Source of the DNA: Nitrospirota bacterium
Lineage (GTDB): Bacteria > Nitrospirota > Nitrospiria > Nitrospirales > Nitrospiraceae
Assembly: GCA_963703955.1 (NCBI GenBank)
Contig: CAVPGK010000012.1
Location: 128,001-192,000, forward strand
DNA: 64,000 nt
Direction of reading: 5' to 3'
Positions 1 through 64,000 of the stretch are shown piece after piece; position 1 is the stretch's first letter; every line of letters begins with the position of its first letter. The position numbers and the translations under genes were made by a program. The notes below the pieces were generated by a model. It saw only the letters and a program-made list of their open reading frames with translations, did no database searches and was not told the DNA's origin.

Positions 1-480
1 AAACAGTGTATCCCCCGATAGCAGGAGCTTCTCCGCTTGAAATACAAAGCACATCGAGCCCGGGGAGTGCCCCGGCGTATGCAGAGCGGTCCCCGCCAAG
101 CTGCCCAGCACGATCTTCTCCTCATCCTGCAACCAGTACTCCGGCGCCGGAACCGGCACGTAGGGCACGCCGAACGTGCGGCACTGGACCTCCAACAGGT
201 CCCAGAGCGGTTGATCGGCCGGGTGCAAACAAAGCGTGGCACCGGTCGCCTTCTTGATCTCTCCGGAAGCAAGGAAATGATCAAAGTGCGCATGGGTGTG
301 CAGGACGCTGACGATGGACAAGCCCAGGTCTCGAACCTGTTTCAAGATCTGCTCATGCGCGCCGCCCGGATCGACGACGATCGCCTGTCTGGTGATCGGA
401 TCACCGAGGATCGAACAATTACATCCTAGGGGCGGCACCGAGAATGTCCTTCGAATCATCGTCGGCATGCGGCTCTCCAT
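1..480 (-). CDS. MBL-fold metallo-hydrolase (glyoxalase II/YcbL-like), 3' end runs off the window
   Basis: Not in the ORF track. Manual translation of the minus strand gives MESRMPTMIRRTFSVPPLGCNCSILGD...VVDPGG...LHTHAHFDHF...HTPGHSPGS...LLSGDTLF, with the HxHxDH, H and D metal ligands. Alternative ATG at 468. Confidence 0.9.
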   Translation of the reverse strand, partial: MESRMPTMIRRTFSVPPLGCNCSILGDPITRQAIVVDPGGAHEQILKQVRDLGLSIVSVLHTHAHFDHFLASGEIKKATGATLCLHPADQPLWDLLEVQCRTFGVPYVPVPAPEYWLQDEEKIVLGSLAGTALHTPGHSPGSMCFVFQAEKLLLSGDTLF

Positions 481-563
481 GCGGCTATTGTCTCATGCTC
501 CGCTCGATCTCGCCACCCCCTGCCCCGGAGGCGGCACGCAGGCGAACGACGCCATGTTCTTTT

Positions 564-1248
564 CTAGCGCCGTCGCTCCACGTGAGCCGTCCAGATCACT
601 TCCGTATCCAGAATCTCCCAGGCTCGATCGCGTCGACTCAGAAGAACCAGAAATCCAGCTCCGCTGCCGTCTTGGCGATAGTTACCGACATAGACCAAGC
701 CGAGATCTTCCCGTGGACTGAATGCGACGCGTGACAATTCCAGCTTGATGCTCGACGCATCGTAATCGGTCTGCCAGAATGTCACAGGAAGCGGAGCCAG
801 CGAAACCTCGGATCCATCATCTTCTTGGCCCGGATACGAGCCGGTAGCGCACGCCGAAGCTAAACTTCGGCTCGAGCCGCGAAGGACGCCGTAGCTTCAT
901 GAGGAAATCCGTCACGAGAGCCGGCTGGAGACTGCCGTCGAAGAATTCATTCTCCTTGAAGAACCGGCGAGGGTCCGGTTCCTCCTCCGGCCCCAACTGA
1001 GTGACCGTTAACCGGTTAATCATCACAAGCCTCGTGTCCGAGGTCAGGAACTTAGACTGGATCACGAGATCGTAGATAGGATATTCCTCCACCTGAACGA
1101 GATCCGGTTGATTCGACGGAACTTCTCCGAGCGTGATCGTTCCATCACAGATCACCACCAAAGCAAAGACAGCGGCCGACAGCCCGAACTGCAAAGAGCA
1201 GTGGTTAGAACACGGACGCATAGCGCGAGAATAGCGTGCCCGCTCCAT
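564..1248 (-). CDS. Hypothetical exported/membrane protein split by one frameshift (ORFs 817..1248 and 564..785)
   Basis: Removing one G from the GGG run near 829-831 joins ...YRLVS to GQEDDGSEVSLAPLPVTFWQ... in a single frame. Confidence 0.6.
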
Positions 1249-1269
1249 CCGGTCAATTGGAGGCTATCC

Positions 1270-1612
1270 ATTTCACCCGCCCACCCCAGGCGCGCCAAGA
1301 CGCGCCCTTTCCCGATTTCACCCGCCCACCCCAGGCGCGCCAAGACGCGCCCTTTCCCGAGTACACCCGCCCACCCCAGGCGTCATTTCACCCACCCACC
1401 CCCACGCTGGCCAAGACCAGCTCCTTCCCGAAGGACGCGCTCCTCCCCGTTGCTCACCCCACTCCCCTGGCACCCTTTCACCCGCCCGCCCCGAGCTGGC
1501 CAAAGACCAACTCCTTGCCGTTTGCACCCGCCCTCCCCAGGCGTCATTTCACCCCCCCACCCCCACGCCTGCCAAGACAGGCTCTTTGCCCGAAGGACGC
1601 GCCCCCGCCCGA
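1270..1612 (+). repeat. Array of C-rich CCAAGA-hairpin repeat modules (array 1)
   Basis: Two perfect tandem 45-bp units (1270-1314, 1315-1359: ATTTCACCCGCCCACCCCAGGCGCGCCAAGACGCGCCCTTTCCCG), followed by partial and variant modules to ~1610. Confidence 0.95.
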
Positions 1613-1664
1613 GGAATATTTGCATAAAATTCCAAACCATCCTAAAATCCCCGCCCAATAGACG

Positions 1665-2408
1665 ATGACCAATCTGTGGTTGAGACATCGCCCCGGGGGT
1701 GGAAGCGCAATAGTTCTGATCCTGTCTTTATTCGTTCCGATCAGCTGCCAGCAGGACGAATCGCCACTGAAGAATGAAAACGAAACCCTGCGTAAGCAGC
1801 TTGCCACGCAGGAGTCCGTGGTGGTTTCCCTGCAGGAAGGCAACAAGGTCATGCAGCAGCAGATCGACCTCCTGAATCGGGAGCTGCGGGAAGCTAAGGA
1901 ACAGGTCGAGCGCGTGCTTACCGAGCGAACAGCCCTTACCAACCAACTTGACGCCCAGGAAGGCAAAAATCGGAAATTAGCCGCTGATGCGCAGCGCGTG
2001 GCCGAGAAGGTCACACAGTTGGGTCAGGCGTTGCACGTAAATGATAAGGACGGCGCCGCCGATCAGCTTCCGCATCCACTGCCGGCAGTCATGAAAGCCG
2101 CCGAGGATGCGTTGGCCCGAAACGGCTATGCGATCCGCCTAAGCGTGAAGACCGATCAGAAAGTGGTGTATATAACCGATCGCAAGGTGTCGGCGCCCGC
2201 CTCGATCGAAGCGGCGGGGTTTCGTAATCAATACCTGGTTTCACTCCAGCCTCTCTCTACCACCAGCACCCGTCTGGTCGTGAAAGCTGAATTTGAGCGC
2301 ATGACGCACGGAAACCGCGTGCTTCCCTCCGGACCGGACGAGACTGCTGAAATCGAAATGCGATTCATTGCCGACATCCGTAAGTCCCTCACGTCGGGAA
2401 AAACGTAA
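1665..2408 (+). CDS. Putative lipoprotein with a long coiled coil
   Basis: 247-aa ORF with a hydrophobic N-terminus ending in a lipobox-like PISC, then a heptad-rich Q/E/L segment. Confidence 0.7.
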   Translation: MTNLWLRHRPGGGSAIVLILSLFVPISCQQDESPLKNENETLRKQLATQESVVVSLQEGNKVMQQQIDLLNRELREAKEQVERVLTERTALTNQLDAQEGKNRKLAADAQRVAEKVTQLGQALHVNDKDGAADQLPHPLPAVMKAAEDALARNGYAIRLSVKTDQKVVYITDRKVSAPASIEAAGFRNQYLVSLQPLSTTSTRLVVKAEFERMTHGNRVLPSGPDETAEIEMRFIADIRKSLTSGKT

Positions 2409-2585
2409 TCGACCTGCCCCTCAGCGTTTTCTCTCAGTCTGCAGATGTATCGGACCACGTTTGCTTGCATAACCCCACGCAAATCCATTGCTTTGTCCTA
2501 CTTCACCCCATGCTTGGTCGCAACGCGCCGCTTCAGCTATACTTATCAGAAGAAAGCCTTTGACTTTGCCTGCTTAGGAGATCTC

Positions 2586-4016
2586 ATGGCGAAAACAAAG
2601 TCGTCCGATTCTGCCCACACCCGGGTGAAAGTCTTCGACTCGACGAATGAAATCAGTCAAGCTATTGAGAAGTTACGCAGCAAGATCGTGCAGGTTGAAG
2701 AACTCAAGAAAGATGGTCTTCCCTATCGCGATGCGTTGAAGGTGACCACGGAGTACCAAATCCGGGATACGATCCGAGAGGTCTTCGGAGCTCACTCGCC
2801 TGAATTTCACGAACATCAACACCATCGGATCAGAGTGAACAGCAAGGCTGGTGTCGATGACACCATTACGCTCCTACAAAATCTCGTTTTGGCCCTCGAA
2901 GAAAAAAGACTTCATTTGCTGGGGTTCCGGCCTCGCCCCGCTGCAGTAGTAACCCCTGAAGACAATGGGCATGATACCCCCGCCCCGGACGCGCCACCCC
3001 AACCCCAACCGCCACAACAGACGGCTCAAACCATACCAGCTCCAGCGGCCCCCGTGCAGACGGCTGAGGTTGAGGCTCCAGCCCCCGCCCCCCCTTCACC
3101 CGCGCCTCTCGTAGCTCAACACAATCCGTCCCCTCCCGCACCACGCGAAGCAGAGCGAGCAGCGATTCCCCATCCATCGCATTCGCACCATACGCGCAAG
3201 GGAAGATCGTCGGGGGAATCTCGTATGAAAGAGGCTGCACCACCTCCCCCTGTAGTCTCACAGCCAGTGGTTGCCGTTGCTCCTCCGATCGCTACGGTTT
3301 CCGCGGGGATTGCTCCCCAGCCCGTCCTTGCTACACCTCCGCCCCAACCTCAGGTAGTCCCCCCCATTCCAGTGAGTGCTCCTCCACCCGTGGTCGCCCC
3401 GCCTCCGTCCCCAGAGCCCGTCGCTCAGCAAGCTACGACCGATGCGATCGACGTGAGTGACCAGACGCCTGTTCAGCAACACACAGAGATGAACGTTGAG
3501 GTGACAATGCCCCCGACTACAGCGCCGCCGTCTGAGCACCCCAGTCCCAGACCTGACATGGACACCGTGACCCTCATTCAAAGAATTTGCACGCGTTTTC
3601 ATAGTGTGGCGCGGCAACTTCGACAACGAAGTGATGATCGGTCAACACTCGAAGTCGAGGACGAGGTTGACGTGCAGGACGTGTTGCGCGCCGTCCTGTG
3701 CGCTCAGTTTGATGATATCCACACAGAGACTTGGAATCCCGCCTATGCCAACGGGATGCCCCGGGCCGACCTCGTTTTGAGGCAGGATGGGATTGTCATC
3801 GTGGCGAAGAAGACCAAGCAGGGAGTAGGAGCCAAGACCCTGACCGAGCAGCTTGGCGTGGACATCCAGCGCTACATGAACCACTCCCTCTGTAAGACCC
3901 TTGTGTGTTTCATCTACGACCCGGAGGGACGCATCGGCAATCCGGACGCTCTCGAAGCCAGTCTCGTTCGTCAACGGAGCGCACGCCGGATTGAAGTCAT
4001 CATTTCACCCAGGTAG
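2586..4016 (+). CDS. Helical N-terminal domain + Pro-rich linker + C-terminal DpnII/MboI-like restriction-endonuclease-fold domain (degenerate active site)
   Basis: ATG 2586 is preceded by AGGAG. The C-terminus RFHSVARQLRQR...LEVEDEVDVQD...RADL...DIQRY..H..CKTLVCFIYDPEGRIGNP has the REase_DpnII-MboI-type pattern. Confidence 0.7.
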   Translation: MAKTKSSDSAHTRVKVFDSTNEISQAIEKLRSKIVQVEELKKDGLPYRDALKVTTEYQIRDTIREVFGAHSPEFHEHQHHRIRVNSKAGVDDTITLLQNLVLALEEKRLHLLGFRPRPAAVVTPEDNGHDTPAPDAPPQPQPPQQTAQTIPAPAAPVQTAEVEAPAPAPPSPAPLVAQHNPSPPAPREAERAAIPHPSHSHHTRKGRSSGESRMKEAAPPPPVVSQPVVAVAPPIATVSAGIAPQPVLATPPPQPQVVPPIPVSAPPPVVAPPPSPEPVAQQATTDAIDVSDQTPVQQHTEMNVEVTMPPTTAPPSEHPSPRPDMDTVTLIQRICTRFHSVARQLRQRSDDRSTLEVEDEVDVQDVLRAVLCAQFDDIHTETWNPAYANGMPRADLVLRQDGIVIVAKKTKQGVGAKTLTEQLGVDIQRYMNHSLCKTLVCFIYDPEGRIGNPDALEASLVRQRSARRIEVIISPR

Positions 4017-4131
4017 TTCCGTCTTCATCCGTTTCAAAGCTTCCGTCTGGGCCTACATCACTTTTCCCTCACCTCTCTATCTTTCCCCGCCGCCAAAGTA
4101 CTAAGCTCGTAACGTCCGAGTAAGAACGCCA

Positions 4132-4455
4132 ATGATCAGCTTGCTCCATGCAGCAGTGTTGTGTCTTCTGTTGGGGATGCCTTCGGCTTGGGGGCAAAGC
4201 CCTTTATCCGTTCAGTCTTCAACAGAAATGTTTACCGGAACCATTGAAGCGATTGATCACGACCTCCTTAAAATCATCGTCAAGACCGACGTCGGAAGGG
4301 AGGTCGCTGTACCACTTAAAGGTCCGGAACTCTTGACGGGTTTGACGAAGGGCGACCGGGTCACCGTTCAACTCGATGACCGGCACACAGCCACCAAGAT
4401 CATGAAGGCCGCCATTCCGGAACTCACACCCCCTCCCGCGGATACGGGTTACTGA
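4132..4455 (+). CDS. Small exported hypothetical protein (possible OB-fold)
   Basis: Signal-peptide-like N-terminus (..SAWG), then GTIEAID...LTKGDRVTVQ. Confidence 0.6.
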   Translation: MISLLHAAVLCLLLGMPSAWGQSPLSVQSSTEMFTGTIEAIDHDLLKIIVKTDVGREVAVPLKGPELLTGLTKGDRVTVQLDDRHTATKIMKAAIPELTPPPADTGY

Positions 4456-4514
4456 CAATCAATCTCCAGCTGAATGCTCTTACACCGGTCGGAAGATGGT
4501 GATGTCCCGTCGGC

Positions 4515-5589
4515 TCATGAAGGTCTTCTGAAAAACAGCTCGGCAATTACTGTGCATTCCACGCCAAACGGGAGATAACCGGCATATCCAAGGAGAGGCA
4601 TTTCGAAAATTTGAGCACGATGGACGTACGGCACGACATATTCCCAGTGGGCCAGGCTGTTTACATTCCACATCTCCCAAAAGAAGCCGCAGACCAATCC
4701 CGCGAGCGCCGGTAGCCAGATCGGCCTCCAGTCCCCCTTGCTCACGCGTGAGAAGACAGTGGACTCCCCGAGCATAGCTTGAAGTGACGTGATGATGATC
4801 AGGGGGGCAAGCCAGAGAAGCGGAAAGAGATAATCCGGCCAGATTCCGATTCCTATCAGACCGACACTCGCTAGAAGGAATCCGAGCCAGCCCACCACTT
4901 TGGCATGTCGGATCCTTATCGGCCACAGGTTGCGCCAAGCTTCGTTCAGTCGAGGGAAGGATGCCAGCCACTCCGTCGTACTGATCACCGCCGGCAGCAC
5001 CGTCGAAAAAGGCAGGGTGGCATGGAGGAAATACTCCCATGCCGAGAACTCGCTGATACCGGCGTAATACCAATTCTGCACGAATCGGTTAAGGTACTCA
5101 AAGAACCACCAGAACGCCGCGCTGAGCGGAAACAACCCCAAGAAATACCGGGGCCGATCCCGCATCAGGCAAGAGCCGGTCCGGCCGACCGTCAGCGCAT
5201 TGACGATGAGAATGTACCCTATCCACAGCGGAGTGAACGTAAACGGCTGCAGGTCGGCAAACCAAGGGAAACGAGTCCATGCCAGCATCCACGCGACAGC
5301 GACAACACCGACTCCGGCCCATCCCCACCATGGAAAGGGTTCGGTGCGATCGATCGTCACACCATTCGGGTTTCACCTGAGAGACACGGATAAGAAACGG
5401 GGTGGTGATGGTCCCGACGAGGACAGCGAGACCGATGAAGGCAGCCCATGAAAATGGCGCATGGTCAACATATCTCGTGAGAGGAGGAAACTCGAGGTAT
5501 CGTTCCAATGGATGCCCGGCCATGGCCACACCAAGCAACGGCAGGCCGACCAACAATGCGAGGACACAGATGATCATGGGTGAGTTCAC
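4515..5589 (-). CDS. Polytopic membrane protein split by a frameshift near 5365
   Basis: The N-terminal half of ORF 5098..5589 and ORF 4515..5360 are consecutive hydrophobic segments. W..FE..N and FWEMWN...W.Y...FEMP..GY motifs are present. Confidence 0.7.
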
Positions 5590-5692
5590 TGCTCAACCCT
5601 TCCTGTAGTGAAACGGGGTCAGCTTGACCGCGAACCTGGAAGAAGGGGTCCCGCGTGGAAGCCCTCATTTGAGTGTCACAATGACGGATCGG

Positions 5693-6690
5693 CTAACTGA
5701 GTGGGCGAACGCGAAATGGTTCGAAAAACGGCTGGCCCTTCATTCCGGGTCGATACGCCCGTTTTGCCGCCGCTTGGGCCTGCTCACAACTCGCGCGCAC
5801 TTGAGCGTCCGTCTTCCTGTTCGCCGACACGGCATTTTGGTAGAGTTTGGCAACCATGCACTGTACGCCCAAGAATGTCGTCTGGCGGGTGCTTGAGGGA
5901 TCAAGACTGAACACTTCCTGAACCGGGTCGGCAGGTTTGGCACCTTCGCACTTGCAGTAGCGACAGGACATCAGCTGAGGGATGACCTGGGCGCTGAAAA
6001 TGACATGTTGGACTTGCCACGGATCTCCGCTTTCCGCATAGGCCGACGGATCAGCGGCAATGGGAATTGCTCGAAGGAGAAGCCGCGCCACGGCGATATG
6101 CTCATCGTGCCCGCTCACACCGCAATGGTCGTCCATCGCTACCACCACATCGGGCTTTCGTTGGCGCAGGAGGGTAACAATATATCCGACCGGATCTCCT
6201 TCTGTGCTCCATTTGGCAATCACGTCGTCGGACGTCGCCTTAGCCGTCCAGTCGCGGGAGGAGCAGTGGCCGGCATAGAGTCAAGAGCGGTCAGAGAATG
6301 AGGCCCGTTGATGAAAGGGCCGATGTCGTGACCGTCTGCTTGAAGCAGAGACGCAGACTTCTCAAACAACTCAGCACGGGCGGCTCCAATTTCGGATCCC
6401 CGACGCAATCCGCCCCATAGCTTGTCGCTGTTCTCCCCTTTGGTGAGGGTGGCCATGAAGAGCGATCCCGACACTTCTTTACTACGGGCGAGCAAACCGC
6501 TTGCAGACGTTTCATCATCAGGATGAGCGGCCAGCCAAAGCACCCGTTGTGAACTGGCTAATATCTCCAAAACAGTTGTAGGGGTAGAGGGCTGTGTTTC
6601 CCCCTCCCCCGCATAGACGGTCGCCGTCACGATCAACAGGGTAGTGAAGAGTCCGGTCGTTTTCTTGAGGCGATCACTGCATATCAACAT
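5693..6690 (-). CDS. PIG-L/LmbE family deacetylase with a signal peptide, split by a frameshift near 6258
   Basis: AAHPDDE motif and T.GE in ORF 6220..6690; PDVV...GH.EH in ORF 5693..6223. Confidence 0.8.
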
Positions 6691-7083
6691 GAGTGTTCCC
6701 CTTCCTCCTCATTGAGGCGTTCTTGATCCCTCACGCTACTACTGTACGATCCAGGTCTTCAATGGGCCGTCGTCAAGCATGGGTCGCCATCTACATGGCC
6801 GGCTACCGGGCAGACTTGCCGCCACTCCGCCCATAACCATTCTTTTGGTGTTCGAGAATTTGAAGAAGACTGCTCACCGCGCGGAGAGTGGGCAGGAGAG
6901 AAACGAGATGGTCAGCCTTTATGCGCGATGTGTTTGAGGCAGCGCCACCGAGATCTGACCTGTTTTCCGCCTTGACGGCGCTCGGTGGCCCGCCTGCGTC
7001 CCAAACCCGGCCGGACCGCCATGTGATCGCTCGCATCCATCTGAGCTTTTTTCGATCGGCGTCTCGCGCTTCGCTCTTCGTCG

Positions 7084-8523
7084 TTATGCAGACCCCTTTA
7101 CCGACTTGCCCGCGCTAAGATACCGGTCAATGCCTGCAGCCGCTTTTCGGCCTTCGGATATCGCCCACACGATCAGGGAGGCCCCTCGCTTCGTATCACC
7201 CGCGGCAAAGACGCCGTCGACGTTTGTCATGAAGTTGATGTCCACGGCTACGCTCCCGCGGGCATCGTACTTCACTCCTAATCCGTCCAACAGCCCGTTC
7301 TTCACCGGACCGGTGAAGCCCATGGCGAGCAGGACCAGGTCCACCTCCATGTCGAAATCGCGTGTTCGGGATCGGCGTGAACTGCGCCGTTCTCGAACGC
7401 GACCCGGTGCGCGTGCAGTTTGGTGACGTGACCGTTGCGGCCGGTAAACTTGGTCGTCGAGACGCTCCACTGGCGATCGCACCCTTCTTCGTGCGCGTGA
7501 GACGTGCGAAGCTGCATCGGCCAGAGAGGCCATGGCGTGGAAGAGGCTCGCTCGGGTGGAGGTTCCGGGAGGAGTTCAAATTGGTGGACTTCGCTGCAGC
7601 CTTGCCGATGCGTCGTTCCCAGACAGTCCGAGCCGGTGTCGCCGCCGCCGATGATCACGACCCGCTTGCCCTTGGCCGTGATCGGTTCGTCGGTCAAGGA
7701 GTCGCCCGGCATTGCGCTTGTTCTGCTGCGTGAGATACTCCATCGCCGGATGAATGCCCTTGAGTTCCCGTCCGGGGACCGGCAGTTCGCGCGCCTGCTC
7801 GGCGCCCATGGCCAGGCAGACGGCGTCGTATTGGCGCCGCAGGGTCTTCGCCGTCGACGTCCACGCCGACATGAACATTCGTTTTGAACTCGACCCCCTC
7901 GGCCCTCATCTGCTCCAAGCCGCCGGTCGACGACCCATTTCTCCATCTTGAAATCCGGGATCCCATAACGCAACAAGGCCACCGATCCGATCGGCTTTTT
8001 CAAAGCACCGTCACGCGGTGTCCGGCGCGGATAGCTGCTGGGCCGCGGCCAGACCGGCCGGGCCTGACCCGACGACGGCCACGGACTTCCCGGATTGCGA
8101 GACCGGTAGGATCGGCTCCACCCATCCCTCGTCGAACCCCTTGTCGATGATGTTCCACTCGATGACCCGAATGGAGACCGGCGCCTCATTGATCCCGAGC
8201 ACGCAGGCCGATTCGCACGGCGCCGGACACAGACGGCCGGTGAACTCCGGAAAGTTGTTAGTCGTGTGCAAGGCTTTCAACGCATCTTTCCAGCGACCGC
8301 GGTGCACGAGGTCGTTCCACTCCGGAATCAGATTGACCACCGGACAGCCGTTGTGGCTCTGGCAAAACGGAACCCCGCAATCCATACAGCGCGCGCCCTG
8401 CGCCTTGAGCGCCTCTTCCGGCATCGGCTCGTAGAATTCCTTCCAGTCCTGGATCCGAAGCTCAACCGGCCGGCGCTTGGGGCCCTCACGGGGATATTTC
8501 ATGAAGCCCTTCGGATCAGCCAT
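7084..8523 (-). CDS. gltD: Glutamate synthase small subunit, interrupted by several indels
   Basis: [63 protein letters not shown] and [17 protein letters not shown] are spread over at least 4 reading frames. Confidence 0.93.
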
Positions 8524-11500
8524 GGGCCACCATATCCTTCCGGGCCCGTCCCTTGGCCACCGCGGCTTTGCTCTCAGCCAGCACCCGCTTGTAATCGATC
8601 GGCATGACCTTCACGAATTTCGGCAGCATTGTCTTCCAGTGATCGAGCACTGTCTTCGCCTTGCGACTCCCCGTATATTGGAGATGAGACTCGATCAGTT
8701 CCGCAAGAGCGTTCTTGTCCTTCGGCAGTGGAGACCTTTTCCAGTTCGACCATCCCCAGGTTGCAGCGTTGTTCGAACTTGCCGTCCTCGTTGAAAACAA
8801 ACGCGATGCCGCCTGACATCCCGGCCGCGAAATTGCGCCCGGTCTTGCCGAGGACGACGACCACGACTCCGCCCGTCATGTATTCGCAGCCGTGATCGCC
8901 GGTGCCTTCGATGACCGCGCGCACGCCCGCTGTTGCGAACCGCGAACCGTTCGCCTGCCATGCCGTAGAAGTAGGCCTCACCTTGCGTCGCACCGTACAG
9001 TGAGGTGTTGCCGATCAGAATGGTGTCCTCGGGGACTGAATGTGGAGCCCTTCGGCGGGTACCACGATGATCCTTCCGCCGGAGAGCCCCTTGCCCAGGT
9101 AGTCGTTGGACTCTCCTTCCAGGGTCAGCGTGACGCCTCTGGCGAGAAACGCGCCGAACGACTGACCTGCGGATCCGGTGAACTTGATGTGATCGTATCC
9201 GACGGGAGCCCCTCGAGCCCATACCGCTCTGGCAATATGACTGGACAGGACTGTCCCCACTGGTGCGGTTGATATTGCGGATCGGTAGATCCAGCCGCCA
9301 CCGGCTTTGGCCTCGGTCAAGGGCCGATCGCGCAGAGTTCGACAAGCTTATAATCCAGAGCCTCGTGCCAGACCGTGGTCCTGCTTCTCGACGCAGTGCG
9401 TGGCGACCTCGGGGCCGACGTTCGGCTGTGCAGGAGCGGAGACAGATCCAGTCCCTTCGCCTTCCAGTGATCGACGGCCTTCTGCGCCTTGAGTTTGTCG
9501 ACACGCCCGATCATCTCGTCGAGTTTACGGAAGCCTAGTCGTGGCCATCAGCTCGCGCACTTCTTCGGCGACAAAAAAGAAATAGTTGACGACGTGCTCC
9601 GGCTGGCCGGTGAACTTCTTTCGCGAGGACAGGGTCCTGCGTGGCGATGCCGACCGGGCAGGTGTTCAGATGGCATTTGCGCATCATGATGCAGCCTTCA
9701 ACGATCAGCGGCGCGGTCGAAAAGCCGAATTCCTCGGCGCCGAGGAGCGCGGCGATGACCACGTCGCGGCCGGTCTTCATCTGCCCGTCGGTCTCGACGC
9801 GGATGCGCCCGCGCAGATTATTCAGGACCAGGGTCTGCTGCGTTTCGGCCAAGTCCCAACTCCCACGGAATGCCGGCATACTTGATGGAGGAGAGCGGAG
9901 AAGCGCCGGTCCCGCCGGAGTCGCCGCTGATCAGAATCTTGTCGGCATGGGCTTTGGCCACGCCGGCGGCCACCGTCCCGACGCCGACTTCGGCCACGAG
10001 CTTCACCGAGATGTCCGCCTCGGGGTTCGCGTTCTTCAGGTCAAAGATCAGCTGGGCCAGGTCTTCGATCGAATAGATGTCGTGATGAGGCGGCGGTGAG
10101 ATGAGCTGAACGCCGGGAGTCGAATACCGGAGTCGGGCGATGGTCTCGTCCACCTTGTGGCCGGGCAGTTGTCCGCCCTCGCCCGGCTTGGCGCCCTGGG
10201 CCATCTTGATCTGGAGTTCCCTCGCGTTGACCAGGTAATGAGTCGTGACGCCGAAGCGGGCCGAGGCGACCTGCTTGATCGCGCTGTTCTTGGAATCGCC
10301 GTTGGGCAGGGGAATGAAGCGCTCCGGGTCCTCGCCGCCTTCGCCCGTGTTGCTTTTGCCGCCGATCCGGTTCATCGCGATCGCCAGCGTTTCGTGGGCC
10401 TCTTTGCTGATGCGCGCCGAACGACATCGCCCCGGTGGTGAACCGCTTGACGATCTCGGTGCCGGCTCGACCTCGTCGAGCGGAATCGGTGTTCGGCGAA
10501 CCGTGAAGCTCGAGCAGTCCCGCGCAGATTCGGACGCGACGCTTGCTCTCGTCGTTGACCAATGCCGCAAATTCCTTGTAGGTCTTCGGGTCGTTCGCTT
10601 GGGCGGCGTGCTGGAGCTTCGAAGATCGTCTCCGGGTTCCAGTTGTGGTGCTCGCCCTGGACGCGGTAATGGAATTCCCCGCCGAAGTCGAGCTGCCGGA
10701 TCGGAGCCGGATCGATAGGCCATCGCGTGACGGCGCAGGGTCTCCTCGCCGATCTCGTCGATCCCGATCCCCTCGATGCGGGACGGCGTGCCGGTGAAGT
10801 AGCGGTCGATCAGATCATGGTTCAGCCCGATCGCCTCGAAGATCTGCGCGCCGCAGTAGGACTGCACCGTGGAGATGCCCATCTTCGAAAAGATCTTCAG
10901 CAGACCCTTGTTGATGGCCTTGATGAACTTCGACCTCGGCCGTGGCGGCATCGACGCCTTCGGGCAGGTATCCTTCTCGCTCCATGTCGATCAGCGTCTC
11001 GAACACCAGATACGGATTGATGGTTCCGGCGCCGTAGCCGATCAAGGCGGCGAAATGATGGACATCGCGTGGCTCCCCGGTTTCGACGATCAGTCCCACT
11101 TCCGTGCGCGTGCACTCACGGATGAGATGGTGGTGTACGGCCGAGATGCCGAGCAGGCTCGGAATCGGCGCCCATTCTTCATTGACGCCTCGGTCGCTGA
11201 GGATCAGGAACTTATAGCCGTCCTTGATGGCCTCGGAGGCCTGCCGGCAGAGTTCATCGACGGCCGCCTTCAACCCGTCCGGTCCTTCGGCCACGCGGAA
11301 CAGCATCCGCAGGGTCTTGCTCTTGAAATGCGGATCGGCGATCACGCGGATTTTTTCGAGATCCGCATTGGTCAGGATCGGCTGCTGCACCTTGATCCGG
11401 CGGCAGGATTCCGGCGCTCTCTTCCATGACGTTCGGCTTCGGACCGATGTTCGTCACAAGCGACATCACCAATTGCTCGCGGATCGGATCGATCGGCGGG

Positions 11501-13083
11501 TTGGTGACCTGCGCGAAGAGTTGCTTGAAGTACTTGAACAGGAGCTGAGGCCGATCGGATAGCACCGCGAGCGGAGTATCGGTCCCCATGGACGAGACCG
11601 GTTCCTCGCCTGTCACGACCATCGGGGTGACGACCATCTTCAGCTCTTCGACCGTGTAGCCGAACGCTTGCTGGCGCTGGCGGATCGTCGGATGATCCGG
11701 CTGCGGTACGTTGAGCGGTTCCGGCAGCTCATCAAGGGACATGCCATACTGCCTGACCCACGCTCCGTAGGGCTTCTGCTTGACGATTTCGGCCTTGATC
11801 TCCTCGTCATCGATGATCCGGCCCTGGACCGTGTCCACAAGGAACATGCGCCCGGGTTGGAGGCGGCCTTTTTGGCGGATGCTTTGAACATCAGCCGGCA
11901 GCACCCCGGCCTCGGACGCAAGCACCACGAGATCGTCGGTCGTCACCTGATATCGACAGGGACGTAGGCCGTTCCGATCGAGCGTCGCACCGATGAGCTT
12001 GCCGTCGGTAAAACAGACGGCCGCCGGACCATCCCACGGCTCCATCATCGCCGCGTGGTACTGGTAGAATCCGCGCCGTTGCAAGTCCATCTGCGGATTG
12101 GCGACCCAAGGCTCTGGAATCAACATCATCATGGCGTGCGGCAGCGAACGGCCACCAAGTACGAGAAACTCGAGCGCATTATCGAGGCAGGCCGAATCGC
12201 TCTGCCGGTCATAGACGATCGGAAAGAGCTTCGGGATATCGTCACCGAACAGGTCGGACTGCAGACGGCCCTGCCGCGCCCGCATCCAGTTGACGTTGCC
12301 CTTCAGCGTATTAATCTCGCCGTTGTGGCAGATGTACCGGTACGGATGCGCCAGCGGCCAGGTGGGAAAGGTGTTGGTGCTGAACCGCGAATGGACGAGG
12401 GCCAGCGCGCTGGTCACACTGGATTCTTTGAGATCCAGATAGTACGCCGACATCTGGCTCGGCAGCAGCAATCCCTTGTAGACGATGGTCTGGCCGGACA
12501 GGCTGGGAATGTAGAAATGCTCGCGCCCTTCGATGGCCGATTCGCGGACGGCCCGCTCGGCGCGCTTGCGGATTACGTAGAGCTTTCTTTCGAACTGGTC
12601 TTCATTCAGGATATCGCGGGCGATGAAGAGTTGCCGAATGACCGGTTCCGTCCGGCGAGCCTGTACACCGATCGCGTCGCTGTTGACCGGCACGTCCCGC
12701 CATCCGAGAAACCGGGCCCGTTCTTCGGCAACCACTTTTTCCAGGAGCGTCTCGCACGATTTTCGCTGAGCCGTGTCCCTGGGCAGGAACGCCATGCCGA
12801 CGCCGTACTCTCCCGCATTTGGCAATTTGACGCGCACACTCGCCGCCGCGCGCTTGAGAAAGTCATGTGGAACCTGAAAGAGAATACCGGCACCGTCCCC
12901 TGTACAGGGATCGCATCCTTGGGCGCCGCGATGGAACAGATTCTCCAACACCTGGAGACCTTGCTGGACGATGCGGTGGGACTTTCGGCCTTGAATATTG
13001 ACCACAAAGCCGATGCCGCAGTTGTCCTTTTCAAATTGAGGGTCGTAGAGTCCCTGTTTCGGAGGAAGGCCCGGAACGTCCAT
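8516..13083 (-). CDS. gltB: Glutamate synthase large subunit, interrupted by many indels in its 3' two-thirds
   Basis: N-terminal propeptide + [69 protein letters not shown] and FVKVMP are spread over multiple frames. Confidence 0.95.
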
Positions 13084-13164
13084 CTCGCACCTGTTCAACT
13101 AGTTGTGAAACCGACGGTTTCGGCCGAACGAAATCGGAGAGGAAGACCGCGTCGTTGAACGGTC

Positions 13165-13194
13165 ACGATACTGGATGCCGCCTTCTTCTGTCAA
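13165..13194 (-). promoter_or_regulatory. Putative sigma70 promoter for gltBD
   Basis: TTGACA (13194-13189), 18-nt spacer, TATCGT (13170-13165), ~80 bp upstream of gltB. Confidence 0.55.
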
Positions 13195-13229
13195 CAAGAA
13201 GAGTACCATTCGGGGCAGACGCTCCTTTT

Positions 13230-13632
13230 CCTTTTTCACTCACCCACCTCGCGCCTCTGTAGCCGCGAAGTCACGGCTGAGCGGCGTTCAAATAGCGCCC
13301 TGTTCACTATTCTCACCCGCCGCGCCGGGCGATTAATGTCACCCGCTATTTCACCCTCCCAATCCCCATCCGCGCCGAGACGCAGCTTCTTCCCATGGCC
13401 CGAGCTGGCCAAGACCAGCTCTCTTGCCAATTTCACCCACCCGGCCCCAAGCGTCATTCCCCCACCCACCCCACGCCTGCCAAGACAGGCTCTTTGACCG
13501 TGGGACGCGCTCCTTCCCGAAGGACGCGCCCTTTTCTTTTTTCACCCGCCCACCCCGGGCGCCATTCTCACCCACCCACCCCGAGCTGGCCAAGACCAGC
13601 TCTCTTCCCGTGGCACGCGCCCTTTGCCCGGT
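13230..13632 (+). repeat. Array of C-rich CCAAGA-hairpin repeat modules (array 2)
   Basis: TCACCC(G/A)CCC(A/G)CCCC-type leaders and hairpins GAGCTGG-CCAAGA-CCAGCTC (13402-13421, 13583-13602) and GCCTG-CCAAGA-CAGGC (13475-13490). Shares blocks with array 1. Confidence 0.92.
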
Positions 13633-13635
13633 AGC

Positions 13636-13665
13636 TTGACATTAAAGTCGCGGCTGACCTAGTAT
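13636..13665 (+). promoter_or_regulatory. Putative sigma70 promoter for the polyprenyl synthase gene
   Basis: TTGACA (13636-13641), 18-nt spacer, TAGTAT (13660-13665), directly after array 2. Confidence 0.65.
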
Positions 13666-13671
13666 CCCCGC

Positions 13672-14676
13672 ATGCAAGAAGGACCGATGACCTCTTCCAT
13701 TCAGACCATGGCGGACGTCTGGGACGCCTATCGTGGGGAACTGGAAGGGGTCGAAGATCAGGTCCGAAAAAATCTCGATTCCTCAGTGGCGCTGGTCAAC
13801 ACCGTAGCCGCCCACATCCTCAGCAGCGGAGGCAAGCGTATTCGCCCCTTGCTGCTGCTCCTCTCAGCCCGTCTCTGCGGTTACTCCGGGCAGGAAGATT
13901 TGCTCCTGGGAAGCCTCGTCGAGTTTATCCACACTGCCACGCTTCTCCATGATGATGTGGTCGACGAGGCAGATCTTCGGCGCGGCCGGCGGACCGCCCG
14001 GAGGGTGTGGGGAAACCAGATCAGCATCCTGGTCGGTGATTATCTCTATTCGAAAGCCATCTGCCAAATCGTGGGGTTTCGGAGCCAAGGCATCAATGAA
14101 GTCCTGTCGGAAGCCTGTCGAAAGATGGCGGAAGGTGAGGTTCTCCAACTCTATTACAACGGCAATCCTTCGATCACGGAAGCCGAATACCTTCGCATCA
14201 TCGAACACAAGACGGCGGGATTGATCGCCGCCTCCTGTCGAATCGGTGCCATCATCGCGAACGCCTCCCCCGACAGGCAGACCGCCCTCTTCCGCTTCGG
14301 ACAACACATCGGCGTCGCGTTTCAGTTGGTCGACGATACCCTTGACTACGTCGCCAATGGGGATCGACTTGGAAAGACTCTCGGGCAGGACCTCCGACAG
14401 GGAAAGGCCACGCTTCCGCTCCTGCATCTCCTGCACCATTGTTCGGACTACGACAAGCAGATGATCAAAGACCGCATGGAGACCCGCACACTGACCGAAG
14501 CGGATCTTCTGCGGATCATCAACCTGATGCAGGAGTATGGGTCCATCAGCTACGCCATGGAGCGTGCCCGAACGTTTGTGCTTGCGGCCAACCTGGCTCT
14601 TGCCTCATTCGTGGAGTCTTCGCCGAAGAGAGCCCTCACCATTGTGGCAGACTATATGGTCAATCGGGACCGTTGA
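13672..14676 (+). CDS. Polyprenyl (octaprenyl-like) diphosphate synthase
   Basis: GGKRIRP, HDDVVD..RRG, KTA, FQLVDD and GK..GQDLRQGK motifs. Alternative start at 13687. Confidence 0.93.
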   Translation: MQEGPMTSSIQTMADVWDAYRGELEGVEDQVRKNLDSSVALVNTVAAHILSSGGKRIRPLLLLLSARLCGYSGQEDLLLGSLVEFIHTATLLHDDVVDEADLRRGRRTARRVWGNQISILVGDYLYSKAICQIVGFRSQGINEVLSEACRKMAEGEVLQLYYNGNPSITEAEYLRIIEHKTAGLIAASCRIGAIIANASPDRQTALFRFGQHIGVAFQLVDDTLDYVANGDRLGKTLGQDLRQGKATLPLLHLLHHCSDYDKQMIKDRMETRTLTEADLLRIINLMQEYGSISYAMERARTFVLAANLALASFVESSPKRALTIVADYMVNRDR

Positions 14677-14850
14677 CTTCGCAGGCCGCTGAAAATGGTC
14701 CCCAACTTCGTTCTCAGTCGCGCGTCCCCCTCAACGTACGTGCCCTGTACGCCTCGGGGTCCACGCTCTCTGCGGCCTCGCTGCGAATCATTTTGAGCGG
14801 CGTGCCAAGGGATAGCCATCCGATTTGTTTCTCCAACTCCATGGGGCATC

Positions 14851-16194
14851 ATGGCGAATCTGATTCCATTCCGAGGCGTGCTGTACGATGCGGCGGTGGT
14901 GAAGGACATTGCAAACGTGGTGGCCCCTCCCTACGACGTGATCGATTCCGACTATCAACACACCTTGCATGCGCGCCATCCGTACAATGTCATCCGTCTC
15001 GAGCTGGGGTTGGATCAGCCGAATGACGGACCGTCGCACAATCGGTACACGCGTGCTGCGGATCTGCTGAGTGCCTGGATGAAGAGCGGGGCGCTCCGGC
15101 GCGATGCCGAGCCGGCCATATACCTCTACACCATCGAGTACCGGCCGCCGTCCACGGGAAAGGAGTCCGACCAGACCTCCACGAAGACTCTCAAAGGTTT
15201 TCTCTGCACTGTCGAATTGGAAGAGTTCGGGACCGGCCGCATATTTCCTCACGAGAACACCCGGTCCGCAGCCAAGGCCGACCGTCTGGAACTGCTCAAG
15301 GCCTGCCGTTCCAATTTCAGCCCGATCTTTTCGCTCTTTTCGGACCCCGAAGGAACCGTCTTGCGATTATTGGAGAAATCGATCAATGCCGATAAGCCCC
15401 ATATCGATTTTCGCGACGACTCCGCATTTCGTCAGCGGCTCTGGGCCATCACCGACCCGCAGGTACTTCGCGAGATCGTCGCCGCCATGAAGCCGAAGCC
15501 GCTCTTCATCGCCGACGGCCATCATCGGTATGAAACCGCCCTCGCGTATCGAAAGCTGAGACGGGACGACCCCGGCGGAGAGATAAGTTCAAGCGGAAGT
15601 CCCCGGCCCTATGACCAGGTGCTCATGCTGTTTGCAAGTCTCGAAGATCCCGGACTGACTGTCCTGCCGACGCACCGCGTGCTCTCCGCGCCCATACCGG
15701 CGGTCAGTGATATCAAGCAACATCTGCGCGACCCGTTCGAGACCGAGGAATTTGCCTTTGACGGTCGGTCGGAGGCACAGACGCGCGCGCGCTTTCTCAA
15801 AAGTCTGCGGCTTCAAGGACAGACTGGACCGGCCTTCGGCCTCGCGGTGCGAGGGACGGACGCGTACTTTGTGTTGGCCTTGCGCCCCAGTCACCGACCG
15901 AAGGCGGGGGCGTCCGAGCGAGACAAGTTGGACGTCTCCATCCTGCAAGCCCAGGTTCTTCAAACGCTCTGCCCGACGCCGGCCGAGCAGGAAGCGATTG
16001 TCTATACCAAGGACGACGATGAAGCCCTCGACCTTGTACGACGCGGTAACGCACAGGCTGCGTTGCTGCTCAATCCGACGAAGGTCAGCGAAGTCCGGGC
16101 GGTCGCGGCCTCCGGCGGCAGAATGCCGCATAAGTCCACATATTTCTTTCCCAAGCCGCTCACGGGGCTGGTGTTGAATGTCATGGAAGCGTGA
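14851..16194 (+). CDS. DUF1015 family protein
   Basis: APPYDVI, PHE.T, IADGHHRYETA and MPHKSTYF.PK motifs. Confidence 0.9.
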   Translation: MANLIPFRGVLYDAAVVKDIANVVAPPYDVIDSDYQHTLHARHPYNVIRLELGLDQPNDGPSHNRYTRAADLLSAWMKSGALRRDAEPAIYLYTIEYRPPSTGKESDQTSTKTLKGFLCTVELEEFGTGRIFPHENTRSAAKADRLELLKACRSNFSPIFSLFSDPEGTVLRLLEKSINADKPHIDFRDDSAFRQRLWAITDPQVLREIVAAMKPKPLFIADGHHRYETALAYRKLRRDDPGGEISSSGSPRPYDQVLMLFASLEDPGLTVLPTHRVLSAPIPAVSDIKQHLRDPFETEEFAFDGRSEAQTRARFLKSLRLQGQTGPAFGLAVRGTDAYFVLALRPSHRPKAGASERDKLDVSILQAQVLQTLCPTPAEQEAIVYTKDDDEALDLVRRGNAQAALLLNPTKVSEVRAVAASGGRMPHKSTYFFPKPLTGLVLNVMEA

Positions 16195-16218
16195 CGAGAA
16201 GGGGTGAGGAGTAGCGCC

Positions 16219-17616
16219 ATGAAGCAGAAAATTCTCGTGGTGGACGACGATCCTGATATCGTCATGACGCTCACAGATCGTCTCAACTCCCTCGACTACG
16301 ACACCTTGACCGCAAGCGACGGGATGGCGGCCCTGCAGACGATCGAGCGTGAGACTCCCAGCCTGATGCTCCTGGATCTGGAAATGCCGCGGCTGTCGGG
16401 GCTCGAACTCTTGAAGAAACTCTCACAGGGGAGACAGAGTGCCCGCGATGGGTACGATCTTCCCGTCATTGTGATGACCGCGCACGGAACCATCGGCAAA
16501 GCGGTGGAAGCGATGAAGGAGGGCGCTCATGACTTCTTGACCAAGCCCTTCGATGTGGACCACTTATCGATCACGATCAAGAAGGCGCTGGAGCGGGAAT
16601 CCCTCAAACGCCATGTGGCCATTCTGCGCACGGAGGTCGAGACACGATACGCGACTATTATCGGCAAGAGCGCGAAGACCCAGTCCATGATCGAGTTAGC
16701 GCGACGGGCGGCCAATTCCGACGCCAGCGTCCTGCTGTTGGGAGAAAGCGGAACCGGAAAGGAGCTGTTTGCGCGCTCCATCCACCAGTGGAGCCCCCGA
16801 CACACCGCGCCGTTCGTCGTCATTAACTGCGTGGCCCTCACGGACACCTTGCTGGAAAACGAGCTCTTCGGGCACGAGAAGGGCGCGTTCACGGGCGCGG
16901 ACCGTCTGGAAAAAGGCAAGATCGAGATGGCGGACGGCGGCACGATTTTTTTGGACGAGATCGGGGACATGCCGCAAGGCTTGCAGGCGAAACTGCTGCG
17001 CATCCTACAGGATCATGAATTCACGAGGGTCGGGGGAACCCGCCTGGTGCGGGTCAACATCCGCGTAATCGCCGCCACCAATAGGGACCTGAAACAAGCC
17101 GTGAAGGCGGGAGCCTTTCGCGAAGATCTCTACTTCCGCCTCAATGTGGTCAACATCACGCTGCCTCCGCTTCGGGAACGGGCCGACGATATCCCGCAAC
17201 TAGCCGAGTTCTTCCTGAAACGGCACGCTCACGACGCCAAGAGACCTCATGTATCCCTCACGCCGGACGCGATGGAGGCGTTGAGCCGCTATCCCTGGCC
17301 GGGGAATATTCGTGAGCTGGATAACATCCTCGCGCGCGCCGTGATCCTGAGCCCCCACGATGAGATCGGAGTCGAACAGTTACCGCTCGCGACGGCTGAG
17401 ATGGCTGCGGACGGGGAGTCGGTAGCAGGATCTCAGCAACTGCCTTACCATGAGTCGATGGAGCAATACAGCCGCATGATCATCTTGCGGGCGCTCCGAA
17501 TCGCCAACGGCAGCCAAACCAAGGCGGCCGAGCAGCTCCAACTCCAGCGCACCTACCTGGCCCGCCTGATCCGGCAGAAGAAAATCGACGTCGAACCCGA
17601 ACCTCCAACCGGCTAA
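16219..17616 (+). CDS. Sigma54-dependent response regulator (NtrC/AtoC family)
   Basis: Receiver domain (VVDDD, LLDLEMP, KPF), AAA+ domain (GESGTGKE, GAFTGA, FLDEIG, WPGNIREL) and a C-terminal Fis-type HTH. Confidence 0.95.
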   Translation: MKQKILVVDDDPDIVMTLTDRLNSLDYDTLTASDGMAALQTIERETPSLMLLDLEMPRLSGLELLKKLSQGRQSARDGYDLPVIVMTAHGTIGKAVEAMKEGAHDFLTKPFDVDHLSITIKKALERESLKRHVAILRTEVETRYATIIGKSAKTQSMIELARRAANSDASVLLLGESGTGKELFARSIHQWSPRHTAPFVVINCVALTDTLLENELFGHEKGAFTGADRLEKGKIEMADGGTIFLDEIGDMPQGLQAKLLRILQDHEFTRVGGTRLVRVNIRVIAATNRDLKQAVKAGAFREDLYFRLNVVNITLPPLRERADDIPQLAEFFLKRHAHDAKRPHVSLTPDAMEALSRYPWPGNIRELDNILARAVILSPHDEIGVEQLPLATAEMAADGESVAGSQQLPYHESMEQYSRMIILRALRIANGSQTKAAEQLQLQRTYLARLIRQKKIDVEPEPPTG

Positions 17617-17734
17617 GAATGTGCCTGCCGGGGGCGTTCTCAGTGCGTGCGAGATACGAGAACTCCTCCGCTGCCCATTCTTTCCGGCTAGTATTGCTGC
17701 CTACTCGTGCGATGCTGCCGGCATTCCTCTGGCG

Positions 17735-17938
17735 TCAATTGCCGAGCCGCTGCTTGGCTAATTCGAGAAGCTCGTCAAGAGACCCGCACAGTTCACACCG
17801 AAACACCCGCGCCGTCCGATCGTCACTCGCCGTCACCACCCAGCGCCCATCCGGACTGAATGCCGCCCGCCTCACGCCGCCGGTGTGGCCGCGCAGCACC
17901 GCGACCTCCTTCCCCGTGGCCGCCTCTCACACTCGTGC
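17735..17938 (-). pseudogene. 3'-terminal remnant of a WD40-repeat protein gene
   Basis: Manual translation ARV*EAATGKEVAVLRGHTGGVRRAAFSPDGRWVVTASDDRTARVFRCELCGSLDELLELAKQRLGN*. There is a TGA where the WD Trp is expected and no start codon. Confidence 0.8.
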
Positions 17939-18011
17939 GCATTATAGGCTCTTGACTGGGTTGATTTTGGCCTTGGCCATGTTAGTAAGATAGGATAGCT
18001 GGGGTGGAAGC

Positions 18012-20777
18012 ATGGCCATTGATCCTGTGTGCGGCATGACGGTGGACGAATCACGGGCGCCGGCGAAAGCGGAGCACGCAGGCAAGACCTACTACTTTTG
18101 CGCGCCTGGCTGTAAGCGGACCTTTGAAGCGAATCCTGAACAGGTTCTGCGTCAAGGTCCCAAGGGCATGGCGGCCACGCCGGTGCAGATGGTTAATCTC
18201 ACCCGCCCACCCCAGGCGCGCCAAGACGCGCCCCTTCCCGTGACACCATCTCGGCAAAAACCGGCTGTGAGTCCGGCGGCTCCCGCCGTCAAGACTGGTC
18301 CGCCTTCGACCTCCCTCACGATCCCGATCGAAGGCATGTCCTGCGCCTCGTGCGTGGCGAGGATCGAGCAAGGACTACGCGCGATTCCAGGTGTCGTGAA
18401 TGCATCCGTGAATCTGGCGACCGAGAAGGCCGCTGTCACCTATCAGCCCGAGGTCATCAAGCCGGCGGCGATCCGCGAGGCAATCCGCTCGCTCGGCTAT
18501 ACGCCGGGAGCCGAACCTGAGGCGCCGCTCTCCGGCGTCTCTGTGGCTTCCATGACGATCCCGATCGAAGGCATGTCGTGCGCGTCCTGCGTGGCGAAGC
18601 TTGAACAGGGACTGCGCGCCATCCCGGGCGTCATCGGGGCATCCGTAAATCTGGCCACGGAGAAGGCTACGGTGAACTATCAGCCAGGTCTCACCAATCC
18701 GGCCGCGATCCACGACACGATCCGCTCACTCGGTTACACACCGTTGGCCGAAGCGTTCACCTCGACAGTCTTGACCGAACCGCGAGAAGGCCACGTCCGC
18801 GCTCTCATCCGAAACTTTTGGATCGCCGCTGCCCTTACCGTGCCGATCATGATCCTGGGCATGGGCGAGCATCTGGGACTGACTATTCCCCGATCGACCT
18901 CCTACTGGCTGCAATTGATTCTAGCGACCCCCGTACAATTTTGGGCCGGCTGGCGATTTTACAAGGGCGCCTTCACCGTCGCGCGGCACGGTTCCACCGA
19001 TATGAACACGCTCATCGCGGTAGGAACATCGGCAGCATACGGGTACAGCGTCGCTGCCACGATCGCCCCACAATGGTTCACGGCCGGAGGGGTGACTCCC
19101 GCGGTGTACTTCGACACTTCCGCGGCCATCATTACCCTGATCTTGTTCGGGCGCGTGATGGAAACGCGCGCAAAAGGACGCGCGTCCGAAGCGATCCGCA
19201 AGCTGGCCGGCCTTCAGCCGAAAGAAGCGCGGGTCATCCGGAACGGGCGGGAGATGGATATTCCCATTGCGGACGTCGTGGCGGGGGACCTGGTCGTGGT
19301 GCGGCCCGGTGAGAAGATCCCGGTGGACGGGATCGTGCGCCACGGCGCCTCGGCCGTGGATGAGTCGATGGTGACCGGTGAAAGCGTGCCGATCGACAAG
19401 AAACCAGGCGATGCCGTCATCGGCGCCACACTCAACCGCACCGGCAGCGTCAGAGTCGAAGCCACAGGGGTTGGTCGCGACAGCGCGCTGGCCCGCATCA
19501 TGAAGATCGTGGAAGAGGCGCAGGCCGCGAAGCCGCCGCTGGCTCGATTGGCGGATCGAATCGCGTCGTATTTTGTTCCGGCCGTCATCGCCGTCGCGGG
19601 TCTGACCTTCCTCCTCTGGCTTCTGTTTGGGCCGGAGCCGGCCCTGACCCATGCCGTGATCAATTTTGTCGCGGTGCTGATCATCGCCTGTCCCTGCGCC
19701 TTGGGCCTGGCCACCCCGACGTCCATCATGGTCGGCATCGGAAAAGGAGCCGAGCATGGCATCCTCATTCGAAACGGGATCGCTTTGGAGCGCGCACACC
19801 AACTGACCACGGTTGTCCTGGATAAAACCGGGACGCTGACCCGCGGCCGGATCTCCGTGCGCTCGGTGGTCCCACTCGCGCCGGGCTGGACGTCGGAACG
19901 AGTTGTGGCGGTTGCGGCGGCAGTCGAGCGTGGATCGGAACATCCGGTCGGGGCAGCGATCGTTCGGCACGCGCAAGAAGAGTTGCGACTCGCACTCGAC
20001 GACGCAACCGACTTTCGCGCCGTGCCGGGCCACGGCGTTCGCGCCACGGTCGGCAGGCTTTCGGTGTCCCTCGGTAATCTGCGCTTGATGGAGACCGATG
20101 GGGTCCCGGTCGGTCCCGACGCCGGGGCGACCGCCGAGAAGCTGGCAGGAGAGGGGCTGACTCCGATGTATATGGCCGTTCGAGAGGCCGGTGAGGAGAT
20201 CCCTCGACTCGTCGGCGTGGTTGCCGTAGCTGATACGGTCAAGGATCATTCTCGCGAAGCGGTCGAGTCCTTACACCGGCTCGGCCTCGAGGTGGTGATG
20301 CTGACCGGTGATAATCCTCGCACGGCCAAGGCGATTGCAGATGAGGTCCATATCGACCGCGTCCTGGCCGAGGTTCTTCCCGAACAGAAGGCGCGTGAGA
20401 TCGCACGGCTGCAGGAGCAGGGTAAGGTCGTGGCTATGGTCGGCGACGGCATCAATGACGCCCCGGCTCTGGCGCAGGCCGATATCGGGATCGCCATCGG
20501 AACGGGCGCCGATGTCGCGATGGAGGCCGCCGATGTGACGTTGATCAGCGGAGACCTCCGTGGCGTCGCCACCGCGATCGCGCTCTCGCGCGAGACGACG
20601 AAGAATATCAAACAGAACTTGTTTGCCGCCTTCATCTATAATATTCTTCTGATCCCAGCGGCCGCTCTCGGATTCCTCAATCCGATTTGGGCCGCGGCGG
20701 CGATGGCTCTCTCTTCGGTATCCGTGGTCGGGAACGCGCTCCGCTTGCGCAGATTCAAACCACCGGCCCATGCCTAG
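18012..20777 (+). CDS. copA: Cu(I)-exporting P1B-type ATPase with an N-terminal YHS/TRASH domain and two HMA domains
   Basis: DPVCGM...YFC..GC, 2x [33 protein letters not shown] and MALSS. Confidence 0.95.
18199..18240 (+). repeat. Single CCAAGA-hairpin repeat unit inside the copA coding sequence
   Basis: 41/42 identical to 1273-1314; read in frame as (L)[11 protein letters not shown](LP). Confidence 0.92.
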
Positions 20778-20862
20778 GATTTCTGCAACGACACAACACG
20801 CTTCATCCCCATTCGCTCCGCATTCCAGCAGTGACCGGACTGAACCACTGTAGAGGGAGGTC

Positions 20863-22970
20863 ATGAAAAAAATCCTGCTCGGCATGGGCGCGCTGCTGGT
20901 TCTTCTTGTCGTCCTGGCCATTCTCCTCCCCTTTATCATTGACCTGAACAAGTACCAAGACCGCTATCGCCCGCTGATCGAGGACGCCCTCAACCGGAAA
21001 GTCTCCCTCACCGATATGCGGCTCACGATCCTCCCCCGCCTCGGGGTTCGGATCGCGGGGTTTACGGTCATGGACGATTCCGCCTTCAGCGCCGGCGCCT
21101 TCGCCTCCCTGACCGCCTTGGATGTCGGCGTGAAGTTGTTGCCGTTGTTGACCGGACGCGTCGAGGTCGAAGAAATTACCCTTCAGGACCCGGTGATCAC
21201 GGTCATCAAGAATCGCCAGGGCGTGCTGAACGTGTCGACCTTGGGCGCGACTAGGGCGAGCCGGAGATTCGCGAGCCACAAGTCCCGCCTCCCCCTGCCG
21301 AGGAAGGGCCCTTGCGAGCGTTAGCCCTGCTCGCCGTGGATGAGGTCTCTCTGACTGGCGGCCGCCTGGCGTACGAGGATCACTCTTCCAAGACGCCGAC
21401 GGAATATCGCATCCACGATCTCAGGGTTCATGTGCATTCGGTACGACTCGGGGAGACGCCTCGCCTGCACATGGCGGCAACCGTACAACCCTATAACCTT
21501 CCGGTCACAATCGACGGCGAGTTCGGGCCGCTTGCTGAAACGCTGGACCTCAAGGTGATCGATATCGCCATCGCCCTCGGCAAGACCATCCTGGCCATGA
21601 AGGGAAGCGTGGTCGGAGGCCATGTGCAACTGGTCCTGACCTCTCCGACGATCAACACGGCCGATCTACCCATCACACTCCCGCTGACAAAACCCGTTCA
21701 GGTCAAGGATCTTCGGATTGCGACAGAAGGTAGTTATCCGCCGAAAGAAGGAATCCCGATTGAAAGAGCCGTCGATGTCAAGTCTTTGAATCTTGCCGTC
21801 GTGCTCGGCGCATCAGTTGTAGCACTGGAGGGAAGCGCCGTTGGCGGAGAGGCCAAAATCAAGGCCAGTTCGCCCAGCATCAACTCCGCCGATCTGCCGA
21901 TCGACCTCCCGCTCACAAAACCGGTTCTCGTGAAGGATCTTCTTCTGCAGGCAAAGGCCAAATATCCATTGAGAGAAGGCATCCCGCCGCAAGAGGTGGC
22001 GGATGTCACTGCGCTTGATTTCCGAGTTGTGTTGGGAAACTCCTCACTCGTGGTCAAAGGCAGCGCGATCGACGGCGATGTCAAATTGACCGCCTCGTCG
22101 CCGGCTATCAATACGGCAGACCTGCCTGTCACGCTTCCCCTTCGGAAGCCGATCGAGGCGAAGAACGTCCGCATGGCGGCCGGCATGAAAGGCTCGGAGG
22201 CCCGGCTTCAGAGCTTGGCATTGGACCTGTTCAATGGCCGGCTCTTCGCGCAGGGAGGTCTCACGATCGGGACCACCAGCCCTCCGTTTGATGGGAACGT
22301 CATTCTTGAGAAAGCGCAACTCGGCCCGATCCTCGACGCCGTGACAGATATGGTGTCGGCCAGCGGCACGGTTGGGCTACAAGCCGTTGTGCGAGGACGC
22401 GGCTTTACCATGGCGGAATTGACCAGGTCACTCGCAGGGACCAGTCACTTCGCCGTCAAAGATGGCAAGCTTGAGGGCGTCAATCTGGTTCAAGATCTGT
22501 TGGACACGCTGAAAGCCGCCGGTGTCCGGCGGGAGAACGTCAAGGCGACCATCTTTTCCACGGTCGAAGGAGATCTGACGATCAAAGGCGGCCTGGTCAA
22601 CGTCGACCGCTTGCTGGTGGACAGCCATGACTTTCAGGCCACAGCCAAGGGGACGGTCGGCTTCGATCAGACCCTAAACCTCAGAGCCAACGTGAATCTG
22701 TCCGAGAGCCTCAGCAAACAGATCGCCGGGACATCGCCGGTCACCAAACTAGCGCTTAGCAAAGGCCGGATGACCGTTCCTCTGATCGTTGCCGGCACTG
22801 CTCAGTCACCATCGTACGCGATCGACGGCAAGGCGATCGGCGCCAAAGTGACGGAACAGGTGAAGGAGCAGGTGAAAGAGGCGGTGGGAGAACTGTTAAA
22901 GGGCAAGGATGGTAAAGGTCTGGACCTCGAAAAGGGCGCGGAGACGCTGAAGAAATTTTTCGGGCAGTAG
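20863..22970 (+). CDS. AsmA family protein, split by indel(s) near 21250-21320
   Basis: MKKILLG-TM, DLNKYQ...LNRKV and VKLLPLLTG.VEVEEITL at the N-terminus; AsmA-like C-terminus with G.L.G.NL and ATAKGTVGFD. Confidence 0.85.
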
Positions 22971-23035
22971 CAGGCCAGGCAGGGCCTGCTCTTGCCCGTT
23001 CGACCGGACACGCAGACACGACAGGAGGGAATGGC

Positions 23036-23836
23036 ATGTCGACGAAAGATCTCACCGTCGATCTTATGGTCCGTTACGGCTTTCAGGTGCTCGGGGCGAT
23101 TGTCATCGTCGCGGCCGGCGTTTTCTTTGCCAAGTGGATCGGCAATGTCGTCCGGCGACGGCTCGAACGCCAGGAGATGGAACCGCCGGTCCGCATGTTG
23201 CTCGTGCGCATCGTCCGAGTCGTCGTCCTGCTCCTCACCCTCATGGTCGCGCTCGACAAGCTCGGATTTCAGATCGCCCCCCTCATCGCGGGGATCGGCG
23301 TGGCCGGGATCGGGATCGGAATCGCGCTTCAAGGCGTGCTGAGTAACGTCATCGCCGGACTCTCGATCATCTTCACCAAACCGTATCGTGTCGGGGAGCA
23401 CATTTCGCTCCTCGACGTCCATGGTGACGTCACCGCCATCGATATTTTCTCGACCACCCTGATGCATCCAGACAAATCCCGCATCGTCATTCCCAACCGC
23501 AAGGTCGTGGGTGAGATCCTTCATAACTTCGGCACCATTCGTCAGCTCGACCTACGCGTCGGCGTCTCGTACGGGACCGATTTGGCCAAGGCGTTGGCGA
23601 TCGTCCGCGACCTGCTTGCTCAAAACCCCCGCGTGCTCAAGGACCCGTCGCCGCTCGTGGGCGTCTCCGCGTTGGGCGATTCCGCGATCACCATCGCGAT
23701 CCAACCGTGGGTGGCCGCCCTAGACTATGGCCCCGCGCAAGCCGAACTCAATCAGTCGGTCATCGAACGATTCCGCACCACCCAGATTGAGATCCCCTTC
23801 CCACAGCGCGAGGTCCGCTTGCTGAGGGAAGCCTAG
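23036..23836 (+). CDS. mscS: Small-conductance mechanosensitive channel
   Basis: Three TM segments, GIALQG.LSN..AG, KPYRVGE, IPN, VGVSY and IEIPFPQREV. Confidence 0.92.
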   Translation: MSTKDLTVDLMVRYGFQVLGAIVIVAAGVFFAKWIGNVVRRRLERQEMEPPVRMLLVRIVRVVVLLLTLMVALDKLGFQIAPLIAGIGVAGIGIGIALQGVLSNVIAGLSIIFTKPYRVGEHISLLDVHGDVTAIDIFSTTLMHPDKSRIVIPNRKVVGEILHNFGTIRQLDLRVGVSYGTDLAKALAIVRDLLAQNPRVLKDPSPLVGVSALGDSAITIAIQPWVAALDYGPAQAELNQSVIERFRTTQIEIPFPQREVRLLREA

Positions 23837-23855
23837 TTGCGACTGATGAGGAGTA

Positions 23856-24212
23856 TTAGCCCGATTGACGGGCCAAGACGCGAAGCGCCTGCTTGGCGGC
23901 TTCGGCGACCTGAGGATCGGGGTCGTCACGAAAGCGCCGGATTGCTCCCTCGAGAGCCTTGTCACCAAGGTCGGCTAAGATTGTCAGAACGATGGTCAGA
24001 TGACGCCGTTCCGCCATCGCGCTTTCCAAGAGCGGTCTTGCTTGTCGGCCGGCTCGCGCCAGCAGAATCCCCGCGACACTACGCACGGTCTCGCGACTGT
24101 CACCGAGAGCGTCGACCAGAATGCTCCCTCCGGCTCCCGTTAGGCGCCACAGGAAGTAGACGATAGCCAGACGAACCGTTCCGAGTAGGATCGAGAGCCG
24201 ATTCCAGCCCAT
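23856..24212 (-). CDS. Small HEAT-repeat protein
   Basis: LVDALGDSRETVRSVAGILL and RFRDDPDPQVAEAAKQAL. ATG 24212 lies 5 bp after the upstream gene's stop. Confidence 0.7.
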   Translation of the reverse strand: MGWNRLSILLGTVRLAIVYFLWRLTGAGGSILVDALGDSRETVRSVAGILLARAGRQARPLLESAMAERRHLTIVLTILADLGDKALEGAIRRFRDDPDPQVAEAAKQALRVLARQSG

Positions 24213-24217
24213 AGGAG

Positions 24218-25354
24218 TTACAGCATCGACGGCACGTCGTACTTCTTCCACACTTCTGGGTCATGAGGGGCGCTGTGGTCGAACCAGATGGGAAGGACAT
24301 GCTCGGTGATCTTCGGGTGCGAAAAACGCTGGCCGCCACGATCAGCGAGGATGACCAGATCGGCTCTCACCCGAATCGAGACGACCTTGGATACCTGTGA
24401 GAAGTTCGGCAGATACTTCGGAACATGGACCGGGCACGCGAGCAGAACCAATTCCTTCATCGTGACTCGAGCATCGTGGGACGCGAGCATAGCCACGCTG
24501 CCTCCGTGACTATGCGCGAATAGATCAGCCCCTTTCGCGGATTTTTCCACTAGCCAATCGGCCAGATCCGCTCCTCCCACGCTTCTCGCGGCATCGCTAT
24601 ACCCGCCGGACCATTCGAACCGATCGGGTTCGGAATAGAGATCCGGTCGAACGGTTGTGAGCAGGTACGTATGAAAATCCCCACCGGGCTGCCACCAACT
24701 CTCTGTCCGGGCCCACGTGCCATGAACGAGCAAGCTGGTTTGCGGCAGGCTGTTCTCCGCCTGAGAAAGGCCCTGTCGGACCAGCTCGAGCAGGCGAGGA
24801 TGTTCAGGAGCCACCTGCGCGAGCGCTGTGAGCGCGACCTCGGCCGTCAGCCGATTCCCGCTGTAGGTGCCTTGCGCGAGAATGGCCAGCAGTTCCCGCG
24901 GCTCCGTCGTGAGATCGAAATACGACGCCGCAGCCGCCACGCGGGTGAGTTCGTCCGGATCCGAGAGGCAGGCTTCGAGGAGCTGCGCACCGGTTGATTG
25001 GCTCGGTGTCTTATGAAAAGCTCGGGCTATTTTCCCGACTCGGCGCCGGCGTTCGGACGGCTCCTGAGAGGGCAGTTCGCGCAGGTCACGGCGGGCGCCT
25101 TGGATCTCTCTTCGGCTGTAGCGTTCGCCTGACGGCCTGATCTCCGGAGACCCCAGAACATCCCGATCTTCCTGGGGCATTGCTCGACTCTTTTTCGTAC
25201 GCTGGGGCGGGAGTGCTTGAAGCGCCGAGCTATCCCCTCGTATATCCATACCCAAGAGAAGCAATTGTGCGGCTCGCGACAGCACCGCACGCCGAGAAGT
25301 CTCTCTAAACGCCCGAGCGCCGGAGGCTGGTTTCTTGATCAATTCACTCGGCAT
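24218..25354 (-). CDS. HEAT-repeat + alpha/beta-hydrolase (lipase-like) protein
   Basis: LSDPDELTRVAAA HEAT-like segment; LVHGTW oxyanion motif, AHSHGG nucleophile elbow, candidate Asp (ADLV) and His (FDHS). Alternative TTG start at 25375. Confidence 0.75.
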   Translation of the reverse strand: MPSELIKKPASGARAFRETSRRAVLSRAAQLLLLGMDIRGDSSALQALPPQRTKKSRAMPQEDRDVLGSPEIRPSGERYSRREIQGARRDLRELPSQEPSERRRRVGKIARAFHKTPSQSTGAQLLEACLSDPDELTRVAAAASYFDLTTEPRELLAILAQGTYSGNRLTAEVALTALAQVAPEHPRLLELVRQGLSQAENSLPQTSLLVHGTWARTESWWQPGGDFHTYLLTTVRPDLYSEPDRFEWSGGYSDAARSVGGADLADWLVEKSAKGADLFAHSHGGSVAMLASHDARVTMKELVLLACPVHVPKYLPNFSQVSKVVSIRVRADLVILADRGGQRFSHPKITEHVLPIWFDHSAPHDPEVWKKYDVPSML

Positions 25355-25371
25355 GGCGGCGCCATTATAGC

Positions 25372-26163
25372 TCAAGCCGTTCCAGACTCTTCAAGCAATT
25401 CCTTCAAAAGCCGCGCGTTCTTGACTGCGTACCCACGCGCATCGTTGTTGAAGTAGACGAAGACTTCGATGCGCTCCCGCAGATAGCGCGTCAACTTCTG
25501 GGCTTCCTTCGCCAGCTCGTTCTTTGTGTAACTGGACGCGAATAATTCATTGCGGCCATGGAACCGAACGTACGTCCAGTCGGTCGTCAGCACGTCCTTG
25601 CGTGGATAGCGAGGCGAGTCGGCAATGCATAGGGCCGCGCCATGCCGCTTCAACAGGCGATAGATTTCGTCCGTAAACCACGACTCGTGGCGGAACTCGA
25701 AGACGAGCCGAAGGCGGCAATGCTCGGAGGTCCCAACTTCTATCTCAAGGAATTCGGACAGACGGTCTCTGTCCTTTCGAAAGCTCGGTGGAAACTGCAG
25801 CAGAATCGGACCGAGACGGTTCCCCAATGTGAGGGCGTTGCCGACAAAGGTGCGCCATGCCTCTTCCACGTCAAGCAGCCGCTTCGTGTGGGTCATGAGC
25901 CGGCTGGCTTTCACCGAAAAGAGAAACTCATCGGGCACTAGCCTGGCCCACTTTGCATAGGTCTGTGGACGAGGAAGATGGTAGAAGGAATAGTTCACCT
26001 CCGTGGTGGAAAACTCGCGCGCATAGAACTCGAGATAGCGCCGACTTGGCAAATCGTCTGGATAGAACGGGCCCTTCCAGCTTGAATAGGTCCACCCGGA
26101 CGTGCCGATCCAGATGCGCGCTGCTGTCTCACTCTTCCTTGCTTGATTCGGAGCCGCAGCCAT
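25372..26163 (-). CDS. DUF72 family protein (YecE-like)
   Basis: IGTSGW, EVNYSFY, F.VKA, LLQFPPSF, EFRH.SW, YVRFHG and VYFNND. Confidence 0.93.
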   Translation of the reverse strand: MAAAPNQARKSETAARIWIGTSGWTYSSWKGPFYPDDLPSRRYLEFYAREFSTTEVNYSFYHLPRPQTYAKWARLVPDEFLFSVKASRLMTHTKRLLDVEEAWRTFVGNALTLGNRLGPILLQFPPSFRKDRDRLSEFLEIEVGTSEHCRLRLVFEFRHESWFTDEIYRLLKRHGAALCIADSPRYPRKDVLTTDWTYVRFHGRNELFASSYTKNELAKEAQKLTRYLRERIEVFVYFNNDARGYAVKNARLLKELLEESGTA

Positions 26164-26334
26164 GGTCGGGTGACGCCATCCCTAGGAACTCATGCAACCG
26201 ACTGAGGAAGACACTCCGGAGAGTGACATCATGAAGTCGCCGAGATCATGGGGACCTTACCATGAGCAGCACAAACCTCGATACGTTGCAAGGCCGCGCG
26301 GTCTCACCCAACCTCCATTTCGCCGCTGCACAAC

Positions 26335-26493
26335 TCAGACGAGGTTCTGGTATTCGGGCCGATAGGCCTGCGCCTCAATGAAGGCTCGTACAACCCGCGG
26401 TTTCTCCACGCGCGCCAGACCACGCGCGAAGATGACTGCGGGGGGATACAGCAGCCCGGACTCCAGTTCTTCCGGAGTGACCTGTTCCACCAC
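26335..26493 (-). pseudogene. C-terminal remnant of a malic enzyme-like gene
   Basis: Manual translation VVEQVTPEELESGLLYPP-AVIFARGLARVEKPRVVRAFIEAQAYRPEYQNLV* resembles malic-enzyme C-termini, with an apparent internal deletion after YPP and no start. Confidence 0.6.
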
Positions 26494-26719
26494 GCAAGAT
26501 CAACTTGCCCAAGTCAGACAAGAATTCTTGTCGCGACTGAGCTGACCAGCACGGATCAAACTGGCTGTCAGAGGAAGCTGGATCGGTTCAGAGAAGAATC
26601 GTTCTTCTTGGTCGCAGCGGCAGGCCCAAGCGCTGTGTTCGATCGCTGAAGGTTATCACGATCGGCAGGCGTTCGGTCAATCAGCGGGGTCTCACGGAGG
26701 GGAATCTTGGCTTGCCATT

Positions 26720-27112
26720 CTACCTTTGCATCACGGCCATGCTTGAGCAGGTGCCTGCTGCCGTGTCCACTGCGCGATCTACAATCTTCACGTCGCGCAG
26801 CAGTTCGTGCACGTCCTCCTCTCGCACGATCTCAATATCCTGTTGGGCATTCTGCCCCGTTCGTTCCCGCAGCCGATCGCTCATATGCTCCTTGACCAGA
26901 ACACGAATCTGCTTCGCGAGGTCCGCCCTGGCTACCAGCTCGGCTACACGCTGGCAGACCACCCGTCCCTTGGACAGATCCCCTTGCCCCACGCCGATGA
27001 TGTACTTCCCCTCAGAGTAATGGCTCTCGGCTTCAGCCGCGGAAGCGCTCTCGTCCGAATACCACAGCATGAGCATCGTGAGGAACAGCATTCCGATCCC
27101 AAGATTTTTCAT
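26720..27112 (-). CDS. Small exported protein (LPP20-like)
   Basis: MKNLGIGMLFLTML signal-like start. The ATG overlaps the upstream TGA (ATGA, 27112-27109). IIGVG...AELVARADLAKQI motif. Confidence 0.65.
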   Translation of the reverse strand: MKNLGIGMLFLTMLMLWYSDESASAAEAESHYSEGKYIIGVGQGDLSKGRVVCQRVAELVARADLAKQIRVLVKEHMSDRLRERTGQNAQQDIEIVREEDVHELLRDVKIVDRAVDTAAGTCSSMAVMQR

Positions 27113-28123
27113 CGTCTGCCTCGGGCACGCCCACCGTACGATCGAGGCGGCGCGGCGTGTGGGGCGCGAAAAGGTCGATAATACGTCATGGGCGGAGCAG
27201 CCGAGGGAACCTGGTGCAAGGTCGGCGGAAGCCGTACTGGTGGGCGGAAGCGCGGGAAGGGCACGGAAGCAGCAGCGTGCCGAGACACCGGTGCCTGCAT
27301 GGGTAACACGGGCCGAATCTGCGGTGCAGGACCTGCGGCTGTAACCGCGGGCACCGGGCGAGCGACGGGGAGCTTGGACCGGGAGCACGCGCTGCAGCAC
27401 GACCAAGTGTGGATTGGTCGGATAGAGCACCCATGCGCGACCCCATAGCAGTTGCGCTTGATTGATCCCGATCCACGGTATCGCATAACCGGTCGGTGAT
27501 CCCACCAGCGCCCAGTCCGTCCATGCCTGCCCGAGCACGTCATTCGATTGCACCCGCCTCAGCATGTCCTGGCGCTGTTGCGTCACCAACTGCACCTGCT
27601 CGGGCGATGTCGCGGCGGCCAGCTTGGCATTCGTTTCCTCGAGCTGCTGGTGCAACTCATCCACTTCGGTACGCAGGAGCTGGACCTGCTGTCGCGCGTC
27701 TTCGTTTTGGCGCAGGGCGATGACCGCCTGGGTCACTTCATCGGGATCCACTTGCGCCGTCAGACCGACATGGATCACGACTGTCTCTCCCTCGAGCCAC
27801 GTGCTGACTCGATGGTCGGTCACCCGCACCACGCCGGCCGTGTACGTGCGAATCTCATCTCTTGTGATATCAAGGGCATTCGCCACGGTCACACTCTCGA
27901 CGTAGGTGGCTACCTGTTCGAGGACATTTCGTTTCGCGGCTTCGGTGGCCAAACGAATCGCGTCTTCTCGGGTGTCCCGGTCGCCCATGCGGTATTCGCC
28001 TTCGCCGATCACCGCCTGTAGCGTGGCAGAGACCGAAGAGGGGATGGAACACGTCATGAGGGGGATGACGACAAGAAGGATGAGAACGAGAGGGGCGCGG
28101 GTGCGAAGCGTGAACAGACCCAT
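27109..28123 (-). CDS. Exported hypothetical protein (FlgT-N/LPP20-like N-terminus, coiled coil, Pro/Arg-rich tail) with a frameshift near 27350
   Basis: GEGEYRMGD.DT...A...A...AKRN.LEQ...VES. The Pro-rich tail continues in the frame of ORF 27109..27543 and ends at the ATGA overlap. Confidence 0.6.
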
Positions 28124-28201
28124 GGTCAGCCTCTCCCGTGGGTTAGCGGACGCTTATATTTTACTCTAGTCTCATCAGCAATTGACAGTAGGTGTATTCC
28201 A

Positions 28202-29878
28202 TCAGCTCGACTCCAATCGGACGAGGATGCCTTCTTCCGGTCCCAGTCTGACCGCCAGCGGATCGAAGCGGCTGCCGGAAGACGCCGGGTCTGTCGAGAG
28301 AAGAATAACGCCGGTTCGCTTCACGGTACTCAGGCCAAACCGTTGGGTTTCTCCGCTGAAGTTGACCGCGATGAGCATGCACTCGCCCATCCCATCCGGC
28401 GTGGACTCCTCGCGGAGGTAGATCACGCAATCGAGTGGCCCGCCCTCTATTTCCTGGTAACGACCGACTGTCAAGGCGGGGGACGCCTTCCTGAAGTGAA
28501 TGAGCCGGCGATAGAGAGACAGAAGCGAATGCGGATCTTGGCTTTCGCGCCCCCAATTGACGGACCGGTAATCAGGCGAGACCGGCAACCACGGCGCGCC
28601 GCTCGTGAATCCTGCCTGTGGCGTCTCATCCCACTGCATCGGAGTCCGGGCGGGATCGCGCCCTGTGAAAAACGGCCAATAGCGGCGCGTATAGGGATCG
28701 TGAAGCTGGCCGTAGCGCAAGCGGACGTCGCGCATGCCTATTTCTTCGCCGTAATAAAGAAACGGTGTGCCGCGCAGTGTGAGCAGCAAGAGCGCCGCCG
28801 CGCGCGCCCGCCGCGCCGTCGTGTTCGGATTTCGGGGCCTGCCGTACCGCGTGTAATGACGCGACTGGTCGTGGTTGCTCAGCACCTGCGTTGGCCACCC
28901 GCCCGGTGGGACCGCCCGATCCCAGTCACGAATGAGTCGCCGGAACCCATTAGCGCCCCAGCGGGATTTCAGCAGCTTGAAGTTGAAGACCAGGTGCAAC
29001 TCATCCGAGCCAGTGCCGTAGAAGGCCGCCGGTCCGCCCGGGGTGTCCGAGGACGCCTCGCCGACCAGCACGGCGTCGGGATACTCTTTCAGCAGGGCAC
29101 GCAGCGCGCGCAACGCTTCATGGGTCATCGGCAAGTCGCGGTCATAGAGGTGAATCTGCCGCTGATACGACCGCAACCCTACCCGCCTAGGATTATTCGG
29201 CCAGGTGACGTCTTTTCCGATCCAATTGATGGCGTCCAGGCGAAACCCGTCTACGCCGCGATCGAGCCAAAACCGGACGGCCTCGAAGATCGCCTGGCGG
29301 ACCTCCGGATTCCGCCAATTCAAATCCGGCTGCTCTGTGAGAAACGAGTGCAGATAATACTGCCCTGTCGCCCTGTCCCACTCCCAGGCCGATCCCCCGA
29401 ACACCGCGCTCCAGTTGCTCGGGCGACCGCCGTCCGGTCCCGGGTCGGCCCAGAGGTACCAATCCCGCTTCGCCGATCGGCGAGAGGATCGGGATTCCAG
29501 AAACCACGGATGCTGATCCGATGTGTGGTTGAGGACCAAGTCCATGAGAAGGCGAATGCCGCGCCGGTGCGCCGCATGAAGCAAGCGATCGAAATCGGCC
29601 AGAGTCCCGAAGCGCGGATCGACGTTACAATAATCGGCGACGTCATAACCGAAGTCTCTCATCGGGGAAGGATAAATGGGCGAGAGCCAGATGGCATCGA
29701 TGCCCAGGGATGTCGGCGAGCCGTCGTTGAGCGAATCCAGCCGGCTGATGATTCCCGGAAGATCGCCGATGCCATCCCCGTTGGAGTCCTGAAAACTCCA
29801 CGGATAGATTTGATAGATAACCGCGCGCTGCCACCAGAGCGGATCGCGCGCCAGTCCGTTCCTCGTTTCTTCCTTCAT
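28202..29878 (-). CDS. GH13 alpha-glucosidase (oligo-1,6-glucosidase-like)
   Basis: YQIYP.SFQDSNGDGIGDL, DLVLNHTSD, QPDLNW, DGFRLDA, VGE, SNHD, YYGEEIGM and RD..RTPMQW. Confidence 0.95.
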   Translation of the reverse strand: MKEETRNGLARDPLWWQRAVIYQIYPWSFQDSNGDGIGDLPGIISRLDSLNDGSPTSLGIDAIWLSPIYPSPMRDFGYDVADYCNVDPRFGTLADFDRLLHAAHRRGIRLLMDLVLNHTSDQHPWFLESRSSRRSAKRDWYLWADPGPDGGRPSNWSAVFGGSAWEWDRATGQYYLHSFLTEQPDLNWRNPEVRQAIFEAVRFWLDRGVDGFRLDAINWIGKDVTWPNNPRRVGLRSYQRQIHLYDRDLPMTHEALRALRALLKEYPDAVLVGEASSDTPGGPAAFYGTGSDELHLVFNFKLLKSRWGANGFRRLIRDWDRAVPPGGWPTQVLSNHDQSRHYTRYGRPRNPNTTARRARAAALLLLTLRGTPFLYYGEEIGMRDVRLRYGQLHDPYTRRYWPFFTGRDPARTPMQWDETPQAGFTSGAPWLPVSPDYRSVNWGRESQDPHSLLSLYRRLIHFRKASPALTVGRYQEIEGGPLDCVIYLREESTPDGMGECMLIAVNFSGETQRFGLSTVKRTGVILLSTDPASSGSRFDPLAVRLGPEEGILVRLESS

Positions 29879-30082
29879 CTATTTACCCTTCGCGTGACCT
29901 TCACCCATAACTATACCAAGGTTCCGAGAGAGCGCGCCTTAGGTGGTCCCCGCCCGGCAGTCCGGGGACAGCTCGGCATCGAAACCTGTTCGGTGCTGTT
30001 CATGAAAAGTCGGGAGAAAAGGGCGATGGCGAGATCAAGCCATTGGGGAAAGTGGTTACGCTAGGAGGACTCGGACACTCGA

Positions 30083-30820
30083 TCACAGTCGTTCCGCCAG
30101 CGTGATCAGACCGGCTTCGGCGTCGCGGTCAGCTTCCGCATAGCGGTCGGGCGTGCCGATATCGGACCAATAGCCGTGCATGGTGAATCCGCTCACCCGC
30201 TCACCCCGTTGAATCTCGCGAACATAGGCATCAATGATCGACGACTCCCGACCCACCGGAACATCTCGGAGCAGCTTCGGGTGCAGAATGTGAATGCCGG
30301 CAAACATTTTCTTGCCGCGAGGGGGAAAAGTCTCCGGCGAAAGTCCACGACCGCCAATTCTCACGAGCCGTTGGTCCTGATCCACCTCGACGGCGCCCCA
30401 ACGGTCTGCATCCACATCGTCTCTCACGACCATCGTGGCCAGCGGACTCCGTTCGCGGTGAAAGGCCAACACAATGCTCAGATTGAGGTCCACCAACGTA
30501 TCTCCGTTCAGCACAAAAAAGGGTTCACCGTGAAAGAATGACTCGGCTTGTTTCAGGCCCCCGCCGGTACCCAGAATGACGGGTTCTTGTGAGTACTGCA
30601 GACGCATGCCGAACTGTGAGCCGTCACCGAGTTCTTTTTCGATCAGATGGCCGAGGTGGTGTAAATTGATGATCACCTCCATCACCCCGTGCTTCCGGAG
30701 CAAGAGGAGATTCCATACGATCAACGGCGTGCCCGCAATCGGCAGGAGTGGCTTGGGAGTCGTATTGGTGAGCGGACGGAGGCGGGTACCGAAACCCGCT
30801 GCCAGGATCATGGCTTTCAT
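30083..30820 (-). CDS. Nucleotidyltransferase, MurNAc-alpha-1-P uridylyltransferase (MurU)-like
   Basis: MKAMILAAGFGTRLRPLT..PKPL, NGD and W.DIGT; directly downstream of an AmgK-like kinase. Confidence 0.85.
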   Translation of the reverse strand: MKAMILAAGFGTRLRPLTNTTPKPLLPIAGTPLIVWNLLLLRKHGVMEVIINLHHLGHLIEKELGDGSQFGMRLQYSQEPVILGTGGGLKQAESFFHGEPFFVLNGDTLVDLNLSIVLAFHRERSPLATMVVRDDVDADRWGAVEVDQDQRLVRIGGRGLSPETFPPRGKKMFAGIHILHPKLLRDVPVGRESSIIDAYVREIQRGERVSGFTMHGYWSDIGTPDRYAEADRDAEAGLITLAERL

Positions 30821-30847
30821 AACACTCTCATTCAGCCTTCCTGATGG

Positions 30848-31930
30848 CTACTGCAACTCCGATACATAGGGCGCGAGGTGCTTTTGGAGTGTCGCCAGTT
30901 CAGGGTATTTCGCCAGATTGCGGCGGACATACCCGAGAACGCGCGGGATATCGGCCAGAAACTTGGGATTCCCCTTCACGCGATCGATGTACACAAAGCG
31001 CCCCGCCGCCTTCAGGTTCCGCTGGATGCTCATGAGGTCGAAGTGCCGCAGAAACGCCGCGCGGTCGGAAAATTCCCGCTCGTGGCCGGCCATGCGATCC
31101 AGATAATACACGATCAGCTCATCAATGAGTGCCTCATCCAGCGCGATATAGGCATCGCGTAGCAATGAGGCCAGATCATACACGGCCGGCCCCATCAGCG
31201 CATCCTGAAAATCAATCACGCCTAACCGCCCACCATCGACCATGAGGTTGCGGGAATGGTAATCCCGGTGGGTGAACACCCGCGGCTGCGCCGCCAGCAG
31301 TTCGGCGATCTTTTGAAACTCGCAGCGCACCGGCTGCTCGTCCCCCGCACGCATCGGTTTCCCCTGTCGAGCCACGACCCCATACTCCAGAAAATGATCG
31401 AACTCCCACATCAGCAGCGGCACATCAAACCCTCGACCGAAGGCGATGCAGGCAGGATTCGCCGGGGCCGTCGCGCGGGTGTGGATCAGAACAAGCGTGT
31501 CGATGGCCTGTCGATACAAGGTGGCGATCATCTCACTCGCTGCCGTCTGGCACGCCTCGGTCAACGTGAGGTCACCGAAATCTTCCAGGTACAGCAATCC
31601 CGCCGTCTGGTCGAAATGATGGAGAACCGGCACCGCGACATCGGCCTTGGCGAGATGATTTAACACGTTGACGAACGGCAGCTCCGTGATGTTCGAAGTA
31701 GCTCTGCTGACCGCCTCCTCCGACTGCTTAAACGCCTCCGGTGAGGCAAGTTGCATCAGAACTAACGATCGAGGCGGACCACCGACCAACTCGAGGCGAA
31801 AGTACCGTCGGTTGGAGGCGTCGCCGGCGAGGGGAGCTAGGGTAATGAGTTCCGCCAAGAAGGGAAGTTTCGTTCGAACCGTCTGGGCGACATGAGTCTG
31901 ATCGGGTGGAGGAGGAACAGCAGGAGTCAT
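30848..31930 (-). CDS. APH-family phosphotransferase, anomeric MurNAc/GlcNAc kinase (AmgK)-like
   Basis: GDASNRRYFR, LEDFG, HRDYHSRNL, IDFQDA..GP..YDLASLL.D and QRNLKA.G.F. Confidence 0.88.
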   Translation of the reverse strand: MTPAVPPPPDQTHVAQTVRTKLPFLAELITLAPLAGDASNRRYFRLELVGGPPRSLVLMQLASPEAFKQSEEAVSRATSNITELPFVNVLNHLAKADVAVPVLHHFDQTAGLLYLEDFGDLTLTEACQTAASEMIATLYRQAIDTLVLIHTRATAPANPACIAFGRGFDVPLLMWEFDHFLEYGVVARQGKPMRAGDEQPVRCEFQKIAELLAAQPRVFTHRDYHSRNLMVDGGRLGVIDFQDALMGPAVYDLASLLRDAYIALDEALIDELIVYYLDRMAGHEREFSDRAAFLRHFDLMSIQRNLKAAGRFVYIDRVKGNPKFLADIPRVLGYVRRNLAKYPELATLQKHLAPYVSELQ

Positions 31931-31994
31931 CGAAGGGAAATTATACCGATCAGTCTTGATATTGTCACGTTATGGCTTGTCCCTGTGCCCCTTG

Positions 31995-33029
31995 TCATGA
32001 AGCTGGAACCGCTTCGATGATGCTGAACAGGCGCGGGGTTAGAATGATCCTCTTTAGAGAAAATCCGGCGCCGACGAGAAGGGCGCGGAACTCCTCCTCG
32101 GTGCGCTCGCGCCCGCCTAGCAAGACGAGCATGTTCAGATCGCTCAGAAACTTCAGCGTGTCGCCTGTCGTCGCCGCTGGCAGCACGCGCTCGACCAGGA
32201 GCAGGGTGCCCCTTCTTCCTATCGCGCGAGCACAATTCTTAAGAATCACCGATGCTCGATCGTCGTCCCAGTCATGGATGACGGCCGCAAGAATATAGGT
32301 ATCCCCTCCCTCTGGTACCGAAGCAAAGAAATCCCCGGCCACAATTCGACAGCGATCTGCCACACCGACCTCGGACAGGATGAGGTCCGCTCCGGCGACC
32401 ACGTGCGGCTGGTCATACAGGATACTCTTGAGCCTCGGGTTCGCCTTGAGGATGGCGGCCAGCAGGCCACCGTTCCCTCCCCCGACATCCACCACCGTAC
32501 GTACTTGGGAGAAGTCGTAAGCCGCGGCCACATCCGCGTGCCGCTGTGGGGCGGCGCCCGTCATGGCTCGGTCGAAGAGAGCGCTCGCCTCAGGGTGCTG
32601 GGCCAAGTACTGGAAAAACTCCTGGCCGTGCGCATGCGCAAAGCCTGCCTTGCCCGTGGTCACACTGTACGGTAGATCCCATCCTCGCCAGAACCACGGC
32701 GATCCGTGCATGAGGGCATAGTCTCGGACTGAATGAGACCCGCCTGCTAACAAGTAACGCGCAAGCGGGGCCATGATGAAGCGGCCCGCCTGATCCTTGG
32801 TAAACACCCCGGCGCTGCACAGTACCCGCATGACCCGATCAAGTGAGGGGCCGTGGACTCCGGTTGCTCGCCCAAGGTCCTCACCGCTCTGTGGACCGGC
32901 ACTCAGCAGATCGGCGATCCCCAACTTCGCCGCCACGTACACAGCTTGGGACAGTTGATAGCCGAAGACCATCTGGAGCAGGGCTTCCGGTGAAGCAACG
33001 AATTCCTGACTCGGGTGACTCTGGTCCAT
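31995..33029 (-). CDS. SAM-dependent O-methyltransferase (Methyltransf_2 with dimerisation domain)
   Basis: AAKLGIADLL, VVDVGGGNG, GDFF, IHDW.D and GRERT. Confidence 0.92.
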   Translation of the reverse strand: MDQSHPSQEFVASPEALLQMVFGYQLSQAVYVAAKLGIADLLSAGPQSGEDLGRATGVHGPSLDRVMRVLCSAGVFTKDQAGRFIMAPLARYLLAGGSHSVRDYALMHGSPWFWRGWDLPYSVTTGKAGFAHAHGQEFFQYLAQHPEASALFDRAMTGAAPQRHADVAAAYDFSQVRTVVDVGGGNGGLLAAILKANPRLKSILYDQPHVVAGADLILSEVGVADRCRIVAGDFFASVPEGGDTYILAAVIHDWDDDRASVILKNCARAIGRRGTLLLVERVLPAATTGDTLKFLSDLNMLVLLGGRERTEEEFRALLVGAGFSLKRIILTPRLFSIIEAVPAS

Positions 33030-33160
33030 GTTCTACCTCCGCTGGCACGATGATCGGCTCTGTGCCGACCTCATCGACTTCCTGGATGTATACGGGTATA
33101 GCAGCTGTGTTGCAACCCGCAGGACTCTTCTGCTAGGAGAGCATCGGGGGTACCGTCACC

Positions 33161-34132
33161 ATGAATTACGTTCATCTCGGACGATCGGGGTTGAAGGTTA
33201 GTCGTCTCTGTCTGGGTTGTATGAATTTTGGGCCGGAGACGGAGGAGAACGACAGCTTCCGGATCATGGATCGAGCGTTGGAGCTGGGCATTAACTTCTT
33301 CGATACAGCGAATGTCTATGGTGGAAAATTGGGGGAAGGCGTCACGGAGCAGATCATCGGCCGATGGTTTGCTCAAGGCGGCGGCCGGCGGGAGCAGGTG
33401 GTGCTGGCCACCAAGGTTTATGGCCGGATGGGCGACCGGCCGAACCAGTCGCGGCTGTCGGCCCTGCACATTCGCCGGGCTTGCGAAGACAGTCTGAGGC
33501 GGCTGCGGACGGATTACCTCGATCTCTACCAAATGCACCACATCGATCGAGAGACACCGTGGGAAGAAGTGTGGCAGGCGATGGAACAGCTCTGCCGGGA
33601 GGGGAAGGTCATCTATGTCGGCAGCAGCAATTTTGCCGGCTGGCATATTGCACAGGCGCAGGAGATTGCGAAGAGCCGTCACTTTATGGGGTTGGTGGCG
33701 GAGCAGAGCCTCTACAATCTGCACGCACGCATGATTGAGCTGGAGGTCATCCCGGCGTGTGAGGCCTACGGCGTGGGGTTGATTCCCTGGAGCCCACTGG
33801 CGCGCGGCCTGCTGGCCGGCGCCTTACAACCGGTCACGGTCGGAAGGCGCGCGGCTAAGGATCTTCGCAAGGAGGTTGAGATGCACCGAGCTACGTTGGA
33901 ATCGCATGAGACGGTCTGTCGCGATCTTGGTGAGCAACCCGCCGATGTGGCCGTGGCTTGGCTTCTTCATCAGAAGGCCGTCACCTCTCCGATCATCGGA
34001 CCCAGGACGCTTGACCAATTGAATGGCGCGATGCGGGCGTTGGAGATCACGCTTTCGCCTGAGACCCTGACTCGACTCGATCAGATCTTCCCGGGACCCG
34101 GTGGACCGGCTCCTGAAGCCTACGCATGGTGA
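33161..34132 (+). CDS. Aldo/keto reductase
   Basis: LGRSGLKVSRLCLG, FDTANVY, ATK, DLYQMH, GSSN and WSPLARGLL. Confidence 0.95.
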   Translation: MNYVHLGRSGLKVSRLCLGCMNFGPETEENDSFRIMDRALELGINFFDTANVYGGKLGEGVTEQIIGRWFAQGGGRREQVVLATKVYGRMGDRPNQSRLSALHIRRACEDSLRRLRTDYLDLYQMHHIDRETPWEEVWQAMEQLCREGKVIYVGSSNFAGWHIAQAQEIAKSRHFMGLVAEQSLYNLHARMIELEVIPACEAYGVGLIPWSPLARGLLAGALQPVTVGRRAAKDLRKEVEMHRATLESHETVCRDLGEQPADVAVAWLLHQKAVTSPIIGPRTLDQLNGAMRALEITLSPETLTRLDQIFPGPGGPAPEAYAW

Positions 34133-34171
34133 ACACACCAGCCGCCATGATTGAAGTTCCCTGGAGCCGCC

Positions 34172-34939
34172 TTATTTCATGTGGACATTGAGATGGCTCC
34201 GTCGGTTTTGATCGTAACACGACTCACCTTGCTCCGTGCAGAACGGCCGCTCCTTGCCGTACGACATGTTCGTCAGCCGATTCGCATTCACGCCAAGATC
34301 GATCAGATACTTCCGAACCGCCTTCGCCCTCTTCTCGCCCAGAACCAAGTTATAGGCCGAGGTACCGCGCTCATCGCAGTGTCCTTCGATCGTGGCGACA
34401 TGACTTGTATTGGCTTTGAGCCACTCGGCGTCCACGCTTAAGGAGTCTTTGCCCTCTTCGGTGATAGCCCAGCTGTCGAAGGGGAAAAACACATCCTTGA
34501 ACGTGTGCCCCGCGACGGTGACCTGGAATCGCTGAGACTCCTCGGCTTGGCGACGCGCCACATCAGACGGCTTTGCTCTCGCGACCACAAGGTCGTCAAC
34601 CGTGAGCTCTTGCTGGCCATTGACGAGTGAATCCCTTTGTGCAACGCCCGACAAGGAGGGAAACGCCGAACGAGAACTCTGGTTCGCTTGATTCGATGCT
34701 GTACCCTCGGCCATTGAGAGCTGGTGTTCATTAGGCATCTGGGACCCTCCCTCAGAGTGAGCCGCCGGATTACCGTTGAACTGCCTGCCAGAGCCGGCAG
34801 ACGCTTCAAGGGAAGCCTTGGCAGCGGCATTCGCGTGATCCAGACTTGAATCCGTTTGAATCGATTTGGTACAGCCTCCCCCAAGCATGAGAATGAACAC
34901 GCCCACAACGCCCAGGAAGGTTTTTGATCTTGTATCCAT
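34172..34939 (-). CDS. OmpA-domain peptidoglycan-associated lipoprotein (Pal-like) with a long linker
   Basis: Lipobox-like LGGGC, IEGHCDERGT..YN..LG.KRA, SYGKERP and NRR. SD AAGGAGG precedes ATG 34939. Confidence 0.9.
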   Translation of the reverse strand: MDTRSKTFLGVVGVFILMLGGGCTKSIQTDSSLDHANAAAKASLEASAGSGRQFNGNPAAHSEGGSQMPNEHQLSMAEGTASNQANQSSRSAFPSLSGVAQRDSLVNGQQELTVDDLVVARAKPSDVARRQAEESQRFQVTVAGHTFKDVFFPFDSWAITEEGKDSLSVDAEWLKANTSHVATIEGHCDERGTSAYNLVLGEKRAKAVRKYLIDLGVNANRLTNMSYGKERPFCTEQGESCYDQNRRSHLNVHMK

Positions 34940-35289
34940 AACTCCTCCTTTATTCACGGCCTGATGAGGCTCGGACTTAGGGGCAATCTCTCATGTCCAC
35001 TCTGCGCCCTGCCGACGGCACGTCATTGTTTTAGCGTGAAATACTGAATCGTCAAATCCATTGGTGGGACGTCGAGAACGTGCGCCGACTTTGGCCATAA
35101 AGACCAAAAAATGGGCTGCACCCCCGGCAGAGCGAGCCCCTCCCATCCTTGGTCCGTGCGAAAATGAACCGGAGAGCCAAAACGCGGGCGGTTGATGCGC
35201 CGCCTTCTTTCTTGTAAAACCTTTGTCCTCGCGTGTGGCGGTCGGATTCGGACTGGTTTCCAATACTCCAACAGTGAAGGAGACGTGTC

Positions 35290-36019
35290 ATGAGAAAGAT
35301 CATATCGCTGTTCAGACTTGCCGACCGGTCGCGGCCCTTGATCATTCTCAGCCTTTTCTCCTTCGGGCTGCTTTGCCTTCCCGAAGCGGTTCCGCAGAGG
35401 GCGAACGAGTGGAATTGTTGGGAGAGTATCAATACACCTACGGCGATCAACAGACACCCGATCAGGCTCGCCAGATCGCCTGCACGATGGCTGTCCGGAA
35501 AGCGATTGAGTCCTATCCCGTCTTCGTGGAGGACACCTCCCCCGTCAAGGACCCTGCCGTCATCAAAGCCGTGATCCAAACCCTTGCCTCCGGCTACTTG
35601 CAAGATCTGCAGATCGTCGATCAAACGGAAGAAGGGCGTCGCGTCTCGTGCAAGGTGCGGGCTTTTGTCGAACCCGGCGTGTTCAAGACCGTCCTGAACC
35701 GGGAGTTGAGCCGATTGCTCGATCGCAAGGATCCGGAGGTTGTGGACGAAAAGTATCGCCAGATCAAGATCCTTAGCGTGTCGGATTACCTGGTGGAAGA
35801 CACGAGGAAAAAAAGGACCGTCCGTGAGATTAAGGTCGTCTACCAGCAGGTAGGCAGCGATTCAACCCAGGTCCTGATCGATTTTATGACACAAAAGGCA
35901 AACCGCTGACCGGAAAGCGAAGCTCAACCCAGGAATTTCTACTTCCTGGCGAAATCAGACAGGTCCTCTTTACGATGCCAGATGACGCGCGTTCCTACCG
36001 GGTGTGGCTGAGGAAGTAA
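35290..36019 (+). CDS. Exported hypothetical protein split by two frameshifts (~35395 and ~35885)
   Basis: AGGAG + ATG 35290 with a signal-like start; the body lies in ORF 35223..35909. Adding one T to TTTT at 35882 gives DFYDTKGKPL...YRVWLRK* ending at 36019. Confidence 0.6.
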
Positions 36020-36067
36020 AGGGCGATGGGGTTATTGAGCACCGGCCGCGGTAATTGCTGGTGACTA

Positions 36068-36509
36068 TTATGGAACGCCGGCATCGTCCGACCGTTCGAT
36101 CATCCGATGCCAGCCCCAGGCTCCGACGGTCGCGCTCGCCAAGTCCGTCAGCAGATCCAGGGCATCTGCCTGGCGACGCGGCACGAACGCCTGATGGAGC
36201 TCATCGGTCAGACCGTATATCGTCGCGGCGACAATGGCCAGAAGAATCGCGTAGCAAGCGCCCCAGGCTCCGGGCTGCATACCGAAACGCCCGATAGCAG
36301 AGGCCGCCGAGGATCCCATACTCCACCGCATGGAGGACTGTATCGCTGAGCAGTTCGAACAGCGGCGGGGCAAGATCCTCGGGATGCGAGAGGGACGAGA
36401 GATAGAAAACTAGAGCCGCATAGACCACGACCGGCGCCCAATAGAGGCTGAGTCGAGCCGTGCTCGGCGCGCCTGCGATCTCAAGCTGCTCGTCCCGCAT
36501 GCCCCGCAT
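36068..36509 (-). CDS. VanZ family protein, frameshift near 36270
   Basis: YAALVFYLSS and LHAVEYGILG in one frame; YGLTDELHQAFVP.R....DL..D in the next. Confidence 0.85.
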
Positions 36510-36834
36510 CCATGAGGCTCGGGTTCGCTTATCACGACCATGGGCGCAACGTGGGTGATGTCTTTGCTACTAAATGATCGGACCATCGACGACAATGCTT
36601 ATATCATAGTCGAGCCTCAACGGTCAGAAGGAATCCTTGAAAAGTGGCGCACGATGGCATTCACACCCCATTCCAATGGGCAACACACCGTGAGACTCTA
36701 TCTCATGTACGCGGCGACGGACAAGCCATCGACTGTACAGAAAAGCATCCCAATGGAGTATAGGAGGTGAGACGGATCGCGTTGAAACCCATGTCACCCT
36801 GTGACATACTGCGCCGGGCTTTGGATTGCCGCGT

Positions 36835-39024
36835 ATGAAAAGCGTCCACATCTGCTTTCTCTGGCACATGCATCAGCCGTACTACACCGACCCGGTGGCC
36901 GGGACGGCGAGCATGCCATGGGTACGGTTTCACGCGATCAAGGCCTACTTCGATATGGCGTTCATGATCGAACGCTTTCCCTCCGTGCGCGCCACCTTCA
37001 ATTTTACGCCGTCACTGCTGCTTCAATTAAGGGAGTTGTCGTCGGGAAGGGTCACGGACCTCTTTTACGAGCACGCGCGAAAGCCGGCGGCCGATCTGAC
37101 CGAGGCGGAACGCGCGTTCGTCGTCCGGCATTTCTTCGCCATCAACTGGCTTACGATGGTCCGGCCACATCCCCGCTATCATGAGTTGCTGGTAAAACGC
37201 GGCACGGAGGTTCGGGGACAGGACCTCAATCGTCTGGCCCGGCAATTCACCACGCAGGAACTACTGGACCTTCAGGTGTGGCACAATCTGGCATGGTTCG
37301 GGTTCGGTGCTGTCGCCCGCTATCCCCGATTAGGCGCGCTACGGCAGAAGGACCGAGGCTTTACAGAAGAAGAGAAAGATGAGGTGTTGGCGATCCAGCG
37401 CCGGATTATCGACGAGATCATCCCGTTCTACCGACGGCTGGCGGGAACCGGCGAGATCGAGCTGACCACCACTCCCTTCTACCACCCGATTCTGCCTCTG
37501 ATCATCGATACGGAATTTGCCCGGCGGGCGCGCCCTGAGACCCCGCTCCCCTCACATTTTCACGCGCCGGAGGACGCTGAGCAACATCTTCGATCGGCGG
37601 TGGCGCTACACACCGAGCTGTTCGGCCGGCCTCCCCAAGGGCTGTGGCCGTCCGAGGGGTCAGTGTGTCCCGAGATGATTCCGATGGTGAAACGGGCCGG
37701 GCTGACCTGGATGGCGACGGACGAAGGCGTGCTCGCCCGTTCGCTCGGCGGTTGGGAACGCCAGACCGCGCTCTATCAGCCCTACTCGGCCGGTCACGCC
37801 GGGGAAGATATTCACATCATCTTTCGCGACCGGGAGATCTCGGATGCGTTCGGCTTCGTCTATTCGAAATCGACGCCGGAATCGGCCGTCGAGGATGTGC
37901 TGCGTCGTCTTGGCGGTATTGCGCACCATACCCCGGGAGACCATCTTCTGATCCCGATCATCCTAGATGGAGAGAATCCTTGGGAACACTATCACGACGG
38001 CGGAGAGCGATTCCTAAACGGTCTGTACGCCCACTTCACAAGGGGGAGCCTCAATGTGGGAAATCAGATCCTGGTCTCAACCGAGACGGTCAGCCGGTCC
38101 CTCAAGACCCATCCGCCGACCGGAAGATTGGGGCACCTTCATACGGGGTCGTGGATCAATACCGACTTCAAAATCTGGATCGGACATCAAGAAGACAATC
38201 GCGCGTGGGACCTGCTTCGAGAAACCAGAGCGCGGCTGGTCGAGTTGACCAAGAATCTCCCACCGGATCAGGCACAGGGCGCGTGGCAAGAGCTGTACGC
38301 TGCGGAGGGCAGTGATTGGTTTTGGTGGTACGGCGATGATTTCGAAACAGACTTCAAGTCGGAATTCGACCGGCTGTTTCGTACCCATCTCCGCAACGTG
38401 TTCATCCGAGCGGGCGCACCGGTGCCGGACTTTCTCAATGAACCGGTCATGGGCGTCTTGGAGTTCGAAGCCCAACAGGTGCGTCTTCCCGTTCGTTTGC
38501 TTGCGCCGACCATCGACGGCCTTGTTTCTTCCTTTTTCGAATGGCGCGGGGCCGGCAGCATCGATCCGTCGCCTCCGCTGGGCGCCATGTGGACATCGAA
38601 CCGCCTCTTCACCTGGATCGGATTCGGCTACGATTTGGAGGTCCTATTCCTCCGGCTCGACACTGCTGTCGATCCATCAGGCGCCACAACGGCAAGCAAC
38701 CTGGAGCTGCATATTGTCACACCCGATACACGCTATAGGGTGGTCTTTTCCTTGACTACCCCCGCACTCGACGAGTTGACCCTCTTCTCGGCGTCTCATG
38801 ATGCCGCCTACGCGGAAGTCGGTCGTTCGCGGATGGTCGCGCGGCAAAAGGTGATCGAACTGGGGATCCCGTTCAAAGATCTCAACCTGCACTCAGGTCA
38901 GACCTTCAAAATGACCCTTGTGGTCACCGAACATGGTCTGGAGGTCGAGCGCTATCCACGGCAACGGCCGATCGCGCTGACGGTCCCGGATCATAATTTT
39001 GATGCGATCATGTGGAGAGTGTGA
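36835..39024 (+). CDS. GH57 family glycoside hydrolase (amylopullulanase-like)
   Basis: WHMHQPYY, PWVR.H, PFYHPILPL, GLWPSEG, ILDGENPWE, GSWI and AEGSDWFWW. Confidence 0.95.
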   Translation: MKSVHICFLWHMHQPYYTDPVAGTASMPWVRFHAIKAYFDMAFMIERFPSVRATFNFTPSLLLQLRELSSGRVTDLFYEHARKPAADLTEAERAFVVRHFFAINWLTMVRPHPRYHELLVKRGTEVRGQDLNRLARQFTTQELLDLQVWHNLAWFGFGAVARYPRLGALRQKDRGFTEEEKDEVLAIQRRIIDEIIPFYRRLAGTGEIELTTTPFYHPILPLIIDTEFARRARPETPLPSHFHAPEDAEQHLRSAVALHTELFGRPPQGLWPSEGSVCPEMIPMVKRAGLTWMATDEGVLARSLGGWERQTALYQPYSAGHAGEDIHIIFRDREISDAFGFVYSKSTPESAVEDVLRRLGGIAHHTPGDHLLIPIILDGENPWEHYHDGGERFLNGLYAHFTRGSLNVGNQILVSTETVSRSLKTHPPTGRLGHLHTGSWINTDFKIWIGHQEDNRAWDLLRETRARLVELTKNLPPDQAQGAWQELYAAEGSDWFWWYGDDFETDFKSEFDRLFRTHLRNVFIRAGAPVPDFLNEPVMGVLEFEAQQVRLPVRLLAPTIDGLVSSFFEWRGAGSIDPSPPLGAMWTSNRLFTWIGFGYDLEVLFLRLDTAVDPSGATTASNLELHIVTPDTRYRVVFSLTTPALDELTLFSASHDAAYAEVGRSRMVARQKVIELGIPFKDLNLHSGQTFKMTLVVTEHGLEVERYPRQRPIALTVPDHNFDAIMWRV

Positions 39025-39094
39025 GTAGGATCCTTATGGAAGACGGGGTGGTTGGGCTGGGCTCCGTGCCCGCGCAGTGGATTGAGTAAAAGGT

Positions 39095-40102
39095 ATGTCT
39101 GAATTACGTCGCGATCCTGTCGTTGGCCGGTGGGTAATTATCTCCACTGAGCGAGCCGGACGGCCGCGTGATTTCCTGGAGACCCACCCGGCGCGTCACC
39201 CTTCTGCCGACATCTGTCCGTTCTGCCCCGGTCAGGAGCGTCTCACGCCCAGTGAGGTTTTGGCGTATCGTTCGCCCCCGGGCGAACCAAACTCCTCCAA
39301 TTGGACTGTGCGGGTCGTCCCGAATAAGTTTCCGGCGCTTCAGGTTGAAGGAGACTTGGGGCGTGAGGGCGTCGGCATTTATGACCGAATGAACGGCATC
39401 GGTGCACATGAAGTGGTCATTGAGACGAACGACCACAAGCAATCTCTCTCCGACCTGCCCCCCACACGCATCGAGGATGTTCTGTGGGCATATCGCGATA
39501 GGATCGTCGACCTCAAGGGAGACTTGCGGTTTCGGTACATCCTGGTCTTCAAGAACCATGGAGCGGCCGCCGGCGCCACCTTGGAGCACGCCCACTCCCA
39601 ACTGATCGCCTTGCCCGTGGTCCCCACGAGTGTCCTCAGCGAGGTCGAAAGCTGCCGCGCGCACTTCCAACAGAAGGAACGCTGTATCTACTGCGACATC
39701 ATTCGACATGAACTCAGCTCGGGGGATCGCATCGTCGCGGATAACCCTGAGTTCTTGTCTATCACACCCTTTGCCCCACGGTTCCCCTTTGAGATGTGGA
39801 TCCTGCCCAAGCGCCATGCAGCGTATTTCGAGGAAAGCCAGCGAACGCAATTCGAATGGCTGGCCCGTATCCTCTCCGAATCGTTACAACGCATGGATCG
39901 AGCGTTGACGCGACCTGCATTTAACTTCATCCTGCACACGTCCCCGTTGCACGAGAAGACCGGCGATTTTTATCACTGGCATCTCGAACTGATTCCCAAG
40001 CTCACCCAAATAGCCGGATTTGAATGGGGCACCGGCTTCTATATCAATCCGGTGATGCCGGAGGAATCGGCTAAATTTCTTCGGGAAGCAGAACTGTCAT
40101 AG
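39095..40102 (+). CDS. galT: Galactose-1-phosphate uridylyltransferase family protein
   Basis: ELRRDP, CPFCPG, VPNKFPAL, HEVVIE, FKNHG..AGATLEHAHSQ and AGFEWGTG..IN. Confidence 0.9.
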   Translation: MSELRRDPVVGRWVIISTERAGRPRDFLETHPARHPSADICPFCPGQERLTPSEVLAYRSPPGEPNSSNWTVRVVPNKFPALQVEGDLGREGVGIYDRMNGIGAHEVVIETNDHKQSLSDLPPTRIEDVLWAYRDRIVDLKGDLRFRYILVFKNHGAAAGATLEHAHSQLIALPVVPTSVLSEVESCRAHFQQKERCIYCDIIRHELSSGDRIVADNPEFLSITPFAPRFPFEMWILPKRHAAYFEESQRTQFEWLARILSESLQRMDRALTRPAFNFILHTSPLHEKTGDFYHWHLELIPKLTQIAGFEWGTGFYINPVMPEESAKFLREAELS

Positions 40103-40209
40103 AGCTCACCCGTCAGCCATCCGCAGCCGGTGTGTTACTAAGGCAGGAACTGATCGCTACACCGCCATCGTGATTGCATTCGCAATGGCGGCGAGCTTAT
40201 CATCTTCTT

Positions 40210-40476
40210 ATGAAGGTGCAACTCAGTCATCCTGCGCGGGAGGTCGAGGTCAAGGGCCCGAAGCGTGTGAGGGAACTCTTGCGCGATCTCAACCTAGTCC
40301 AGGAAGCTCACCTGGTCATTCGCGGCGATGATCTGATCACCGAAGATGAAATGTTGAAAGACACGGATCACGTCGAGATTCGGCCGGTGATTTCAGGGGG
40401 CTCTGCTTCAGGCACGGGCGCGAGTTCAGTGGAAGACCGTCTAACTCGTTACCCCGTCCCCCTCGCTCCTGCCTGA
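40210..40476 (+). CDS. ThiS/MoaD-like sulfur carrier (TtuB-like) with a C-terminal extension
   Basis: Ubiquitin-like 64 aa ending VEIRPVISGG, followed by 24 extra residues; adjacent to a TtuA-like gene. Confidence 0.85.
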   Translation: MKVQLSHPAREVEVKGPKRVRELLRDLNLVQEAHLVIRGDDLITEDEMLKDTDHVEIRPVISGGSASGTGASSVEDRLTRYPVPLAPA

Positions 40477-40483
40477 GGACGTC

Positions 40484-41422
40484 ATGAATTGCGTCAAGTG
40501 TAAGATTAAAGCCGTCATCGGACTTCCCCGCCACAATGCCGCCTTTTGTAAAGACTGCTTTAACGGATTCGTGCACGATCAGGTTGCCCGCGCGATCAAG
40601 TCGGACCGGATGTTCGGCCCGAAGGATCGCATCTTGGTAGCGGTGTCCGGCGGGAAAGATAGCCTCGCGCTGTGGAATATTCTTCTGAAGCTCGGGTACC
40701 GAGCCGATGCCCTATACGTGGATCTCGGTATTCCCGGCTATTCGGAGAAGTCTCATGAGAAAGTCCGGGGGTTCGCCGAGACTATCGCGTGCGCTCACGG
40801 GGCCACGCTGCTCGTCCATACGGTGAAGGAGGAAGAAGGCGCCGGCATCAAGGAACTCGCCAACCTCCTTCACCGTCCCACCTGCTCGGCCTGCGGCACG
40901 ATCAAACGCTATCAGTTCAATCGTGCAGCAGTCGAGCAGGCGTACGATGCGATGGCTACCGGCCACAACCTGGACGATGAGGCAGCTCGGCTCTTAGGCA
41001 ATGTGCTGCGCTGGCAAACCGAGTATCTGGAAAAGCAGGGACCAAGCCTCCCCGCCTCCGTTGAAGGCTTCGCCAAGAAGGTCAAGCCGCTCTATCGGTT
41101 GTCGGAGCGCGAGATCGCGGCTTATGCCGTCCTCAACCGCATCGACTACATTGTCGAGGAGTGCCCCATGGCCAAAGGGTCAAAAATGTTGCTGTATAAG
41201 GAGGTGCTCAATCGCCTGGAAACGGAATCCCCGGGAACGAAGCAGTCGTTCTATTGGGGTTTTCTGGACCAGCAAGCGAAGGGCCAGGCTGTTCACGGTT
41301 CGGTCACCGAGAAGGACCAGGCCGCGCTCCATCCCTGCGCCACCTGCGGCCAACCCACCACCGCCGATGTCTGCTCCTATTGTAGAATGATGGCGCGCGC
41401 CAGGGCGAGCGCTCACTCATGA
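40484..41422 (+). CDS. tRNA 2-thiouridine synthesis ATPase (TtuA/TtcA family)
   Basis: N-terminal CxxC...C, AVSGGKDS PP-loop, CSAC, TGHNLDDE, ECP and C-terminal CxxC...CxxC. Confidence 0.9.
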   Translation: MNCVKCKIKAVIGLPRHNAAFCKDCFNGFVHDQVARAIKSDRMFGPKDRILVAVSGGKDSLALWNILLKLGYRADALYVDLGIPGYSEKSHEKVRGFAETIACAHGATLLVHTVKEEEGAGIKELANLLHRPTCSACGTIKRYQFNRAAVEQAYDAMATGHNLDDEAARLLGNVLRWQTEYLEKQGPSLPASVEGFAKKVKPLYRLSEREIAAYAVLNRIDYIVEECPMAKGSKMLLYKEVLNRLETESPGTKQSFYWGFLDQQAKGQAVHGSVTEKDQAALHPCATCGQPTTADVCSYCRMMARARASAHS

Positions 41423-41532
41423 TCGTGTGGGGAATCGTCCGCTGCAGGCCGCTCACCTGTGGGCGCGTACCAGTTGAAATACACCTCGCGGACTCCGTAA
41501 GCTCTCAATACGATTACTCAGGTTGAGGTACC

Positions 41533-42579
41533 ATGGCCACGACTGAACGCGATTATTATGCCGTCTTGGGGGTTTCCCGGACGGCGACACAGGATGAGAT
41601 CAAGAAAGCCTTCCGCCGACTGGCCCGCCAGTACCATCCGGACCTCAATACCGGCCCACGCAAAGCCGAAATGGAGAAGAAGTTCAAAGAGCTGAATGCA
41701 GCCCATGAGGTCCTCGCCGACCCTGAGACGCGGAAAAAATACGATCAGTACGGTCATCGGTGGCAAGACGCGGAGGCGTATGAAAAGGCCCGCCGGCAAG
41801 CCGGAGCCGGCGGGGGAATGGGCGGCGGATTTGCCACCGAGGAGGCCCAGGATTTCACCGATGTGTTCGAATCGCTGTTCGGCCGGCGCGGGCGCCCTGG
41901 CGGCGGCACCGGCTTTCAGGGATTTTCACAGGGATTCGCCGTTCCGGGGGAAGATCTCGAAACAACCGTCCGGCTAACCCTACGTGAGGTCCTGACCGGC
42001 GTCACGCGCCGCATTCAACTGTCTGAACCCGTGACCTGTAGGACCTGCGGGGGCACGGGCAGACAAAAAGGCCGGTTCTGCCCGACCTGCGCAGGTACCG
42101 GGAGCACATCCGAGACTCGCACCATCGATGTGAAGATCCCAGCCGGTGTCCAAGATGGGACTCGCGTCCGCGTCCCCGGCAAGGGCGGCTCAGGACAGAA
42201 CGGCGGCAAACGCGGCGATGTGTATCTCCATGTGCAGGTGGAGTCGGATGCCGTGTTCCGCCGCCAGGGGAGCGACGTACTTGTGACCCTCCCCGTCTGG
42301 CCCTGGGAAGCAGCTCTGGGTGCCGAGGTTCTAGCCCCGACCCTGACCGATCCGGTACGGGTCAAGGTGCCTCCCGGCAGCCGAGCCGACGGGAAACTTC
42401 GGTTGAAAGGGAAAGGCCTGCCGACCGCCTCCGGTGCGCCTGGAGACCTGTTCTTCACCCTGCAGATCGTGATGCCGGCTTCCCTTTCCGACGAGGACCG
42501 CAAGTTGTATGGCCAGCTTGCACAGGCGCCTCATCCGGATCCTCGGGCGGAACTGCTACGTCAAGCCAGCCGCGTATGA
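41533..42579 (+). CDS. DnaJ-class chaperone (J domain, half zinc finger, C-terminal domain)
   Basis: DYY.VLGV, HPD, G/F-rich region, two CxxCxGxG motifs, KIPAGV..G and LRLKGKG. Confidence 0.92.
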   Translation: MATTERDYYAVLGVSRTATQDEIKKAFRRLARQYHPDLNTGPRKAEMEKKFKELNAAHEVLADPETRKKYDQYGHRWQDAEAYEKARRQAGAGGGMGGGFATEEAQDFTDVFESLFGRRGRPGGGTGFQGFSQGFAVPGEDLETTVRLTLREVLTGVTRRIQLSEPVTCRTCGGTGRQKGRFCPTCAGTGSTSETRTIDVKIPAGVQDGTRVRVPGKGGSGQNGGKRGDVYLHVQVESDAVFRRQGSDVLVTLPVWPWEAALGAEVLAPTLTDPVRVKVPPGSRADGKLRLKGKGLPTASGAPGDLFFTLQIVMPASLSDEDRKLYGQLAQAPHPDPRAELLRQASRV

Positions 42580-42774
42580 ATGAGGCGTCGGCTGAGAAGA
42601 GATGCAGGGGCGAGGAGGTTTGATAGGCTCGCTGTCGATGGAGGTGACCGTCCAGTTCACCTTGAATAATAGAAACCGAATGAGAGTTGTTGGTCCCCTG
42701 AAGGTCATCTTCTCGTCTCGCTGTGGGTCATGATAGAGTAATAGTCGATCACTCACTACCCGAAGAAGGAGGAC

Positions 42775-43377
42775 ATGATGAGCACTAGATGTGGACGCAT
42801 CTTGGCCCTGGCCATCGGAGCCTTGTTCCTGTTCGCGCTCAGCCTGCAGCCCGCATGGGCCGATCCCGATTCGAAAGGAAAAGAATCCGGTCACGACCGG
42901 GGCTACGGGAAAGAAGGGTACGGCGGCCATGGGATGGGCATGGGTATGGGCATGATGATGCATGGCAGCACGAGCCATCTTCTCCGTCACATGCTCAAGC
43001 ATGAGAAGGAAATCGGCCTCAAAGAAGATCAGGTCGCCAAGCTGAAAGAAATGCAACTGAACCTGGATAAGACCCGCATCAGGGCTGAAGCCGACATCAT
43101 GATCGCCCAACGCGAAATCAAGGCCATGGTTGAGGATGAAAAGTCCGACCTCTCGGCGATCGAAGCCAAGCTGAAGCAGAGCGGGGACATGGAAGTCGCG
43201 CTGCGCATGGCCGCGATCAAGACCCGCCGGGATGCCATGGCGCTTCTGACCCCGGAACAACGCGAAAGGCAGAAGGCCGAGCATGAGAAGATGATGGAGC
43301 AGCACAGGAGTATGGGCGTGCAAGGCGACGGCTATAAAGAACGGCATAAGAAGGACGATGCAAAAGAGAAGAGCTAG
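42775..43377 (+). CDS. Spy/CpxP-family periplasmic protein with a Gly/Met/His-rich segment
   Basis: Signal peptide (PAWA), GHGMGMGMGMMMHG, IGL..DQ and LLTPEQ motif. Confidence 0.85.
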   Translation: MMSTRCGRILALAIGALFLFALSLQPAWADPDSKGKESGHDRGYGKEGYGGHGMGMGMGMMMHGSTSHLLRHMLKHEKEIGLKEDQVAKLKEMQLNLDKTRIRAEADIMIAQREIKAMVEDEKSDLSAIEAKLKQSGDMEVALRMAAIKTRRDAMALLTPEQRERQKAEHEKMMEQHRSMGVQGDGYKERHKKDDAKEKS

Positions 43378-43393
43378 GAAAGGGAGGGCTCAC

Positions 43394-43756
43394 ATGAAAT
43401 TCGTCGGAATCGCAACCGCGCTGGTCACAGGATCAATCTTGGCCTTCAGCGTCCCCGCATGGAGTGACGACAAAGGCAAGAAGCACGAGGAGGAAGAAGG
43501 CCATGTTGCCGACATGGTCAAGGACGCCAAGATTACGATCGACCAGGCGATCAAAACCGCCTCGGACAAGGTCCAAGGGACCGTCGTCGAAGCCGAATTG
43601 GAGAAGAAGCACGGCAAGACCGTCTGGGAAGTCGAGGTAGTCGGCAGTGATGGGAAGGTCACGGAAGTGCACATCGACGCCGGATCGGGTGATGTGATCG
43701 ACACGGAGGCCAAGACGGACGAAAAGAAGAAGGAGCACAAGAAGGGCAAGAAGTAA
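43394..43756 (+). CDS. PepSY domain-containing exported protein
   Basis: Signal peptide; ITIDQAI..A, VVEAELE, VWEVEV and VHIDA.SG.VI. Confidence 0.88.
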   Translation: MKFVGIATALVTGSILAFSVPAWSDDKGKKHEEEEGHVADMVKDAKITIDQAIKTASDKVQGTVVEAELEKKHGKTVWEVEVVGSDGKVTEVHIDAGSGDVIDTEAKTDEKKKEHKKGKK

Positions 43757-43926
43757 GCGGCCGGTCCTGCTACTGAGTCTGCGTGCGGAGCGCGTATTCC
43801 AACCTCGCACGCAGACTCCTCTCTCCTGACATCCCTCTCCTCTCCGGCAGTTGCGCTCTCACCGAGGAAGATGATAAGACACCACAGGCTGCTGATTGCC
43901 CCCGAACTGTCAGCAAGAAGACGGCG

Positions 43927-45605
43927 ATGCACATCGATCCGAAGCACAAGAGTCATGACCTGACCGACGGCCCCGGCCGCGCGCCGGCCCGCGCCATGCT
44001 CAAAGCCGTGGGGTTCACCGATGACGATCTCGCGCGCCCGTTGGTCGGCGTGGCCAACACCTGGATCGAGGTCATGCCGTGCAACTATCACCTCCGCCGG
44101 CTTGCTGAGAAGGTGAAGGCCGGCATCCGCGCCGCCGGCGGCACGCCGATCGAGTACAACACCATCGCGGTGTCGGACGGCATCTCAATGGGCACGGAAG
44201 GAATGAAGGCCTCGCTCATCAGCCGTGAGGTGATCGCGGATTCGATTGAGTTGGTCGCGCGCGGACATTTGTTCGACGCGGTTGTAGCCTTGTCCGGCTG
44301 CGACAAGACGATCCCGGGCACCGTCATGGCGCTGGCACGCTTGAACGTCCCGTCCCTGATGCTGTACGGCGGCTCGATCATGCCGGGCCGGTTCCAAGGT
44401 CACGACGTCACGATCCAGGACGTATTCGAAGCGGTCGGCAAGCACGCCGCCGGCAAGATGAGCCGATTCGGAACTGCAAAGATCTGGAAGACCACGCCTG
44501 CCCGGGACCCGGGCGCCTGCGGCGGGCAGTTCACCGCCAACACGATGGCGATTGCATTCGAATTTCTGGGCATCTCGCCGATGGGGAGGAACGGCGTGCC
44601 GGCCATGGACAAGCATAAGGATGAGGTGGCGTTCCAATGCGGCCAGATGGTGATGGACCTGTTGAAGAAGGATCTTCGTCCGTCGCCAGATCATCACCCG
44701 GAAGTCGCTGGAGAACGCGATCGCCGCCGTGGCGACCACCGGCGGCTCGACGAATGCCGTGCTGCATTTGTTGGCCATCGCGCGGGAAGCCGGCATGAAG
44801 TTGACGCATCGACGACTTCGACAAGATCAATCGGAAAGTCCCGTTGCTCGCCGACCTCAAGCCCGGCGGGCGATTCATGGCCGCCGATCTCTTTACGGCC
44901 GGTGGCACGACGCTGGTTGCGAAACGACTATTGGATGCCGGAATCCTGCATCCCGGCCAGCCGACGGTTACCGGGCGGACGATTGGCGAAGAAGCGAAAC
45001 AGGCCATCGAGACGCCAGGACAACACGTGTTGCGGCCTCTTTCCAATCCCATCAAGACGACCGGCGGCCTGGTCATCCTCAAAGGCAACCTCTCGCCGGA
45101 AGGCTGCGTGGTAAAAGTGGCAGGTCATTCCATGATCACGTTCCGTGGTCCGGCCAAGGTCTATGACCGGGAGGAAGACGCGTTTGCCGCCGTCAAATCT
45201 GGACAGATCAAGGCCGGCGACGTCGTCGTGATTCGTTACGAGGGTCCCGCGGGTGGACCGGGCATGCGCGAGATGCTGGGGGTGACCGCCGCCATTGTCG
45301 GAGCAGGACTCGGAGACTCCGTCGCCCTGCTTACGGACGGCCGCTTCTCCGGCGCCACGCACGGATTGATGGCCGGCCACGTCGCGCCCGAAGCCGTGAA
45401 GGGTGGTCCCATCGCTGCGGTCAAAGACGGCGACATGATCTCATTCGACATCCCCGACCGTAAGCTGGACGTTGAATTGACCCAGAAGGAAATCAAGTCC
45501 CGACTCAAGAAGGTGAAACTGCCCGTTCCGCGCTACACTTCCGGCGTCATGGCGAAATACGCCCGCCACGTGTCGTCGGCGTCGGAAGGAGCTGTGACAA
45601 GCTAA
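43927..45605 (+). CDS. ilvD: Dihydroxy-acid dehydratase, interrupted by indels at ~44460-44820
   Basis: [59 protein letters not shown] and TDGRFSG across three frames. Confidence 0.95.
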
Positions 45606-45777
45606 AAGCTATTTCGAAGTGCGGGGCTCAATCCCTCCAACCGCTCGAAGAGATTTCGGGTTCTGGTGGGCGTGCACAAACTTGGCGCTTCGAGCCGTCG
45701 CGTCGTGGACCATTCGGAATTCCTTCGCGGGCTCAGTCTGGTGAGGTTTCGAACCAAGAAAAGAACGAGGAAGTGAT

Positions 45778-45816
45778 AAAAAAGCGGGCGGCTTCTTCCG
45801 GAAGAAACCGCCCGCT
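45778..45816 (-). terminator. Rho-independent terminator (minus strand)
   Basis: Minus strand AGCGGGCGGTTTCTT-CCGG-AAGAAGCCGCCCGCT followed by TTTTT. Confidence 0.85.
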
Positions 45817-46210
45817 CTCGGCACTTGCGATGCCTGAAACCTTTACGCTCTTTTAAAAGACCCACCGTTCAGCGGAAGGTTAACCTCTGATCCTTTTCGG
45901 ACTGAGTGTCTCAAAGCCTCTTCAGGGTTCTCGTTATGTGAGGCTCCTGCCGCCTCATAAACCCTCATGAACCAGGTCTACATGTGACCGTTTGTGCCTA
46001 TCGGCACTCTGGAGGTTCTTGAGGCCAGCGCATTGACTCTGAACAAAGAGCCGAGTTGCAGACGAGAGGCTCCTCTACGCCGTCAGTGGGCCATGCAGGT
46101 CAGGTGGAGTCAGGTCTTCCATACAAGACCTCCTCTTGTTAAACCCCCGGGGCTTCCTGATGGGCGCGCTCCATCGATCTCCCCCTGCACCTCCTCCAAT
46201 TGATTCGGCG
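45778..46210 (-). ncRNA. Candidate ~430-nt structured non-coding RNA of unknown family
   Basis: Has its own promoter and terminator, no credible long ORF, and at least 8 nested helices including a GCAA tetraloop on this strand. Confidence 0.55.
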
Positions 46211-46217
46211 CAAACCC

Positions 46218-46247
46218 ATCCTAGTCTTCTCCGTTTGGATCTGTCAA
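46218..46247 (-). promoter_or_regulatory. Putative sigma70 promoter for the candidate ncRNA
   Basis: TTGACA (46247-46242), 18-nt spacer, TAGGAT (46223-46218). Confidence 0.6.
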
Positions 46248-46321
46248 TACGCATAAACGGTCCTATGGAACGCCCTCATGATCAAGCCCGGCTCAGCAAA
46301 CTTCTCGCCACCGGTGGGTCC

Positions 46322-46744
46322 TTACGAGGTGATGTATTTCTCCAGGTGCCCGATCAACTCTTCCTTCTCATCCAACATCAACGCAACCATGTCCCGCAGG
46401 GAGACGATTCCAAGGAACTCATCGCCGTTGAAGACCAACAGGTGTCGGCATCTGTGCTCCTTCATCAGATTGAGACAGTGACCGGCGGTATCCTTAGGAC
46501 CGACCGTTATCAAGTTTTCTGTCATCACGTCTTTGATCTTGACCTTTTCCGGATCTTTCCGCCTTCCGACGACTTTCATCATCAGATCCCGCTCCGTGAA
46601 AATCCCGATGATTTTGGAAGAGCGCGTGACTACCACCGATCCGATGAATTCCTCCGTCATCACCATCGCCGCCTCTATCGCCGATCTATTTTCGTCGATC
46701 GTTGCAACCTTCCGTATCACCTTTAGTGAAATGTCTCTGCTCAT
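46322..46744 (-). CDS. CBS domain pair protein
   Basis: IGSVVV, GIFTERD, IKDVMT, CRHL.V and GIVSLRD; SD GGAGGAGG precedes ATG 46744. Confidence 0.92.
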   Translation of the reverse strand: MSRDISLKVIRKVATIDENRSAIEAAMVMTEEFIGSVVVTRSSKIIGIFTERDLMMKVVGRRKDPEKVKIKDVMTENLITVGPKDTAGHCLNLMKEHRCRHLLVFNGDEFLGIVSLRDMVALMLDEKEELIGHLEKYITS

Positions 46745-46869
46745 GGCTTCCTCCTCCTTATGTGATCTAAAAATGAGTAAGGAGCCCCCCTGAACCAAAT
46801 ACTCAGAAAGAAACTGATACCTCGGACCGACATCCTATCCTACGCGGGTCGATGCGGGCATGGTTCGGG

Positions 46870-47730
46870 CTATGATGCGCTCAAGGCATGGATGTCGTTG
46901 ATCAGATCTTGCAACTTCGTCAGCGTACGAGCGCGCTGCTGTGGGGTCAGCATGTGATCGACGGCAATCACCATCTCTTTCACCGCGCTTCTCATGTCCT
47001 CCAAGGCGTGCTGGTATTGTGACGGATGACTCCTCTCGGGAAAGACCAGCCAATCTTGCAGCCGCTGCGAAACGATGTGAGGATCCCGAGTCGACCGGAG
47101 CAATTGCAAGATTTCCTGCTGTCGGAATTTCTGATAGTCCAGCCACGTCCTTTCGGTGTCGGGCAAGGCCCGGCTCAACTGTGTGATGCGCTGCTTCTGT
47201 TCCGCCGTCAGCGACCCGAACCAATCTTTGAGCCAATCTATCGTGGCTACCGCGCGCTTGGCCAACCGTTTCTGGGTCTCTTCCTTTGCGAGACGGTCTG
47301 CCTTTTCATTGTCGTCTCGAAACGCTTCTTCTAAATTCCGCACCTGCTGTTCATTCACCGAGGTTAAAAACACTGCAGAGTCACCTACGATTCGCTCAAA
47401 GAAATCCGCGCGCAACTGCTGATAGGTCTCGAAGATCCAGTCAACCTCGTCGCGATTCAAGCCGTCAGAACTCCTTGATTTAACTTCGTTCAAAAACCGT
47501 TCATAGACGGGAAGCGCCTCGAAGCGATGCCGAGCAAGGAGTCCTTTTAAGCGCCCGCGCAGAAAGGTTTTCTGATCCTTCGTCAGGTCAAAATAGTGGT
47601 CCGCCTTCCAGAGCACGAGCCAGTCCGCGTTTCGGTAGGCCAAGGTCGGCGTGCAGCTGATAAGCAGCCCTACCAGTAGCCATGCCAGCGTCAGCCGAGC
47701 TATTCTTGCGTCACGCCCCAATGGTTTCAT
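46870..47730 (-). CDS. Lipoprotein (DUF6279-like)
   Basis: Lipobox LISC, AYRNADW.V.W..D.YFDL...Q, W.G.LT.EQ and LTPQQR. Confidence 0.75.
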   Translation of the reverse strand: MKPLGRDARIARLTLAWLLVGLLISCTPTLAYRNADWLVLWKADHYFDLTKDQKTFLRGRLKGLLARHRFEALPVYERFLNEVKSRSSDGLNRDEVDWIFETYQQLRADFFERIVGDSAVFLTSVNEQQVRNLEEAFRDDNEKADRLAKEETQKRLAKRAVATIDWLKDWFGSLTAEQKQRITQLSRALPDTERTWLDYQKFRQQEILQLLRSTRDPHIVSQRLQDWLVFPERSHPSQYQHALEDMRSAVKEMVIAVDHMLTPQQRARTLTKLQDLINDIHALSAS

Positions 47731-48307
47731 GGGAATCACTCAGACGGCCCGGTGCCAGCAGGCTCATTGAACGCTCAAGGTCATCGGTGATGCATTGGGT
47801 TCCCACCTGACCATGATCAGTATGATGTCCCATAGCGTCTGGTTCCTTGCATGGAGTTGATCATCAGCATACCTCTTGAAGGAGCCGAAATAAAGTCATT
47901 AGGCGGCGATCGACCTGACAGGTTGGGGAAAAATACATCTCCAGGGTAATGGCCCTTGCTGTCGTCTTGGGTCTATAATTAACATTTTGCCGCCGGTATT
48001 CCGTGGGATTGATTCAGCAGACCGAATGGGATGTTCCGAGGAAATCGGAACGATTCCGCACCGGGAGATCAAATTAGTCAACAGGACCTCTGGTCACGCG
48101 ACTCATAGGTTCACACCTGAAACGGGGTGCGTTCGAGAACCACTTTGATCCTTCCACATTTACACTCAACGGACGGGGACTGGTTCTGTGTTCCTATTGA
48201 GCTGGATAGGATCGGCAAGTAGCAAGATTGATCACGGGTCGACCGGAAAACTTCGGAGTCTCACCGCTCAATGCTAAGACTAGGAGAAGCGGAGGGAGGT
48301 GATTCCA

Positions 48308-48472
48308 ATGCCCATGTATGAATACAAATGCTTGGATTGCGGCAAAGAATCTCTGCTGAGCCTGAGTCTCAAAGAGCATGAAACCGGAGCGCCGGTCTGC
48401 CCCTCCTGCAAGAGCAAGCGGATGGAGCAATTGCTCACAAGCGTGATGGCCAAGACGAGCCGCAAGAGCTGA
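48308..48472 (+). CDS. FmdB-family zinc-ribbon protein
   Basis: Below the ORF-track cut-off. SD GGAGG, then MPMYEYKCLDCGK...VCPSCKS...TSRKS*. Confidence 0.9.
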   Translation: MPMYEYKCLDCGKESLLSLSLKEHETGAPVCPSCKSKRMEQLLTSVMAKTSRKS

Positions 48473-48513
48473 TGTACTTGGTACTAACCTGGAGCGCGCC
48501 CCCAGGGGATCGG

Positions 48514-49284
48514 CTACACCACACCGGAATAATATCGCAAGACATTCGAAACGGAAAGGACGCCCACGATTGCCCCGTTCTCGGTAACCGCGAGATGACG
48601 GGTCGCTTTGTCCTTCATCAAGCGCACCGCTTCAATGATCGGCTGACTGCTTTCTATGGTAACCGGCGGTGTTCGCATGCAAGACTTGACGCGTGTGGTT
48701 GATGGGTCAAGCCCGCGCGCCACCACTTCTCTGGCGAGTTCGGTATCCGTGATGATTCCCACGTACTCATCACCGTCCGCAACCAACACCGACCCGATCT
48801 TCCACTCCTGCATCATACGACTGACCTGCTTCAGAGTTGCATCCGAAGGGACACTTCGAATTTCCGGCGACATGTGATCAGCGATCTGAGGACCGATCAC
48901 GAGACTCGGCCCCTTGTGTGGCTTCGTCGCAACTGACGCCCGGCGCGCTTCCAGTTCCGCGACACAGCTCTCCAGGACGCGTCTTCGGAGATGGAGACTC
49001 CCATGATTCATCTCCTGCGTCATTTCTTCCTGTGCTTCCTCCGGTAAGTTGATCAGGCTCGATGATTCTCCAAGCTCGGCATTTTGATAGGCATCCAGCA
49101 ATTCAGAGCTCTCGCCGAAGACCTCAGTGATCAGTCGTTCCGTCTCCAGGTCAAATGCTTCGAGTGCCAAAGCCATATCACCCTTCATGAGTAAGGGAGC
49201 CAAGCGTCCATGCTGCCGTCGCAGCCGGTCGATGTTCCGGTCCAGAGACCATCCACGCGTCCGTGGGGCTGTCGTCTCTTGCAT
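48514..49284 (-). CDS. CBS-pair protein with an N-terminal helical domain
   Basis: C-terminal IADHMS, IGSVLV, GIITDTE, TRHLAV and GVLSVSN; SD GGAGG. Confidence 0.88.
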   Translation of the reverse strand: MQETTAPRTRGWSLDRNIDRLRRQHGRLAPLLMKGDMALALEAFDLETERLITEVFGESSELLDAYQNAELGESSSLINLPEEAQEEMTQEMNHGSLHLRRRVLESCVAELEARRASVATKPHKGPSLVIGPQIADHMSPEIRSVPSDATLKQVSRMMQEWKIGSVLVADGDEYVGIITDTELAREVVARGLDPSTTRVKSCMRTPPVTIESSQPIIEAVRLMKDKATRHLAVTENGAIVGVLSVSNVLRYYSGVV

Positions 49285-49522
49285 ACATCACCTCCGCGGT
49301 TTTGCCACGAGGATACTCTTTTCGGAGGACGATGGGCAAGGGGGAAAAGTAGCAGGGGAATGCCTGGTTTTACCTGGGGAGATGGTTCACGAACGTACGG
49401 ACATGAGCATGAAGACGGTTCGATTTTCCTCGATAGCCTCAAGGGAAGTGGGGAGTATCACGCTGGAAGTCCTTGAAGCCGGACCGAATTCATGCAATCG
49501 AGTAGATTGGTCCCTGGTTGGT

Positions 49523-50725
49523 TTAGACCTGGGCGGCGGTCGCATGCTTGCGCTTTTGCCTCACAACGTGTCCCTGCCATTGCGTCACCAGTCGCTCGTA
49601 TTCCCGTTCCTGTTGGCGGACCATTTCATGGATATCAAACTCCGGGGCAACCGACTCCGCGTTTCGTCCCATTCGTTTGGCATGATCCGGATGGGTGAGG
49701 AGAAACACCACTCGCTCGGCGAGACCATTAACGTCACCCGGCTCAAGCAGATAGCCATTGATTCCGTCCCGGATCACTTCCGGAGCCCCATCCACTCGCG
49801 TCCCCACCACCGGCACACCGCTGGCCAATGACTCCAGGTATACTCGTGGCAGGCCTTCCCAGCGGGACGTGAGGACAAACACGTTCAGGCATCGCAAGAT
49901 CTCGGGAATGTCGCGCCGCCAACCGAGGAGGTGACACGCAGAAGATAGACCACATCGGCGAATTTCCTCTTCGACTGCTTGCCGCAATTCTCCATCCCCG
50001 ACCATCACGAATTGCGTGCGCGGCTGCTGCCGGTGAACCAGTGCAGCCACACGGACAAAGTCCACGGGAGCCTTTTGAGGTTTGAACGGCGCGATCATTC
50101 CGATGGTCGGCCTCTCTGGATCGAGCCCGAGCTCTTGTTTCTTGGCCGCAGCGTCCACCATGGTTCGCCGAATCGACTGCACGTCCACCCCGCTTCTGAC
50201 GACGACGCATCGCTCTGCGGAAAAAATTCCCAAGGTCATTCCCAATCTTCGATTGGCCTCGGAGACCGCAAAGAATCGATTCGTGAACCGGCCTGTGTAT
50301 CGTTCCAAAGCGACGAGCATGCGCTGGACGAAAGAAGGCTGGTCGGGTGTAAATCCAAACCCATGGACGGAATGGATGATGATCGGGACGTGGGCGAAGC
50401 GGGCAGCAAATCGACCAATGATACCGGCCTTCGAGCTATGTGTGTGGACAATCACTGGTTTGATCTGTGCCAGCAGCCTGGTCAGACTTACTAGGGATTG
50501 AAGGTCGGCCAGCGGCCGGATCGGACGACGGAGAGAATGAATTTGATGAAATTCGATGCCCGATATGGCATTGGCTTCATGATCCAGAAGGGCCGGTTCG
50601 CCCGTGATCAGCACCGGACGAAACCGCGCCGGATCCAGATGCGACACGGTAAAGAGCGTGTTTTGCTGGGCGCCTCCCAATTCCAGTTTGGTGATGATAT
50701 GAGCGACGGAGACCGGAGCGACCAC
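49523..50725 (-). CDS. Glycosyltransferase family 4
   Basis: GGAQ, HTHSSKAG, QK, SRWEGLP...LESLA.G.PVV. Confidence 0.93.
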   Translation of the reverse strand: MVAPVSVAHIITKLELGGAQQNTLFTVSHLDPARFRPVLITGEPALLDHEANAISGIEFHQIHSLRRPIRPLADLQSLVSLTRLLAQIKPVIVHTHSSKAGIIGRFAARFAHVPIIIHSVHGFGFTPDQPSFVQRMLVALERYTGRFTNRFFAVSEANRRLGMTLGIFSAERCVVVRSGVDVQSIRRTMVDAAAKKQELGLDPERPTIGMIAPFKPQKAPVDFVRVAALVHRQQPRTQFVMVGDGELRQAVEEEIRRCGLSSACHLLGWRRDIPEILRCLNVFVLTSRWEGLPRVYLESLASGVPVVGTRVDGAPEVIRDGINGYLLEPGDVNGLAERVVFLLTHPDHAKRMGRNAESVAPEFDIHEMVRQQEREYERLVTQWQGHVVRQKRKHATAAQV

Positions 50726-50726
50726 C

Positions 50727-52040
50727 TTAACACATCCCTACGGTTTGAGCTCCTCGCAGTCGTTCAGCCAGTGTTTTGCCCTGACTGATCGCATCTTCCA
50801 TCGATGTATGCTCCCAGCGTCCGTATCGCCCGATCGAATGGATTCCCCGACGTTCGAGCTCTGAGAGTAAACTGGGAAGCACACGTGCGCGATGCTTGTC
50901 AAAGAGCACGTAGGCATATTGGATGTCACGGACATCGGCCACAACGATCTCATCATCACGTCTGAAGATACCGGCTCTCTCCATTCCCTCACGAACCTGA
51001 CGGAGAAGGGCGGCCGGTGGAATGATCTCGGTCGGCTGATGGGAAATCTCGACGTAGAGGGAGCTGCACCCCGGACGACCCAATGAAGGAGAGAAATTCA
51101 TCGGAAAGCCGGCCCGATAGAATGGATAGTCCGGCTCGGGGAAATAGACCCAATGCTGGTCGGAGACCCCCTCGCGGGAAACCCCGAGATTCACGTTGTA
51201 CACCGAAACACACCTGAGACCTGCCGCCGCGTCTTTGAGCGCTGGGGTAAAATCCGTACATCGATGAATCAGTTCGGGAATCGGAATCGTCGACACGAGC
51301 GTCTCGTACTCCTCGACCCTCCCATCTTGAAAGCTGGCTCGACGCCGCCGCGTATCGACCTCGACGAGCTCGCACCCGCACACGATCTTCGAGACCCCAG
51401 AACCGAGCGCCTTCGGTAACGCGTCAATCCCACCGTGAGCCGGGTACAAGAAGGTCGGATTGTAGCCGAACGCTTTATCCTTGATCCCTAAGGCGCCATT
51501 GATGACATCTTTCAAGTCCGGTTTTGGAACCAGCCAGGACACCCAATCCGAGGTCAGCTCATCCAAGGACACTCGCCATAACTTTTCGTTGAACGGCACC
51601 ATGAAATGCTTGGCCATCCCTTCGCCGAGATTCTCCAAAATCCAGGCCTTGAAGGAGCGGTCCTCTGGCTTGACCGATGGAGAAGGTGGCTGGGTGAGCG
51701 TGGCAATAAATCCCAGCAAACATTCCCGGATCACTACCGGCGGAAGGCCGAAGGTATTCACCTGGAAGGGATACTCGGTGTACCTTCCATAAGAATAGAT
51801 ACTCGAACGCCGGCTGTGTTGGGCCAGTCGGCCGGTCAAGAGACCTTCAATCAGAGCCTTGATTTCGGCCTGTCTGAAATGAAGCAGGTGGCCAGTAAAG
51901 TCAAAGGTGAACCCGTCCTTCTGGTAAGATCGGCACAACCCGCCTACCTCTTTTTCCTTTTCAAAGATCTTGTATGGCAGGCCATTCAAATGGAAGGCGG
52001 TGCTCAGACCCGCCAGGCCGGCGCCCACGATCACGATCAT
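50727..52040 (-). CDS. FAD-dependent oxidoreductase (HemY/UDP-galactopyranose mutase-like)
   Basis: IVGAGLAGL, GGLCRS, GFTFD..GH, F.YP..GG, W.YFPE...PFYR, AY and GRYG.W....ME. Confidence 0.8.
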   Translation of the reverse strand: MIVIVGAGLAGLSTAFHLNGLPYKIFEKEKEVGGLCRSYQKDGFTFDFTGHLLHFRQAEIKALIEGLLTGRLAQHSRRSSIYSYGRYTEYPFQVNTFGLPPVVIRECLLGFIATLTQPPSPSVKPEDRSFKAWILENLGEGMAKHFMVPFNEKLWRVSLDELTSDWVSWLVPKPDLKDVINGALGIKDKAFGYNPTFLYPAHGGIDALPKALGSGVSKIVCGCELVEVDTRRRRASFQDGRVEEYETLVSTIPIPELIHRCTDFTPALKDAAAGLRCVSVYNVNLGVSREGVSDQHWVYFPEPDYPFYRAGFPMNFSPSLGRPGCSSLYVEISHQPTEIIPPAALLRQVREGMERAGIFRRDDEIVVADVRDIQYAYVLFDKHRARVLPSLLSELERRGIHSIGRYGRWEHTSMEDAISQGKTLAERLRGAQTVGMC

Positions 52041-53104
52041 CGCCTCGTGTCTCCCCGACCTTGCGGATTTGCGATTGGCACCGCCGGTTGACCCGCATGA
52101 GCCATCGCGGGAGCCGTCATGTCCACCCGTTTCAATATCAACGTCGCCACACCCAGCGCGACCATGGTTGCACCCACAAGCATGATGGCGGTTTCTTCTC
52201 GCACCAGAATGACCAGAATCCCCAGCGTGCCAAGGACAATCGTCGCCATGTAACTCAGCATAACCACCTGCGGAACGGTCAACCCCCAGTGCCGCAGCCG
52301 GATAGCCATATGGTCCGGACTCCCTATAAAAATGGGGAGACCGCGGAGATATCGAATGTACATGACAAACAGGGTGTCAAAAATGGGAATGCCCAGGATC
52401 AGGATAGGGCTGAGCAAGGAAATATGATGCCCCTCGGTATATTCTCCCGTCATGGCCAGCGCACCCAGCATCAGACCTAAAAACAACGCGCCCGAATCGC
52501 CCATATAGATGATCGCGGGGTGAAAATTGTACCGTAGGAACCCCAACAACCCTCCGGCTAGCGCGGCCAGCATGAACGCGATGGTCGCATCGCCATTGAG
52601 GAGAGCGACGATCATCAGAAACACCGCGCTGATTAAGCCGACCCCAGCGGCAAGCCCATCCATGATGTCGAGGAGATTAAAAGCGTTGATGATCCCGATC
52701 ATCCAAAACACGGTGAGGGCCAGATCCAGCCAATCCGGCAGGGCTGCGATTTCGATCCTGATCCCACTTTTGATCAATACGAAGACGGCGAGGAGTTGAC
52801 CAGCCAGTTTCTTTCCTGGCGTCAGCACCCCAAAGTCATCGATCAGCCCGAGCATGACCACCAGCGTGCCCGCTAGGACCATTCCCAGCACATCTTGCCG
52901 AAACTCAAACGTAAACGCGAGACTGATCAGGAACGCGAAGTAGATGGCCATACCGCCGAGGTAAGGGACCGGCTCCCGTTGGTGTTTGAGCCGGCCATCC
53001 GGAACATCGACGATATGGTATTTGAGCGCTGCCCGGCGCGCCACGGGCACGCCGTACAAGGCGAGAAGAAAGGCAAGGGCAAAGGCTAAGATAAGGAGAA
53101 GCAT
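52037..53104 (-). CDS. MraY/WecA-family undecaprenyl-phosphate sugar-1-phosphate transferase
   Basis: VPYLGG, G.IDD, NAFN..D.MDGLA, YNFHPA.IYMGDSG and PIFDT. Confidence 0.93.
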   Translation of the reverse strand: MLLLILAFALAFLLALYGVPVARRAALKYHIVDVPDGRLKHQREPVPYLGGMAIYFAFLISLAFTFEFRQDVLGMVLAGTLVVMLGLIDDFGVLTPGKKLAGQLLAVFVLIKSGIRIEIAALPDWLDLALTVFWMIGIINAFNLLDIMDGLAAGVGLISAVFLMIVALLNGDATIAFMLAALAGGLLGFLRYNFHPAIIYMGDSGALFLGLMLGALAMTGEYTEGHHISLLSPILILGIPIFDTLFVMYIRYLRGLPIFIGSPDHMAIRLRHWGLTVPQVVMLSYMATIVLGTLGILVILVREETAIMLVGATMVALGVATLILKRVDMTAPAMAHAGQPAVPIANPQGRGDTRR

Positions 53105-53160
53105 CGTGCTCAGATTACACTCCGATCACCATGAACCTGACGTCCTCTTTACTGAATCAT

Positions 53161-55083
53161 CTAGCATGCAACTCGCGTACGATTGACCACCACGAGCTGG
53201 TACCACAGCTTGATGAGCAGGACGCTCCAGATCTGTCGACTTCGGTCCTGCTCCCCGCGAAAATGTTGCGCGACCAACCTCTCGATACCGCCCTGATCAA
53301 ACAAACCAGGAGGCCCCTCTGTGAACAGAATGTCCTGCGCGAACTCCCGAAGAGGGCCTCTGATCCATGACCCAAGCGGCATCTCGAACCCCATTTTCTT
53401 CCGTGACAGGATGGCCGCGGGCACGAGACCGGCAACTGCACGCTTCAAGATGGTCTTGCGGCCGTTCTTGAGTTGGGTGGCCGACGGAATCTTTGCCACG
53501 AGCTCAACCAGCGGATGGTCCAAGTACGGCACCCTGGCCTCGAGTGAGGCCGCCATCGACATGCGATCAACTTTCGTCAGGAGATCATCCGGCAGCCAGG
53601 TCGCAAAGTCCGCTCGGAGCATCCCTCTCAGAACATTCTCCGCATTGTTTCCGTCAAAATAGACGTGGAAGAGTAAGTCGATCTCCTGCTGCTCACCGGC
53701 GACCTCACTCGGACTGGAAACGATTTCCGCCAGCTCATCGTGGGTAAATGTCCCGGCCCAATCCGCATGTCGCCTTGATGGCGACGCATGAGAAAGCGCC
53801 TGGAGCGCTTGGACGACTCGTCTATTGACGGAGTTGCGCCTCAACCATTTTGGCAAGGCAGCCCTCAACCGGAGGGGAAGCCAGTGATACCAGGACACAA
53901 GGCGATCGAGGCTGTATCGCTGATACCCACCGAAGAGTTCATCAGCTCCTTCACCCGTCAGAACCACTTTGACGTATTGTGCAGCCACGTTCGATAACAG
54001 ATAGGTTGGGACGATGGCTGGATCGGTCAGTGGTTCATCCAGATAACCGACGATTTTGGGCAAGCTATTCACGACGTCCTGAGGAGTCACCACCCGCTCA
54101 TGATGGAGGGTCCCGCATAGGGTCGCAGCCATCCGTGCATAGTCCAGTTCGCTGGACCGAGGCGAACCATCGAACCCGACCGAAAATGTGTGAGTCCTAA
54201 AGCCGGCTTCCTCGCGACACATCAGCGACACGAGCGCGGTCGAATCCAGGCCTCCACTAAGAAACGCGCCCACGGGGACATCGCTCATCAGATGGCAGCG
54301 AACCGCCTCGCTCAATTGCGCCAATACGAGCTGGGACAGTTCTTCATCCGATCGATGAAAGTCATGAACGATCCCGGTCGGGTGTGTCCAGTACCGACGG
54401 GTTTCAATCCCTCGCTTACTTGCGAATAACACCGTGCCGGGTGGAAGCTTGTGGACGCCTGCGAATGCCGTCTCAGGAGCCGGCACATATTGGAGGAGCA
54501 ATAACTGTATTAAGGCCTTGCGCCTGAGCTCAGGTACCTGTTCGAGCGCGGGCAGAAGTCCGCGCAGCTCCGACGCAAACGAGAGCTGCCCGTCGCCATC
54601 ATGGTGGTAAAAGACGGGTTTGATCCCCACTCGGTCACGAGCCAGGAGGAGTTGCTGTCCTCGCACATCCCAGACCGCGAAAGCGAACATCCCGCGCAAG
54701 TAAGATACACACTCCCAACCATGTTCCTCGTATAAGTGGAGGATCACTTCGCTATCCGACCTCGTCCGAAACCGATGTCCTTTCGAGACAAGCGCCTGGC
54801 GAAGTTCCCGATGGTTGTAAATTTCACCGTTGCAAACGACAACACATGAGCCATCTTCATTCTCAATGGGTTGATGTCCCCCCACCACATCGATAATGCT
54901 CAACCGTCGCATGCCCAGGCCGACCGAGACACCGTCTTGTTTGTATCCAACACGTCCGTGATCATCCGGTCCTCGATGGATCAACGCTTCACCCATCCCA
55001 TCCAGCAAGTCTCCCAGAGATCCTTCCCGGGTGTGACTAGACGTGTGGCTGTGGAAATCGGCGATGCCAAAGATGCCGCACAT
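53161..55083 (-). CDS. asnB: Asparagine synthase (glutamine-hydrolysing) family amidotransferase
   Basis: MCGI, HRGPD, NGEIYN, RDR.GIKP, FLSGGLDS, GEGADELFGGY, KVDRMSMA.SLE.RVP and RKKMGF. Confidence 0.93.
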   Translation of the reverse strand: MCGIFGIADFHSHTSSHTREGSLGDLLDGMGEALIHRGPDDHGRVGYKQDGVSVGLGMRRLSIIDVVGGHQPIENEDGSCVVVCNGEIYNHRELRQALVSKGHRFRTRSDSEVILHLYEEHGWECVSYLRGMFAFAVWDVRGQQLLLARDRVGIKPVFYHHDGDGQLSFASELRGLLPALEQVPELRRKALIQLLLLQYVPAPETAFAGVHKLPPGTVLFASKRGIETRRYWTHPTGIVHDFHRSDEELSQLVLAQLSEAVRCHLMSDVPVGAFLSGGLDSTALVSLMCREEAGFRTHTFSVGFDGSPRSSELDYARMAATLCGTLHHERVVTPQDVVNSLPKIVGYLDEPLTDPAIVPTYLLSNVAAQYVKVVLTGEGADELFGGYQRYSLDRLVSWYHWLPLRLRAALPKWLRRNSVNRRVVQALQALSHASPSRRHADWAGTFTHDELAEIVSSPSEVAGEQQEIDLLFHVYFDGNNAENVLRGMLRADFATWLPDDLLTKVDRMSMAASLEARVPYLDHPLVELVAKIPSATQLKNGRKTILKRAVAGLVPAAILSRKKMGFEMPLGSWIRGPLREFAQDILFTEGPPGLFDQGGIERLVAQHFRGEQDRSRQIWSVLLIKLWYQLVVVNRTRVAC

Positions 55084-56312
55084 CACGCCTTCTCCCTGCT
55101 CGCAAAAGAGAGATCCTGATACAGGCGCTCGAGGTAATCCACATACGCATCGGTTGAATGTTGCTCCATGATCCGCTGTCTACCGGATTTTCCCTTCACA
55201 GCAGCCTGCTCCGGACGTTCGAGAAGATGGACCACGGCTTCGGCAATGGCTTCCGGCTTGGCGTCCACGAGCATGCCTACAGTCTCATCAACCAACTCCC
55301 GAGTCTGCCCTACGTCCGTGGCAACCACCGCAGCTCCGCAGGACATCGCTTCCAACAAGGCCTGCGATGGGTAATTATCCATCGTCTGCATGGACACAAA
55401 GACGAGCGTGTGAGTCAGGACAGACTCCATGTGATCACACCATGTCATCTCCAGAGAGGCTTCCAAGCCGTGCTGCCTGACCAGCGCCCGCACGTGCTTA
55501 CGTAACGGGCCGTCCCCAAGGATAAAGAATCTGGCATTCGGGCAATGTTTATGGACAAGCGCGCAGACCGCGACGAATTGATCCGGATTCTTCTCCGGCA
55601 CTAGCCGTCCTGCAAACACCACCCACGGGTGCTTCACTGGTGAAGGGGCAAACCGATCGGTGTTGACGAAACTGCCTGGTGCGACTCGGATATTGTCAGG
55701 AGAGACCCCTTCTTCTTCGAGCGATCGGCGGATTGTGTCAGTTAACGCGTCTACGACATCAGCCCGGTGCAAAGCCATACGATAGAGGCGATAGCCCAAA
55801 CCGGATCTCACCATTGCGGACAGACTCGGACATACGACCGATACCGCTGCCGCAGGAGCGCAACGTAGCCATTGGAGAGGTAGCACCACGTAGGCCCCAC
55901 CTAGGATCAGGTGCAACACCAGGGGGCGGTGGCGTAGAATCCACCAGGATACGGTTATGCAACCGACGGCATAGTCCAGCTTGCGAAGTCCGAATGCAAC
56001 CCCATCAAGAATTCTTTGGATGACCCCGTCGAATGCCCCCATGGCTGCGTCTGAGCTGGGCATCATCCTGATCAGACATCGTGTAGATGATCCGAACCAT
56101 TCCTTCAGGACCACACTAGGAGCCTCTTCGTTCAGTACACCAGCCCGGAGAAGTTCCGCAAGAAGCGATTCATTCATTACAAGAGAGACGTCCATTTTCC
56201 TTCGCCTGAGGTGTTCATAGACCTGCGCATACCGACGTTCCGCCCCCCCCGAACCACTGTTATTGAGGAGAACCATAGCAATCCGTGGGGAGCAACGGGC
56301 GTCGTTCATCAT
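55083..56312 (-). CDS. Glycosyltransferase family 4
   Basis: GGAERR, GRLVPEK and LLEAMSCG..VVATDVG. Confidence 0.88.
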   Translation of the reverse strand: MMNDARCSPRIAMVLLNNSGSGGAERRYAQVYEHLRRRKMDVSLVMNESLLAELLRAGVLNEEAPSVVLKEWFGSSTRCLIRMMPSSDAAMGAFDGVIQRILDGVAFGLRKLDYAVGCITVSWWILRHRPLVLHLILGGAYVVLPLQWLRCAPAAAVSVVCPSLSAMVRSGLGYRLYRMALHRADVVDALTDTIRRSLEEEGVSPDNIRVAPGSFVNTDRFAPSPVKHPWVVFAGRLVPEKNPDQFVAVCALVHKHCPNARFFILGDGPLRKHVRALVRQHGLEASLEMTWCDHMESVLTHTLVFVSMQTMDNYPSQALLEAMSCGAAVVATDVGQTRELVDETVGMLVDAKPEAIAEAVVHLLERPEQAAVKGKSGRQRIMEQHSTDAYVDYLERLYQDLSFASREKA

Positions 56313-56355
56313 TCAATTCGGGGTTGTGAGGTATCTTCGATGACCGTGTGTTCTC

Positions 56356-57582
56356 TCATGAATGAGTCACGGTCTCATAGGCCATAAGCAGAGTCTTCCC
56401 CTCTACCTCCCAGTTGTACCGCTCCCGGGCAGCTCGAAGGGCGTTGCGCTTCATCATCTCCAGCCGGGGCATGTCCAGAAGGAGCTCGTTCATAGCGCGC
56501 GCGATATCTCGAGGATTTTCTGGGGTGAAGACTCCGCCGATCTGATGGCCCAGAATAATGTTTCTCAGTTCAGGAAGATCGCTGCCCACAACGGCCAGGC
56601 CGGCCATCATGTACTCGAAGAGCTTATTCGGTAGGCAAAAGCGATTATTGAGGCAGAATGGAATGTAGGGAATCACGCCGATATCGGCTTCAGAGGCAGT
56701 TCTCACCAGGTCCGCCATGGGGACCGGGGGCGCAAAGACCACCTTGTCTTCCACTCCGAACTCTCTGACCAAAGTGCGAAGGTGATCCTCAAGGTTTCCG
56801 TATCCTCTGAGCATGAGCGTCCCGGTCACTACGTATTTCGCACTTTCAATCAGTTGTTCGAGGCCTCGATCACGGTAATAACCCCCGTGGTAGAGAATGA
56901 CCCGCTCATGATTTCCACCTGCGTGGTTCGGCACCCACAACTGCAACGGAGGCACGTTGCGAACGGTCATGATTCCATTGACCCCATAACGTTGCGTGAC
57001 CCATTCCCCTAAGGATCGACAGACCGTCACCCGAAGGTCCGCATACCTCACCAGCAATCTCTCCAAAAGAGAATAGAAGAGGATCCACAGTGTCGTCTTG
57101 ATTCCGTGTCTGAATTGTTCGGTGAAAAGTTCATGGAAATCGTAAACGAGCTTCTTCCCGGTCCACCATTTCGCCAAGAAGCCGGCCAATAAGGTATCCA
57201 AATCATGAGCATGGTACACATCAGCTCCCTGCTTCACGGCCCTTCTGGCCAACGCCATATTGAGCCATACGACGCTGACAATGTTCAGCGCGTCGCCTCG
57301 AAGTCTGGTCAGAAAGCTTACGGCCCCGTGCTCTTTGGACGCTCGACACTTCTTACTCCGAGACGAGATGAGAGCCTCATACAAATGTCTAAGAGTCAAC
57401 ACACGTATGATGTGACACCCATCCAATTCTTCCGTGAAAGAAGAGTTCTCGTCTTTCGCTCCAATGATGGTGACGTCATACCCAGCGTACACCAGGGACG
57501 CAGCCTCTCTTCTGACACGAGGGTCGCTGGTCACCGGATTGGTGAGCAGCATGCAGACTTTTCCTCTGTGCGTCTTGTCCAC
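56356..57582 (-). CDS. Glycosyltransferase family 4
   Basis: DPRV.REA.SL, YHAHD, YD.HE, RGLE and PNKLFEYM.AGL.V..SD. Confidence 0.9.
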   Translation of the reverse strand: MDKTHRGKVCMLLTNPVTSDPRVRREAASLVYAGYDVTIIGAKDENSSFTEELDGCHIIRVLTLRHLYEALISSRSKKCRASKEHGAVSFLTRLRGDALNIVSVVWLNMALARRAVKQGADVYHAHDLDTLLAGFLAKWWTGKKLVYDFHELFTEQFRHGIKTTLWILFYSLLERLLVRYADLRVTVCRSLGEWVTQRYGVNGIMTVRNVPPLQLWVPNHAGGNHERVILYHGGYYRDRGLEQLIESAKYVVTGTLMLRGYGNLEDHLRTLVREFGVEDKVVFAPPVPMADLVRTASEADIGVIPYIPFCLNNRFCLPNKLFEYMMAGLAVVGSDLPELRNIILGHQIGGVFTPENPRDIARAMNELLLDMPRLEMMKRNALRAARERYNWEVEGKTLLMAYETVTHS

Positions 57583-57687
57583 CAGACCACTATCCCTGGT
57601 ATGAAGCGATAAAGACGGTGTGCTTCAATCGCGCTATCCGGCTTTCAGAGCAAATGCATGTGGTCATTCTGCTCCAGGTTGAGTTGT

Positions 57688-58989
57688 CTACAGCAACACG
57701 ACATTCTCTTTGCGAGATTTAGCATTTCGAGTCCCGTTTCTGGTGTCAAAAACCAACGGGGCGTGTTTGACGATCAACTCATAATCGAAGGACGAATGAG
57801 CGGTCAGAATCAGTGCGCAATCGCTTTTTCCCAAGAGCGCCGGTGTCAGGTTGACGGATTGATAGCCGTGCCCTTCGAGCTCAACTGATGGAGCAAAGGG
57901 ATCGGAATAGGTGATAACGGCGCCCTCTCTCAGAAGAAGCTCCATGACTTTGATTGCCGGAGTCTCACGTGGATCGCCGACATCAGCCTTATAGGTCACT
58001 CCTAACACCAGGATAGCGGAGCCATTGAGACAGCGACCTCGCCGATTCAACAACCTCTGCAGTTTCGCCACGACGTAATAGGGCATCCCCTCGTTGATTT
58101 CTCCTGCAAGTTCAATAAAACGGGTGTGGAGATCATATTCCTTCGATTTCCAGGCCAAATAGTACGGATCGAGAGGGATACAATGCCCCCCCACCCCTGG
58201 GCCTGGATAGAACGGCATGAAGCCGAAATTTTTCGTCGCCGCGGCGTCGATGACCTCATACGCATTGAGGTTCATTCGGTCACAGAGGATGGCCAGTTCA
58301 TTGACAAGCGCAATGTTGACGGAACGAAAGACGTTCTCGAACACCTTCGTCATTTCCGCAACTCGAGGCGATGACAGTGGAAAAATTTTCACGATCGATT
58401 GCTCATAGAACGTCCGCGCATGGGTGAGGCAACCAGGCGTGACTCCCCCGACGAGTTTGTAGGTATTGTGAGTCTTGAACGAACGATTGCCTGGATCAAC
58501 ACGTTCCGGGGAAAATGCGACGTAGAGATTCTCGCCGATCTTCAATCCTCCTTCAGTCAAGATCGGCAGCATTACATCTTCAGTCGTACCCGGATAGGTC
58601 GTGCTCTCCAAAACGATCAACATACCCGGACGAGAATACTTGGCTAATTCGCGCGTGACTTTGACAATCGCACTGATATCCGGTTCCTTGTTACGGGTCA
58701 ACGGAGTGGGCACGCAGATCAGGACCACATCGCATTTGCGGATTGCACTGAAGTCCGTGGTCGCCGACAGTCGTTCAGTTTCTACAGTTTGACGGAGCTC
58801 CGTGTCGTCAACATCCAGAATATAGTTCTCTCCTCGGTTCACCTTCTCCACTTTCTCTGCCACTTCGTCGATGCCATGGACACGAAAACCCGTCTTCGCT
58901 TGCAACACCGCAAGAGGCAGCCCGACGTACCCTAAACCCACTACTCCGACCACGGCTGAATGATTCTTTATCTTTTCTAGTAACGACAT
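57688..58989 (-). CDS. UDP-glucose/UDP-GlcNAc 6-dehydrogenase family (WbpA/WecC-like)
   Basis: GLGYVGLP, CVPTP, ESTTYPGTT, SPERVDPG, K..EN.FR.VNIA, GGHCIP.DP and YK....D.RE.P. Confidence 0.93.
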   Translation of the reverse strand: MSLLEKIKNHSAVVGVVGLGYVGLPLAVLQAKTGFRVHGIDEVAEKVEKVNRGENYILDVDDTELRQTVETERLSATTDFSAIRKCDVVLICVPTPLTRNKEPDISAIVKVTRELAKYSRPGMLIVLESTTYPGTTEDVMLPILTEGGLKIGENLYVAFSPERVDPGNRSFKTHNTYKLVGGVTPGCLTHARTFYEQSIVKIFPLSSPRVAEMTKVFENVFRSVNIALVNELAILCDRMNLNAYEVIDAAATKNFGFMPFYPGPGVGGHCIPLDPYYLAWKSKEYDLHTRFIELAGEINEGMPYYVVAKLQRLLNRRGRCLNGSAILVLGVTYKADVGDPRETPAIKVMELLLREGAVITYSDPFAPSVELEGHGYQSVNLTPALLGKSDCALILTAHSSFDYELIVKHAPLVFDTRNGTRNAKSRKENVVLL

Positions 58990-59004
58990 GCTGGCTCCTC
59001 TCGC

Positions 59005-59769
59005 CTAGAAATCCCGACGGTGGAAAATGATACATGCGGTTGTCAGTAATAGAGCCGCATACAAGAGTCCGTAAGCGGTCGCGGCTGCCTGATACGACAA
59101 TGTGATGGTCGTCCCGGAGGCTGCCTGCCCTTTCATATTAAGGACTTCGAGGTTCGGGCAGATGTAGTATAAACTCGAGACGATTGCCTTCATTGTCTCG
59201 CTATGGCTCTTTTCCGCAATACCCTTGAGGTCTGTAGTGAGGTGTCCGATGAGGTACAACCCAAGTGTCATGATGGCGCTCAGGGTCGATGAACTGAAAG
59301 TTGAGAAGAGCAACGCGAGCGCGGTAACCAGGAGCAACTCCACAAAGATCAGTCCGACAGCCTGAAATAGTGCTATATGAATAGGAGCGCCACTCATCCA
59401 AAGGGTCACGAGGAATACCGTGAGCATGATCAAGATATTGATTAAGAGGGTCAGGACGAGTCCCAGGTACTTGCCCAGCACAAATTGGGTTCTACTGATA
59501 GGGCGAGCCATAATCGTGTAGATCGTACGCCTTTCAATCTCCTTACTCACAAGTCCAATCCCGACGAAGATGGCAATGATCACTCCAATCAGATTGGTCG
59601 CCGCCAAACCCATATCTGTGACGATTTTCTTTTGCTCGGCGATCGTGAGACCCCCCAGCACCACTGACGCGCCGATCAGCAGTAACGCGAAGAACAAGAG
59701 GTTGTAGAGAATCTTATCCCGCAGGTTCTCCCGGAACGTATTGAATGCGATGACGACGATACTGTTCAC
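59005..59769 (-). CDS. ABC transporter permease (PilI-like)
   Basis: IA.NTFRE..RDK.LY and KEIERRTIY....PISR..F.LGKY; GTG 59769 abuts the ATPase stop. Confidence 0.88.
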   Translation of the reverse strand: MNSIVVIAFNTFRENLRDKILYNLLFFALLLIGASVVLGGLTIAEQKKIVTDMGLAATNLIGVIIAIFVGIGLVSKEIERRTIYTIMARPISRTQFVLGKYLGLVLTLLINILIMLTVFLVTLWMSGAPIHIALFQAVGLIFVELLLVTALALLFSTFSSSTLSAIMTLGLYLIGHLTTDLKGIAEKSHSETMKAIVSSLYYICPNLEVLNMKGQAASGTTITLSYQAAATAYGLLYAALLLTTACIIFHRRDF

Positions 59770-59770
59770 A

Positions 59771-60703
59771 CTATCCCTGTCTGTCTGTCTGTTGAAGGAA
59801 CAGATCTTCAAGCGACCCTTTTTGCGGAACAACCGATACTAAATGCCCACCATTGGCCCGGATGGCGCCTAGGATCTCTTCAAGACGTGTTGAGTCTTGC
59901 AGGACCACCAGACAACGTTGGCCCTGTTGCAAGACTCGGGATGCAGCCTTCTTGATGACCGAGATCTGATTACCTTGGACACCTTCGCACACAACATCGA
60001 CAGATTGTGTATGCCCATTATTGACAAGCTCATCCACACGGCCGGTCGCGAGTAGCCTCCCCTTAACGACGATCCCCACTCGATCGCAGATCATTTCGAC
60101 ATCCGGAATAATATGTGTGCTGAAAAAAACGGTTTTCCCCTTATCTCGCAGACTCAGAATCAGATCGCGGACTTGCTTCCGCCCAATCGGATCCAACCCG
60201 GACATGGGCTCATCAAGAATAACCACCTCAGGATCATGAATGAGCGCTTGCGCTAAACCTATCCGCTGTAACATGCCCTTGGAAAATTTTCTCAGCTGAC
60301 GCGTCCTTGCATCGATCAATCCCACCATTTCAAGGAGAGAGGTGACCCGTTGGTTCACGTCCCCACGGCTCAATCCGGCAAGATGTCCATAAAACTCGAG
60401 AAATTCTTCGGCGGTCAAATAATCGTAAAAATAAGGGGACTCCGGGAGAAAACCAATCTGTCGATGCACATCAACATTGCCGGATGGTACACCCAGCAAC
60501 TCAGCTTTTCCGCTTGTAGCTCGCATAAGGCCAAGCAGAATTTTCAAAGTGGTGGTCTTACCGGCCCCATTCGGCCCAAGAAATCCATAAATCTCTCCAC
60601 GACGGACCGATAGGGACAATCCGGACAGCGCCTGCACCGAAGGCCTGCCCGGCCAGCCTGATTTGAACGTTTTCGTCAACCCTTCAATGGAAATCGCGTC
60701 CAC
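59771..60703 (-). CDS. ABC transporter ATP-binding protein (PilH-like)
   Basis: GPNGAGKTT, FLPESPYFYDYL, FSKGMLQR, ILDEPMSGLDP and STH. Confidence 0.93.
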   Translation of the reverse strand: MDAISIEGLTKTFKSGWPGRPSVQALSGLSLSVRRGEIYGFLGPNGAGKTTTLKILLGLMRATSGKAELLGVPSGNVDVHRQIGFLPESPYFYDYLTAEEFLEFYGHLAGLSRGDVNQRVTSLLEMVGLIDARTRQLRKFSKGMLQRIGLAQALIHDPEVVILDEPMSGLDPIGRKQVRDLILSLRDKGKTVFFSTHIIPDVEMICDRVGIVVKGRLLATGRVDELVNNGHTQSVDVVCEGVQGNQISVIKKAASRVLQQGQRCLVVLQDSTRLEEILGAIRANGGHLVSVVPQKGSLEDLFLQQTDRQG

Positions 60704-60757
60704 AAATCCCCCTGATACGATACCGCAGGAATGATCGAACCGTGCATTCTCGTGGGT

Positions 60758-61639
60758 CTAGTGTTTATAGAGGCGCACGCGTTCACGCAATCCGGTGCTC
60801 ATCACCGTGCCATCAGAAACATTTAGCCTGTACACTCCGCCAAGCGGCTCGTTAGGAATCTGAATAATTATCCCTCCTTTAACGAGATCTTCCAGTCTGC
60901 CCGGAAGTTTTCCAAAGATCGCGTGATAGCGGCGAACCCCTTCTTCCAAAAATCGGATATCCCGCTCTGCAACGATCTCTTTCATCCGCCGTGCAAGCCC
61001 CTCACGGACACGCTCATCCCACACTTGCTGGTAGACTCGTTGAAGGAACTCCAATGACGCTTCAGGATCACCGGCCTCAAGAGTCATCTTTGCAGCGAGA
61101 TGTGGAAGATACTTGGGTGAGCCAGGCAACATCGACGCCATCTGAAAGTACTTCCCGGCTGTCTTCGGATCATGAAGTTCAAAGTAGTGGTCATACCCCA
61201 GTAGAAAAGGAATGATCCAAGCATCAGGATTATGCTGCATGCCTTTTTCTAGGAGCGCGATGCTTTCGCGGGTCTGTTTGGCGGAGACAGCCAATACAGT
61301 CCCTGTCGCCTGGTATGCATAGAGAAACTTCGGATCCAAATCGGTGAGGACATCGGCAGCCCTATAGGCCCACAGGTATCCCTCGCTCGTCTGTTCCCGA
61401 ATTCCAAAGTGCTGAACCACTTTCAACCAGATAAGGTCTGCTGCCATCTGTCGGTAACCTAACACCGCTACCTTGAGGTACTCCCCTCTTGGGAGATACG
61501 AAAGTTCGATCGCTCTTGATGAAGCCGTGCGCTCACGTTCGATGACTGTCAGCATCCCAATGATAGATCCGACCAAAGCGACGATCATGCTTCCAATTGA
61601 CACGAACCTCGTGAAACCAGTCAAGGCATGCAAGTTCAT
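60758..61639 (-). CDS. PilG-like membrane-anchored TPR protein of pilA-linked ABC operons
   Basis: N-terminal TM, LGY....ADL.WL..VQ, LDPKF...Y, LEKG....P..W and P.EP.GG.Y; located between pilA and the ABC genes. Confidence 0.75.
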   Translation of the reverse strand: MNLHALTGFTRFVSIGSMIVALVGSIIGMLTVIERERTASSRAIELSYLPRGEYLKVAVLGYRQMAADLIWLKVVQHFGIREQTSEGYLWAYRAADVLTDLDPKFLYAYQATGTVLAVSAKQTRESIALLEKGMQHNPDAWIIPFLLGYDHYFELHDPKTAGKYFQMASMLPGSPKYLPHLAAKMTLEAGDPEASLEFLQRVYQQVWDERVREGLARRMKEIVAERDIRFLEEGVRRYHAIFGKLPGRLEDLVKGGIIIQIPNEPLGGVYRLNVSDGTVMSTGLRERVRLYKH

Positions 61640-63747
61640 TGCTTGCGCCTTTCCCGTTCCAGCGCGACTGCCAGCGATGAGACATCGGCCGTGAGGAATC
61701 GCGACTCCACGGCATCTTTGCTCCAGCCGTCATATCGACGCTGCCGTTCGAGAATTTCTCGATATTCGTCGTTGGCCTGAGCCAGCCTTCCCGTCTTCAA
61801 GTAGATTGTGGCAAGCCATTCTCGACCTGGCAAGTAATTCGGTTCTAGTTCGATCCCGCGCTTCACATAGGCTTCGGCTGTCTCGCGCTCCCCAAGTTCC
61901 TGATAAATCTTGCCCAATTCGAGAAGGTAAAACGGCGTAAATGGCTCCAATTCAACCGCTCGTTGATAAGCCTTGCTTGCAGCACGTAGCCAAGATAGTC
62001 GTTGCTCGGATATGGCACTTGCTGTCGAATATAGCGGCGACAGTGACGAAGAGAAATTCACATAGACATACCCTAAGAGGGCAAACAGACGTCCATCCAA
62101 AGGATTGAGCTGAATAGCCAACTGGACTTCATCCACCGAGGCCCGCCAACTCTGGAGAGTATGGGTCTGCTGAAAGACTTGGAAATGCGCTGCTGCGAGA
62201 GAGCTGTGGTACAACGCCTTTGCCGAGTCCAATGCGACTGCCGTCTGATAGCTTTTGATGGCTGCTGGAACATTTTGGCTTTCCAGAGCATGAGAGCCAG
62301 CTTCATATGCCGCCCAGGCGACTCCCAACTTGACGACGGTTATTCCCGCAATTCCAACGACACCAATGCCAATCATCAAGACGATGCGTCGGAGTTTCAC
62401 TGGAATCCTAAGTCCCGGTTTCACAACACCTTCAACCAACTGACGCGTCGACAAGACAATACCCACACTGAATATCAATACGATCGCCAGGGCTGGTTCA
62501 TGCAGATTCGAATCCACACCGGCATGAATCAGTACTGCGGCGATGGCACCGCTGACGCCTACCATGAGACCGCGCTGCCACCTCCGTAACCGCTGCCTCA
62601 ATATCCACATCGCATCCCTAGCGACCAAGATCACCCCCAAACAGAATATTGCGAGGCTGGCAACGCCGAGCTCTAGACCCATTTGGAGATATTCGTTATG
62701 CGCCGTCTGGGCAACTTTTCCGTAACGGGTGATCTGGCCCTCAATTGGTAAAGCATGGCGCGGATAGACATATTGAGATAACCCTATTCCGATTCCGAAT
62801 GGATGATGGATTATTTCGTGAACTGAGCTTTGCCAGATCTGCCAACGAGAATAGCTCGCACGGTTTTGTTCGTGCTCAGCCTGGAGCCGTTCCCGAAAGG
62901 GACTCGGTGCCAGAAGGACGAGTGCAATCAGCAAGACACAAACAACAACTCCACCAAATCCATGCCGCACGAGGACGATTAAGGCTGTCGCAGCAAAAAG
63001 AGCCAGGATCGCGCCTCGTGATCCTGTCCAGAGAATGGCTACCATGAAGAATGCCATCATGAGGATAAGTGCTACGAAGCCAACGAAGGAGCGCGAAGTT
63101 TTCTGCCTTTTTTTCCAAGAGTTCTTCCTTATCCCATAGGAAAGATAGCCTAGCAGGATACTCCATGCAGCCACGAGATACCCGGCTAGGAAATTGGGAT
63201 TAAAAAATGTCCCGCTGGGTCGCAAAGTCTTGAGCCATGTTCCTTGAACAATTGCCAGACATGCTTCTAAGAGTCCCATTCCAATGAGAACCGTCATCAA
63301 CGTGGCGATATCATCCCACGCTAATGAAAGAGAGACAAGCACGTAGAGCAATAATGCATAGCTGAAGAGAACGATTAACCACTGAAGGCTCTGATGAAGA
63401 TATGGAGAGCATAGTGTGGACATCAAAACAAGTCCTAGGTAGGCCAATATGGTTAGGCCAATATCAGTCCGAAACCCTCTTGCTAATCCTGTTTGAGTCT
63501 GTATCCACAGAGAGACAACGAAAAGGAAAAGGGTCAAGAGGCGGGTAATCATGACTGCGAGATGAGTTGTTCCGCCTTCGAGGAGTGGTGAGAACACGAG
63601 TAGGGTAATCAGTGAAAGTATGCCTACAAGGTGAGGCTTTGCTTGACAAAAAAGGGAAGAAGACACACCAAGAGCGGATCGGTCTGTGGGAACTACAGCA
63701 TGCCGTAATAAGATTCGATTGATCACATCATCTGATCGCAAACACAA
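61636..63747 (-). CDS. O-antigen ligase (Wzy_C) family protein with C-terminal TPRs; candidate pilin oligosaccharyltransferase
   Basis: Many TM segments, GTFFNPN..AGYL, TGSRG, R..IW, G.G.G and AHNEYLQ...ELG, then TPR helices. The start codon is uncertain. Confidence 0.85.
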   Translation of the reverse strand: MCLRSDDVINRILLRHAVVPTDRSALGVSSSLFCQAKPHLVGILSLITLLVFSPLLEGGTTHLAVMITRLLTLFLFVVSLWIQTQTGLARGFRTDIGLTILAYLGLVLMSTLCSPYLHQSLQWLIVLFSYALLLYVLVSLSLAWDDIATLMTVLIGMGLLEACLAIVQGTWLKTLRPSGTFFNPNFLAGYLVAAWSILLGYLSYGIRKNSWKKRQKTSRSFVGFVALILMMAFFMVAILWTGSRGAILALFAATALIVLVRHGFGGVVVCVLLIALVLLAPSPFRERLQAEHEQNRASYSRWQIWQSSVHEIIHHPFGIGIGLSQYVYPRHALPIEGQITRYGKVAQTAHNEYLQMGLELGVASLAIFCLGVILVARDAMWILRQRLRRWQRGLMVGVSGAIAAVLIHAGVDSNLHEPALAIVLIFSVGIVLSTRQLVEGVVKPGLRIPVKLRRIVLMIGIGVVGIAGITVVKLGVAWAAYEAGSHALESQNVPAAIKSYQTAVALDSAKALYHSSLAAAHFQVFQQTHTLQSWRASVDEVQLAIQLNPLDGRLFALLGYVYVNFSSSLSPLYSTASAISEQRLSWLRAASKAYQRAVELEPFTPFYLLELGKIYQELGERETAEAYVKRGIELEPNYLPGREWLATIYLKTGRLAQANDEYREILERQRRYDGWSKDAVESRFLTADVSSLAVALERERRKQ

Positions 63748-63825
63748 TCTGGAGTAGCGAGATGACCAGTGGGATAGGCTTAACCGGAGTCAAGCATCAG
63801 AACTTAGCCGCGTGGTTGACAGCCC

Positions 63826-63865
63826 AAGAGGGGAGCAGGGATCAAATCCCTACTCCCCTCTTTTT
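63826..63865. terminator. Strong hairpin directly downstream of the pilin gene
   Basis: AAGAGGGGAGCAGGGAT-CAA-ATCCCTACTCCCCTCTT. The T-run is on the + strand, so it is only a weak U-tail for the minus-strand pilin mRNA. Confidence 0.7.
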
Positions 63866-63878
63866 GACAGCACCGGGT

Positions 63879-64000
63879 CTAGCCGGTTACGTCATTGCAA
63901 CCATTCCCTTGAGCCTGAAGACCTGCTTTGATGTCATTGACAGTCCAATGATCGAAGGTCGCATCGCTGTCGAGATTGGCCACAGCGCTTGCCGTAAAGG
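63879..64000 (-). CDS. pilA: C-terminus of a type IV pilin (5' part outside the window)
   Basis: Manual translation FTASAVANLDSDATFDHWTVND...GCNDVTG* shows the F.A.A..NLD.D...D.W...NDV pattern of deltaproteobacterial-type pilins; it sits upstream of PilG/H/I-like genes. Confidence 0.7.
   Translation of the reverse strand, partial: FTASAVANLDSDATFDHWTVNDIKAGLQAQGNGCNDVTG

Follow-up and report, generated by a model that had tools for sequence, protein, structure and literature searches.

The 64,000-nucleotide stretch of Nitrospirota DNA analysed here (the window) carries, on its minus strand and convergent with ilvD, a region with its own predicted promoter, terminator and folded structure. 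This locus raises the question of whether it is a gene for a free-standing RNA and, if so, what such an RNA could do. The original prediction called it an undescribed large non-coding RNA. We find that the first part of that description stands, since the locus is a stand-alone, conserved gene for a structured RNA of an undescribed class; the second part does not, as the RNA is not purely non-coding. Members of the Nitrospirales carry out nitrite oxidation and complete nitrification worldwide, and to our knowledge little is known about their RNA-level regulation.

Locus and family

The predicted parts of the gene are listed in the table. The promoter is present where it was predicted and taken alone is at chance level (1 found vs 0.8 expected); among 176 homologues, 162 are preceded by a lenient TTGAC…TAnnn pattern. 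The predicted terminator also holds up, although a simple terminator scan did not list it, and there is indeed no long ORF between the two. Four of the predicted hairpins, GAUGG/CCAUC, AGGUCUU/AAGACCU, GUGCC/GGCAC and GGUC/GACC, form in the predicted fold with pair probabilities of at least 0.94. The larger architecture of the original prediction fared differently. The UGCAGG/CCUGCA closure of its first domain has, in the register proposed, a pair probability of 0.01, the GCCUC/GAGGC closure of its second domain 0.05 and the AGGGUU/AACCCU arm 0.07. These closures and the suggested CCUCA/UGAGG switch differ from the architecture conserved in relatives, and the loop that had been read as GNRA aligns with the family loop YCCYAAG and is non-GNRA in relatives. 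The first domain corresponds to an optional leader of 18–100 nt across the family. When the window sequence is folded, the dominant closing helix is P1, GGCCCACUG/CGGUGGGUC (pair probability 0.99), and the AGGUCUU hairpin contains the Shine-Dalgarno sequence (SD) and AUG of a conserved 15-codon ORF that had been overlooked. The region is highly structured when the terminator is included (z −4.98) and in its core; without the terminator the signal is weaker (−2.17). Conservation and covariation in relatives, which the original prediction had named as checks, were both found.

Predicted features of the RNA gene and its neighbours, in window coordinates
Feature	Position	Strand	Remark
σ70-type promoter TTGACA-18-TAGGAT	46247–46218	minus	pattern scan; lenient pattern upstream of homologues
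Transcription start	near 46211	minus	inferred
Leader hairpin GAUGG/CCAUC, self-complementary GCGCGC loop	46159–46175	minus	pair probability 0.99; optional in family
Shine-Dalgarno AGGAGG	46129–46134	minus	in 5′ arm of AGGUCUU hairpin
Mini-ORF MEDLTPPDLHGPLTA, then stop	46075–46122	minus	15 codons; conserved core is codons 1–8
Pro-Pro codons of mini-ORF	46107–46102	minus	
P1 5′ strand	46084–46092	minus	begins at mini-ORF base 31
P1-closed branched domain, 234 nt	45859–46092	minus	z −3.81; family rod covaries
Apical twin hairpins GUGCC-GAUA-GGCAC and GGUC/GACC	45975–46007	minus	pair probability 0.99–1.0
P1 3′ strand	45859–45867	minus	compensatory A-U pair vs G-C in most members
3′ hairpin	45820–45834	minus	degenerate version of family GGCG-YCCYAAG-CGCC
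Intrinsic terminator with U tract	45778–45819	minus	hairpin pair probability 0.96
CBS-domain gene, upstream	46322–46798	minus	context; adjacency to RNA gene not conserved
ilvD, convergent, frameshifted in assembly	43783–45605	plus	

Because ilvD is convergent, a regulated gene on the same strand is excluded at the window, and in relatives too the adjacent genes are unconserved and often convergent. The ilvD reading is split over several frames, through assembly indels or because it is a pseudogene. Assembly errors of this kind could touch single bases of the RNA gene, and an amoC copy in another locus (L043) is frameshifted too. Upstream, at 46322–49284 (minus strand), lie two CBS-domain genes and a DUF6279 gene; the last also precedes the RNA in L003, L005 and L013.

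Judged from sequence comparison, the RNA gene is a member of a Nitrospirales-wide family without an Rfam match. The Rfam 15 covariance models gave no match at the gathering cut-off in the window or in 20 homologue loci, and the matches by E-value in the window were at chance level only, in agreement with the predicted absence of a known class. The family layout consists of a σ70 promoter, a variable leader, an SD with a mini-ORF, a branched domain of about 230 nt closed by P1, a C-rich hairpin and a terminator. By BLAST, 14 of 61 genomes have a match, among them the genome with the window locus (G000; assembly 82% complete), and an SD, an AUG and a short ORF are common to all 14. A pattern scan of GTDB gave at least 120 loci. 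Five pattern matches from outside the Nitrospirota (L047, L083, L084, L096 and L137), four of which are the starts of longer ORFs, were removed before all counts. The strict ORF pattern matched 107 of 245 Nitrospiraceae genomes and, in a scan of the phylum, 82 of 401 genomes, with none among the 255 outside the order. The 3′ hairpin alone occurs in 212 of 312 genomes of the order (194/218, 9/9, 8/82 and 0/2 by family), and a 60-nt profile of the 5′ part matched 63 of 66 Nitrospiraceae genomes and 75 of 91 genomes of the sister family, where the 3′ hairpin pattern had failed. Twenty additional matches to this profile were fetched, and the mini-ORF is present in 19. The single match outside the order (G558; 1 of 46 genomes) lacks a start codon and a promoter and is due to chance. 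Unpublished data enter these numbers in a limited way: G006, the origin of L003 (a window-type comparison and one P1 example), is an unpublished genome, and G006 and G075 are part of the genome tallies (BLAST, tmRNA, strict ORF and 3′ hairpin), with no conclusion resting on them alone.

Across the order there are one to three copies per genome, often paired and in some genera in tandem. The second paralogue in G000 (C16:54143 to 54408 or 54500, minus strand) begins MDDPSPPG…, has the canonical 3′ hairpin and is preceded by a σ54-like site with no TTGAC. It is convergent with a gene that by eye looks like rtcB. A GGCAY-N6-TGC site, either σ54-like or a palindromic operator, is found in 63 of 176 elements (0.8% in shuffles), in 59 of them 46–59 nt before TTGAC, and is absent from the window. 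The YCCYAAG hairpin is present in 134 of the 176 elements and ACCUCCYAC in the terminator in 67; many family terminators are missing a good U tract. Viral contigs gave no matches, nor did phage and plasmid collections queried with one homologue.

Presence in RNA data was looked at for one homologue, L021, rather than for the window. It was found in 22 runs, 17 of them recorded as RNA and coming from 8 studies, and contigs of four RNA runs cover the element (the longest at 1472–1767, 1510–1896 and 1509–1916). Two contigs run 60–80 nt beyond the predicted terminator near 1835. These contigs come without strand, ends, level or a DNA control and thus show no more than that the element is present in RNA libraries; flanking bins lacking such contigs were left out as evidence on level or ends. 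The portions of the literature on Nitrospira and comammox RNA regulation covered here contain no description of this RNA. The family is real, conserved and, as far as searched, undescribed; the motif could have been published outside Rfam.

The mini-ORF and the structured domain

From the alignments alone, the best-conserved part of the RNA is the SD, the AUG and a di-proline mini-ORF under peptide-level constraint, with the consensus M-[DEN]-[DE]-x-[ST]-P-P-[DG/K]. We chose 27 loci by the 3′ hairpin only (20 fetched regions and the C16 copy of G000) and took the best SD start regardless of prolines. P-P-[DG] falls at codons 6–8 in 26 of them and one codon later in the other; by comparison, 4 of all 4236 such starts in G000 have it there, two of them in genes of the RNA family itself. 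Codons 2–4 are variable, yet each of the 26 distinct loci has one or two acidic residues there. Residues were counted in 170 elements filtered on SD, AUG, Pro-Pro and P1 strand. Codon 5 is Ser or Thr in 165, with AGY, TCN and ACN codons all used, and residue 8 is D in 98, G in 60, K in 9, R in 2 and N in 1. The third positions of the proline codons vary, yet Pro6 is CCA in 142 of the 170. The distance from SD to AUG is variable and that from AUG to the prolines constant.

Downstream of codon 8 little is kept. The ORFs are 8–61 codons long and stop anywhere from codon 9 to codon 62. At least 10 copies of one genus have TAG or TAA straight after PPD, many sister-family copies have TAA at codon 10, and four members change frame after codon 8 or 9. 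Because the position of the stop varies, the finished peptide is not the conserved thing, and since tails and stops both vary, what is kept is the product of a ribosome's first seven or eight steps rather than a finished protein. ORF forms of 23–36 aa gave no family match or name. The SD can pair with codons 2–6, in a hairpin that is weak on average (mean z −0.79), and no consistent covariation links the 3′ loop to the SD of the same RNA.

The 5′ strand of P1 begins at ORF base 31 throughout the family (±1 in the four frame-shifting members), and its partner follows some 200–235 nt later. Of 50 distinct combinations of the two strands, 40–47 are paired at bases 31–36, and compensatory changes occur in the window (A-U), L005, L013, L054 and L172. 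In a 39-pair rod built from 47 sequences of the two main paralogues, 92.7% of cells are paired (39–46% in slid controls) and 19 of the 39 pairs have double changes, as high as in only 0–1 of 500 shuffles. This covariation overstates independence, because the structure was derived from the same sequences and many of the changes separate the two paralogues. It may thus reflect few events, and P1 itself is little varied. A local hairpin can compete for the P1 strand in 82 of 107 distinct cases, with both partners in 53. The long-range P1 state is favoured over this hairpin by a median of 8 kcal/mol, and the window has no competitor. The subfamily of the window (8 sequences) keeps P1 and the GUGC twin hairpins and has a degenerate or missing 3′ hairpin, with five of the eight lacking it. 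Among long-leader hairpins, 46 of 56 have a palindromic loop of at least 6 nt (12 in shuffles), or 17 of 27 when only distinct loops are counted (4.2 in shuffles); short-leader members have no such hairpin. The self-complementary leader loop resembles retroviral kissing loops, and a GCGC tetraloop fold is an alternative to it.

Protein genes within the RNA gene

The 5′ module leads into an AmoC gene in one comammox genus (g18). At L233 the order is leader, amoC, the exact family 3′ hairpin and terminator; at L027, L230, L232, L246, L252, L254, L256, L257 and L260, amoC is likewise followed by a similar 3′ module. Since amoC is flanked by both the 5′ and the 3′ modules, it lies inside the RNA gene in this genus. 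Among the 30 amoC loci listed, the leader is intact in 4 of the 14 from g18, and none of the 16 from another genus, g10, has the leader or the hairpin. The amoCAB leaders L244 and L253 look by eye like deleted remnants that kept the promoter, SD and AUG and lost the prolines and the domain. In a tree of 69 core sequences, nine amoC leaders and four stand-alone copies group within paralogue B as one supported clade. On this tree, whose bootstrap is rough, 2–3 changes account for the amoC label. No amoC match was found in the 82% complete G000 assembly. Folding with a modelled ribosome gave no consistent change at the amoC start or at the 3′ loop, and because of the former, what was captured could as easily have been a strong transcription unit as a switch. 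Other captures include clpX and small ORFs. AmoC is described as stabilising AMO under stress in the consulted part of PMC5960693.

Several further observations concern neighbouring genes. Truncated 5′ modules, which are further captures, are fused straight to other protein genes at L337 (G001:C1:45164), L338 and L242. The stand-alone amoC copies at L254, L265 and L266 are preceded by another conserved leader, which has a long GGCCCCUC…GAGGGGCC hairpin. Downstream of paralogue A at L181, L182, L185 and L191 are an unnamed protein, a pterin dehydratase and a TIGR03975 B12 radical SAM protein, and in several genomes tmRNA lies at a distance of 1–15 kb. In genus g10, a tiny hydrophobic ORF (MDT…) follows paralogue B at L021, L042, L074 and L193; at L042 and L074 it takes the place of the 3′ hairpin. 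We considered whether the mini-ORF encodes a RiPP precursor and rejected this, as the radical SAM gene is 1–2 kb from some copies rather than adjacent and is absent at the window, and the peptide length is too variable.

A possible ribosome pause, other readings and known systems

Sequence comparison shows that the gene has an independent promoter and terminator, a selected mini-ORF and a P1 that begins at base 31. We tentatively propose, with somewhat less than even confidence, that its product is a stand-alone, ribosome-loaded structured RNA in which a pause at Pro-Pro against P1 couples RNA stability or fold to translation status. A ribosome would initiate at the mini-ORF and pause at the di-proline with P1 at its mRNA entrance. 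Once Pro7 occupies the P site, ORF base 31 is at position +13, which we take to be about where mRNA enters the ribosome. The di-proline would be an EF-P-dependent, drop-off-prone motif like that of MgtL. While the ribosome dwells there, it could shield the 5′ end from RNase E/G, decide whether P1 forms, or both. If the pause governs RNA level or fold, then the RNA would report the state of elongation (EF-P, Pro-tRNA, Mg2+, energy), and it would act in trans, with the conserved C-rich 3′ loops or the branched domain as the most likely means. The repeated capture by protein genes, amoC in particular, would follow from the gene being a strong, protected transcription unit.

Published data bear on the pause in both directions. 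In the consulted part of PMC13602936, the EF-P pauses ranked strongest in E. coli include PPD and PPG, and in that of PMC11282234, early acidic and proline residues of MgtL destabilise the ribosome. Against the pause, only 2.8% of PPX motifs were paused in an E. coli Δefp strain, according to the consulted part of PMC4140641, and some members have K, N or R as residue 8. G000 encodes EF-P and RNase E/G, and its assembly (82% complete) yielded neither Hfq nor RNase J. A more far-reaching version, which we regard as possible but rather unlikely, is a free-standing transcript that exists to load a ribosome and keep it at a programmed Pro-Pro/helix site, as a cell-wide gauge or store of translation capacity in slow-growing nitrifiers, possibly dimerising through its palindromic loop, with one comammox lineage having built amoC and amoCAB units from the gene. 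If those units were so built, ammonia-oxidation expression in that lineage would descend from an RNA gene.

We weighed these proposals against several others. An abundant RNA might instead park ribosomes, storing 70S particles at Pro-Pro against P1 in slow-growing or starved nitrifiers, with the palindromic loop able to oligomerise the complexes. The register of ORF and P1 would be that of the proposed pause, and the order-wide occurrence in one to three copies, the palindromic leader loops and the presence of the RNA in metatranscriptomes are all consistent with storage. We nevertheless consider it unlikely: pausing at diprolines is usually brief in the presence of EF-P, which G000 encodes; many ORFs run on through P1 to codon 14–23; and the conserved 3′ hairpin would be left unexplained. 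Somewhat less probable again are two readings that we rate alike. The RNA could be an mRNA for a micro-peptide that signals or regulates through its first eight residues, the structure controlling only translation and stability. The clear coding signature, the genus in which eight codons are the whole ORF and the ability of codons 2–6 to pair with the SD all point this way, whereas the spread in length (8–61 aa), the unrelated tails and the frameshifts after codon 9, the nameless 23–36-aa forms and the weakness of the SD hairpin speak against it. The other is a cis-acting leader like mgtL, as an attenuator or strong promoter module for the following gene, with stand-alone copies read through weak terminators. 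In some genomes the module does run directly into amoC, clpX or small ORFs, many terminators lack a good U tract and most distinct cases have the local hairpin that competes with P1. However, downstream genes are unconserved, and convergent at the window and elsewhere, modelling showed no consistent switch at the amoC start, and the amoCAB leaders have deleted the prolines and the domain.

Two more readings fare worse. It is very unlikely that the RNA is purely non-coding and that the AUG and prolines are by-products of base pairing. The structure is strong and conserved and third positions are biased, as with Pro6, but the SD, AUG and prolines are in frame at 26 of 27 independently picked loci, Ser comes from two codon families, stops are synonymous, and spacing varies before the AUG and is fixed after it. 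There is hardly any chance that the RNA is the locked mRNA of a type I toxin-antitoxin system. Such mRNAs likewise have a short ORF, an occluded SD and long-range pairing; here the peptide is acidic rather than hydrophobic and can be 8 aa long, and antisense σ70-like promoters number only four among 176 elements and are scattered.

The family matters in two ways. It is a nearly core RNA gene found across the Nitrospirales, whose proposed sensing of ribosomes can be tested and which lacks the downstream gene that such leaders normally serve. The captures also indicate concretely where amoC copies in one comammox genus obtained their promoter, leader and terminator, and they make the control of amoC expression directly testable.

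Several known classes can be compared with this family. Like tmRNA, 6S RNA, SRP RNA and RNase P RNA, it is stand-alone, conserved, present in one to three copies and 350–430 nt long. It has no match to the tmRNA model (RF00023), and a true tmRNA lies elsewhere in 27 of 31 genomes, including the carriers G001, G003, G018, G038 and G047. An ARAGORN "tmRNA" in G000 reads as a tRNA; none was found in this genome, where it is probably missing from the 82% assembly. 6S RNA (RF00013) is a closed rod without an ORF, and G000 has a separate one at C10:153755; this copy (L146, C10:153720–153890) is just above the Rfam cut-off, with half of the model matched. G000 also has SRP RNA at a separate locus on C17 and an RNase P RNA motif on C20. 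For type I toxin mRNAs, we found neither a hydrophobic peptide nor an antisense antitoxin.

Other systems share parts of the design. The ermC leader stall and STAB-SD elements are ribosome-based 5′ stabilisers that act by blocking RNase J in Firmicutes. Protection by a ribosome that stays near the 5′ end is conceivable for the RNA of this family too, with the difference that G000 has RNase E/G and RNase J was not found in its assembly (82% complete). Staphylococcus RNAIII is a large structured RNA with a small ORF in its 5′ part, long-range pairing and C-rich 3′ loops. These features are shared, a small ORF within a larger structured RNA included. However, the RNAIII peptide is a fixed product, whereas only the first eight codons matter in this family, and pairing with target mRNAs is only putative in this family.

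The closest likeness is to the mgtL leader of mgtA, which has, in the consulted parts of PMC11282234 and PMC12856214, a short ORF with an SD and N-terminal acidic and proline residues, followed by alternative RNA structure. mgtL controls its downstream gene via Rho; this family has its own hairpin and terminator, a 230-nt branched domain and no conserved downstream gene, a same-strand gene being present only in the derived amoC/clpX fusions. A switch of terminator or start by ribosome position finds a competing local hairpin in many members and, on folding, no consistent output. Because there is no regulated downstream gene, the family does not belong to the mgtL class. By analogy, we suspect that the RNA most likely works like an mgtL-type ribosome sensor.
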